IMG/VR virus record: IMGVR_UViG_3300032327_001082
Coordinates: 1-47,833 of that record
DNA length: 47,833 nt
Direction: 5' to 3' (one strand)
DNA from: a virus
Lineage: Duplodnaviria > Caudoviricetes
Part shown: positions 1 to 47,833 of the stretch, piece by piece
How the letters are laid out: every line of letters starts with the position of its first letter
Numbering within the stretch: the first letter of the stretch is position 1
Notes under the pieces: model-generated
Seen by the model: only the letters and a program-made list of their open reading frames with translations
Databases searched by the model: none
What the model was told of the DNA's origin: nothing
Position numbers and translations under genes: made by a program

Positions 1-1
1 T

Positions 2-3000
2 AAAGAAACTGAAACTCAAGTAAGAACTAGATTTAATAGAGTTAATAGATTGGTTTCAGAACAACTAGCTAGTAGAAAAGATCAACAAGCTAAAAGTGCT
101 GCAAATACTTTTACTGGTGCTGTTAATGAAAGAAAAGGCGAATTAGAGGATAATCAAAAACTCGAGGCATTACAGTCTAGTATTACTAATGCTAAACTAC
201 AACAATTACAGATTGTAGATAGTATAGTAGGTTATGCCACTAAAGAAAGTATAGCTGCAGAAGCTGCTTTAGAAAATCAAAATAATCAGTTAAAAAGAAA
301 ACAAGAAATTGATAAAATAGATGAAGATATATTAAATGTTTCTAAGGCAGACGTTTCAGAAGACAGAAGATCGCAGTTGATAAAGTTGGCAAAATTAAAA
401 ACTACAACTTTAACAAAACAAGAAATAGAAGCACAAGTGGATAGTCAAAAAAGACTAAACCAAGAAATTCAAGCGGAAATTGAAGTTAAAAATCGTGTGC
501 GTGAATTAGCCAAATCTTCTAGAGACTTAGCCAATGAAGAAGCAAATGCCAGACTCGAGGTCACAGCAGCACAAGTTTCTAGTTATGCAACATTATTTGA
601 TAATTCTAAACAGTATACTAATAGCTTACAAAATCAAAATGAGTTACAAAGAATTCAGCAAGATTATGATAGTAAGGTTACTGAAGAATTTGCTAGTATT
701 AATGCAAAACGAGAAGATGCTCAAATAAAACTAAATAAACTTAGTGCAACTGATGTTACACAAAGAGAAGAGATAACTAAAGAATTAAAACGACAAGAAA
801 ATTTATTTAAAAATAATCTTGGTAAACTTGATGCAGAAAAAGATAAACGTCAAGATATACTAGAGATTACTAAGCAACAGCAAGCTGTACAGGTAGCTAT
901 AGATAAATTAAATAAACAATTTGAGTTAAAAAAATCAAATACTCAAGTACAAAATGCTATTGCAAATAATGCACTAGAAGCTGAACAACTTAAACTTGAT
1001 GTACAAAAAACATATGCTCGTGAATTTGATACTTATATTGTTAAACAACAAACTGCATTAGACTTAAAAAAGGCTGAAAAAGCTACCAGTCAGCAAATAT
1101 TAGGACTTCAAGATGAGTTAAATAATAAACGTAATTTATCTACTACAAAAGTTACTGCTTTAGTACAATCTGGTGCAGCAGAACAAGATGTTGCAAAATT
1201 ACAAACGGATGAAACCGAATACTTAAAGCAACAATCCCAACTAACTGATAATGAAATAACAAAACAAAATCTAGCTTTAGAAAACACTAAAGCTAAACTA
1301 GCAGTTCAACAACAGCTAACACTTGAGCAAATAAAGTACAATGAAATGCTGTCACTATCTAATGAACTATCTACAAATTTAAAAGATACTTTTGGACTAT
1401 TTGGTGATAAAGTTAAAGCAGTTGGCGAAGCCCTTGGCGACACGGTTACCAGACTAACTGAAAGCAGCATTAGACAAGAAAAATTTTCTAAAACACAAAT
1501 AGAAGATCAAAAGAAGCTAGACCAACTAAAAGGTAATAGCGGCGCAGACGAAGAGAGTATTATTGATCTGCAAAATAAAATCGCAGACGATAAAAAGAAA
1601 AATAACAAAGAAGAATTAAAAGGTGATTTAGCTGCTATAAGTTCAACTAAAAAGATGTTTAAGGAAAAAACAGCAGCTTATAAAATATTTGCTGCCATAG
1701 AAAAAGCATTAGCAATTGCACAAGTAGCTTCAAATGCTATGGTATTAGCTAGTAAATTAACTACTGAGGCAGGAAGTACTGCAGCTACTACAGCTGGTAC
1801 CACCAGTCGTATGCCAGCTTATATTACAGATATTTGGGGACAAACTTTAGGTAAATTACCTCCACCTTTTGGTGCTATAGTAGGTGCAGGTTTAGTAGCA
1901 TTATTGTTATCTTCTTTTGGTGGTAAAGGTGGTAGTAGTAAACCACCTACAGTGGTTACTCCTGAAATGCGTCAAGAAACTGCAGGCACTGCTATGGGTT
2001 ACAATGAAGCAGGTCAAAAAGTACAAGTTCGTAGTGGCGTTTTTGGTGATGAAAATGCAAAAAGTAATTCTATTGATAATTCCTTAAAAATAATTGCCGA
2101 TAATAGTGTAGATGGCCTAGACTATGATAATAAAATGCTTAATGCATTGCGTAATTTAAAAAGTGCACTAGAAAATACTGCAAAAGCACTTTTTGGAGTT
2201 GGAGGTTTACGTAGTGGCACTGCTTTTGGCACTGTAGAAGGAATTGTAAACGCTACTAGTAGTTTTAATAGCACCATGAACAGTTTAACTCTTGGTTTGT
2301 GGGGTGGAAAAAAATCAGTAAGTACCACTATTATAGATAGCGGTATAAAATTACAAGGTACTTTTTTAGAACTTGTTAAAGCTGGTGGTGGATTAATTCA
2401 AAATTATGAAACAATTAGTACAACTGTTAGTAAAGGAAAAACGCTAGGACTTTTTGGCGGCGGCAGTAGTACTAGTGTAGACACCCTTTATGCAGACCTA
2501 GCTAAAACAAATCCTAAAGGTGAAAAAGCTTTACGAGAAAGTCTTCAATTTTTAGGCGATTATATAACTACTGTTGGCGAAGCAGCAGGTAAATCAAGTA
2601 GTGATATTACTAGTGCTATGAGCCAAGCTAAGGTAGATGAAATAATTTCGTTACGCGGTTTATCAGGAGAAGAGTTTGATAGACAGTTACAAACTGTATT
2701 TAGCGCACTACTAGACGATGCTTCAGAAGTTCTTTTTAATGATTATAAACAATTTCGTAAATTTGGCGAAGGTTTAGCAGAAACTGTTACCCGAGTAATA
2801 GATGACAATCTCAAAGTAAATCAAGCTGTTGAAAATATTGGTGGCATTGATCTTAAAGGTAATAACACTATAACAGAAGCACTAATAAAAGCAGCCGGTG
2901 GACTAGACAAGTTTTTAGACAAAGCAGAAAACTTTAGATCAAACTTTTTAACTGAAGCAGAACAACTAGAGCCAATTAATAAAGCATATCGCAAAGGTTT

Positions 3001-4156
3001 AACCGATCTAGGGTTAAATGCTGATATTAGCCGTGAAGAACTTAAAGGTTTAATTCAAAATTTTGATCTTTTAAATCCCGCTGCTGGACGTGCGGGTAAA
3101 AGTACTGCAGAAACTTATACTCTATTACTTGATATTGCGGGTGGATTTGACAAAGTAGCTGATGCTGCTGAATCTGCAGCTAAAAAGATCAGCGATGAAC
3201 GTGATGGTTTAAAACGCAAACTAGATGAATTAACACTAACCGCAGAACAACTACGAGATATAGATATAAGTAAACTAGACGCAAGCAATCAAGCACTACA
3301 ACGTCAGGTATTTGCAATGCAAGATATGCAAACAGCAGCTAAAACATTGCAAACTAGACTAAACGACGTTACTAAAACTATAAAATCACAAATTACTAGT
3401 TTAAGTGACTACAAGCAGTCATTGATAATGAGTGATAGATCCCCATTAAGTAAAGTAGATCAGCTACAGCTAGCTAAAGCACAACAAACAGAGTTATTTC
3501 AAATAGCCACTAGTACAACCGCAACTGAAGAAGAAAGAACTAAAGCATTAGATAAATTTAGAACTACTAGTGATCAAGTGCTTACACTAGGTCGTGAAGT
3601 ATTTGCTAGTGGTGCTGATTATCAAGTACTGTATACAGGAACTATGGGCATGATAGATGCTCTTGACGCAGATTTAAAAACTCGTAAAACTGCTGCCGAA
3701 ACGCAACTAGAAACATTACAGTCTAGTAATAGTTCCTTAAAAAGCATTGCAGAAACATCACTAAGTACATCACAGCTTATAGGTGCTTATTTAGATTCTA
3801 TTAAAACATATAATACTGCAGCAACTGCAGCTGGTGGTAATATTGTTGGTATACCTAAATTAGCTAGCGGAACTAACTATGTTCCTTATGACATGCTTGC
3901 ACAGATTCATCAAGGCGAACGTATTATACCTGCTGCAGACAATCAGCAGTTAATGAATAATAATATGGAAATGGTCCAGGAAATTAGATTGCTAAATCAA
4001 CGTATTGGTGACTTAGAACAAGCAATTATTGAGGGTGCTGTAATTAATGCACAAGCAACAGATCGCAACACAGAAACACTTAGCACAGCAATTGGCGCAA
4101 CCGCGGACAGAACGATTCAGTCAGCAAGAATTCAAACAAGGGCAGCTATTAAATGA
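2..4156 (+). CDS. Tail tape measure protein (5' end truncated by the window)
   Basis: The frame is open from position 2, so the TTG at 50 is probably not the real start. Long coiled-coil Q/E/K/L/A-rich protein with a hydrophobic segment (PPPFGAIVGAGLVALLLSSFGG) and the C-terminal siphophage TMP motif LASGTNYVPYDMLAQIHQGERIIPAADN; directly upstream of tail genes. Confidence 0.9.
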   Translation, partial: KETETQVRTRFNRVNRLVSEQLASRKDQQAKSAANTFTGAVNERKGELEDNQKLEALQSSITNAKLQQLQIVDSIVGYATKESIAAEAALENQNNQLKRKQEIDKIDEDILNVSKADVSEDRRSQLIKLAKLKTTTLTKQEIEAQVDSQKRLNQEIQAEIEVKNRVRELAKSSRDLANEEANARLEVTAAQVSSYATLFDNSKQYTNSLQNQNELQRIQQDYDSKVTEEFASINAKREDAQIKLNKLSATDVTQREEITKELKRQENLFKNNLGKLDAEKDKRQDILEITKQQQAVQVAIDKLNKQFELKKSNTQVQNAIANNALEAEQLKLDVQKTYAREFDTYIVKQQTALDLKKAEKATSQQILGLQDELNNKRNLSTTKVTALVQSGAAEQDVAKLQTDETEYLKQQSQLTDNEITKQNLALENTKAKLAVQQQLTLEQIKYNEMLSLSNELSTNLKDTFGLFGDKVKAVGEALGDTVTRLTESSIRQEKFSKTQIEDQKKLDQLKGNSGADEESIIDLQNKIADDKKKNNKEELKGDLAAISSTKKMFKEKTAAYKIFAAIEKALAIAQVASNAMVLASKLTTEAGSTAATTAGTTSRMPAYITDIWGQTLGKLPPPFGAIVGAGLVALLLSSFGGKGGSSKPPTVVTPEMRQETAGTAMGYNEAGQKVQVRSGVFGDENAKSNSIDNSLKIIADNSVDGLDYDNKMLNALRNLKSALENTAKALFGVGGLRSGTAFGTVEGIVNATSSFNSTMNSLTLGLWGGKKSVSTTIIDSGIKLQGTFLELVKAGGGLIQNYETISTTVSKGKTLGLFGGGSSTSVDTLYADLAKTNPKGEKALRESLQFLGDYITTVGEAAGKSSSDITSAMSQAKVDEIISLRGLSGEEFDRQLQTVFSALLDDASEVLFNDYKQFRKFGEGLAETVTRVIDDNLKVNQAVENIGGIDLKGNNTITEALIKAAGGLDKFLDKAENFRSNFLTEAEQLEPINKAYRKGLTDLGLNADISREELKGLIQNFDLLNPAAGRAGKSTAETYTLLLDIAGGFDKVADAAESAAKKISDERDGLKRKLDELTLTAEQLRDIDISKLDASNQALQRQVFAMQDMQTAAKTLQTRLNDVTKTIKSQITSLSDYKQSLIMSDRSPLSKVDQLQLAKAQQTELFQIATSTTATEEERTKALDKFRTTSDQVLTLGREVFASGADYQVLYTGTMGMIDALDADLKTRKTAAETQLETLQSSNSSLKSIAETSLSTSQLIGAYLDSIKTYNTAATAAGGNIVGIPKLASGTNYVPYDMLAQIHQGERIIPAADNQQLMNNNMEMVQEIRLLNQRIGDLEQAIIEGAVINAQATDRNTETLSTAIGATADRTIQSARIQTRAAIK

Positions 4157-5727
4157 AAACAAAAGATGAAATGATTGCCTGGTTTAACACGCCAGGCCAT
4201 ATTAAATGTACATTAATAGATATTGATCAAGTTTATATTCCTGGTACTAGCGGCACCAGTACAAATTTAAACTTTTCTAGTTTAGCTTATGATAGTGGCG
4301 GTACCACCTACAACGCTTGCGTTGTAGGTGGGCTGCAGTTTAGCGAACAACTTAATGCAGATGGACGCGCTAGTTTAAGTTTTGGTAGTATAAACCTAGT
4401 AAATACTTATGGCATTAATGATCAATTTTTAAACTATATATGGAATCGCAGGCCTGTTAAAATCTACTTAGGGGATCCTAGTTGGCCTAAAAGTGACTTT
4501 GTGTTAATTTTTGACGGGCTAGTAGAAGACCTTACCAGCAACGGTGAAAATGAACTTGTGTTAAGTTTGTTTGATAAGCTGCAGCTATTAAATGATTCAC
4601 TAACAGAAAAAACTTTATTTAGTAGCGGATATAGCTACAGTGAAGTTTCGAAAACAATTGCTGGTGGTGTAGTTACAAAAAATGAAACTATATTGCCTAT
4701 TACACTAGGCGAGTGTTTTAATGTACAACCACTACTAGTAGATAATGGTAGTGGTACCACTAGTACTAGTGGTACTAGTGGTACTAGTGGTAGTACCTAT
4801 AACACTTATATGTTACACGACGGTGTTATTCAAGGAATTATTGAAGTCAGAGACAATGGTGCACCTATTGCAGTAACAGAAAATTTAGCATCAGGTACTT
4901 TTACTTTATTAAGTCAATCTGTTGGTACTATTACTTGCAGCGTTCAAGGTGACGCCTCTACTAGTTATGCCAACACAGTGCCAGGCATAATTACAAAAAT
5001 TTGCACTAGCACAAAATACGGAACTGTTTTACAAAATAAATTTACTGTTGGCGACTTAAATTTTTCTGCTGATACTAGAAAAGTAGGTGTTTATATCAAA
5101 GACAAAGTAAATATGCTAGAAGTCTGCAATCAACTAGCTAATAGCATTAATGCTAGTTTAATATGCCCTAGTGTAACAGTTAGTACCAGTGGAGTAATAA
5201 GCAGTAGTAAACTAAAGCTAGTAGAACTTAAAGCCCCGCAACTAGCAGATGTACAGTATGAATTAATTGATGATTATTTAGTTATGGGTACACAAGCAGT
5301 AACTGAAATTTTTCCAGTAAAACCAAGTATTAAAATAGCATACTGTAAAAACTTTACTATACAAACTAGTGTGGCAGCCGGTGTAAATGCTGCTAGTAGG
5401 TTTGATGAAGAGTATTTTTATAGTACACAAGAAAATTCTACTAATAAAACTTTATATCGAGATGCTGGCATTGTGGAAGAAATGCCTACACTGCTTATTG
5501 TGTCCAGTGAAGCAGCTGCAGAAGCTCAAAAACGACTAAGTCTTTGGGAAATACCTAGATTTTTAATAACTGCAAATTATTTGCCGCATTACTTATTTAC
5601 ACAACTTGGTGATACTGTTAAACTTACCTCAAGCAGGTTTAATTTACAATCAGGAAAACCAGGTATAGTGTATAGCGTTAACAGAGACTGGATTACCGGA
5701 ATGGTACAAATAGGAGTTTTAATTTAA
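4153..5727 (+). CDS. Tail tip / baseplate hub-like protein
   Basis: ATGA overlap with the TMP stop. Motifs PITLGECFNVQPLLVD, IIEVRDNGAP and LGDTVKLTSSRFNL resemble proteobacterial siphophage tail-tip proteins. Confidence 0.7.
   Translation: MKTKDEMIAWFNTPGHIKCTLIDIDQVYIPGTSGTSTNLNFSSLAYDSGGTTYNACVVGGLQFSEQLNADGRASLSFGSINLVNTYGINDQFLNYIWNRRPVKIYLGDPSWPKSDFVLIFDGLVEDLTSNGENELVLSLFDKLQLLNDSLTEKTLFSSGYSYSEVSKTIAGGVVTKNETILPITLGECFNVQPLLVDNGSGTTSTSGTSGTSGSTYNTYMLHDGVIQGIIEVRDNGAPIAVTENLASGTFTLLSQSVGTITCSVQGDASTSYANTVPGIITKICTSTKYGTVLQNKFTVGDLNFSADTRKVGVYIKDKVNMLEVCNQLANSINASLICPSVTVSTSGVISSSKLKLVELKAPQLADVQYELIDDYLVMGTQAVTEIFPVKPSIKIAYCKNFTIQTSVAAGVNAASRFDEEYFYSTQENSTNKTLYRDAGIVEEMPTLLIVSSEAAAEAQKRLSLWEIPRFLITANYLPHYLFTQLGDTVKLTSSRFNLQSGKPGIVYSVNRDWITGMVQIGVLI
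4765..4791 (+). repeat. Tandem 9-bp repeat (ACTAGTGGT)x3 encoding TSG-TSG-TSG
   Basis: Three exact copies at 4765, 4774 and 4783. Confidence 0.9.
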
Positions 5728-8700
5728 ATGGCAGCTATACCAGTTAATTCAAGAGATAACCTACTACAGCTCTTGGTACCAAGAGTTCTTGGTACAGGTA
5801 CTAATTATATATTTTTAAGTATAACTACTCAGCAATTTATTTATGGTGCTGATGGCGTAGCTCAACCTACGTTTTCTCTTATTACTGCTAATTTAGTAGG
5901 AAATATAACTGGTACAGTAACTTTTACAAGTACAGGAATTAAAGCTAATAGTATTAATGGCAGTGCTGGCACGGCCAGTACTAGTAGTGTAATATTTGAA
6001 AAACCTACAAGCAACAGTATTAAAATTTATCCTGCAGATATGTCCGCAGATATAGCTACTATTAGTGCTAGTGTAGTTTATCAAGGCACTACTTATACAG
6101 CTACTGCGGTTAGTATTCAAAGAACTTATGCTAATATACAAGCTAAATTAACGCAACCAGTTCAATATTATAGCACAGATTATTTAGGCAGTAATTATAG
6201 TTTATTAAGTTTAGCTAATCAATTATTGCCTGCTAATGTTAATAAATTAGAGTTGTATAGTGGTAGTACTCAGTTTACCACCGGACTTACTTATACACCT
6301 ACTGCAGCAGCACCGCAAGTTTTAGGTGGTTTAAAACTGTGGATGACTACTTCAGGAGAAGTTCAACTACAAGAAAGCACAAATGGTTCTTGGCTTCAAG
6401 ATAGTGTAAATTTTACTGTAAGTGCAATTAGAAATAATACTGCTTATTCTACTACTTTTACAGTAACTAAAAATAAAGCTGGAAATGCTTCTATACAAAC
6501 TGGCGTAATTAGTCTATACCGCTGGGACGTAGCTAATCCAAGCATTAATAGCCATTTACCAAATGGTACTAGTAGTTATGTTTGGCTAACTCAAGCACAT
6601 ACATATGCACGAGTTACAATAGGTACTAATACTGATGATTGGTATGTTACACCACAAGCAAGACCCAACACCAATGATAGCTGGAAACTTTATAAGATTA
6701 GTAAAAATATTAGTGATAGTACTACCGCTACAATCAGTAATGTTAGTACTCCACAAACTTTAACTAATATTGGTTGGAGCACTTATAGCAGTTTAACAGA
6801 AGTAACTACTACAAGTAATGAAATTGTAAAAACTGGTATAGCCACGCTTTATGCAAATGGTATAAGCACCGCACCTAGCGTACCTACAGGAAGTGCAACG
6901 TATACTTGGAGTACTAATACCTTAGATTTAACTGGTACTAATACTACTAGCGGCGGTTGGACTACTGCTATTCCAGCTTCTGCACCTGGTCAAGGTTTAT
7001 ATAGAATTACTGTTGATTTATTAGCAAATAAAGACGATACTACTACTAAAGTTTACTGGGATAAAGGCATTACACAATTAATTACTGTTTATGGTATTAC
7101 AGGTAATAATTCTATAGGTGCAAATTTAATTAATAGTTCACACGGTATACCTTGTGATTATCAAGATACTGCAGCAAGTAGAAATTTTACTAATAGTGGT
7201 AATAAAATATTTGCTTATGACGGTACTACAGCACTTACAGCAATTACTTATACTACTAATGCAGCTAGTACATTTTCAAATGGTCAATACGTAGTAGAAG
7301 TAGATACTGCTGATGGTGTAACTCAAGGTGCACAAACATTAGTTACTGAAAATGGTGTTACAGGAGTTAGCTATGCTAATTTAACTGCAGCAACTTTTAG
7401 TAGTACAGCAACAGGTAGTTTGCTATTTAAACTACGCGGTAAAAATTATGCTGGTGTAACCTTTACATATTTAGTAAAACAAAATTTTAGTAAAACACCT
7501 ACTGGTACTCCAGGTACATTTACCTATGTTATTGCAAGTACAGATACTATTGTAAAAAGCACTACTGGCACATATACGCCTTCAACTATTACTTTTAGCG
7601 GTAGAAAAAATACTAATGGTACAGTTACTGCAGAATCTGTTTGGTTTAGTATATTTTTAAATGGTGCTACAACAGCTACTGCTAATTCTAGTTCAGCAGT
7701 AAATGATTATACTTATACTATTCCTGCTAGTACAACAAGTGTAACAGTAAAAATATATTCTACAAATCCTGCAAGTGGATCACCTGTAGCAATAGATACA
7801 CAAGGTATAAATGTAGTAAGTGATGGTGTACAAGGCACAGCAGGACGTGTTGGAGATAGTGCTAGACGTGCCTATACAAAATCAACAGGAACTCCTAGTA
7901 GTACACCTTCAATATATAATGGAAGCTCAGGTGATGCATTACCACCTATAGGCACTTGGTTTAGTACAAGCGGAGTTGCAGGTATAGGTGTATGGGTTAC
8001 TACACCGCCTACTATTAATGAAGGCGAAATATTATATCAAAGCGATGGTATTTATGTACCAGGTGGGAATACTACTTGGGGATTTCCTTATTTAAGTTCC
8101 TTAAAAGTAGGTAATTTACAAGCAATTACTGCTAATACTGGAGAATTATATGTAAGTGGTAGTCTTAGAGGTGGAGGTAGTTCTAGTTCTACTAATAATT
8201 TTACTAGTGGCATTGGTTATTATCTTAATAGTGATGGTAAAGTAAAAATAGGCAATAATAGTGCGGATTACTTAACTTGGGATGGTACTAATTTAAAGAT
8301 TAATACTAAAGGTACTGTAACTATTGGTAATAGTAATGGTGCCAGGCTAGAGTGGAACGGTACCGGACTTAATATTTATGACGCTACTAATAAAGCAATA
8401 CTTAGTGCAGGTACTATTGATTGGAGTTTTTTAAATAATATTCCTAACAGTGTATTTACTGCAGGGGGTATAACTTGGCAAGCTGATAGTAGTATTAAAA
8501 TTATTAGCGGCGTTGAACTACAAAGAACTAATAGCGGAGCAATTAGTTGGGATAATAGAGCATATAGTCTTGAAAAGTTTACTGGTGGTGCATACATAAG
8601 TTTTCAATTTACTAGCACATCAGACGAAACATTCTGTGGATTTAGTGATACTCCAACTGCTGCTTATCCTGCAGATTATAGTTATCAAAGATTAGCTTAT

Positions 8701-9777
8701 GGTATATATGGTAATACATTTGGTCAAATATTTATATATGAGGGTGGTCTTGATGTAGGTATAAATGGTATTACTTATAATACTTCAAATGTTTTTAGTA
8801 TTACCTACGACAATCAATCTGTAAGATATTTTAAAGACGGAGTATTATTAAGAAATGTTGCTTCTGCTGGTGCTGCTAAAATATTTTCTGCATATATTAC
8901 CCTTAAAACACTAGGTGCTAGGCTTACAAATATTAGATTTGGACCTAATGCTAGTGTTGGATTACAAGGTTCAAATGGCACAAGTGGCACAAATGGTAAA
9001 GATGGTACAAATGGATCAAATGGATCAAATGGTACAGATGGACTTTCTGTTAAAGTAGTAGAACTTTATCAGTTAGGTACTTCTGCTCCTTCTATAGCCG
9101 GATTAACAGCAGTTAATTATAATATAAGTACTAATGTCATTTCAGGAAATGGTAGTTGGCAACTATCAATGCCAACTCCAACTAGTGCTAGTGGCGTTTA
9201 CATGACAACTGCTACTGCAAGTACTAAAACACCAGCTACAGCTGTAGTACTTAGTAGTTGGAGTACTCCTATATTAGTAGCTTTACTAGGCAAAGATGGC
9301 AAAGACGGCACAAATGGCACAAGTGGCAAAGATGGCTCAAATGGTACTGGTGGACGAGGTAGTGCAACTGTTTATGCTATTAGTAGTGCTGCAGCTTGGA
9401 GCGATTCAACTGCAAATACTTATTTTACTACTAATTACGGAGCAGCTGGACAAATATTAAATGATGTTATGACCCAGTACAATCCTAGCAGTACTCCACC
9501 TTGGGCAACTACAAAATTTTGGAACGGATTAACAAGTGCAAGCGGTAGTTGGGCTACAGTTACAGCAGCTATTGACGGCAATTTATTGGTAACAGGTACT
9601 ATATCCGGAGCAAAATTAGCGGCTAATACAGTAATAGCAAATAATATTGAATTTAGTGGCAAATTAAAAACACAAAGTGCTACTACTGGTCAAAGAATGG
9701 AAATAACTAATACTTATATTAAAGTATTTGATGCGGCAGGTAATATTAGAGTTCAAATAGGTGATTTAACCGCATAG
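5728..9777 (+). CDS. Central tail fibre / host-specificity protein with collagen-like segments
   Basis: T/S/G/N-rich beta-type protein with G-X-Y runs (8959-9042, 9289-9360), a lectin/SPRY-like insert (~8470-8946) and a lambda J-like C-terminus (IDGNLLVTGTI...GQRMEITNTYIKVFDAAGNIRVQIGDL). Confidence 0.8.
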   Translation: MAAIPVNSRDNLLQLLVPRVLGTGTNYIFLSITTQQFIYGADGVAQPTFSLITANLVGNITGTVTFTSTGIKANSINGSAGTASTSSVIFEKPTSNSIKIYPADMSADIATISASVVYQGTTYTATAVSIQRTYANIQAKLTQPVQYYSTDYLGSNYSLLSLANQLLPANVNKLELYSGSTQFTTGLTYTPTAAAPQVLGGLKLWMTTSGEVQLQESTNGSWLQDSVNFTVSAIRNNTAYSTTFTVTKNKAGNASIQTGVISLYRWDVANPSINSHLPNGTSSYVWLTQAHTYARVTIGTNTDDWYVTPQARPNTNDSWKLYKISKNISDSTTATISNVSTPQTLTNIGWSTYSSLTEVTTTSNEIVKTGIATLYANGISTAPSVPTGSATYTWSTNTLDLTGTNTTSGGWTTAIPASAPGQGLYRITVDLLANKDDTTTKVYWDKGITQLITVYGITGNNSIGANLINSSHGIPCDYQDTAASRNFTNSGNKIFAYDGTTALTAITYTTNAASTFSNGQYVVEVDTADGVTQGAQTLVTENGVTGVSYANLTAATFSSTATGSLLFKLRGKNYAGVTFTYLVKQNFSKTPTGTPGTFTYVIASTDTIVKSTTGTYTPSTITFSGRKNTNGTVTAESVWFSIFLNGATTATANSSSAVNDYTYTIPASTTSVTVKIYSTNPASGSPVAIDTQGINVVSDGVQGTAGRVGDSARRAYTKSTGTPSSTPSIYNGSSGDALPPIGTWFSTSGVAGIGVWVTTPPTINEGEILYQSDGIYVPGGNTTWGFPYLSSLKVGNLQAITANTGELYVSGSLRGGGSSSSTNNFTSGIGYYLNSDGKVKIGNNSADYLTWDGTNLKINTKGTVTIGNSNGARLEWNGTGLNIYDATNKAILSAGTIDWSFLNNIPNSVFTAGGITWQADSSIKIISGVELQRTNSGAISWDNRAYSLEKFTGGAYISFQFTSTSDETFCGFSDTPTAAYPADYSYQRLAYGIYGNTFGQIFIYEGGLDVGINGITYNTSNVFSITYDNQSVRYFKDGVLLRNVASAGAAKIFSAYITLKTLGARLTNIRFGPNASVGLQGSNGTSGTNGKDGTNGSNGSNGTDGLSVKVVELYQLGTSAPSIAGLTAVNYNISTNVISGNGSWQLSMPTPTSASGVYMTTATASTKTPATAVVLSSWSTPILVALLGKDGKDGTNGTSGKDGSNGTGGRGSATVYAISSAAAWSDSTANTYFTTNYGAAGQILNDVMTQYNPSSTPPWATTKFWNGLTSASGSWATVTAAIDGNLLVTGTISGAKLAANTVIANNIEFSGKLKTQSATTGQRMEITNTYIKVFDAAGNIRVQIGDLTA

Positions 9778-9787
9778 GGTTTATAAA

Positions 9788-10621
9788 ATGGCAAATTTAC
9801 GATTAATTTATAATAATGTAGCTGATAAAGCTACTATTACTGCCAGTAGTACTGCTAGTGGATTTGCAACAACAAATATGCAAAATACTCAAAAAACTAG
9901 TGTACATCGTAGTACTAGTACAAGTACTGTTACTTATACCCTAAAGTGGGCAAGTGCCCAAAGTATTAATAGCATAGCACTTCCAACTACTAATTTATTA
10001 GCTGGTGATAAAATAGATGTAGTATTGTACGCAGTAGATACTACTGATGTTGCAGGACCTGTTGCACAACTTATAAACAAAAATGCTTGTTCAGGCAGAG
10101 CAATGGTACTGCAAGATGGTAGTACTACTAGCACCTACAAAGACTTTGGTTTAGGTGGTGATACAAAAACTAGTTTATGGTTTACAAAAGCATATAGTAT
10201 ACAAGCTATGCAAATTACTTTAACACGTGCAACTATAGCACAACAAATTGATTGTGCTAGAATTGTTTGCGGTCAGTACTGGGAACCAACACGTCAAATT
10301 AGTCGTGGTATTGACTTAGGTACACAAGACCAAAGTGATATTACTACTACTCGCAGTGGTAATACTTATGTAGACAGAAAAACTATTAGTGATACTTTAA
10401 ATTTTAGCATAGAGTACATGAGTGATCAAGATAGAAAGACATTACTGCAAATTATGCGAACTTGGGGTAATAATGGTTTAATATACTATTGTTTATTTCC
10501 CGACAACGATAACACAGAGTATACACAAGCTTATAGCATATATGGTAGATTGCAAAATACCACTTTACAATACCAATATTTTGGGTTTTACAGTAGCAGT
10601 ATTCAATTAATTAGCTGGTAA
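9788..10621 (+). CDS. Putative tail protein (distal-tail-like)
   Basis: Last gene of the tail operon before a terminator. Motifs MANLRLIYNNVAD and RIVCGQYWEP resemble siphophage tail proteins. Confidence 0.6.
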   Translation: MANLRLIYNNVADKATITASSTASGFATTNMQNTQKTSVHRSTSTSTVTYTLKWASAQSINSIALPTTNLLAGDKIDVVLYAVDTTDVAGPVAQLINKNACSGRAMVLQDGSTTSTYKDFGLGGDTKTSLWFTKAYSIQAMQITLTRATIAQQIDCARIVCGQYWEPTRQISRGIDLGTQDQSDITTTRSGNTYVDRKTISDTLNFSIEYMSDQDRKTLLQIMRTWGNNGLIYYCLFPDNDNTEYTQAYSIYGRLQNTTLQYQYFGFYSSSIQLISW

Positions 10622-10622
10622 G

Positions 10623-10657
10623 AAAATACCTGCCTTTTAGTGGGCAGGTATTTTTTT
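10623..10657 (+). terminator. Rho-independent terminator ending the tail operon
   Basis: AAAATACCTGCC-ttttagtg-GGCAGGTATTTT hairpin running into a T tract, immediately after the stop at 10621. Confidence 0.9.
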
Positions 10658-10660
10658 ATA

Positions 10661-10689
10661 TTGACAAGCAACTACCACCATGGTATAAT
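10661..10689 (+). promoter_or_regulatory. Consensus sigma70 promoter
   Basis: TTGACA (10661-10666), 17-nt spacer, TATAAT (10684-10689), with an extended -10 TG. Confidence 0.92.
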
Positions 10690-10742
10690 ATAACAAAATT
10701 AGCATAATGTGTTAATTTTAATTTTTTCAAGGACGTCTATTT

Positions 10743-11105
10743 ATGCAACCCACAGAAACCTATACGCTGCTGCAGTTAATAGGCGGAGGCCTAGCTAGTA
10801 TTTTTGCTGTATTATTTTTAATGCAAAAATTTATTACTGGATTTAAAACAGAAAAAACAGAAAATTCTATACTAAACTTAATGCACCAAGAATTAGAGCG
10901 CATGAGTGAACAAAATACAAAACTTAGTGTTGAACTAGGTAATTTACAACAAGAAGTAATTGAGCTAAATCAACAAATTAGAAATTTAACTGCAGAAAAT
11001 CAGCAGTTACATACGGAAATTGCTAGATTAACCTTAGAAATTTCTAAACTTAAAGATTTAAGCATTCAAAAACACAAGGAGACAGCATGGCACGATCAAG
11101 ACTAA
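10743..11105 (+). CDS. Membrane-anchored coiled-coil protein (possibly holin-like)
   Basis: One N-terminal hydrophobic helix (LLQLIGGGLASIFAVLFLM) followed by a long heptad coiled coil; AAGGA SD upstream. Confidence 0.5.
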   Translation: MQPTETYTLLQLIGGGLASIFAVLFLMQKFITGFKTEKTENSILNLMHQELERMSEQNTKLSVELGNLQQEVIELNQQIRNLTAENQQLHTEIARLTLEISKLKDLSIQKHKETAWHDQD

Positions 11106-11719
11106 CTAGTACAAGTGTAGATATTGTAACTGATGTTGGAGCAGTATTATGGTCAATGGTGCTGGGCGAAGCATTAGAGTTTCCAATTACACTTAATTTT
11201 ATTACGGATGCTACACAAAAAACTGCAGGTGCAAATTACTTATATGAAGCAGTTGTAGTAGAAGCAAAAAATATAGCTGGTCAACAAGATTTTCCTACAG
11301 TAATACAACCTAGTGGTAGAACTAGTACATTATTTGTTAGACAACCTAAATTTATTGGAACCTGGGCTTTAGGCAGTACATACAACAAAGAAGAAATAGT
11401 ATTGCATAGTGGTAATTACTATAAATTAATTCAGGGCGTAGGTACTAATGGAACTAGCGCACCAAGTATTGATACTGCTCGTTGGACACCTACTGTATTA
11501 AATAAAATTTATGTTCAATTTCCAAGTACTTTAGGAAGTGATTGGACAATAAAACCACTAGCAGATAGCGCAGTTTATGGATTTTTTGAGCTGCGAGTAA
11601 CTGAACCCAGTGATCCGGTATTTACAAGAACTTTTAAACCTGTTCGTGGATTAGTAGAATTATTATTTAGTCCTACTAGTGATACCGCTGATACATCAGG
11701 TAAACAGAATGTAAGCTAG
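11087..11719 (+). CDS. Hypothetical virion protein with a CBM5/12-like carbohydrate-binding motif
   Basis: AGGAG SD. The internal segment WALGSTYNKEEIVLHSGNYYK...APSIDTARW fits the W-x4-Y-x4-V-x4-Y pattern of CBM5/12 modules. Confidence 0.55.
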   Translation: MARSRLTSTSVDIVTDVGAVLWSMVLGEALEFPITLNFITDATQKTAGANYLYEAVVVEAKNIAGQQDFPTVIQPSGRTSTLFVRQPKFIGTWALGSTYNKEEIVLHSGNYYKLIQGVGTNGTSAPSIDTARWTPTVLNKIYVQFPSTLGSDWTIKPLADSAVYGFFELRVTEPSDPVFTRTFKPVRGLVELLFSPTSDTADTSGKQNVS

Positions 11720-11727
11720 GAGTTGAA

Positions 11728-14700
11728 ATGGCAGGAATTACTACAAATATTAATATAGCTAACATTGATGCAAATGTTGTAATTTCTGACGTAAGTACCA
11801 CAATCAATATTAAAGATTTAGTTACATCTGTTAATAATAATGAATTAACCAGTAATATTGTTACTAGTAATTATGAAAGTTCTGTTAGTATAGGTACTTT
11901 AATAGTCCCTACGTCAAATACAACTGATTTAACCACCACTAGTATTACAGAACCATTAAATTCTAATATTATTGTACAAGATTTAGCAACTGCTGTAGGT
12001 ATTAATACACTTAATGCTCAGGTTACTATAAAAGACCTAATTGCCGGTAATGTTACAGATGCTCGCGCATATAACATACTTATACAAAATTTAGAAGCAA
12101 ATAGTACTATTAGCGCATTAAATACTTTATTTGATGCAGATTTAAGTAGCAATGATTTTCCACCTTTTTACAAATTTGCTCGTGGTTTAGAAACTTTATT
12201 AGCTAAAGAAACTTTGTTTGCTAAAACAATAACTAAAAGGTTTACAGAACCTAAAGTTATTAAAGAACTTGTTAAATTACTATATAAAAAACCGCTACAA
12301 GAACAATCTAAAAAACTTACAGAAAGTGTTGTTAAAAAAGTAATAAAAGTTAGAAGCGAAAGATCAAGAATTAGAGATAGATTTGCCGGAGATCAAGCTA
12401 GTTTAGATGGTCAATTAAGAATAATAATTAAATTTAATCGTGTTTTTGATGAATATGTAAGCCCATACGATCAAATACCTAGTAAAAAAATTACTAAAAT
12501 TCCTGCTAGTGATAAAGTATTTATAAAAACTAACAGCGTACTTGCTAGTATACTAAATAATTATCGTGATAAAGTTACTACTAGCGAAACTAAAAAGTTT
12601 TTTGCTAGTATTTTAAAACAAGATTATTTAAAGTTATTGCAGCCAGATAATAAATCTATTAAATTTACAAAAATAGTAGATAGTTATAATCGTAGTATAG
12701 TAGACGATAGTAAATTTTATCTTAAACCAAAAATTGTAAAAAAAGATAGTGTTAAATTTACTGATTTGGATTTTAGCCGTATTGTAAACTATGTTCGTAG
12801 AGTTCAAGATTATGTAGACGCTACTGATGACATAGGCGGTATAAGTAATATTGATGATGATCAAAATGCATTATTTATTAAAGTATTAAAAGATAATTAT
12901 CGTGCTGGGGAAATATTTAGAACTTCTACTACTTATATACGTAATACTGTAGACAACGTTACTAGTTATGATTTAGATGGTTTAAAATTTAATTCAAAAT
13001 TATTAAAAACAGAACGTGTTATTAATAGCAGTTATTTAAGCAATATAACTGTTAGTATAATTAAAGCCAGTCCAAAAGTAAATATTAAAGATGCGTTTTC
13101 TCGTAGTACAAATACTATTAGAGATTTTAATGAAACTGTTTATAATACTATTACTAGATTTTATTTTAATTATTTAAAAAATGCAGACTTTGAAATTGCA
13201 CGTGCTAAAGATTTAAACATATCTAAAAAAGCCAAAACTTTTTTATACGATGCCAATATACAAACTTCAGAATATTTTAAAAGCCTAAAGTTTTTTAACA
13301 AGCTTTTATACGAACGAACACAAACTAGAACTCAAGATATATTTGTAAATCTTGCTGCAGTTCTTAACACTCAGCAAGTAAAAACGTCTGAATTTGTTGA
13401 TTTATTAAAATTCTATTTAAAAACTTTGGCCGATAAAGTTTCTCATATAGTTGCTAATAGACCAGCTATTAATATTGGCTTATTTAAGTCTGAGTTAATA
13501 GATTTTAGTATATATTCAAATTTAATTAGCGAACAAATTAAATTCAATGTTGGTGTTACAATATTTGAATATGAGCATTATGTATATACTTCTGACCTAG
13601 ATGGTTTAATTATAGATGTCAACACAATATTAAATCCAGATAAAGTTACTTTATTTGCTGATAGGCCAAACTTACGTTTTATTAAACCTTTTACAGATTC
13701 TATTAGTGCAAAACACATACGCCCTGTATTTTTAATAAAACCATTTAAAACAGACCAAGCAATAATCAATAGTAATTTTAAATATTTTAATGTTAAGTCT
13801 ACTAGATCTGATACTGCAAAACTTTACGACCCTAAATCGCTCAGAGTTAACTATATAAGACAATATTCAGATAGAGTCGCTAATAGCGACAATATTAGAA
13901 ATCTTAAACCTAAAATTTTTAAAAATGACAAGGTAACTTTACAAGATCAAAGAACACTAAGAGTTAACTATATAAGACAGTATTCAGATAAAGTTACTGC
14001 AAAAGATGCTGATAGACGTTTAAATGTTAAACTTAGTCTTGTTAATAGAAGAGTTGTGTTTAGTTTTGATGTTGAAATATACCTTAAAACTAACTATATA
14101 AGACAGTACTCAGACAAGTTTAGTACTAATACTAATAATATTATTTTTAAGAAAACAATAAATTCAGCACTATTTGATTCGCTTAATAAAAGCAGCGATA
14201 AAATAATATTTAATGTAAAGCCTGTAATTACAAATCATAATGTTATTACCAACAGCAATAATTTAAATTTTGCATTTACTCGCAGAAGGCAACTAATAGA
14301 TTTTTTAGGTATAAATAGCAGCAGTCTTAATAACATAATAAAGTTTAAGTTTACAAAACAAGCTTCTAATGAAAAAATAAGCATTAACAGCAATAATTTT
14401 AATCTTACTCTTATAAGAAGATTTACTTTTACAGATAGATTTGTTTCTAGCAATCAAATACCAGTATTTAGAGTTTTAAAACTACTTAAAGATACTAGCC
14501 CTACAAATAATCCACAACCTAAATTTTTAATACGTCAAGTTATAAAAGATAAGGGTATTACTGGTCAAATATTGCAGCTTAAGCCCATAAAGGTAATAGC
14601 AGACGTTTCAGTAAAAACTAACAGCGATAATTTTAATTATACATTTATAAGAAGACGTAATTTTGCAGACAGGTTTATTTCTAGCGATCAAATACCAGTA

Positions 14701-15351
14701 TTTAGAGTTTTAAAACTACTTAAAGATACTAGCCCTACAAACAATCCCCAACCTAAATTTTTAATACGTCAAGTTATAAAAGATAAGAGTATTACTGGTC
14801 AAATACTGCGGTTTAGGTCTACAAAGTCAACAACAGACTCTGTAAAAATTGGCGAAATTTTCTTTGTAAAACGAATTTTTAATGTACAAGACATTGTTAC
14901 TACTAAAAACAATTATATAATATTTACAGTTAAAAAATTATTAACTGACCGCGTGGTTAGTAAAAATATTAGGCCTGAATTTTTAATAAAATTGTTTAAA
15001 AATGACAGAAGCACTACTGGCGAAATACGGCAACTTAAACCAAAAATAACTATTACTAGTGAAAAAATAACCAGTAATAGTAATAATTTAACCTATAGAA
15101 GAACTACTCCAGTATCTATTAGTGATAGAACAAGAATTTCAGAAACAGCAAATTTTAGATCAAATACACTAAGAACTTTTTCAGATAAAGTAACTACTGG
15201 TCAAATATTTTTATATGTAAAATTTATAGATCAAAGGCCTGCAGACAGAGTAAGAAGCTCTGGCTCTGGAAAAACAAACCAACAAAATTATTTTTCTAAT
15301 AATTATGTTCAGCCTGGATACGCGGGCACAAATACAACCTTTACAGGTTAA
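11728..15351 (+). CDS. Large repeat-built structural protein (1207 aa), function unknown
   Basis: AGGAG SD. Degenerate ~19-20 aa periodicity (K..SD....D), three NYIRQYSD copies, a 78-aa-spaced duplication, and C-terminal QNYFSNNYVQPGYAG. Confidence 0.65.
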   Translation: MAGITTNINIANIDANVVISDVSTTINIKDLVTSVNNNELTSNIVTSNYESSVSIGTLIVPTSNTTDLTTTSITEPLNSNIIVQDLATAVGINTLNAQVTIKDLIAGNVTDARAYNILIQNLEANSTISALNTLFDADLSSNDFPPFYKFARGLETLLAKETLFAKTITKRFTEPKVIKELVKLLYKKPLQEQSKKLTESVVKKVIKVRSERSRIRDRFAGDQASLDGQLRIIIKFNRVFDEYVSPYDQIPSKKITKIPASDKVFIKTNSVLASILNNYRDKVTTSETKKFFASILKQDYLKLLQPDNKSIKFTKIVDSYNRSIVDDSKFYLKPKIVKKDSVKFTDLDFSRIVNYVRRVQDYVDATDDIGGISNIDDDQNALFIKVLKDNYRAGEIFRTSTTYIRNTVDNVTSYDLDGLKFNSKLLKTERVINSSYLSNITVSIIKASPKVNIKDAFSRSTNTIRDFNETVYNTITRFYFNYLKNADFEIARAKDLNISKKAKTFLYDANIQTSEYFKSLKFFNKLLYERTQTRTQDIFVNLAAVLNTQQVKTSEFVDLLKFYLKTLADKVSHIVANRPAINIGLFKSELIDFSIYSNLISEQIKFNVGVTIFEYEHYVYTSDLDGLIIDVNTILNPDKVTLFADRPNLRFIKPFTDSISAKHIRPVFLIKPFKTDQAIINSNFKYFNVKSTRSDTAKLYDPKSLRVNYIRQYSDRVANSDNIRNLKPKIFKNDKVTLQDQRTLRVNYIRQYSDKVTAKDADRRLNVKLSLVNRRVVFSFDVEIYLKTNYIRQYSDKFSTNTNNIIFKKTINSALFDSLNKSSDKIIFNVKPVITNHNVITNSNNLNFAFTRRRQLIDFLGINSSSLNNIIKFKFTKQASNEKISINSNNFNLTLIRRFTFTDRFVSSNQIPVFRVLKLLKDTSPTNNPQPKFLIRQVIKDKGITGQILQLKPIKVIADVSVKTNSDNFNYTFIRRRNFADRFISSDQIPVFRVLKLLKDTSPTNNPQPKFLIRQVIKDKSITGQILRFRSTKSTTDSVKIGEIFFVKRIFNVQDIVTTKNNYIIFTVKKLLTDRVVSKNIRPEFLIKLFKNDRSTTGEIRQLKPKITITSEKITSNSNNLTYRRTTPVSISDRTRISETANFRSNTLRTFSDKVTTGQIFLYVKFIDQRPADRVRSSGSGKTNQQNYFSNNYVQPGYAGTNTTFTG
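14434..14812 (+). repeat. Near-identical direct repeat (~140 bp, 234-bp period) within the 1207-aa gene
   Basis: CCAGTATTTAGAGTTTTAAAACTACTTAAAGATACTAGCCCTACAAA... begins at both 14461 and 14695 with only a few substitutions. Confidence 0.9.
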
Positions 15352-15371
15352 ATTTTTCAAAGGAAATTAAA

Positions 15372-15866
15372 ATGTTAGATCAATCTTTAAAAGCCACTGG
15401 TAAGTTAAATTTAAAAATTATTGACCCAGAGGGTAATATTACCTTAAACAGAGACGAGCCAAATATTGTTACCTATCAAGGTCTTACTTATATTGCTAGT
15501 AGAATGTTTGGTGTTGTTGCTAATACACCTACTGCTATGACTCATATGTCTATTGGTACTGATTCTACCACGGCTCAAAACGTTGACTTTAAATTAGGCG
15601 GAGAATTAACTACAACCAGAGTAGCTTTAGATAGTACAACTCTTAGTAGTAGCGGTACAGCTGGTACAGCTGGACAAATTCAAGACAGCGTACAGTATAT
15701 TGCTACTTTTAATCCAGGTATAGGCACAGGTGCTGTTACTGAAGCAGGAATTTTTAATACTGCCACTGGTACTAGTGGCACTATGCTTTGCCGTACAACT
15801 TTTAGTGTTATTAATAAGGGTGCACAAGATACGCTTGTTATTACTTGGAAGGTTACGGTAGCTTAA
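15372..15866 (+). CDS. Conserved phage structural protein (tail-collar / fibre-anchor-like)
   Basis: AAGGA SD. Motifs MTHMSIGTDST and GAVTEAGIFN...GTMLCRTTFSVINKGAQDTLVITWKVT resemble N-terminal fibre-attachment domains of phage proteins. Confidence 0.6.
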   Translation: MLDQSLKATGKLNLKIIDPEGNITLNRDEPNIVTYQGLTYIASRMFGVVANTPTAMTHMSIGTDSTTAQNVDFKLGGELTTTRVALDSTTLSSSGTAGTAGQIQDSVQYIATFNPGIGTGAVTEAGIFNTATGTSGTMLCRTTFSVINKGAQDTLVITWKVTVA

Positions 15867-15884
15867 CCTAAATAGAGGACGATT

Positions 15885-16718
15885 ATGGCAACTATTAATA
15901 GTCGCGAAACTGCTGCAGGTACTAGTGGGGTTTCAGTAACTGTATTAAATCGTCCACTTACTAATGCAGAAGTAGACAATAATTTTATTAACTTGGCTGT
16001 AGATACTAATTTAGCACTAAGTACTAGTGGTGTAAGTGCCGGCAGTTATGGTCATGCTAATATTACAGTAGATGCTAAAGGCAGAGTTACTAGTGCTAGC
16101 AACGGAGTATTTGCAGGTGGCGATGTACTTGGTACAAGCGGTGTTAACGGTACCGCATCACTTGTGTTAGCTACTAGTGGTGTAAATGCTGGTACTTATG
16201 GCCTTGCTACAATTGTTGTAGATGCTAAAGGCAGAGTTACTAGTGCTAGTAATGGAACTACTATTACTACTGCACCTAGTGGCGCTAATGATATAGTTAA
16301 TAAAAGCTACAGTGATAGCGGAACAGCTACTATTACTAATAAAAGACTAACCCCTAGAGTTCGTATTTTAAATTCCGGTGCCAGTAATTATCAAATAGAT
16401 GTGCAAGCTGATTTATTTGATATAGTAGAGTTTACTAGTACGGCTAGCGCAGGTCCAATTATTATTGCAAATCCTACAACTAGCGGCACAGCAGGTTTAG
16501 GTACACTAGTAAATGGTCAAAAATTAATTTATAAAATTAAAAGTGTTGCAGCACAAACTATTAATGCTACTAGTGGTTGGGGCGCAAAGTTTAAAGGTTC
16601 TACTGATGTACCATTACCTACAGTTACTAGCGGTAACAGCAAGTGGGATTATTTTGGTTTTATTTATCATAGCACTGATGATGTGTGGCAACTAGTAGCA
16701 AAAGTAGCTGGATTTTAA
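15885..16718 (+). CDS. Short tail-fibre-like protein
   Basis: GAGGA SD. N-terminal PLTNAEVDNNFINL and two copies of the fibre repeat TSGVxAGxYGxAxIxVDAKGRVTSASNG (32-bp exact DNA repeat at 16068 and 16218). Confidence 0.75.
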   Translation: MATINSRETAAGTSGVSVTVLNRPLTNAEVDNNFINLAVDTNLALSTSGVSAGSYGHANITVDAKGRVTSASNGVFAGGDVLGTSGVNGTASLVLATSGVNAGTYGLATIVVDAKGRVTSASNGTTITTAPSGANDIVNKSYSDSGTATITNKRLTPRVRILNSGASNYQIDVQADLFDIVEFTSTASAGPIIIANPTTSGTAGLGTLVNGQKLIYKIKSVAAQTINATSGWGAKFKGSTDVPLPTVTSGNSKWDYFGFIYHSTDDVWQLVAKVAGF

Positions 16719-16730
16719 TGGATAGTTATA

Positions 16731-19700
16731 ATGGCAGATAAAACTTGGAATGGTAGTACTGGAACTTGGGCTACTAGTGCTAGTTGGAGTCCTACTGGTG
16801 TTCCTCTTAGTACTGATAATGTATTTATTAATGCTGGCACAGTTACAGTAGCTGGTCAAACTTGTGCTGCTTTAACTATTGGTGGCACTGCTACTATTAC
16901 TGGAACTAGTTTAACTGTAACCACTAATATGAGTGTTAATGGTTCCGCACAATTTACCTATAGTGGCAGCAGCACACTAGCTGTAGGTGGTACACTTAAT
17001 ATAGCTTCAGCTAGTGGTAGGTTTACACACAGCGGTGCCGGTGGATTAACAGTAGGTGCTAGTTTTACTAATAGCGGCACTTATAATCAAACTAATACTG
17101 CTGCAGTACTTACTTTTACTGGCGGCACTTTTAGTGGCACTGTTAATTGGGGTACTAATAGTTGCTATAAAGTTACCGTAGCAAAAACTAGTACAACTAT
17201 ATTAACTTTTAATAATAGTGGGGCACTAAATTGTACAGCATCAAATTCTACTGTTTCAGCATTTACATTTACTACTTGCAGTAATTTTACCAATAATTGC
17301 GTTATTAATACAAATACACTAATTAATAATGGTGCTACTACTAGAACTTGGAATTTAAATGCTGATGTAAATCTTACAGGCAGTTTTAGTGGTGCAATAG
17401 TTAGTGCTAGTCAAACTACTTGTACTTATGCTAGTAAAACTGGTACGATTAGATTTCAAAATAGTGGTTCTACTAGTGTTGATTCAACGCTAGCTTTTGG
17501 TGGTGGTATTTTAGCTACTTGCCCAAATGTAAGCATTGAAACTGGAAATACTACTACAAGAGTACTAGTAACTGGTAGTGTAGAGAATTTATGGACAAGT
17601 GGTAATTATTTTAATACAGGTAGTTTAACTGTATTCGGCAACTTACAAGACAGTACTGCAAATTGTACTTGGACTGGTGCAACTATAACTAAACCAGCTA
17701 CTGCTAGTGGTGCTACTAGCACTACTAATTGTACTGCACGTTTTGGAACTATAACTTTTGCAGGCGGTGCTACTGCTGCTACTACTTTTAATAGTGCTTG
17801 TACACATACCGTAACTTTTTGTAGAGCAAGTACAATTGCTGTTAGTACTACAGCTTTAGGTGTTACTTATAATTTTAATAATATTGAGGTAGCTACCGCA
17901 CTAAACTTAAGTTTGCCTACTAGTCCTAGTACACCTTGTACAGTTACAGTATCTAAAGCAAGACCTTTTAGTGGTGCTGCTGCAGTTACTACTACTATAG
18001 GTCAAGCAATTAGTAGTAGTACAAGCTATAGTACCGTATATCTTGAAGATTATGATATACCTAGTACTATTACTCATAATACGCAATATTTAATAATTGG
18101 CGGACTTAATAGCAATAGTGTTCGTTGCACTACTTTTACTACTGGTGCTTTGACTAGGTACTTTGATATAGGTGCTGCAGGTAGAACTAGCTATTTAGTT
18201 ACTAGAAGTAATCAAACTGGAGAGCCTGGCACAGGCAGTTGCAGTATTAGTGGTACTGGTTTTAATAATAATGTGTGTAATGGAGGTTTTGTAGTTGCTG
18301 GTAGTGGATCACATGCTTTTGGTACACCAACTTATATTAACGCTCTTATTGTTATACTAAGAAGCGGTAGCGCCACTCTAAGCGGTACTATAGCCAGATT
18401 AGAAGTAGAAGCCAGTGGCGGAGCCACTGGTACAATAACTATTAATGGACCCTATGCTGGTGACAGTATTAAGCAAGTAAGCGGCAATCCTGGACCCATT
18501 AGCGGCTTAAATTTAACTTATGCTTTATCAAATGCTGCAGATACACCGCAATATTCACATAATTTTGCTGGACTACTAGGCACTGTAACTGTAAATAGTA
18601 GCTATTATGCAATTAATTTTGATAATGTTAATTGTAGTACGCTTACTATTGCTGGCAGCGGCACTACACTTAGTTCAGATGTAAGTATTACTAATGGTAC
18701 TGTTGGTACTGTTAATTTTCAACCAACACAAACTGGTTCAACAGCTACTAGTAACTGTTATATTTATGGCGGAACATTTACTAATTTTAATGTTAACTAT
18801 ACTACAAATCCTAATATTAGAACACTTAATATTCAAGTATCAAAAACAGATAATTTAGTTACAGGTACGCTTACACATACCGCAGGAACTATATATATAT
18901 CTTATACTGTTGCAGTGCAAAACTACACTGCAGCTGCTACTGGTACAAAACAAATAGATTGGAGTAGTAATAGTGATAGTATTTTAAAAATTAATGGTAG
19001 TTGTACTATACCTAGTATTTTAACTTATGCAGCAGCAGGAGATACTAATAGTGTTACTGGCAGCGCGTACGCAGGTTCTTTTTGGTTAGCTGGTAGTGAT
19101 ACTTGTACAGGATATGTTTGGACATCAACCACACCTAGTGTAAGATATAATACTATAATTAGTGCTCGAAATAGTACTTTAACTAATTGGTACACTCAAA
19201 ACTGCACATTTATAGAAGACGCTAACTCTGTTTATCCAACAGCATATCAAATAAATTACACAGATGGTATTTTAGGTAGTAATACTCTTAGTACTAATTT
19301 AAGTGGTTTAACCCTTCAATCAGTATTAACTCCAAGAGATCCTGCTTATGTTAAAACTGATTGTAAAACTACAGTACCTTTTGCAGCTTTTAATCATAAT
19401 ACTGTTAATTCTTATGGTTACACAATTGATAACATATATGCTGCTAATATAACACTTGGTGTTGTTGGCACAGTTTATACTATGGGAGCTACTGTTACTG
19501 ATGTTGTAAAATCAAATAACACAATTACGCTTAGTGCTGCTACTACTTATAATATGTACTATGTAGAATGTGTTAATTTAATACTTAATGGTGCTGGTGC
19601 TACCTATATTGTTGATGGAGTTCGATACTTAGATAATAATCTTAATCCTACTACTGGTACTGTTACACATACTGCAGGAACACTTGCGCTTTCAGTAACA

Positions 19701-22700
19701 GGTAATGGCTATGATCCAGTATTAAGTGCTTGTAACTTTACTAGTAATACTGGTACTAGAACTATTGATTTTAAAGATAATTCTTATGCTCTTATTCAAA
19801 CACTTGGTACTGGTGCTTTAAATATAAGTTATTCTGGCCTTACAACAATTTTTCAAGCTGGATTTACGCCTTTTGCCGGTTTTTTGCATAATAGTACAGG
19901 CAGTATCAATACTGGAGCTGTTGCTCCTACTACTGCTAGTGCGGCAAGCATTTATATACTTAAAGGCTGTACGTTGCCGTCTACGCTTTATGCCAAAAAT
20001 TTTTCTAACTATAATTATCCAAAAATTGCAAATAATTATCCTATAGATGGGTATAATAGTGGTAAATTTAATGGCAGTACAGATTATTTGTCTACTACCA
20101 CAACATTTTCATTAGCAACTGCAACTACTCCATTTACAATGGAAGCCTGGGTTTATTTTAATTCTTTTTCAGGAGCTGCAATTGCCTCAACTGCTTATGC
20201 AGGTAGTGGACCACTTCCGTTTGTTATGGGAATGGGCAGCGGAGTTACTACCGCTGCAGGCGCTACGCCATGGTTTGGGTATTATACTGGTTCAACATGG
20301 GTATCTGTTGTACAGTCAAGCACAAGTTTATCTGTTAATACTTGGTATCATTTGGCTTATGTGTATACTGGATCTTCAGCAACAATATATGCAAATGGTA
20401 CTTCAATTGGCACAGCAACAGTATCTACATGGCAAACCACTAGTCAAGCAGGATTTTATATAGGCAGAAGGTGGGATACAGCAGTAAGTCCATATTTTAA
20501 TGGGTATATTAGCAATTTTAGATTTGTTATAGGAACAGCAGTCTACACAGGCACATTTACTCCGCCAAAATCACCACTTTTTGCAACACAAGGTTCTCAA
20601 ACTAATATTGCTGCAATTACTGATAAATCAACAGTATTGCTTACTTGTCAATCCAGTAGTTTTAGAGACAACAGCTATAACAGCGTAACAATCACTACAA
20701 ATGGAACACCACTTGTTAGTGACTTTTCTTTTATTAGTCCATATGGTAGCGGGTACCCTATTAATACAAGTAATTTTAGCGTAGAACTTTACGGTGATTT
20801 TAGTATTGGTGGAGAACTTTTAGCTAGTCAAACAGGAACAGATACTGTTGTTAATCGCGCTGGTTGGCAATATTTAGCTGTTAATTTAGCTACTACAACA
20901 GTTTCAGATCAGCATACTTTAACTACTCAACCTCGTGTAACGCCAAGTCCATATACTTATAGTTATCCAATGTATAACATAAGTACAGTTCGTCAAATTA
21001 CATTACCAAGTACTTTTTTAGGCACGGCAAATATAATTGGCAGATTGCAGTCTAGTTTATTTTATCACAATCGCGGAAGCTTAAGTTTTACTAAATATTA
21101 TAATTATGATACTTCGGGAACGTACTCATCACAACTATATGTAAATACTACAATTGGTAGTAGTGATACTACTAATACTAAAACTCATGTATATAACAAT
21201 CTTACTACTTCCGGAGCTGATACAAGTATATTTTTATTAGCTACAACTGGTACTGTATGGGATTTTCCATACACTAATTTGCTTAGTAGTAATTGGCAAA
21301 TTATAGTTAATGTTTTAGGTGGTATAATTAATCATGGAACTAATAATAGAAAAACTACTACTCAACCTAGTTTTGATTTTACTAATTTTACGAGCAGTTT
21401 TACTTTAAATCCTAATACTAGTTTTAATGTAGGTAGTTTGCTATTAAAAAATTATAATATACCTAGCAGTAGTGTATTTAACGTAGGCGGACCTGTATTT
21501 ACTTATGACAGTCCTAGTAATACTATAGGTGCTAATGCGTCTATAAATTTAATAGACGGTGGAAATAGAAAATCTAGCGGTAGTATTATTGCAACTAGTT
21601 TTACTAACACTACAGGTCAACTTAGTTATAGTAGTATAACCAATGGCATAGTAGCACAAATAGGTCAAGTAGTACAAATTACAGGAAGTTTTTACAATAC
21701 AGCTTTTAAGTATATAAGTAATACTATAACTGCTCAAAGTGTAAGCAATGCCTCTATTACTGTTTATGGAACTACTTCAGGTCAAACTAGCGGCGGTACT
21801 GTTGCTAGCGGGCTACTTCAAATAAGTGGTGGCAGTCTTCAAAGACAGTATGCTAGCGGTAGTGTAACCATTCAGTATACGGTTTCTAATCCTTGTAGAA
21901 TTACATATTATTTAGGTAATAACGGTAGTGCTAGTGTTACTGCATATTCAAATATAACCATAAGTAGTTCGTTAGGTTTTTATGTAGCTGATAGTACTAA
22001 TCATATAGGTAAAAATAGTACGGTAGACGTTCCAGGAAACAGCAGTAATTATACTATAACTATAACTGCAAATACCGGTGTTAGTGGACAAGAAGCAATT
22101 AGTGGTTATGTATCATGGGTTATTACAAGCTCATCTAGTGCTGTTACAGGAAATATTCCTGCATATAATGGCACAAATGGTCTTTATGCTATTACAGCAA
22201 TTGGCAGCGGCGTGCTTACTTTAGGCGATATATACAGTAATCCTATAACTACTGTTACAGGCACAATACAAGGTCCTACATTTATAACAACAGCAATAAG
22301 TAGTGCTCCAGCAGGCAGTGATGTTACTTTATTTACAAGCAATACTACTGCTATTTATCCCGCAATTACTTGTGAAGTAAGTACCAATCTTAAATTATCA
22401 AGTAATAGTTTTAAGTTTAATACACTTAGTCTTAGCAAAGGCATTGTTTTTGACGCATACACTAATACTAGTACTTATGGTTTAATTTGTTACCAAGTAA
22501 TTCGTGCAACGGAAAATTCTACATTAAATATTACTGGCAAAACACTAGAAATTCAAGGTTCTGGTAGCGGTACTGACACCGGTATTCAATTTGGTAATAA
22601 TGGTGATACTAATACAAATGCTAGTGGTAATCTTATTGGCAGTACTAGCAGTAATTTAGTTTTTTCAGGAATAGGTGGCACTGGAGGCTTTGGCAGCAAT

Positions 22701-24473
22701 CAATATATTAAGTTTAGTAAGTACAGCAGTAGTTACGGAGGCAAATTAACTAATAATCTTCAGTATATTGCTGGAAACAACACTGGTTTTGTACAAATTG
22801 AACTAGAAGGGATAACAGGACTTACACCAAACGTTTATCCTGTTCACTTTTTTGATATAAGTTTTGGCTTTAGTACTGGTGCACTATTTATAAATAGTTA
22901 TTATGGCGTAGGTGTAAAAACTTTTAATTTAATAAATGGTGTTAGATTACAAGGTGTAAACGGTACTTACAGTGCTAGTAATACCAGCATGATTCTAGCA
23001 AATAATTCAACATATAGGGTAAGTGCGGATCAACTTATAATAAATAATTTTAATGTAGCTGGCGGAAATGGTTGGTATTATGGTAATAATAGTAATGTTA
23101 GTGGCAGCTATACAGGTTGGCAAAATGGACTGCCTCCTACCTTTAGTTTAAGTAGAACACCTACTGGAAATATTAATGAAGGCTCAACTATAACTATTAC
23201 ACTAAGTACTACTAATTTAAATAATGGTACTCTAGTGCCTTTTACAATATCTGGTGTAGATAATACAGATATACGTATTGATGGAGTTAGTACACTTAGT
23301 GGTAATTTTACAATGAGTGGTAGTACTGCTTCAGCCACTGCTAGCATAACAATTACTGCTGTTGCTGATTTTACAGATGAAAGTTCTGTTCTTCAATATG
23401 AAACTATTACATTAACTCTAAGTAACGGAACAACCTCTATTAGTTTTGCAATTTATGATACTAGTAAAGTTCCTACATACAGTTTATCACGAAGTCCTGC
23501 TGGTGATATAACTGAAGGAAATTCTGTTACTATTACGTTAACTGCTACTAGTATTCCTGCTGGAACCGCAATACCTTATACTCTTAGTGGTACAGCAACT
23601 AATAATACTGATTATACAGTATCTAGCGGTCAATTTACTTTAGGAACAACAACTGTAGTAAATGATGTATTAAGTGCAACTAGTGCATTAACTTTTAATA
23701 CTATTTGGGATTATGTTAGCGAAAGCACAGAAACTGTAACATTAATAACAGCTTCTACTCTTGGCGGCACTAATGCTAGTATTACTTTTAATATTTTAAA
23801 CTTATTGCACCCTACCTATTCTTTGACTGCAAATCCTACTAGTGTAACTGAAGGCGGTAGTTTTACCATTACATTAACTACTACAGATGTAGCAAATGGA
23901 ACTAATGTACCTTATACTATTAGTGGCACAGGTATAACTGCTAGTGATTTTAGTATTGGCGGTAGTAGTAGTTTTACTGGTAATTTTAACATACAAAATA
24001 ATACTAGTACAATAACTGTTACCACACTTGCTGATTATTTTAGTGAAAGTAGTGAAAATCTTAGGCTTACACTAGATACAATAGGTACATTTATAGATGT
24101 ACCTATTGCAGATTATTACAAAACTCGTACATGGAGTTTAGCAACTGATAAAACTACTGTTTCAGAAGGTGAAAGTTTTACTATTACACTAACAACTACT
24201 AATGTATTTGATAATACCTTAGTACCTTATACTATTAGTAGTGGCACCAGTGGTACAATAACTACTGGAGATTTTACACCTGCTAGTTTAACTGGTAATT
24301 TTACTGTTGTTGGTGGTACTGCACAGCAAACTTTTAACATTGTTGTAGATGCTGCTATAGAAGGCGTTGAAATATTTGTTTTAACTTTAAACAGTCCTGC
24401 AAATAGTTCAATTAGTGTAAGTATAAGAGATGCTGTAGCTTCTGCTGGTAATTTTTTAATTTTATTTGAATAG
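16731..24473 (+). CDS. Giant adhesin-like virion protein (2580 aa): beta-solenoid region, LamG/ConA-like lectin domain and four Calx-beta/Ig-like repeats
   Basis: N-terminal WNGSTGTWATSASWSPTGVP..DNVFI motif. LamG signature FTMEAWVY...NTWYHLAYVY...IYANG...FNGYISNFRF (~20040-20740). Four C-terminal repeats PT(F/Y)SL...EG.S.TITL.TT....GT.VPYTISG (~23136, 23472, 23811, 24126). Confidence 0.8.
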   Translation: MADKTWNGSTGTWATSASWSPTGVPLSTDNVFINAGTVTVAGQTCAALTIGGTATITGTSLTVTTNMSVNGSAQFTYSGSSTLAVGGTLNIASASGRFTHSGAGGLTVGASFTNSGTYNQTNTAAVLTFTGGTFSGTVNWGTNSCYKVTVAKTSTTILTFNNSGALNCTASNSTVSAFTFTTCSNFTNNCVINTNTLINNGATTRTWNLNADVNLTGSFSGAIVSASQTTCTYASKTGTIRFQNSGSTSVDSTLAFGGGILATCPNVSIETGNTTTRVLVTGSVENLWTSGNYFNTGSLTVFGNLQDSTANCTWTGATITKPATASGATSTTNCTARFGTITFAGGATAATTFNSACTHTVTFCRASTIAVSTTALGVTYNFNNIEVATALNLSLPTSPSTPCTVTVSKARPFSGAAAVTTTIGQAISSSTSYSTVYLEDYDIPSTITHNTQYLIIGGLNSNSVRCTTFTTGALTRYFDIGAAGRTSYLVTRSNQTGEPGTGSCSISGTGFNNNVCNGGFVVAGSGSHAFGTPTYINALIVILRSGSATLSGTIARLEVEASGGATGTITINGPYAGDSIKQVSGNPGPISGLNLTYALSNAADTPQYSHNFAGLLGTVTVNSSYYAINFDNVNCSTLTIAGSGTTLSSDVSITNGTVGTVNFQPTQTGSTATSNCYIYGGTFTNFNVNYTTNPNIRTLNIQVSKTDNLVTGTLTHTAGTIYISYTVAVQNYTAAATGTKQIDWSSNSDSILKINGSCTIPSILTYAAAGDTNSVTGSAYAGSFWLAGSDTCTGYVWTSTTPSVRYNTIISARNSTLTNWYTQNCTFIEDANSVYPTAYQINYTDGILGSNTLSTNLSGLTLQSVLTPRDPAYVKTDCKTTVPFAAFNHNTVNSYGYTIDNIYAANITLGVVGTVYTMGATVTDVVKSNNTITLSAATTYNMYYVECVNLILNGAGATYIVDGVRYLDNNLNPTTGTVTHTAGTLALSVTGNGYDPVLSACNFTSNTGTRTIDFKDNSYALIQTLGTGALNISYSGLTTIFQAGFTPFAGFLHNSTGSINTGAVAPTTASAASIYILKGCTLPSTLYAKNFSNYNYPKIANNYPIDGYNSGKFNGSTDYLSTTTTFSLATATTPFTMEAWVYFNSFSGAAIASTAYAGSGPLPFVMGMGSGVTTAAGATPWFGYYTGSTWVSVVQSSTSLSVNTWYHLAYVYTGSSATIYANGTSIGTATVSTWQTTSQAGFYIGRRWDTAVSPYFNGYISNFRFVIGTAVYTGTFTPPKSPLFATQGSQTNIAAITDKSTVLLTCQSSSFRDNSYNSVTITTNGTPLVSDFSFISPYGSGYPINTSNFSVELYGDFSIGGELLASQTGTDTVVNRAGWQYLAVNLATTTVSDQHTLTTQPRVTPSPYTYSYPMYNISTVRQITLPSTFLGTANIIGRLQSSLFYHNRGSLSFTKYYNYDTSGTYSSQLYVNTTIGSSDTTNTKTHVYNNLTTSGADTSIFLLATTGTVWDFPYTNLLSSNWQIIVNVLGGIINHGTNNRKTTTQPSFDFTNFTSSFTLNPNTSFNVGSLLLKNYNIPSSSVFNVGGPVFTYDSPSNTIGANASINLIDGGNRKSSGSIIATSFTNTTGQLSYSSITNGIVAQIGQVVQITGSFYNTAFKYISNTITAQSVSNASITVYGTTSGQTSGGTVASGLLQISGGSLQRQYASGSVTIQYTVSNPCRITYYLGNNGSASVTAYSNITISSSLGFYVADSTNHIGKNSTVDVPGNSSNYTITITANTGVSGQEAISGYVSWVITSSSSAVTGNIPAYNGTNGLYAITAIGSGVLTLGDIYSNPITTVTGTIQGPTFITTAISSAPAGSDVTLFTSNTTAIYPAITCEVSTNLKLSSNSFKFNTLSLSKGIVFDAYTNTSTYGLICYQVIRATENSTLNITGKTLEIQGSGSGTDTGIQFGNNGDTNTNASGNLIGSTSSNLVFSGIGGTGGFGSNQYIKFSKYSSSYGGKLTNNLQYIAGNNTGFVQIELEGITGLTPNVYPVHFFDISFGFSTGALFINSYYGVGVKTFNLINGVRLQGVNGTYSASNTSMILANNSTYRVSADQLIINNFNVAGGNGWYYGNNSNVSGSYTGWQNGLPPTFSLSRTPTGNINEGSTITITLSTTNLNNGTLVPFTISGVDNTDIRIDGVSTLSGNFTMSGSTASATASITITAVADFTDESSVLQYETITLTLSNGTTSISFAIYDTSKVPTYSLSRSPAGDITEGNSVTITLTATSIPAGTAIPYTLSGTATNNTDYTVSSGQFTLGTTTVVNDVLSATSALTFNTIWDYVSESTETVTLITASTLGGTNASITFNILNLLHPTYSLTANPTSVTEGGSFTITLTTTDVANGTNVPYTISGTGITASDFSIGGSSSFTGNFNIQNNTSTITVTTLADYFSESSENLRLTLDTIGTFIDVPIADYYKTRTWSLATDKTTVSEGESFTITLTTTNVFDNTLVPYTISSGTSGTITTGDFTPASLTGNFTVVGGTAQQTFNIVVDAAIEGVEIFVLTLNSPANSSISVSIRDAVASAGNFLILFE

Positions 24474-24484
24474 GATATACTAAT

Positions 24485-24847
24485 ATGATTAATGACGTAA
24501 AAGTAATTATATCTGCTTTAATTTTAGCCATAGTTTTAATTTTAGGTTATTTTGGCTATAAAACTGTATACAATCGTGGTGTTGAACAAGCTAAACTAGA
24601 GTGCGAACAACAACGACAAAAATACGAACAACAAGTAGCAGAAAAAATTCAAACACTAGAAAATGCACTAGAACAAACCGCCAAACAAAGTGAAGCTAAA
24701 AAACAACAACTAAATAAAACTATTCGTGAAATTAAGTCTAAGCTTAACACACAGCCTATTACTATAATTGAAAATGGCAAGTGTATACCAGCAGTAATTT
24801 TTTTAGATAGTATTAACGAAGCAATTTCTAGAGCCAATCAAAAATGA
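24485..24847 (+). CDS. Inner-membrane spanin (Rz-like)
   Basis: N-terminal TM helix, coiled coil and C-terminal Cys; ATGA overlap with the downstream lipoprotein gene. Confidence 0.8.
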   Translation: MINDVKVIISALILAIVLILGYFGYKTVYNRGVEQAKLECEQQRQKYEQQVAEKIQTLENALEQTAKQSEAKKQQLNKTIREIKSKLNTQPITIIENGKCIPAVIFLDSINEAISRANQK

Positions 24848-25134
24848 AAAAACTAGTAATAACCTTTGGTTTATTACTTATACTGTTAAACGGCTGTGGA
24901 ATTTTTAATAAAAAAATTCAAGAAATTCCACCGCCTATAGTCACTAACAACAGAGTAGTAGTAGACCCTAAACTGCTGCAAGCTTGCGAACCATTACCAG
25001 CACTAGTTGGCAATACTTATGAACAAGTTGCAGATCACTATTTAACCGTCATTAACCTCTACGGTCAATGCGCCCTAAAACAACTAGACAGTATTGATGT
25101 TATCAGAAAACTGTCTAACCTGGATAAACCATGA
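24844..25134 (+). CDS. Outer-membrane spanin lipoprotein (Rz1-like)
   Basis: Signal peptide with lipobox LLNG|C, Pro-rich segment, and LLQACEPLP...YGQC cysteine pattern. Confidence 0.85.
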   Translation: MKKLVITFGLLLILLNGCGIFNKKIQEIPPPIVTNNRVVVDPKLLQACEPLPALVGNTYEQVADHYLTVINLYGQCALKQLDSIDVIRKLSNLDKP

Positions 25135-25550
25135 AAGAACATTTACGTTTTCGCAATATTTTTATGATTGGTGGTACACTTATTGTAATGATTTACTTGT
25201 ACCTTAGTGACCCTAACGGCGGTAACTTAACCGTTCCATTTTTAGCTAAACTAGCCACTCCTATTGTAGCTGTGTGGTTTGCACATCTTGCACGTCGCGC
25301 ACTATTTGACTATGCAGATATGGAAGCTTTAATGAAAAAAGCACGTGAAACTGCCACTGGCGCAGGCTTAGCGTTTTTAGGTCTTTGTTTAATTATTTAT
25401 GGCTTACTTGGACTATTTGGCTCGCAAGTATATGCGCAACCAGTAGCCACCTATATTCCTGAACAAGCGCATCAGCATTTACCTACACTGCAACAGGAAA
25501 AAGATAAGGTTTGGGCTCAACACCCAAAGCCAGCTACCTTGCTAGTTTAA
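25131..25550 (+). CDS. Three-TM holin-like membrane protein whose tail resembles the N-terminus of the endolysin
   Basis: Three hydrophobic segments; lies between the spanins and the endolysin; hydrophilic tail QPVATYIPEQAHQHLPTLQQEKDKVWAQHPK. Confidence 0.7.
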   Translation: MKEHLRFRNIFMIGGTLIVMIYLYLSDPNGGNLTVPFLAKLATPIVAVWFAHLARRALFDYADMEALMKKARETATGAGLAFLGLCLIIYGLLGLFGSQVYAQPVATYIPEQAHQHLPTLQQEKDKVWAQHPKPATLLV

Positions 25551-26086
25551 TAGAGCACGAATCCTGCATAAGTTTAAAACATTCACGATGTTGGAATCCT
25601 AAGTCTAGGCTTAAAAGTGCTAGAGAAGAGGGTGCAGGACTTGGACAAATTACCAGGGCTTTTAAACCAGATGGTACTATTAGATTTGATGCTCTATCAG
25701 AACTAAAATACAAGTATCCTAAGGAATTATCGGAATTAAATTGGCAAGTAGTCTACGACAGACCAGATTTACAAATTCGTGCACTTACACTAATGATGCG
25801 TGATAATTATCAACAATTTGATAAATATGCTGCAGACAAGCGTGAAGCTTATGCATTTGCTGATGCTGCTTATAATGGCGGCGTAGGTGGTGTAAATCAT
25901 GAAAGACGTGCTTGTAAATTAACTAGCTGGTGTGATCCTAATCGTTGGTTTGATAATGTAGAAAAACTTTGTTTAAAATCTAAAGTAGCACTTTATGGTA
26001 ATCGTAGTGCTTGTGATATTAATCGTCATCATGTGGAGGATGTAATCATTACTAGAAATCTAAAGTATAGTCAGTTAGTTAAATAA
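25511..26086 (+). CDS. Endolysin, lytic transglycosylase (SLT / lysozyme-like fold); probably reached by a -1 frameshift from the upstream ORF
   Basis: SLT motifs LIEHES (catalytic Glu), GAGLGQIT and AAYNGG; only a weak TTG start is available. Confidence 0.85.
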   Translation: MGSTPKASYLASLIEHESCISLKHSRCWNPKSRLKSAREEGAGLGQITRAFKPDGTIRFDALSELKYKYPKELSELNWQVVYDRPDLQIRALTLMMRDNYQQFDKYAADKREAYAFADAAYNGGVGGVNHERRACKLTSWCDPNRWFDNVEKLCLKSKVALYGNRSACDINRHHVEDVIITRNLKYSQLVK

Positions 26087-26105
26087 TTACGTTAGAAAGG
26101 TCTAT

Positions 26106-26813
26106 ATGGCTAATCAATCCGGTAAACAAGCTCGCAAAGTAGCACTGCTAGAAACAAAAGCTTCAGAACCAGTGCACGAGAGCAAAAAATATGTCTTTAA
26201 AGAAGTAAAACCACTAAATGAAATTCAAAGTGTATATTTAAATGCTATTAAACGTAATGATATTATTTTTGGTATTGGCAGTGCTGGCACAGGTAAAACC
26301 TATGTAGCTGCCAGCTATGCAGCAGCACAGCTATTTTACAAAAAAATCACAAAAATTATACTTACTAGACCAAATGTAGAAACTGGTCGTGGAATGGGAT
26401 TTTTACCAGGCAAACTAGAAGACAAATATGCTCCTTACTTACAGCCTTTTGATTCAGTATTTACTAAAACACTAGGTATTGGATTTTATCAATATGCATT
26501 AAAAAACAAAGATATAGACCCTAAACCTATTGGATTTATGCGCGGCATGAGTTTTGACGACGCAGTAATTTTAGTAGACGAAGCACAAAATTTAACTAAA
26601 ACTGAACTAAAAATGTTGCTAAGCCGTATAGGAAAAAATTGCAAAGTTATCTTAAGTGGTGATCCTAAGCAGTGTGATATTATAGACAGCGGCCTAGAAG
26701 ATGCAGTTAGTAGACTAAGCAGACTACCTGGCGTTGAATTAGTTAGATTTGAAGATGATGATATTGTTCGTAGTCCAATGTGTAAACAAGTTATTTTAGC
26801 CTACAACAATTAA
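26106..26813 (+). CDS. phoH: PhoH-family ATPase
   Basis: GSAGTGKT, LTRP, GFLPG, FMRG, DEAQN, RIG and GDPKQCD motifs; C-terminal DIVRS. Confidence 0.97.
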   Translation: MANQSGKQARKVALLETKASEPVHESKKYVFKEVKPLNEIQSVYLNAIKRNDIIFGIGSAGTGKTYVAASYAAAQLFYKKITKIILTRPNVETGRGMGFLPGKLEDKYAPYLQPFDSVFTKTLGIGFYQYALKNKDIDPKPIGFMRGMSFDDAVILVDEAQNLTKTELKMLLSRIGKNCKVILSGDPKQCDIIDSGLEDAVSRLSRLPGVELVRFEDDDIVRSPMCKQVILAYNN

Positions 26814-26850
26814 AAAAAGCCTCTAAGCTGTTAAGCTTAGAGGCTTTTTT
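26812..26850. terminator. Bidirectional intrinsic terminator at the convergence of the two arms
   Basis: Perfect 17-bp inverted repeat AAAAAAGCCTCTAAGCT-gtta-AGCTTAGAGGCTTTTTT between the facing stop codons. Confidence 0.95.
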
Positions 26851-26851
26851 A

Positions 26852-27106
26852 TTAACCACCCATTTGTTCTTCTACACCAACATTTTCATCAATTGTATGG
26901 TGTATTGTTTTGCCTTCTAGCTGTTCAATTGCTTGTTTACGCAAGTTTTCAGTTAGTGGATTACAAATTTTACCTGGAAGTTCTTGTAGCGCAACTAAAA
27001 TTACATTAACTTCTTCTTCTAAAAGTTTAAATGTAAACTCGTAGTTATCAGGAATTTCAATTTCTTTTTCAGATTCTTTTTGTTTTGGTTTTTTATTTCT
27101 TACCAT
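26852..27106 (-). CDS. Small hypothetical protein
   Basis: 84-aa ORF 3 nt after nrdJ, with AAGGTG SD; EEVNVILVALQELP helix motif seen in small phage proteins. Confidence 0.7.
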   Translation of the reverse strand: MVRNKKPKQKESEKEIEIPDNYEFTFKLLEEEVNVILVALQELPGKICNPLTENLRKQAIEQLEGKTIHHTIDENVGVEEQMGG

Positions 27107-27109
27107 ATA

Positions 27110-29071
27110 TCACCTTATTGGACAAGCACCAGTACTGCAGTCTTGATCTGTAATTTCATCAAAACTATTTGCAGTGTTTAAATCAATTGTACCTAAAATT
27201 TGTACATAGTTTTTATAAGTTTGTTCATCTACTACTTCTTGCGGAAGGTATAAGTAACCTAAATCTTTAGCAGTTTTACTAGGATCAGTTCTGTAAATAA
27301 AACTTACGCCTACATAGCAATCCCAGTTGTCTAACAGCCAGTTAATAATTGCTGGAATTTCTGTTGGATCATAACTAATAGTTACCGACGTATTTTGTTG
27401 ATTCCAACTAGTTTGCAATAATTTATAGCGTTCTAGTTGTGTAACAGCACTTTCCAAGTTAACTTCTTTTCCATCAACTTTATCAAACACTACGCCATCC
27501 CAACAAACTGGAAAAGTTACTAATACTCCGCTATCGTCAACTGGATGATTAATTACTGTATAATTAGCTTCGCGTAGTTTTTCTACAACCGGATCGTGTT
27601 TTGAAAATTGCACATTGTTGAAAATGTACTTGCCTAGTGGTTTGTGTACACCTTCAGTAGTATCCATAATCTTGCTTAGTGTACCCGACGGTTTTACGCA
27701 AGTTACATTTTTAGGAACTGGCAATCCTAGTTCTTGAGCCATGCCTACTGCAGCACTAGTTGCTGTGCGTTTTAGGTATTCATAGTCATAACTGCCCATA
27801 TCTGGGCGCATTGCAATGCCTGTTAAACCTACTCCACAAAGACGTAAAAAGTAGTTGTTTAAATGCCAACTTTCTTGTAAAATTCCGTCTTGTAAGTCAA
27901 CACAAGTTTGACGATAATTAGCTCTAGCAGCTAGTCTAATAGCTGCGTGTAGTCCGGCATTGTCGCCACGAAACTTAGCAATATCAGTTTCTGTTAAGTT
28001 ACAAAAGCTCTTGTTGCCCAACAAAATTTCTACACAAGGATTAGCGCCTTTAAACCAAGGTGCACGACGTAGTGCTTCTACTTCATTAATAAATCCTGGC
28101 TCGCTACCGCCTGCTTCTTGCATTAGGTGAAAAATCTTTTCTAAGTCTTCGCGCAGTGGTTTTTCTTTAAACACTAGGCTATTATTACTTTGAGTACGAT
28201 GTTCATTGTTATGTAGCCACCAGTCTTTTTTAGCTACCGCAAACTCTTCCCACTCAGGCTGACCATAGTCGAAAAGAGCGATTTCAGCACTTCGGCGGCT
28301 GCTAAGAATAGTACCCAGATGATTAACGATGTCCAGAATATCCATCCTAGTAAGTAGACTATCAGCCCTACCATTAAGAATATTGGCAATGCTAGTATAT
28401 GCAGCACTAATTGCAGTATCGCCTGAAGAAATCCAACCATAACCTTTTAACCTCTCTCCTGCTGGACGCAACTGCGAAAAATCTAAAACTAGTGTTTCTG
28501 CTGGATATTTACCTGCTAATAGTTTGCCAATACTTTTAGCCCAAGCTTCCGCACTGTCACCAATTTGCAATGTCCAAGTTTTAGTTGTTACATCCCAAGT
28601 TTCTGTGTTATACTCATTGCCGCCTTTTTCAGTGCGCTGACTACGAATTGTTTTGATATTTTTAATTGGATTTGAAAATCCATTAAGAGTACCTACAATA
28701 GGTTTAAATCCTACACCGCAACCTTGTAGCAATAACCATAGCACATCAACCACATCATATACAGTTTCTACATGAGTAAAGCTACAATTAAACTGACTTG
28801 CTTCCCGTGTTTTAGCTACTTTAGTTCCACCAAGCCAAAGTGTGCGACCGCTCATTAATACTTTGCGATCTAGCATTAGCTGTTCTAAGTCATAAAGTTC
28901 TGCATACTCTTGATCATTTAATTCACGACTAACTGCACGTTCCCATAGCCATGCTTGATGATCAATTACACGAGCAACTGTTTCTTCCCATGTTTCAAAC
29001 TGTTTTCCATCGTCACTAGTAGGTCTATTATAAGTGCGACGGGTAATTACTTGTGCTCTTGTGCTAACCAT
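27110..29071 (-). CDS. nrdJ: Class II (adenosylcobalamin-dependent) ribonucleotide reductase, RTPR-like
   Basis: RRTYNRP, GRTLWLGG, FNCSF, GCGVGF, RRSAEI, active-site NPCVEI, FCNL, TCVKPSGT and C-terminal redox pair CSTGACPIR; no beta-subunit gene nearby. Confidence 0.92.
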   Translation of the reverse strand: MVSTRAQVITRRTYNRPTSDDGKQFETWEETVARVIDHQAWLWERAVSRELNDQEYAELYDLEQLMLDRKVLMSGRTLWLGGTKVAKTREASQFNCSFTHVETVYDVVDVLWLLLQGCGVGFKPIVGTLNGFSNPIKNIKTIRSQRTEKGGNEYNTETWDVTTKTWTLQIGDSAEAWAKSIGKLLAGKYPAETLVLDFSQLRPAGERLKGYGWISSGDTAISAAYTSIANILNGRADSLLTRMDILDIVNHLGTILSSRRSAEIALFDYGQPEWEEFAVAKKDWWLHNNEHRTQSNNSLVFKEKPLREDLEKIFHLMQEAGGSEPGFINEVEALRRAPWFKGANPCVEILLGNKSFCNLTETDIAKFRGDNAGLHAAIRLAARANYRQTCVDLQDGILQESWHLNNYFLRLCGVGLTGIAMRPDMGSYDYEYLKRTATSAAVGMAQELGLPVPKNVTCVKPSGTLSKIMDTTEGVHKPLGKYIFNNVQFSKHDPVVEKLREANYTVINHPVDDSGVLVTFPVCWDGVVFDKVDGKEVNLESAVTQLERYKLLQTSWNQQNTSVTISYDPTEIPAIINWLLDNWDCYVGVSFIYRTDPSKTAKDLGYLYLPQEVVDEQTYKNYVQILGTIDLNTANSFDEITDQDCSTGACPIR

Positions 29072-29072
29072 A

Positions 29073-29918
29073 TTAATCCTTGCAATATTCTTTTAAAATT
29101 TCATCTATTTGCTTGGTGTTTTCACCTAGCGCATCTCTGCAAAAAGTTACTAAATCCATAAGCTGATAATTAAGTAAAATTTTATCACTAGCTTGATTTA
29201 GTGATTTAATATATTTTAATTTACTTTGAATAGGTAGCTCTGCTACTATATCTAGTGCAGTGCCATACTCGCTAACTAATTGTTGTGCGCGTTTTGGGCC
29301 TATGCCTTCTACGCCCTGTACATTATCGCCATTATCTCCCATTAAACACTTTATTGAAATATAGTGTTCATGCGGAAAGTCGTAGTGTGTATGCCAGTTA
29401 TTAGCAGTTATTTCTTTACGTGTTACATAACTAAATCTGCTTACTTTGTTGCTAACTAATAGATCCCAGTCTTTATCACTAGAAATCATCCATACATGAT
29501 CAATAGGACAAGTATGACAAACACTAGTAATATATGCAGCAATATCGTCTGCTTCAGTTTGTTTAAACTGTATAACTGGATAACTAGTACTTTCACGAAT
29601 ATGATCTAAACTAGCTTGATAGTCTTCAAAAAACATTTCAAAAGCTGCGCGTTCAGCATCGGTTTGTTCAGCAAATTTATCTTTACGATTTTGTTTGTAT
29701 TCAGGATAAATTTCTTTGCGATAACTGCTAGAACCTTGATCTGCCGCAATAATAACCCAACGAGCTTTATAGCTTTTCTTTAGGCTTTCTATTGTGCGTT
29801 TGTAGTCTTCTGCAAAATTTGTAGCACCACTATGTTTCCAACGAAATGCTAGATTTAGTGCATCTACTACCATTAAACAATTTTCTTGTTCTGAAACTTG
29901 TTGAAATGTTTTACTCAT
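29073..29918 (-). CDS. 5'-3' exonuclease / flap endonuclease (T5 D15-like)
   Basis: VDALNLAFRW, YPEYKQNR, EADD, SSDKDWDLL and GDNGDNVQGVEGIGPKRA motifs; T5 synteny. Confidence 0.95.
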   Translation of the reverse strand: MSKTFQQVSEQENCLMVVDALNLAFRWKHSGATNFAEDYKRTIESLKKSYKARWVIIAADQGSSSYRKEIYPEYKQNRKDKFAEQTDAERAAFEMFFEDYQASLDHIRESTSYPVIQFKQTEADDIAAYITSVCHTCPIDHVWMISSDKDWDLLVSNKVSRFSYVTRKEITANNWHTHYDFPHEHYISIKCLMGDNGDNVQGVEGIGPKRAQQLVSEYGTALDIVAELPIQSKLKYIKSLNQASDKILLNYQLMDLVTFCRDALGENTKQIDEILKEYCKD

Positions 29919-30205
29919 GTTAATAGTCTTATAAGTCCTAGTGTATCAATGGAGACAAGCAAGAGGTAGTTAGCAAGCATACCAAATGAACGGCGAGACC
30001 AAGCACACCAGGTATAAATAGCACAACCAGTAATCCAAGTGGGATAAAGAGCCATAAGTGGAGGGTTTGGTACTGTTCCAGCCATAATAGCAGCACACCC
30101 AATACTAAGAGCCCAAGCAATAAGCTCCATAATAAACCTAAAACGATTGGATTTAAAATCATTGTATATCCAGTCTAGTGTTGGTTTTATTAAAATATTT
30201 TTCAT
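29915..30205 (-). CDS. Small multi-TM membrane protein
   Basis: 96 aa with three hydrophobic segments; has its own upstream promoter. Confidence 0.75.
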   Translation of the reverse strand: MKNILIKPTLDWIYNDFKSNRFRFIMELIAWALSIGCAAIMAGTVPNPPLMALYPTWITGCAIYTWCAWSRRSFGMLANYLLLVSIDTLGLIRLLT

Positions 30206-30210
30206 TTAAT

Positions 30211-30239
30211 ATTATACTAAATATTAACCATTAAGTCAA
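30211..30239 (-). promoter_or_regulatory. sigma70 promoter
   Basis: TTGACT-17 nt-TATAAT on the - strand, with -10 ending 5 nt before the ATG at 30205. Confidence 0.85.
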
Positions 30240-30694
30240 GATACAAATTGTGGATGCTCAAACGTTAACCAGTCTTCTAAAAGCGCAACATAGAAACTAT
30301 GTGGCTGTCTGTACACATAAAAATGATGATAGTTTTCTGGTATACAATAATCACTGCTAAAGGCTACAAACACTTTGCTTCGATCATGTTTAAAAGTTAG
30401 CAGTGGCAGTTTAGTAACCTGTTTAGCTTGACGAATAGTTTGTTGCCAAAATTCTAGTAATTGTGGAGACTTAGATGTTAATACTGCGCTAGTTAAATGA
30501 TCATCTGCATATCCTTTTGCCTCAACACAAAATATGTTGTTGTAGTTAGGAACATATAGATCGCCTTTTAATCCATGTTTTTCATCTAGTGCACCTGAAC
30601 CAGGAACCCTCTCCCACCCTAATCTAGTGTGTTTGCGAAGAAGATCCCTGATTACTGTTTCTGTTCTAGCGCCTTTAGCTCTAGAATCTACCAT
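30236..30694 (-). CDS. Holliday-junction resolvase-like PD-(D/E)XK endonuclease (T5 D14-like)
   Basis: SRAKGARTE, RVPGSGA, KGDL, VEAK and WQQ motifs; T5 synteny. Confidence 0.9.
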   Translation of the reverse strand: MVDSRAKGARTETVIRDLLRKHTRLGWERVPGSGALDEKHGLKGDLYVPNYNNIFCVEAKGYADDHLTSAVLTSKSPQLLEFWQQTIRQAKQVTKLPLLTFKHDRSKVFVAFSSDYCIPENYHHFYVYRQPHSFYVALLEDWLTFEHPQFVS

Positions 30695-30972
30695 TATTTT
30701 ATAGATTCAGGAATTACTTCTGTCATAGGATCAGGAAATACCTGTACCATAGGTGCACTATTTGTGTGTACTGGTGCTAAGTATGCTTCAATATCAATTC
30801 CGCAAACTTCTCCAGTGCAGTTTTGATCAATCCTATAAATTAATTTTTCACCATAAACTTTTAGTGTTTTAAGTTGATCTTCAGTAAGGTAGTCACCTTC
30901 CATAAGTTCTGTTTCTCTGCCATCTACAACTGCTGTAGCTTTGGCTCTGATTATACGTTCGATTTTATACAT
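30694..30972 (-). CDS. Hypothetical protein
   Basis: Fills the D13-D14 gap; likely start is the ATG at 30972 (MYKIER...), just after the D13 stop. Confidence 0.6.
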   Translation of the reverse strand: MYKIERIIRAKATAVVDGRETELMEGDYLTEDQLKTLKVYGEKLIYRIDQNCTGEVCGIDIEAYLAPVHTNSAPMVQVFPDPMTEVIPESIK

Positions 30973-30976
30973 ATTA

Positions 30977-32773
30977 TTATCCATCGATTTTAGAAATGTT
31001 GTTTTGTTTAACAACGTGTACCTTTTCCAATAGGGGATGGCTGAATCCATGACTAACGAGTATTGTGTTAAGAGATTCTTCTTTAAGTAAGACTTCAATT
31101 AGTTTCTCCTTACCATCTACGTCTAAAGCTTCAATAGTTTCGTCTAAGATTAACAAATTAATTCTGCTATGACTTAAACTCTGCATTAACTTTCTAATTG
31201 CTAGCAATGTTGCTACATTAACTCTGGCTCGCTCACCCCCGCTAAGAGCTAAGATATCAATATCTATTCCATTATCGGTAATAACAACATTTAGTTTGTC
31301 GCTGCCGCTGATTTGAAAACTGATTTGAAATCTACCACCACTTAATTCGCCTAGATATTCATTACTAATAACTTCTAGGTCTTTAACAAGATTTTCAATT
31401 TTATACGCAACTAAACCAGTAGTACTAAAAGTTTTTACTAGTGTATTAATAGTATTTAGTTTTGCAGTTAACTGATTAGCTTTTGCAGTCCATTCACCAA
31501 GTTCTGTTTCCATTTCAACTATTTGTGATTTTATTAACTCTAGTCGATTATTGTGTGCAGTTACTTCGTGATTGTGTTTTTCTGCATTAGCAATATCCTG
31601 TTTTGTTTTTGCTATTTGTTCTTGCAAATTTTTTAATTGTTTTTGTAATATTGCTTCGTCTAATAGATTTTCTGGTAGTTCCACATCAATTAATTGATGA
31701 TATTTTTCCCAATCTTCTTGATTACGTTGCGCTGTGTTCCATTTATTTAATTGTTCACTATAAACTCTAATTCTTGTAGTTTCACGATCTACTTGGGCTT
31801 TAGCTACTAGAATGATTGTATCTTGTTCCGTTACTAAATTTTTGGTTTTTTCTTCGTCAATGGTTTGTAAGCACGTAGGACAATTACCATGCAAAGCTGC
31901 CATTTTCTTTTTGAATATAGTAGCATCTTGAATAGTTTTATCATATTCAGCTTTTTTAGTTACTGATAAACTTATATCTTCTTCAGGTTTATCAGGCACT
32001 GGTAATAAATTAATTTTATCTTTTAGTTGTTTATAGGTATTATTTTGCGTAATTTTTTTATTAGTTTTTTCAATATCTTGAATAGTAGTTGATAATCTAC
32101 TAGCTTCTGCTACTAAACTATCGTCTAAAACGGGAATTGGAGTATAACCTTTTGTTTCAAAATTTGTTTTACTATATTTAGTAATCCATTGTTGAATAGT
32201 ACTTAATTTAGCTTGTGCTTCTGTAAGGTCTTTACCTACTTCTGTAGCTGCTTGTTTAAATACTTCTCCGGCTTGTGTGTATTTGCCTAAATTTAATAAT
32301 TCAATTAAGAACTTTTTTCTAGCAGTATCTGCACTAGTTAAAAACTCTAAACTACCCGCATGACTTTGATATACAATTTGTGAAAAAGTTTTATGGTCTA
32401 TACCTATAAGTTGTTCTATTAATTTATAGGTTGTAGTGGCCGTATGTCCACTAATGTCTTCCAAACCTTTATAAAGTTTTACTTGTTGTTGAGCACCACG
32501 TTTTGTTTCAATTTTATATTCACAACCATCTTTAACAAAAATAAGTTCAATTTGATAGTTTTTATCTTTTATATAACGATTTAAAATATCGCCTTTTTTA
32601 ATGCCTTTGCTATTTTTGTTGAATAAGACTTCTTCTAAAATTAATGCAATACTACTTTTACCATGCCCATTTTTACCTACAAGTTGAATAAGCGGACTCT
32701 GAGTAAAATCAATCTTATTAGCTGTACCATAACTAAAAGCATTAGACCAACTTAATTGTTTTAATGTAATCAT
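30977..32773 (-). CDS. SbcC/Rad50-like recombination ATPase (T5 D13-like)
   Basis: Walker A GKNGHGKS, coiled coils with CPTC zinc hook, signature LSGGE, Walker B LILDE, H-loop VSH. Confidence 0.95.
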   Translation of the reverse strand: MITLKQLSWSNAFSYGTANKIDFTQSPLIQLVGKNGHGKSSIALILEEVLFNKNSKGIKKGDILNRYIKDKNYQIELIFVKDGCEYKIETKRGAQQQVKLYKGLEDISGHTATTTYKLIEQLIGIDHKTFSQIVYQSHAGSLEFLTSADTARKKFLIELLNLGKYTQAGEVFKQAATEVGKDLTEAQAKLSTIQQWITKYSKTNFETKGYTPIPVLDDSLVAEASRLSTTIQDIEKTNKKITQNNTYKQLKDKINLLPVPDKPEEDISLSVTKKAEYDKTIQDATIFKKKMAALHGNCPTCLQTIDEEKTKNLVTEQDTIILVAKAQVDRETTRIRVYSEQLNKWNTAQRNQEDWEKYHQLIDVELPENLLDEAILQKQLKNLQEQIAKTKQDIANAEKHNHEVTAHNNRLELIKSQIVEMETELGEWTAKANQLTAKLNTINTLVKTFSTTGLVAYKIENLVKDLEVISNEYLGELSGGRFQISFQISGSDKLNVVITDNGIDIDILALSGGERARVNVATLLAIRKLMQSLSHSRINLLILDETIEALDVDGKEKLIEVLLKEESLNTILVSHGFSHPLLEKVHVVKQNNISKIDG

Positions 32774-33720
32774 TCTAGTTTATCCGCATAATTGTAAAAT
32801 TCTTTTAATGTTTCAACAACTGCTGCTTCATTAAGCTGTAAAATATAAGTTAAATATTCCCTGACTTCTTCGCCTAGCGAAAGTTCTGGATCTAATATTA
32901 GTTGAGTTTCTTGTGCGCGTTTAACTACTTTTTTGTCAATAAGATCACTATCTTCTAGCTGCCCTAGTTCGTGTAAATCGCCTTCAATTTCATAAATTGT
33001 ATGATGAAATTCAGTTTGCAGTTTAGGGTCGTGCACACCTACTGTTTGTTTGATCAATTGCGGTAATTTAAAAGGCATCCAGATATGTGTTAAATTATTG
33101 CAATCTAGTAATATAGCTCCAGTATTAACCTCATTACGGTGAAAGCTAGTAGTATAAGGGCTGCCTGGATATATAATATTTCTTTGTGAGTTCTCATAGC
33201 TATGTAAATCTCCTGCCAGTACTAGTTGCCAACGATCTAGTAAGCCAAGATCAATTTCAGGTTTAACGTGTGGTGGGATTTCGCCGCGTACATGAGTACA
33301 CAAAATCTTTTCTGCAAAAGTGTACTTTGTAGTCTCAAGCTCTTTTAGTTTGTTGTAAGGCACAAAATCAATGTTGTGTCTAGTATAGAAGTCATCTACA
33401 ATAGTTACTAGTGGATTGATTCTAGTAGTAGCACGTTTTAAATAACTTAAAAAAGTAGTATCTTTTTTAAGCATTTCGTGATTACCAGGGTAGACTATGC
33501 ACTCTACATCAATACTAGCAATTAAGTCAAAGTACAGCTCAACTTCGTCCATTGTAGGCAATCTGTCAAAAATATCGCCGCCTAAGACTACTAAGTCAGC
33601 ATGCCTTTGCATTTTTTGAAATTGTTCTATAAATAGTTGAAATCTATTTTTAGCCCAATCAACTGGAACATTTTTTTGACCCAGTTTTATGTGTATATCT
33701 GCTGTGAATAATATGTTCAT
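32770..33720 (-). CDS. SbcD/Mre11-like metallophosphoesterase nuclease (T5 D12-like)
   Basis: ADIH, GGDIFD, GNHE, GDLH and YPGSP motifs. Confidence 0.95.
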   Translation of the reverse strand: MNILFTADIHIKLGQKNVPVDWAKNRFQLFIEQFQKMQRHADLVVLGGDIFDRLPTMDEVELYFDLIASIDVECIVYPGNHEMLKKDTTFLSYLKRATTRINPLVTIVDDFYTRHNIDFVPYNKLKELETTKYTFAEKILCTHVRGEIPPHVKPEIDLGLLDRWQLVLAGDLHSYENSQRNIIYPGSPYTTSFHRNEVNTGAILLDCNNLTHIWMPFKLPQLIKQTVGVHDPKLQTEFHHTIYEIEGDLHELGQLEDSDLIDKKVVKRAQETQLILDPELSLGEEVREYLTYILQLNEAAVVETLKEFYNYADKLE

Positions 33721-33730
33721 TTTTTACCAG

Positions 33731-33767
33731 ACAAAATAGCCCGCTAAAGTATTAGCTTTAGCGGGCT
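33731..33767 (-). terminator. Intrinsic terminator after the D11-like gene
   Basis: 12-bp stem AGCCCGCTAAAG / CTTTAGCGGGCT, followed by ATTTTGT on the - strand. Confidence 0.8.
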
Positions 33768-33774
33768 TTGTTAT

Positions 33775-34410
33775 TTAACCTAGCTCTTTTACAGCTTCTT
33801 GTTCGCTTTGAGTCTGCTCTTCATCTGCACCTGCTTGTAGCTTTTCAAGTAGTGCTTTAATTTCATCAGGATTTCCACGAGGATATTTTTCATCAATAGG
33901 CTGAGCTTTTTCTGCTAGTTCTGCTTCTTGTGCATTTAGTTTACGCTGTTTGCAACGCAATACTTGCAAGGTGTACTCTACATTATATGCAAGAGGCCCA
34001 GTTTTTACTCGTTTAAAAACTACATCCCAACCAGTTTCTGGATCTGTAGGATCACCTAAATCTTCTGCAGCAGTAATAATTTGTTCAAATAGTTTCTTTT
34101 TTAGGTTAAGAACTTTAACTTTGCCTTCTTTAGGGTCAATACAGTTAACTGCATAACTCCAGCTGCACTTAAGATCAGGATAAAATTCAGGAACCCAGTC
34201 TTTTTCTAGATTATCAAATTTTTCTTTTTCACGACTAAACGCCAAGCATTCAATAGGAATGTCTTTGTTATTAGTACCTTTTACCCAGTAGATATAACGT
34301 GGTAGTACTCCGCCAATTAAGCGAACGGTATTTTCACCGTCTTTGTACTCGTAGCTTTCAACTGAACTTTTTTGTGCGCGACCTTTGGTTTGCTTAAAGC
34401 TTAGTGCCAT
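33775..34410 (-). CDS. Putative single-stranded DNA-binding protein (T5 D11-like)
   Basis: GENTVRLIGGVLPRYIYW and LGDPTDPETGWDVVFKRVKTGP motifs, acidic C-terminal tail, synteny. Confidence 0.85.
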   Translation of the reverse strand: MALSFKQTKGRAQKSSVESYEYKDGENTVRLIGGVLPRYIYWVKGTNNKDIPIECLAFSREKEKFDNLEKDWVPEFYPDLKCSWSYAVNCIDPKEGKVKVLNLKKKLFEQIITAAEDLGDPTDPETGWDVVFKRVKTGPLAYNVEYTLQVLRCKQRKLNAQEAELAEKAQPIDEKYPRGNPDEIKALLEKLQAGADEEQTQSEQEAVKELG

Positions 34411-34412
34411 TT

Positions 34413-34799
34413 TTAAGTTTCCTCGTGTATAAATTTAATTTGTTTGTTAGCAATTATTAAAAGCGGGTTTGATTTTATGTTGTTTAAATCAATATCAGGA
34501 TACAGAGTTAAGTCTACAAATTTAATGCCATTAGTTTTATATAAACCATAGTTTCTTAATGCAGCTAATTTAATGTATTGCGCTCTATAGACTGAATCTA
34601 TGCCCGTGTTATCAAAAAATGGTTTAGGTTTGAGTATAAAACTACTGCCTGCCTGTAACCTTGGTAATGGCTTGTATTTTTCTTGTTTGTTTTTTGGTAT
34701 AGTTATACCCTTGTAAAATTTATTAAGGGCTTCTACCAAATATTCCGTATCACCTTTTGTGTCTTGTTCTAAGATTTTTAGGTTAAAAAATAAAGTCAT
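34413..34799 (-). CDS. Conserved hypothetical protein between D10 and D11
   Basis: 128-aa ORF downstream of a promoter; syntenic position. Confidence 0.7.
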   Translation of the reverse strand: MTLFFNLKILEQDTKGDTEYLVEALNKFYKGITIPKNKQEKYKPLPRLQAGSSFILKPKPFFDNTGIDSVYRAQYIKLAALRNYGLYKTNGIKFVDLTLYPDIDLNNIKSNPLLIIANKQIKFIHEET

Positions 34800-34818
34800 T
34801 TTTGTGATTTAAGAATAT

Positions 34819-34847
34819 ATTATAACACAATAAGTATAAGTTTACAA
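34819..34847 (-). promoter_or_regulatory. sigma70 promoter
   Basis: TTGTAA-17 nt-TATAAT, preceded by an AAAAATTT UP-like tract. Confidence 0.8.
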
Positions 34848-34857
34848 GTGTAAATTT

Positions 34858-36153
34858 TTATACCATTTCAATTTCCCAACCTTTACGCATATAGAATCCT
34901 AGTCGATCCCTGTTTTGTTTTTTATCCATAAAACCAGAAAATTGCATATCTAAAACTACAGGCACTAGTTTATTTTCATATTGACGTTGAATTCTACCAA
35001 CAATTTGTTCTAGTAAACTATCATTTGCAATAGGTACTGCCAAGATAACACAACTAAGTGAATTTATGGAGATACCTTCACTAAAGATTTGCCTACTACC
35101 AGCAATACACATTTTTTCTTTTGTGAGTAATTGCTGTTTAATTTGTTGTCGCTGTTCAAAACTGGTTTCCCCAGTAACCAACACACAGGTTTCTCCAACA
35201 TAGTCTTTTACCTTTTGTAAAAATCCAACTCTATCTGCAATAACTAAAACTTGGTGTCCTAATTCTACTTGAATTTTTGCTAGTGCAGAAATAAATTTTT
35301 GATAGCTTTGGTCTTCAGTAAGTAAGTTAATTTTTTCTACCCAAGTAGCTCCAGGTTTTAAGGTAATACCAGTTTGTATTAGTTTAACTTCAGGATTTAA
35401 AGTATGAGATTGTGGAGGTTTATACACTTGTTGACCAAAAAAGTCTGCAAACATTATGTGTTTACCGTCTTTGCGAATCATAGTTCCACTAAGTGCTATT
35501 CTATAACGAGCATGGAAATCATCTATTAGTTGAGAAAATGTACTAGCAGGACAATGATGAGCTTCATCTAAAATTATTGTGCCAAACTCTTTGCTTAATT
35601 TTGCACTATGTTTTACTAGTGTTTGAACATTAGCTATTGTAATAGCATGGTCTTCCCAGTCTAGGCTACCGCCACCAATAACTCCAGCACGCATACCAAA
35701 CAAGGTTTCTACTTCTTCACGCCACTGATCTCGTAGTGCCGTAGTATGTGTAACTACTAGTGTTTTTTGACCAAACTTTTTAGCAAGATGTAGTGCAGTA
35801 AAAGTTTTGCCCCAACCAACTAAGGCATTAATAAAACACGTATCTGTAACTTCATCATAAACTACTTTTTGTGTATCACGTAGTGAAAACTTAGTTTCAG
35901 GAAAAGGTGCTGGTATTTGTGTGCGTTTTTCTACAATTTCGTAATTTTTAGGAACTAAATCTAATCGTCCTTGTGGTATACTTAATACATTTTTAGGTAA
36001 AATTTTATAGTTTCTAATAGTTTCTACAGTACTAAATTGCTTGCTGCCCGTGTCTTTGTGAATTTTATAGGTAAGCGTTTTTATAATTTGCTTGGTTTCT
36101 TCTACACCAGGGTTATCTAAGTAAATTCTGTTACTTATAATTGCTTTAGCCAT
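34858..36153 (-). CDS. SF2 DEAH helicase (T5 D10-like)
   Basis: GWGKT, DEAHH, LSGT, SEGI and QIVGRIQR motifs. Confidence 0.93.
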   Translation of the reverse strand: MAKAIISNRIYLDNPGVEETKQIIKTLTYKIHKDTGSKQFSTVETIRNYKILPKNVLSIPQGRLDLVPKNYEIVEKRTQIPAPFPETKFSLRDTQKVVYDEVTDTCFINALVGWGKTFTALHLAKKFGQKTLVVTHTTALRDQWREEVETLFGMRAGVIGGGSLDWEDHAITIANVQTLVKHSAKLSKEFGTIILDEAHHCPASTFSQLIDDFHARYRIALSGTMIRKDGKHIMFADFFGQQVYKPPQSHTLNPEVKLIQTGITLKPGATWVEKINLLTEDQSYQKFISALAKIQVELGHQVLVIADRVGFLQKVKDYVGETCVLVTGETSFEQRQQIKQQLLTKEKMCIAGSRQIFSEGISINSLSCVILAVPIANDSLLEQIVGRIQRQYENKLVPVVLDMQFSGFMDKKQNRDRLGFYMRKGWEIEMV

Positions 36154-36680
36154 TATACTAACCTATATGTTGCTTTAAATTGTTCATCATAAAATCCGTA
36201 TAATACATAGCTTAAACCCCAACGAAGTATGCCTGCGTAAAATTGTTCTGGTTTAGGTGCGTACATACATTTAAATCGCTGTGGTAGACCTTGCACTTCA
36301 ATAATAGCACCCATACCCTCAAGCGGCAAAACTTTTTTAATCTTGTACGCAGTCAGCTTGGCGCGACTAGATTTTCTGTACTGAAATACTTTTCCGGTGT
36401 TGTCAATAAACCACGTAGTTTGTTTGGCTATTTTAATTAAATCACCTAAAAAATATATAGCTTGTCGTATAGGAAAAAGCCTAGCATCTGTAATAATTAA
36501 CCTGCGCAATCCTAGTGTAGTTCCTTGCACAGATTTATCATCTACAATACGTAAGCCAATTTTAGTTTCTAAAGATTCCTTGTCTACGTATTCTTTTGAA
36601 TAGTAGACAAGGTTGTTTTCTATAGTAGGCTTATGTTCGCCAAGTCTAAATACGGGCCAACTTATCTCCAGCAAATTCAT
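36153..36680 (-). CDS. Conserved hypothetical protein between the polymerase and D10
   Basis: Likely ATG at 36680 (MNLLEISWPVF); TLGLRRL and WFIDNTGKVF motifs; same position as a conserved T5-like gene. Confidence 0.75.
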   Translation of the reverse strand: MNLLEISWPVFRLGEHKPTIENNLVYYSKEYVDKESLETKIGLRIVDDKSVQGTTLGLRRLIITDARLFPIRQAIYFLGDLIKIAKQTTWFIDNTGKVFQYRKSSRAKLTAYKIKKVLPLEGMGAIIEVQGLPQRFKCMYAPKPEQFYAGILRWGLSYVLYGFYDEQFKATYRLV

Positions 36681-38928
36681 AGCGTACCTCAAAATCACCA
36701 AAACTATAGTCTTCGCCTATATCTTGATCTACACCAATAGGCGTACCAGGAATACTACAGCCATGGTCATACTGAGTATTTAATTTAAGTATTTTACAAT
36801 ACTGTGCAACGTGTTCATTTTTTACCAGCGCTACAATAGAATCATGTACAAGCATAAAGATTTTTGCATCTAGTTTTTCTTGCACAATATGCTTGGCAGT
36901 TCGCATAGCTCCAAGCAGATTAACGTCACTGGCTAGTGATTGTACTTCGGCATTAATTCCGCTGCGTACTTCATGAGCTGCAATACCTTTATCGCTGCTA
37001 AATACATTAGGCAATCTGCGTTTTCTACCAAAAAATGAATAAGTAAACCCGTTTTGTTCAATAAAACTTTTACGTTCATCTAGCCAGTGTTTTAGCCTGC
37101 TAAATTTACCAAAATATGCTTTAATATCTTCACGAGCTTGTTCAACAGGATATACTTCACCAGTTGCTTTACTTACAGTTTGTGAAACTTTATTAGCACC
37201 GCTACCGTAAAGAATACCAAAAGAAATTGCCTTTGCACTTTGTCGCATACTAGTATACTCTTTTTTAACTGCTTCTACAGGACAAGGCAAGTTAAATACC
37301 ATTTTAGCAATTGTGCTATGAAAGTCTCCGCCACTACTAAATACTTGTTGCAAATTTTTGTCGCCGCTAAGTACAGCAGCATAGTACATTTCAGCTGTGG
37401 CTAAGTCTTGTGATACTATTTTATATCCCTGTGGAGCACGGATACACCCTTTGATGATTGGATTGTCTCGTGGAATCTGCTGAGCGTTAAATTTCCCACT
37501 ACTAGACAACCTGCCGCTAGTGGTAAAAATAAGATTAAAATTTGTACGAATTCGCCCATCTTTGTCTAACTCCGGCAGGATTTTTTGAATATAAGTATTT
37601 TGAATTTTACCTAATTGTCGCACTTTTAAAATTGCGCCAGGTAATTCGTGTTCTTCGGCTAGTTGTGCTAAAACTTCGGCATCGGTTGAAACTGCACCAG
37701 TACCAGTTTTCTTACCAGTAGGCTCTAGACCTAAATAGTCAAATAATACTTCACGTAGTTGCATTACGCTATTAGGATTAAAGATTTTTCCACTAGCTTG
37801 TTCAAACTGTTTAACTGCATCAAAACTAAATACTACTTCTTTAGCGCGCTGAATTTCATCGTCTAGATAGAGATTAGCTCTGTGCATACGATCTTTACAG
37901 ATTGGAATACCTACTTCTTCCATATCCATTAAGAACAGTGTACCGTCTACTAGTAAATTTTTATATACCCAGGTAAATTTTTCATTGGCTTGCACAATAG
38001 GCCAAAACTTGTGAAATAGTTCAAAAGTTACGGCTGTATCAATTGAAGCATATTCGCTAATAATTTCAAAGGGGATTAAGTCATAGCTAAAGTTTTCTTG
38101 TAAAATATTGTATTGACTACAATAGCTCTTTTTAAAATCATCTAGTGCACTGTCATAATCACCATAGTCTGTGTATTTTAATGCTAGTTGTTTTAATCCA
38201 TGACTATCGGTTTCATCTAGTACATAATGCATGACCATAGTATCATGCACTCTATCTCTAGGAAAGTTAATGCCTAGGTGATAGCTAATCATTTTATAAT
38301 CAAATTTCATATTATGAAAAATGGTATAAAATTTATTGGCAATTTGTTGCAGTAAATCTATGCAGTCCTCATCCATGCAGTCTGTAAGAATATATCTGCC
38401 TTGTTTAGTTTTATAAGTTAAACTAACGCCTAGCACATACCCATCTCTAGGATACAAACTAGTAGTTTCTGTATCCCAAGCAACATATCCTTGTGCATTT
38501 GCTAAGATTTCTTTTAAATACGTTTTTGCTTGGTCTGTGTTATTAATACCGCCAAAATCACCACTACTAGGTGCAACAATACTATCATTATAATATTTAA
38601 GAATTTTATCTACAGCACGCTGAAAGTCAGGTTTGCCTTCAGGTTTAAAAGCTAACATTGCTGGATTTGTAATACAAACAAATTTTTCGTTAACTAGTTG
38701 ACCTGCATAATTAGTCACACTAGTAACTTTAGCATATTCTTTTGCAGCTTCAGCACCTACTAATATTACTAAATCATACGGTTCTGCGTCAAACTGTAGT
38801 GTAACGTCTTTTTTCAATAATTTTGTAATAGGTACATCACTCATATGATAGTGATCGAAGTCAAAGTTAAAATACTCACTATATCTAGTGCGATTTGGTG
38901 CTTTGTCTATTAGCGCAACTTTTTTCAT
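36646..38928 (-). CDS. Family A DNA polymerase with 3'-5' exonuclease
   Basis: Exo I WDTET, Exo II HNMKFD, Exo III YASID, TSGRLSS, motif A QDLATAE, motif B RQSAKAISFGILYG, motif C VHDS; GGAG SD. Confidence 0.97.
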   Translation of the reverse strand: MKKVALIDKAPNRTRYSEYFNFDFDHYHMSDVPITKLLKKDVTLQFDAEPYDLVILVGAEAAKEYAKVTSVTNYAGQLVNEKFVCITNPAMLAFKPEGKPDFQRAVDKILKYYNDSIVAPSSGDFGGINNTDQAKTYLKEILANAQGYVAWDTETTSLYPRDGYVLGVSLTYKTKQGRYILTDCMDEDCIDLLQQIANKFYTIFHNMKFDYKMISYHLGINFPRDRVHDTMVMHYVLDETDSHGLKQLALKYTDYGDYDSALDDFKKSYCSQYNILQENFSYDLIPFEIISEYASIDTAVTFELFHKFWPIVQANEKFTWVYKNLLVDGTLFLMDMEEVGIPICKDRMHRANLYLDDEIQRAKEVVFSFDAVKQFEQASGKIFNPNSVMQLREVLFDYLGLEPTGKKTGTGAVSTDAEVLAQLAEEHELPGAILKVRQLGKIQNTYIQKILPELDKDGRIRTNFNLIFTTSGRLSSSGKFNAQQIPRDNPIIKGCIRAPQGYKIVSQDLATAEMYYAAVLSGDKNLQQVFSSGGDFHSTIAKMVFNLPCPVEAVKKEYTSMRQSAKAISFGILYGSGANKVSQTVSKATGEVYPVEQAREDIKAYFGKFSRLKHWLDERKSFIEQNGFTYSFFGRKRRLPNVFSSDKGIAAHEVRSGINAEVQSLASDVNLLGAMRTAKHIVQEKLDAKIFMLVHDSIVALVKNEHVAQYCKILKLNTQYDHGCSIPGTPIGVDQDIGEDYSFGDFEVRYEFAGDKLARI

Positions 38929-38948
38929 AATTTCTCCAGTAATACTTT

Positions 38949-38977
38949 ATTATAGCGTATTTGGCTAGAATAATCAA
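38949..38977 (-). promoter_or_regulatory. sigma70 promoter for the DNA polymerase gene
   Basis: TTGATT-17 nt-TATAAT. Confidence 0.85.
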
Positions 38978-38978
38978 G

Positions 38979-39830
38979 TTATTTTTTAATATATTCTGCA
39001 ATGCTTTGTACATTAAGTTGATCTAAATCGCCTGGATCAGTTCCGTCTGGCAATTTAATAATTTCTACTATAAATTCTAGTTGTTCAAGCGTTAATTTTA
39101 AGCTTTCTGCCGCTTTTTCTCCTGCATCATCTCCGTCAAATAATATGTATATGTGACTAATGCCTTGAGCTTTATACGGGAACATTTTTAGTTTTGTATC
39201 TGCTTGTAGAGTATTTGTGCCAAATGCACAAGCTACATTTTTTAAACCTTTATCGTAAAGATTTAGCATATCAAATATGCCTTCTACAATTACTAAACTT
39301 TTATATCCTGCTGGTATCTGTGCAGGAAAAATAGGCATTTGAACTTTGCTAGGATAATTAATATATCTAGGATTACCATTTGATAACATATGTCTAGCAA
39401 CATATACTGCGGTTTTTCCAGTTATATCTTTTATAGGAAAAATAATTCTATCTTGTAGTTTTTCTACTTGATTAGTGTAAAAAGCTTCAAAATGTTTTAA
39501 AGTTTGTTGACTAATGCCTCTAAAAGTTTTAGTAAATGGTGTAGCACCTGCAGGAAGTTCTACACCGTGTGCTTGCATTTTTAAATCTTGCAGTTTTTCT
39601 TTTAGTTTAGCAATTTTTATAGGAATAGGATTGCTGAAGATTCCATAATATTTAAATATATTAGTTTTAAATCCGCAACTAAAACAATGTGCTATTCCAC
39701 TTACTCTATCTACTCTAAAGCTAGGATTTGTGTCTGGGTGCTCTGGGTTTAAACATTTGATCAAGTAATCTCGACCGGATACTTGAAATTGCAATCCGTT
39801 TTTTTGAATCAAGTCTAAAACGGGATCCAT
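38979..39830 (-). CDS. DNA primase (CHC2 zinc finger + TOPRIM)
   Basis: CLNPEHPD...HCFSCG, VEGIFD, FDGDDAG and DPGD motifs; likely ATG at 39830. Confidence 0.95.
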   Translation of the reverse strand: MDPVLDLIQKNGLQFQVSGRDYLIKCLNPEHPDTNPSFRVDRVSGIAHCFSCGFKTNIFKYYGIFSNPIPIKIAKLKEKLQDLKMQAHGVELPAGATPFTKTFRGISQQTLKHFEAFYTNQVEKLQDRIIFPIKDITGKTAVYVARHMLSNGNPRYINYPSKVQMPIFPAQIPAGYKSLVIVEGIFDMLNLYDKGLKNVACAFGTNTLQADTKLKMFPYKAQGISHIYILFDGDDAGEKAAESLKLTLEQLEFIVEIIKLPDGTDPGDLDQLNVQSIAEYIKK

Positions 39831-39832
39831 CT

Positions 39833-41215
39833 CTATGCGTCCCAAGGTAAATCAGTTGCGAGTTCTTGTGTTTGATTATTTGTTTTTTTATTTGCTTTTT
39901 TGACAGGTTCTTTTTTAGATGGTTGATCAATGCTTTGGGGGGCAATTCTAAGTGTGTCCCAATTAATAGGGCATGTAAATGCCATCTCTTTTCCCCCACG
40001 AATCTTTGTTGTTTCAAAACTAATTGCTTGTGCATCTTTTTCATGTGCTTCCATTACTAACGCTATATCTGCTGCATCTAAAATGCCTTTGGCAAATCTG
40101 GCTTCACCACTAGCATCAATTTGATAAGGGCTTACAATAACTACTTCGTATTTTCTAGCTAAGTTTTTTAACTTCTTTGAGACTTCAATTTGTGGTTGCC
40201 AGTCGTACTGACTATTGCCCTCTATAACAATTTGATTTAAGTAATCTACAACTACAACTGATAGTTTATCACCAAATTTAGCTTTAGTTTTACCAATATG
40301 CAAATCAATAGCACCTAAAGTCAAATCTCTGTCATCAACAATAATCATTTGATTATCAGACTTTAGTTTAAAGTTTCTAACTAAAGTTTCTTCAAATTTA
40401 AATCTGTCTCTGTGGCGTAAAAACTCATCGGCCACAGATTCTGCGCCTTCAAACATTGAAGCTCTAGCTTGCACTACTTGTAGTATTTCTTGATCAGTTA
40501 GTTTATTTTGCTTTAAATTTTGCAAATTTACATTAGCTAAGATTGCTAAGTTTCGTTGCATAGTTTCATAGGCGGTCATTTCAATACTAAAATAAATACT
40601 ACTGTTTCCGGATTCGTATTGATTGATAAAAATATTACTGCAGGTAATACTTTTACCGCTACCTCGTTTACCGCCAATTAAGATAAGTTCTTGTCTAGCA
40701 ACACCACCAAGTACGCTATCAAAAGTATTATTAAGTCCAAGATAAACACGTTCTTTTTCTAAATCTTCGGGATGTTGAAAAAGCATTATATCTGCCATAG
40801 TAAATACTTTTTCACTAGTATGCGTTTTTTCTTCAATTACTAGTGCAATAGATGCTAAGTTTTCTTTTATTTCATTTGAATCGTACAGTGGAAGTTTATC
40901 CACAAATTTGTCTAGTAGTTTTACAGTTTCATTTTGCGTATATTGATCTATAAGTGCATCAAGTGCTATTTCTGCTGTTACGTCTGGAATTTCTGTTAAT
41001 TTTAGCGTAGCTAGTATTTTTGATGCAGGACCTTCTCGCAGTGTAAGTTCTAGGTCATCAAAATTTGGAAGTGCATTATACTTTTCATAATGCTTATTGA
41101 TAACACTATACAAGGACGAGTAAGCCGGATCTAAAAACACTAGCTTTAGCTTGGCCCAAATATCTAGACTTTGCTCTTGAAGCAGCTTGTTTAAGACTAC
41201 GGCTGAAACATCCAT
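39833..41215 (-). CDS. DnaB-like replicative helicase
   Basis: GGKRGSGKS, FSIEM, VVDYLN and SPYQ motifs; adjacent to primase. Confidence 0.93.
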   Translation of the reverse strand: MDVSAVVLNKLLQEQSLDIWAKLKLVFLDPAYSSLYSVINKHYEKYNALPNFDDLELTLREGPASKILATLKLTEIPDVTAEIALDALIDQYTQNETVKLLDKFVDKLPLYDSNEIKENLASIALVIEEKTHTSEKVFTMADIMLFQHPEDLEKERVYLGLNNTFDSVLGGVARQELILIGGKRGSGKSITCSNIFINQYESGNSSIYFSIEMTAYETMQRNLAILANVNLQNLKQNKLTDQEILQVVQARASMFEGAESVADEFLRHRDRFKFEETLVRNFKLKSDNQMIIVDDRDLTLGAIDLHIGKTKAKFGDKLSVVVVDYLNQIVIEGNSQYDWQPQIEVSKKLKNLARKYEVVIVSPYQIDASGEARFAKGILDAADIALVMEAHEKDAQAISFETTKIRGGKEMAFTCPINWDTLRIAPQSIDQPSKKEPVKKANKKTNNQTQELATDLPWDA

Positions 41216-41216
41216 A

Positions 41217-41516
41217 TTAACCTACCTTAGATTCATTATCTACTATTACTTGGTCTATAATTTCTGTTACTTTGTAAATAATTTGATTACGCAGACGTTT
41301 AATATCTTGTTGATAACTAGTATCTTTATCAAACAACATACTTAATTGTTCATGAGTAACTAATTGTTGTAAACCAAAATAGATATGATCATAGGCCATT
41401 GTAGAATCAGGCATTACATCTACCTGAGCTAAACGGCCATAATTATGAACTGCTTGTATTACTACTTCTTCAACAGTAAACGACTCTGAGTCGTGATATG
41501 TAATGGTAACTTTCAT
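41217..41516 (-). CDS. Hypothetical protein
   Basis: 99-aa ORF abutting the helicase start. Confidence 0.7.
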   Translation of the reverse strand: MKVTITYHDSESFTVEEVVIQAVHNYGRLAQVDVMPDSTMAYDHIYFGLQQLVTHEQLSMLFDKDTSYQQDIKRLRNQIIYKVTEIIDQVIVDNESKVG

Positions 41517-41533
41517 TTACTGGTTTCCAAAGT

Positions 41534-41567
41534 AAAAAAGGCCGGGAGCCTATAAAAACTCCCGGCC
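41534..41567 (-). terminator. Intrinsic terminator after the D5-like gene
   Basis: GGCCGGGAG / CTCCCGGCC stem followed by T6 on the - strand. Confidence 0.88.
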
Positions 41568-41584
41568 CTGCTGTTTAAAGGGAT

Positions 41585-42331
41585 TTAAGCAGCTAGTTTA
41601 GCTTCTGCTTTAGCCTTTTTATCGGCTCCTTTGTAGTCAGCAACATTAATGCCGCGACGTGTAAGCAGGGTGCGTAGACCGCGCTCAGTTTTATCAACTT
41701 TAGCTGCAATTTCTGCAACAGTCATAGTTGTAATACGCTCACCAAGTGCAACAATTGGATCTACTTGATCTTTAGCGTGTGATTCGCGTTGTGCTGGAAT
41801 CTTTGCAATTTGACCTTTACGAGTAAGGCTAAGTGCTTTGCCACGAACTGAAGCAACAGTTTTGTTAAGAGCTTGTGCAATATCTTCAATAAAGCTACCG
41901 CGCTCAGCCATCTGAACAAACTTGTTTTCTTCAGCTTCTGTATAGCTACGTGCTACCTCAACTTTTTCAGCAGGCTTAACACTGCCAGTCATTTCTAGGG
42001 CAAGTAGTTTGCCTTGAATTTGTTTTGCTGTAAATTTGCCATCAGCAAATTTTTCTGCAATTTGTTTATAGGTAAATACATTAGCATTGCTATTAACAAA
42101 ATTAGCAAGTGCACTACCTTCATCTTCAGTAAATGCGCTAACTTTTTCTTTTGCCATGCTAACTACTTCATGGTCTAGTTGACGTAGTTTTGCAGCTACA
42201 CTACGTGTGCTAACATCAAGGGCTTCAGCGGCTTGTTCAACTTTAGAAACCGATACAGGGGACTCATGTCCTACAATTTCTAGAAGTTGAGCAACAGCTT
42301 CGTCGGACCATTTTTTAAGTTTTTCAGTCAT
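41585..42331 (-). CDS. DNA-binding transcriptional regulator (T5 D5-like)
   Basis: Four tandem HTH-like units (RSVAAKLRQL, KQIQGKLLALE, ASVRGKALSL, ERGLRTLLTRRG); lies after ligase B as in T5. Confidence 0.88.
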   Translation of the reverse strand: MTEKLKKWSDEAVAQLLEIVGHESPVSVSKVEQAAEALDVSTRSVAAKLRQLDHEVVSMAKEKVSAFTEDEGSALANFVNSNANVFTYKQIAEKFADGKFTAKQIQGKLLALEMTGSVKPAEKVEVARSYTEAEENKFVQMAERGSFIEDIAQALNKTVASVRGKALSLTRKGQIAKIPAQRESHAKDQVDPIVALGERITTMTVAEIAAKVDKTERGLRTLLTRRGINVADYKGADKKAKAEAKLAA

Positions 42332-43085
42332 ATTTTTTCTCGTTTAAGAAGTGTAATAAGTTTTTGATGATTGTAATACCGAGTTGATCGGCTTTAATAC
42401 GTTTTGAACTGCCTTTGTTATCTTCATCTACTAAATAATTAGTTTGTTTAGTTACTGAATCAGTAACTTTAAAACCTGCATTTTCTAGTGCTTTTGTGGC
42501 TTCTGCTTTAGTTTTAAATGAAGCTAACTTACCAGTTATGCAAACAACTTCGCCGATTGCATTGGCTACTGGTTTATTATCTACTGTAAAAGAGAATGGC
42601 AAGAACTCTTTCATTTCTTGAAAATCTGTCTCTAGCCAAGAGATTAGATTATTAGTAACTTTTTCTCCTAGACCTGCTTGTTTACACTGTTCTTCGGTAA
42701 TATCATCAATGCTATGCACTACTTTGCTGATTTTTTGTGCTGCTGTGTTACCTACAAGCGGTATGCTAAAAGCAGGCAATATGGTTGCTAAATCACTATT
42801 ACGAGAACGATTAATTTCATCTAGTAGTTTTACTGCAATTTTTTCACTACCTAATGCCGCAATAATTTCATCAAGCTCAAGATAATAAATTTCAGTAATA
42901 TCACTTAGTTGAAGTTTTTCTAGTGTTTTAGCACCCATGCCTTTGATGCCCAATGTTTTACAAAAATGCTCTAATTTTTTACCTAACTGTGCACCACAGG
43001 CTTGGTTACGACAAAAAAGTTGATCGTTAACAAGCTCTAGGGTATACTCACAACACGGACAATTAGTGGGAATTTTGATCTTCAT
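42324..43085 (-). CDS. NAD-dependent DNA ligase subunit B (zinc finger, HhH, BRCT)
   Basis: PTNCPCC...FCRNQAC, IKGMG HhH, and VCITGKL...SVTKQTNYLV BRCT. Confidence 0.92.
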   Translation of the reverse strand: MKIKIPTNCPCCEYTLELVNDQLFCRNQACGAQLGKKLEHFCKTLGIKGMGAKTLEKLQLSDITEIYYLELDEIIAALGSEKIAVKLLDEINRSRNSDLATILPAFSIPLVGNTAAQKISKVVHSIDDITEEQCKQAGLGEKVTNNLISWLETDFQEMKEFLPFSFTVDNKPVANAIGEVVCITGKLASFKTKAEATKALENAGFKVTDSVTKQTNYLVDEDNKGSSKRIKADQLGITIIKNLLHFLNEKKYD

Positions 43086-43111
43086 TGTGCGTTTTTCAAA
43101 TTTAATAATGT

Positions 43112-43140
43112 ATTATACAGTATTAGGCTAGGTTTTGCAA
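43112..43140 (-). promoter_or_regulatory. sigma70 promoter between the two ligase genes
   Basis: TTGCAA-17 nt-TATAAT with upstream AAAATTTT. Confidence 0.85.
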
Positions 43141-43151
43141 GTGAAAATTTT

Positions 43152-44105
43152 CTATGCCTCTACCTTGTGTAAAATGCAGGGAATTATTTCTCCGCTGCGT
43201 ACTACTGCTACAGTATCACCAATTTCTAGGCCTAGTGCTTCAATAAAACCTGGATTATTTAGTGTGGCTCTGCTGACCATAGCATCACCTATTAACACAG
43301 GCTCTAAGATTGCTACTGGTGTTACTTTGCCACTTTTACCAACTTGCCATTCAACATCTAACAATTTAGTTTCTACATGATCAGCACGCTCTTTACGAGC
43401 ATAAGCACCTCGTGGATGTTTACTAGTATAACCTAGTTGTTCAAACTGGTGATTGTTGTTAAGCCTAAATACTACACCGTCAGTAGGATAAATTTTTTCT
43501 AAATCAGTTTCCTGCACAGTATTGAAACCAAACTGCTTTAGCATACGCATATCGGCATCGTAAGTTTGTCCTACAAATGGCTGAACACCGTATGCAAAAA
43601 AACTAATAGCACGAGTACCAAATTCAGTAGTATCTTTAAGATTAAGGCTACCAGCAGCATAATTTCTAGCATTAGAAATATGTTGTGGAGCAACAATCTC
43701 GCCAGTAACTTGAATTACTTCTTTATAAGGAATAGTATGTGGAACTAGGCTTGCAGTACTAAGCAGTTTATCGGTAATTAGTTGACCCTCTACTCCATCA
43801 CCACGAGTAAGTGCTTGCACTAATTTACCATCTACATACAACAAACTAACAGCAGCGCCATCAAGTTTAACGCTCATGCTAATATCGCCCATGCCTGCTA
43901 GTGGATTAGCCTTACCCTCATCTTCGTAGTGCTTTTGTAGAGAATACATAGGATAATAATGCTTAGCTTTAGCGCCTTGAGCCTGTGCGCCTACGGCTGA
44001 ATATCCAATAGTTTCAGCTAGGCGATCAAACTGCAAATCACTAATAATAGGTAAGCCTGCATAATAAGCTTGACTTGCACTATCTAGGTACTGTTTAAGT
44101 GTCAT
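43152..44105 (-). CDS. NAD-dependent DNA ligase subunit A (adenylation + OB domains)
   Basis: YY..SD.QFD, PMYSLQK, KLDG, TRGDG..G, RNYAAGSL, DGVV, RATLNN and RSGEIIP motifs. Confidence 0.95.
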   Translation of the reverse strand: MTLKQYLDSASQAYYAGLPIISDLQFDRLAETIGYSAVGAQAQGAKAKHYYPMYSLQKHYEDEGKANPLAGMGDISMSVKLDGAAVSLLYVDGKLVQALTRGDGVEGQLITDKLLSTASLVPHTIPYKEVIQVTGEIVAPQHISNARNYAAGSLNLKDTTEFGTRAISFFAYGVQPFVGQTYDADMRMLKQFGFNTVQETDLEKIYPTDGVVFRLNNNHQFEQLGYTSKHPRGAYARKERADHVETKLLDVEWQVGKSGKVTPVAILEPVLIGDAMVSRATLNNPGFIEALGLEIGDTVAVVRSGEIIPCILHKVEA

Positions 44106-44737
44106 AGACCTTCCACAAACTCACAAAAAAGTTGATTATGATAACCTTCATGCCAACCAACAAAATCATCTAGTTCATACCACCACTGTTCGCTTTCCGG
44201 ATGACAACCAATCAGCCCTACTGTATTTTGATAAACTGCCATTGCGTCACCATTGGCATAAGTAGCAATAATATCAGTAAAACTTAAATTACCAACAAAA
44301 GCACAGCCATCATAAAAATACATATCTTCTTGCTGACCATTCCACTCTACACTTGCAAGAGTAGGGCCTTCAGTTACAATATCTGCATCTGGCTGAGAAA
44401 TATACTGTACAGGCTCAATACCGTGAAGAATGTCAAAGTAATAGCTGCCAGCCCAGTAAGCGCCCATGCAAATACCTAAATATTTGCCACCATCGCTAAC
44501 AAAGTCACGAACTACGTCAACATGATCTGGCTCAAAAATTTCATCAAACTGATCGCTGTCGCCAATGCCGCCAGGAAAAGCCAGAATATCTACATTAAGC
44601 AAAAATTTACTATTAAGATCTTCAATGCCAAACAACTTTACTTCAAATTTATCTTGAAGTGCAGCTTCCATAGCTAGTGCACACTCTACTTCACACACAG
44701 GATCATGAACAAAAATTGCAACGGTTTGTTTCATCAT
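44102..44737 (-). CDS. BPL_N-like class I glutamine amidotransferase-fold protein
   Basis: FPGG, nucleophile elbow GGKYLGICMGAY and HPE, giving a Cys-His-Glu triad. Confidence 0.8.
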   Translation of the reverse strand: MMKQTVAIFVHDPVCEVECALAMEAALQDKFEVKLFGIEDLNSKFLLNVDILAFPGGIGDSDQFDEIFEPDHVDVVRDFVSDGGKYLGICMGAYWAGSYYFDILHGIEPVQYISQPDADIVTEGPTLASVEWNGQQEDMYFYDGCAFVGNLSFTDIIATYANGDAMAVYQNTVGLIGCHPESEQWWYELDDFVGWHEGYHNQLFCEFVEGL

Positions 44738-44761
44738 ATTTCCTTTTTCAAAATATAATAT

Positions 44762-44790
44762 ATTATACCAGTTTAAACAGATAAAATCAA
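44762..44790 (-). promoter_or_regulatory. sigma70 promoter
   Basis: TTGATT-17 nt-TATAAT. Confidence 0.85.
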
Positions 44791-45074
44791 GTAGGTTTTT
44801 CTAGTAGCTGACGAGCATAGCTTTCAATAATTTCTTCGCCTTCTGCCTGACTACAAATATCAAATAATCCATCTAGCAAACTATAGATATTTTGTAGTGA
44901 AGCGGGAATACTTACGCCTTCACGACTAGGAATCCAGTCACCTTCATAACTTAAAAAGTATTTTCTAAGTTGTAGGTAAGTAACGTCTTTAAAGTCATTG
45001 ACTACTAGCCTAACCTGAAAACCTTTATCTAAGTTTTCTTCAATTAGTTTTTCATATAGAATATTTGAGTCCAT
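44787..45074 (-). CDS. PC4-like ssDNA-binding protein
   Basis: VRLVVNDFKDVTYLQLRKYF...W.P.REGVSI matches the PC4 fold pattern; T5 has such a gene upstream of its ligase. Confidence 0.8.
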   Translation of the reverse strand: MDSNILYEKLIEENLDKGFQVRLVVNDFKDVTYLQLRKYFLSYEGDWIPSREGVSIPASLQNIYSLLDGLFDICSQAEGEEIIESYARQLLEKPT

Positions 45075-45697
45075 TAAACTTTAATTCCTAGTTCGCGCAA
45101 ATGTTTAAGACTAGCTAATTCACAAGCTGGTTGATATGCGCTTTGTAACCAGCGTTCACTAAGCAACCATACTCTGTAAATCCAACCATATTCTGCGTGT
45201 GTTTGTTCTGCTTGTATTTTACACATTGAATCGTATCTGGCACTGTACACTACTTCACCTATAGCAAATTTATCTTGCATTGCGCCCTCAGGAATTAACT
45301 CAGGTTTAAAATAGTCTGGGCTACTTTTACGAATAGGCACATTGTGCATATCTAGAACTTGCTTAATAAGCTGAGTGCCACGATAAGTATTTTTGCTTAT
45401 TTCACTTACAGGCTCGCCAGCAAGATAGCTTTGAATTATAAACTGTACTTCGTCTAGTGTAATAGGTTTGCCGCGTTTTTCAGCTCTGCGCTTAGCAGTC
45501 TTTTCCTTGCGATCTTTGTGTGTTTGAATAATCTGATCAAGCCTGGTAGTATTATAGCTCATACCCAGGATTTGACAAGCATCTTTTTTAGTTATAGGCT
45601 TAACGCCTTGCTCTTTAGGTTCAAGCAAGCTAATAACACGCTCAATATTAGCGTCAGTCATGCGTTCTTGTTCAAGTTCTGTGCGTTTACGAGCCAT
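45074..45697 (-). CDS. Putative DNA-binding protein (T5 D2-like)
   Basis: TKKDACQILG HTH, YRVWLLSE and ELASLKHLRELG motifs; likely ATG at 45697 with GGAG SD. Confidence 0.65.
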   Translation of the reverse strand: MARKRTELEQERMTDANIERVISLLEPKEQGVKPITKKDACQILGMSYNTTRLDQIIQTHKDRKEKTAKRRAEKRGKPITLDEVQFIIQSYLAGEPVSEISKNTYRGTQLIKQVLDMHNVPIRKSSPDYFKPELIPEGAMQDKFAIGEVVYSARYDSMCKIQAEQTHAEYGWIYRVWLLSERWLQSAYQPACELASLKHLRELGIKV

Positions 45698-45712
45698 AAT
45701 TACTCCACAAAT

Positions 45713-45737
45713 AAGAAAAGGCAGCACTAGGCTGCCT
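45713..45737 (-). terminator. Intrinsic terminator after the D3-like gene
   Basis: AGGCAGC / GCTGCCT stem followed by TTTCTT on the - strand. Confidence 0.7.
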
Positions 45738-45741
45738 ATTT

Positions 45742-46104
45742 TTATGCTTTAAGCACACTCAAAAAATACACTGCTGCTTTACCAGTTAGCTTGCTAAGAA
45801 TGTCGTCATCAACTGGACCGCCTTTAGCTTCAATTGCTGCTTTAAGATCAGCAATACTGGACTCTTTGCTTACACGTTTAGGTGCATCACCAGCAGCTTT
45901 TTTATCGCCACTAGGCTTAGCGGCTGTGGCGTCTTTTTTAACATAAACACCAGCCTGAACTAGTACCATGCGAACGCCATTAGGTGAGGCTTCGATTTCT
46001 TCGGCAATGTCTTTGATAATTTCAGTACTGGACTCAGGCGTTGGCTCTGCGTCTTGATACATTTTAATTACATTAGCTTTGAGTTCGTCATTCCATTGTG
46101 TCAT
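45742..46104 (-). CDS. T5 D3-like protein
   Basis: TQWNDEL, PNGVRMVLVQAGVYVKK and KLTGKAA motifs recalled from T5 D3; AAGGA SD. Confidence 0.75.
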   Translation of the reverse strand: MTQWNDELKANVIKMYQDAEPTPESSTEIIKDIAEEIEASPNGVRMVLVQAGVYVKKDATAAKPSGDKKAAGDAPKRVSKESSIADLKAAIEAKGGPVDDDILSKLTGKAAVYFLSVLKA

Positions 46105-46114
46105 TTTTATTTCC

Positions 46115-46387
46115 TTAGATAATTTCTACAGTTACTTCAGTCATTTTAGTGGGCATAAACTGACGATAGTTATGGTTTAAATCGTGTTTTGCTATAAGCT
46201 GCATTGTTTCTTCGTGTTGACGATTTTTTAGCTCGCGCATTTCACGAGTAAACTGTTCAAATTCAAGTTCAGGTAGTTCAGTAACATCAATGCCACTAAA
46301 CAAATCTGTAGGTTCTTGTGTTACTACAAGAGCACGAGAGCTAACGTCACCATTGTCTTTTGTGTACTTAAATTCAATAAACTTCAT
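46115..46387 (-). CDS. Hypothetical protein
   Basis: AAGGA SD and upstream promoter; N-terminal FKYTKDNGDVSSR motif. Confidence 0.7.
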   Translation of the reverse strand: MKFIEFKYTKDNGDVSSRALVVTQEPTDLFSGIDVTELPELEFEQFTREMRELKNRQHEETMQLIAKHDLNHNYRQFMPTKMTEVTVEII

Positions 46388-46416
46388 CTTAAATCCTTTA
46401 TTGCAACAGAAATAAT

Positions 46417-46445
46417 ATTATATCAACAATTGATTGCAAATTCAA
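46417..46445 (-). promoter_or_regulatory. sigma70 promoter
   Basis: TTGAAT-17 nt-TATAAT. Confidence 0.85.
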
Positions 46446-46450
46446 GTGCG

Positions 46451-46711
46451 TTATTCTGCTTCTCTAATTGCTTTGTTGATTCCTAAGCTGGCTTGTTCAA
46501 ACATTCTAGGAACAAATAGTACAAAAATAATTAAAGGTGCAAATAGCATATTAATTATAAAAAATACTAACGAGCTTAGCAATGGTTGTTTAGTAAATGA
46601 ATTTACAATTCCTTGTTGCTTAGCACCCCACATAGCAGGCCAGATCATTTCATATAAACAACAAATAGAAGTAGTTATACAAAAAATTAAATATAAGGTT
46701 ATACTTTCCAT
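46451..46711 (-). CDS. Small two-TM membrane protein
   Basis: Two hydrophobic segments; overlaps the upstream gene in the operon. Confidence 0.7.
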   Translation of the reverse strand: MESITLYLIFCITTSICCLYEMIWPAMWGAKQQGIVNSFTKQPLLSSLVFFIINMLFAPLIIFVLFVPRMFEQASLGINKAIREAE

Positions 46712-47079
46712 TTGGCTCTATCCCCTAGCTTAAAACTAACTGTTTGCGATTGCAACGCTTTAGGGTTAAAGTTAGTTCTTAAACTTGCTAGTGTAGAGTC
46801 TGCAATTTTAGAATTACTACTAAATACATCATGCGGACAACTACCGCATACTTGTCGAATTAGTTGTGCTTCATGAATTTTAGTTTTATTCCAGATTGTG
46901 GCTTTGGGTGTTTTACGGCGATATGTAATGTTTTTTATTGCCAACTCAATTTGTTTTGCATTACCAGGATTTTTTTGTAGTGCGCGCAATAATTTGCGTT
47001 CACGATTATGTTTCCAAGTTTGTTTGCTTTTATAAAGGTCGTAGCAGGCTTGCTTGCCTTTACTAGATGTTTTTGCCAT
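46699..47079 (-). CDS. Basic hypothetical protein
   Basis: K/R-rich 126-aa ORF with AGGA SD. Confidence 0.7.
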   Translation of the reverse strand: MAKTSSKGKQACYDLYKSKQTWKHNRERKLLRALQKNPGNAKQIELAIKNITYRRKTPKATIWNKTKIHEAQLIRQVCGSCPHDVFSSNSKIADSTLASLRTNFNPKALQSQTVSFKLGDRAKWKV

Positions 47080-47308
47080 AGTTATGTAGTCCTGTTAATA
47101 CAAAAACGTCTTTGTTATTATGTTTGTGTATTTTAACACAATTATTTTCTTCTAGGTACTCTAAAAAATTAAATATATGCCCATAAGTTTTAAGATTAAC
47201 ACCATGGTTTAGCAATAACTTATTTACTTTAGTTAAGTAGTCAAGAGTAATTTCTTGACTACTAGTACCTAGTTCAAATAACAATTCTTTGATAGGGTTA
47301 TCAGTCAT
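47063..47308 (-). CDS. Hypothetical protein (possible winged helix)
   Basis: Likely ATG at 47308, overlapping the upstream stop; helix-helix-beta-hairpin pattern (FLEYLEENNCVKI). Confidence 0.55.
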   Translation of the reverse strand: MTDNPIKELLFELGTSSQEITLDYLTKVNKLLLNHGVNLKTYGHIFNFLEYLEENNCVKIHKHNNKDVFVLTGLHNYGKNI

Positions 47309-47612
47309 TGAAAACAATAGATTCTTCGTAGTTGTCGTCTTCTAAATTAAGTTTTAATTGTTCAGCTTCTTCAAGTTGTTCGTGCATATCATAACAACGT
47401 TGAAGAGCCTCAATTAGTGAAGGAACAGACTCGATGTCTACAGGAATAGTACGCTCACAACCATCAAAAATTACTACTTCATTAGTGCCACCGGCATTGC
47501 TTCCAAACTCTAGCCCATAGTAAAAGCAAAAGTCTGGCTCGCTTTCGGTTTGAAACATACCGTCGGTATCAAGTACTGAGTCTTGTTCTTGTGATCCAAA
47601 ATAAATTTTCAT
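47301..47612 (-). CDS. Acidic hypothetical protein
   Basis: AAGGA SD; first gene after the promoter at 47652-47680. Confidence 0.7.
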   Translation of the reverse strand: MKIYFGSQEQDSVLDTDGMFQTESEPDFCFYYGLEFGSNAGGTNEVVIFDGCERTIPVDIESVPSLIEALQRCYDMHEQLEEAEQLKLNLEDDNYEESIVFND

Positions 47613-47651
47613 GTGCTTAGTCCTTTTTAAAAATAATTTCCGAGAACAAAT

Positions 47652-47680
47652 ATTATAGCAAAGTTAACTATTATTTTCAA
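47652..47680 (-). promoter_or_regulatory. sigma70 promoter
   Basis: TTGAAA-17 nt-TATAAT with an upstream A/T tract. Confidence 0.85.
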
Positions 47681-47697
47681 GAAAATAATTTTTGTGG

Positions 47698-47771
47698 TGG
47701 CAGGGATACTAGGATTTGAACCTAGAATAACGGAATCAAAATCCGTGGTGTTGCCATTACACTATATCCCA
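47698..47771 (-). tRNA. tRNA-Gln (TTG anticodon) with encoded CCA
   Basis: Cloverleaf: acceptor TGGGATA/TATCCCT, anticodon arm ACGGA-TTTTGAT-TCCGT, T arm CTAGG-TTCAAAT-CCTAG, then G-CCA. Confidence 0.93.
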
Positions 47772-47776
47772 ACTGT

Positions 47777-47833
47777 TGGCTCCCCAGCGTGGGATCGAAC
47801 CACGGACCAACAGATTAACAGTCTGCTGCTCTA
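47777..47833 (-). tRNA. tRNA-Asn (GTT anticodon), 5' end truncated by the window
   Basis: Anticodon arm GCAGA-CTGTTAA-TCTGT, T arm CGTGG-TTCGATC-CCACG, 3' end GGGGAG-CCA. Confidence 0.9.

Follow-up and report, generated by a model that had tools for sequence, protein, structure and literature searches.

The locus considered here raises the question of how a phage makes its endolysin when the coding frame of the enzyme overlaps, and is offset by one base from, that of a holin-like membrane protein. The DNA analysed, hereafter called the window, is a virus record of 47.8 kb (47,833 nucleotides) with 34% GC that is about 45% complete. An initial annotation of this DNA had proposed that a programmed -1 frameshift at the heptamer C CCA AAG joins the two frames into a holin-endolysin fusion.

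The lysis locus

The nearest matches of the DNA polymerase (48-49%) are Vibrio phages such as Thalassa, whose genus belongs to the Demerecviridae, and because this one gene is closest to Demerecviridae-type Vibrio phages the virus is regarded as T5-like. Terminal repeats were seen in two related records of 99 and 106 kb. The best labelled sequencing runs with window sequence are freshwater metagenomes; in RNA runs it is matched by contigs of related strains in small shares, which indicate neither expression level nor habitat. The lysis genes follow the tail genes in the order i-spanin, o-spanin, a 139-aa ORF with transmembrane (TM) segments and the transglycosylase frame, and phoH comes next (Table 1).

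Directly before the spanins, positions 16731-24473 encode a Thr/Ser/Gly-rich protein of 2580 aa that is likely a tail fibre or adhesin. One contig from sequencing run X1 carries an inserted T at 24792, in the i-spanin gene. Downstream, a long hairpin (26813-26850), flanked on either side by runs of A and T, lies between phoH and nucleotide-metabolism genes, which are convergent, and looks like a bidirectional terminator. The minus strand encodes a B12-dependent-type ribonucleotide reductase (27110-29071) and a tRNA-Gln gene (47698-47771). In a related locus, L225, the lysis gene is separated from phoH by an extra 170-aa ORF (3218-3730) that, on inspection by eye, resembles an HNH-type endonuclease.

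Table 1 Features of the lysis locus in the window.
Feature	Coordinates	Strand	Basis or remark
Rz-like i-spanin, 120 aa	24485..24847	+	PHROG Rz-like spanin families, best E 5.7e-6
Rz1-like lipoprotein o-spanin, 96 aa	24844..25134	+	Pfam LysC E 8.8e-7; PHROG 456 E 9.9e-7
0-frame ORF, 139 aa	25131..25550	+	ORF; three hydrophobic peaks; profile homology to YuA gp61-type holins
Parts of the 139-aa ORF			Holin-like 3-TM domain ~1-102; first transglycosylase helix ~103-133; 6-residue tail
TM3, V-Y-A then Gln103	25365..25436	+	Predicted internal signal peptide, signal peptidase I-like site
Transglycosylase N-terminal segment and first helix, in 0 frame	25437..25529	+	L025 model; structural match
SD-like AAGGT (Lys-Val codons)	25506..25510	+	Present in window, not conserved
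TTG 'start' of called endolysin ORF	25511..25513	+	By-product of Trp codon TGG
-1 slippery heptamer C CCA AAG	25523..25529	+	Conserved among broken homologues
-1 frame, transglycosylase catalytic core, 185 codons	25529..26086	+	PHROG 669 endolysin E 1.3e-14
0-frame stop TAA	25548..25550	+	Six codons past slip site

The architecture that had been proposed for the locus held on recomputation. The heptamer lies in phase at 25523-25529, the 0 frame ends six codons past its Lys, and joining 133 codons of the 0 frame (up to that Lys) to 185 codons of the -1 frame (up to its stop) gives a fusion of 318 aa, which agrees in length with natural in-frame fusions of about 310-320 aa. Among the 14 plus-strand ORFs of the window that were tested, this was the only in-phase heptamer that opened a -1 frame of more than 22 codons.

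A frame break shared by homologous loci

Homologous loci were compared after removal of duplicates. The 112 distinct loci comprised 48 with the frame break (the window included), 30 in-frame fusions of the TM part and the enzyme, 28 two-gene arrangements and six without a TM match, the broken share being inflated by targeted scans so that these counts give no frequency. One locus, L156, was placed in the broken class by hand, and four loci from which the anchor motif is absent (L095, L182, L183 and L205) were left out of the count. L095, read by eye, and L225, both outside the 112, also have the break together with C CCA AAG. Among 80 viral loci fetched with the enzyme part, the 24 top-ranked (64-89% identity) are all broken at the same place, with the enzyme shifted by -1 relative to the TM ORF. 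A DNA pattern blind to the heptamer, consisting of the Trp codon and the catalytic motif at a spacing one base short of in-frame, recovered the identical 24 viral contigs; its 44 matches in metagenomes were 32 broken homologues, one in-frame homologue (L163) and 11 unrelated sequences.

The two frames fit each other across the break. After a -1 join the spacing from the Trp to the catalytic Glu is 14 residues in all eight loci inspected, for every heptamer spelling, and equals the in-frame spacing. All of the best 120 homologues of the 0-frame product close with P-K or P-N and a short tail, which has six residues in 106 of them; among 120 natural fusions, by contrast, 15 have an xP[K/N/F/L] pair. 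Of the 36 loci that lack an earlier stop in the 0 frame, 35 have one formed by the Leu-Ile codons, compared with 76% of Leu codons expected to do so from usage, which hints at selection for a short 0-frame tail.

In-frame fusions of a holin-like part and a transglycosylase, of ~315 aa, are widespread (L025, L175-L186, P0006-P0125), and the best 120 matches span 282-326 aa. Genomes that bear them include Parazoarcus, Caenimonas, Leptothrix and Ideonella, and one fusion is named just 'lytic murein transglycosylase'; the named genomes with the fused form are mostly betaproteobacteria. Neither a fused nor a shifted form was seen in cultured phages, where the TM protein matched one record, and the four cultured enzyme matches examined, among 40 of 76 listed, are all two-gene. 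The enzyme (57%) and the TM part (43%) have their best cultured matches in one record, labelled as a Bacillus phage, AgentSmith (MW749006.1), at 127456-127989 and 155340-155594, 28 kb apart.

A tree of the concatenated parts was built from 86 sequences, with 29 near-duplicate identifiers on a drop list and short-enzyme loci excluded. It places 29 of 30 broken loci together (support 0.95); the relation of this clade to the fused and split forms has a support of 0.12, and the enzyme-only tree is likewise weak at depth. Two loci, L136 and L159, carry A AAA AAG, and L136 is placed, at weak support, apart from the main frameshift clade; the frameshift may therefore have arisen twice.

Conservation of the slippery heptamer

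An in-phase heptamer of the form X XXY YYZ is present inside the overlap in all 48 broken loci, in six spellings and at three positions. The heptamers at the usual position are C CCA AAG (26 loci), C CCA AAA (14), C CCA AAC (1), C CCT TTT (2) and C CCT TTC (1); those that have moved are A AAA AAG one codon later and C CCT TTT two codons later, in two loci each. Elsewhere in the same genes 71 of 13,880 codons carry an in-phase heptamer, corresponding to ~5% per ten-codon overlap. None of the 64 unbroken loci has one, although these loci are richer in GC (0.46-0.69 versus 0.42 for the broken loci) and a heptamer is therefore less likely in them by chance.

Because the loci are kin, forming 18 clusters at 70% nucleotide identity, the 48 of 48 are not 48 independent tests, and a fair count is roughly three changes of spelling or place with the form kept each time. 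The chance of this is about 1 in 10,000 as a rough estimate from the sequences. The tree unites the CCT-TTY loci in a single group (0.99) and places the loci with a relocated site next to a C CCA AAG locus (0.96). Wherever the preceding His codon contributes the first C of the heptamer (42 loci) it is CAC, and it is CAT in the two loci from which the site has moved away, against a background in which 88 of 229 His codons are CAC. Across 18 close loci, wobble variation passes from the TM frame to the enzyme frame at the heptamer. Judged from these patterns, the heptamer is selected beyond what the protein needs, and both the proposed programmed shift at C CCA AAG and the prediction that close homologues would keep the break and the heptamer were supported.

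An enzyme fold encoded in two frames

Homologues of the enzyme include the endolysins of YuA (gp62) and Sonora, at 44-50% identity. In family-1 (SLT-type) lytic transglycosylases the catalytic Glu lies in an ES motif and a further motif is AYNxG; the sequence contains ES and AYNGG together with six conserved Cys. The Pfam SLT family did not match the window enzyme, a PDB sequence search returned nothing, and Foldseek by itself was likewise without a match at E 0.001. A natural fusion, L025, was modelled unaltered (pLDDT 91). The model has N-terminal helices at residues 4-23, 29-57 and 74-99, followed by a helix at 110-126 with pLDDT 91-98 and then the enzyme core. Residues 100-316 superimposed on MltF with a Z score of 18.6 (rmsd 2.8, 173 residues aligned), with Slt, MltC and MltE as the next matches.

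Because the match spans residues 100-316 of the L025 model, the helix encoded before the slip site lies inside the transglycosylase domain. The suggestion that this domain takes its missing first helix from the tail of the TM ORF is thus in agreement with the model and its match to MltF, Slt and MltE. According to the model, the complete enzyme fold draws on sequence from both frames and the -1 frame is a family-1-type lytic transglycosylase core with a goose-lysozyme-like fold. Four Pfam families with working controls detected no other lysin in four genomes, three of which are at least 90% complete; searches for GH108 and GH19 lysins gave no match even in control genomes and are uninformative.

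Alternative routes to the enzyme frame

An error in sequencing or assembly, or decay of the gene, might leave a broken version of the in-frame fusions of equal length that more distant relatives possess. The site was examined for a one-nucleotide deletion using contigs rather than raw reads, and contigs from three DNA runs cross it without a gap. That from X1, a run that is possibly the source sample, covers 25151-25613 with zero differences; that from X3, another study, extends over 24423-26813 and differs by 81 substitutions but by no gap; and that from X6, also another study, covers 25413-25602. Moreover, 47 other distinct loci as well as L095 and L225 share the break, no full-length fusion of 315 aa was found among the best 120 enzyme homologues, and the -1 frame is open over its full length with variation of the wobble type. 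Error or decay is extremely improbable, and the split is a genuine genomic feature. Two ordinary overlapping genes are also highly improbable. In this case the enzyme would be translated from TTG 25511 or by re-initiation, either without the upstream helix or in trans with it. The TTG ORF (25511-26086, 191 aa) is open in the window and has the ES-motif Glu as its residue 17, as had been noted, and gene callers predict such products for most relatives. The position of the TTG reads TTG in 18 of the broken loci, CTG in 14, GTG in 14 and ATG in 2, and because it consists of a base N followed by the TG of a fixed Trp codon TGG, the apparent start is a by-product. A stop codon separates it from the heptamer in 8/48 loci, and in 5/48 there is no ATG, GTG, TTG or CTG at all ahead of the catalytic Glu, some NTG being present there in the other 43; the shortest overlap is 16 nt (L022, L023). 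By this comparison the TTG of the window is not a conserved start. Its product would have neither an export signal nor the first helix of the fold, and its use would leave the conservation of the heptamer without explanation.

A third possibility is that RNA polymerase slippage adds a base during transcription and that ribosomes then read the message normally. Short homopolymer runs are present at the site (CCC, then AAA or TTT), and DNA alone cannot separate a transcriptional from a ribosomal mechanism. Runs of 3+3 bases, which are all that C CCA AAG and C CCA AAC contain, are short for transcript realignment, however, and what has been kept among the homologues is the codon phase and the X XXY YYZ form. 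A contig from an RNA library (X16, 25496-25747) is also gap-free, a weak point since contigs drop rare forms and this one may derive from DNA. Polymerase slippage is accordingly considered very unlikely, and ribosomal -1 frameshifting at the heptamer would very likely be the means by which the enzyme frame is reached.

The Trp codon region can pair with the heptamer in a hairpin (25509-25530, -8.8 kcal/mol) that buries the TTG, and upstream pairing of at least four heptamer bases occurs in 34 of the 48 broken loci. As TGG and CCA are complementary this hairpin may itself be a by-product; it could suppress internal initiation.

Stimulators of slippage

The SD-like AAGGT that had been put forward as a stimulator is present in the window at 25506-25510, but an SD-like 4-mer occurs in just 16 of the 48 broken loci, which argues against a general role. 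Pairing with the anti-SD averages -3.6 versus -2.1 kcal/mol for background, a mild excess to which the fixed Trp codon may add, and is -4 or better in 6 of 26 loci versus 16% of background windows. The observation that there is no convincing 3' hairpin was corroborated, none being conserved. In pseudoknot-free folding, the 3' region compared with synonymous shuffles gave mean z values of +0.07 to -0.55 (control windows, -0.67 to +0.28), and the consensus 3' fold was empty across 28 representatives. With no conserved stimulator, the slip rate may be low.

The spacing between TM3 and the slip site was considered as a selected trait and rejected, since it is 36 codons in 117/119 0-frame proteins but also in 81/102 parsed fusions. 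Nascent-chain stimulation of -1 frameshifting is described for alphavirus and in TMD-slip, in eukaryotic lysate, in the available text of PMC12776465: a distance of 45 codons was effective and 35 or 55 were not. As in TMD-slip, the heptamer of the window lies some tens of codons behind a TM segment and no RNA structure is needed; unlike TMD-slip, the site is ~36 codons past the end of TM3, a spacing equal to that of unshifted fusions. By analogy, insertion of TM3 into the Sec translocon might pull on the ribosome when it reaches the heptamer ~36 codons later, and a bacterial frameshift without an RNA stimulator could in this way couple endolysin output to membrane insertion of the holin. A slip driven by the nascent chain, with a released 37-aa stub that may damp the enzyme until lysis, is a speculative and improbable addition. 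Insofar as a conserved RNA stimulator is absent, the gene would lend itself to testing whether the nascent chain can control frameshifting in bacteria.

The TM domain and the fate of the enzyme

The window TM protein gave no direct holin match in Pfam, NCBIfam or PHROG, and the Atlas lead for the TM domain was PF13272 at 0.89. A profile of 71 TM domains scored phiT5282EW_08 at 30.6 bits and YuA gp61 at 18.3 bits, in each case above all 250 block shuffles, and Sonora at 5.6 bits and Mecenats66 at 9.8 bits, values that 7/250 and 5/250 shuffles attained, respectively. Comparison with YuA-type holins by hhalign gave a weak match (probability 25%). As with YuA gp61-type holins, the TM part is a small 3-helix membrane protein that is encoded within a spanin cassette, immediately upstream of the endolysin. 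The designation 'holin' is therefore retained in part, on weak homology, topology and gene position but without a direct family match, and the TM part quite probably functions as a holin.

The most hydrophobic segment is TM3, and the charge distribution agrees modestly with an N-in, C-out topology. All 119 parsed homologues of the 0-frame product, and 61 of 63 parsed fusions, have a small-x-small motif, mostly followed by Gln, whose place after TM3 is fixed. Five stand-alone enzymes of ~70% identity (P0311, P0317, P0319, P0328 and P0335) have a classic signal peptide with the same Ala-Gln boundary. They nest among the broken loci in the tree, suggesting a secondary return to a separate gene. 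The six conserved Cys would suit folding in the periplasm. Based upon the motif, the stand-alone signal peptides and the six Cys, TM3 is predicted to be an internal signal peptide and the enzyme is likely released; cleavage of the fusion by signal peptidase appears fairly likely. By motif count, a hydrophobic segment ending in small-x-small stands directly before the predicted mature enzyme, which corresponds to the A-x-A signal end of Lys44-type endolysins. The single uncleaved N-terminal anchor of SAR endolysins, which has no signal peptidase site, was not found: the enzyme has three helices ahead of it, and the last of these, TM3, ends in small-x-small.

These features make it doubtful that the endolysin is membrane-tethered, as the initial annotation had suggested. 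Under that arrangement the same -1 frameshift would yield a fusion that stays uncleaved, with the enzyme held by the 3-helix domain on the periplasmic side under SAR-like control with the holin. Natural in-frame fusions are common (30/112 loci), the hydrophobicity of TM3 would suit an anchor and the Sonora homologue is annotated as SAR; the near-invariant small-x-small motif and the five relatives within the frameshift clade whose signal peptides end at the same boundary as TM3 speak against it. Tethering is therefore held to be rather unlikely.

Proposed mechanism

The explanation put forward, in which frameshifting, release of the enzyme and control of the ratio are combined, is likely as a whole. 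One lysis gene of a T5-like phage would consist of two overlapping frames that meet at C CCA AAG, where ribosomes would slip back one base at Pro-Lys by tandem tRNA slippage. Most ribosomes would stop at 25548, so that the 139-aa holin-like membrane protein would be the majority product, and a minority would slip and make the 318-aa form with a complete lytic transglycosylase. In both products TM3 would direct the C-terminus to the periplasm and serve as the internal signal peptide. Signal peptidase I would cut after Ala102, giving the same 102-aa membrane protein from either product and releasing outside a 37-aa peptide (0 frame) or a 216-aa enzyme (-1 frame). The slip rate would set the holin-to-endolysin ratio above 1:1. 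As judged from the sequences, in this group of uncultured freshwater phages the enzyme is likely made solely when ribosomes on the holin-like gene slip back one base.

Relation to known systems

The closest parallel in mechanism is the lambda G/GT tail assembly chaperone, which has counterparts in other tailed phages and whose -1 shift is conserved across diverged phages according to the available text of a review (PMC5009743). In both cases one phage gene with a slippery heptamer gives a short 0-frame and a longer -1 product in a set ratio. Unlike lambda G/GT, which lies upstream of the tape measure gene, the gene described here follows the spanins and encodes a transglycosylase; it is a lysis gene that begins with a membrane protein, an enzyme domain divided over the two frames is completed by the shift, and relatives exist both as in-frame fusions and as two genes.

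In gene content the locus resembles the cassettes of YuA (gp61/gp62), Sonora and Mecenats66 (PHROG 8226, 669), which have a homologous enzyme and, directly upstream, a weakly homologous 3-helix protein; Sonora also shares the order i-spanin, o-spanin, holin, endolysin. Unlike the locus described here, these cassettes consist of two genes with no frame break, and their enzymes carry an N-terminal export signal of their own. For Sonora, the available text of PMC9022593 has the upstream protein annotated as a class I holin and the enzyme as a SAR endolysin that is not cleaved. Oenococcus phage fOg44 has a signal-peptide endolysin, Lys44, and P1, 21 and phiKMV have SAR endolysins (PMC7143992, available portion). 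As in these, the wall is predicted to be reached here by an export signal and not through a holin hole; unlike these, the predicted signal is the third helix of a holin-like protein and the enzyme frame needs a frameshift.

Lysins appear among the genes listed as frameshifting in the available portion of PMC10885494, with Shearman 1994 cited in that reference group. Frameshifting in a lysin gene is therefore not without precedent. The title of Shearman 1994 names no holin. The lysis case of MS2 involves a single-gene lysis protein of an RNA phage, unlike the two-part gene of the window, and a later title in the references of the review ascribes it to termination coupling (PMC5009743, portion available). 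The phage frameshifts treated in the available text of that review concern tail chaperones, capsid and tail proteins, and the words 'holin' and 'endolysin' are absent from that text (PMC5009743). No description of a frameshift joining a holin and an endolysin was found in a literature search that covered listings and the openings of abstracts, and published catalogues of frameshifts may already list this gene.

The -1 frame break in this phage lysis gene is real and conserved, and it is very probably a programmed frameshift. Automated gene prediction consequently records these endolysins wrongly, as ORFs truncated at the N-terminus, which is seen in most of the best 120 matches. If the explanation is true, programmed frameshifting is used to dose a lysis enzyme and would offer one more means of setting the ratio of holin to endolysin, next to in-frame fusion relatives with a 1:1 ratio and other relatives with two separate genes. 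Since two-gene, in-frame and frameshifted forms stand side by side in one family, the value of that ratio would be testable by swapping them.
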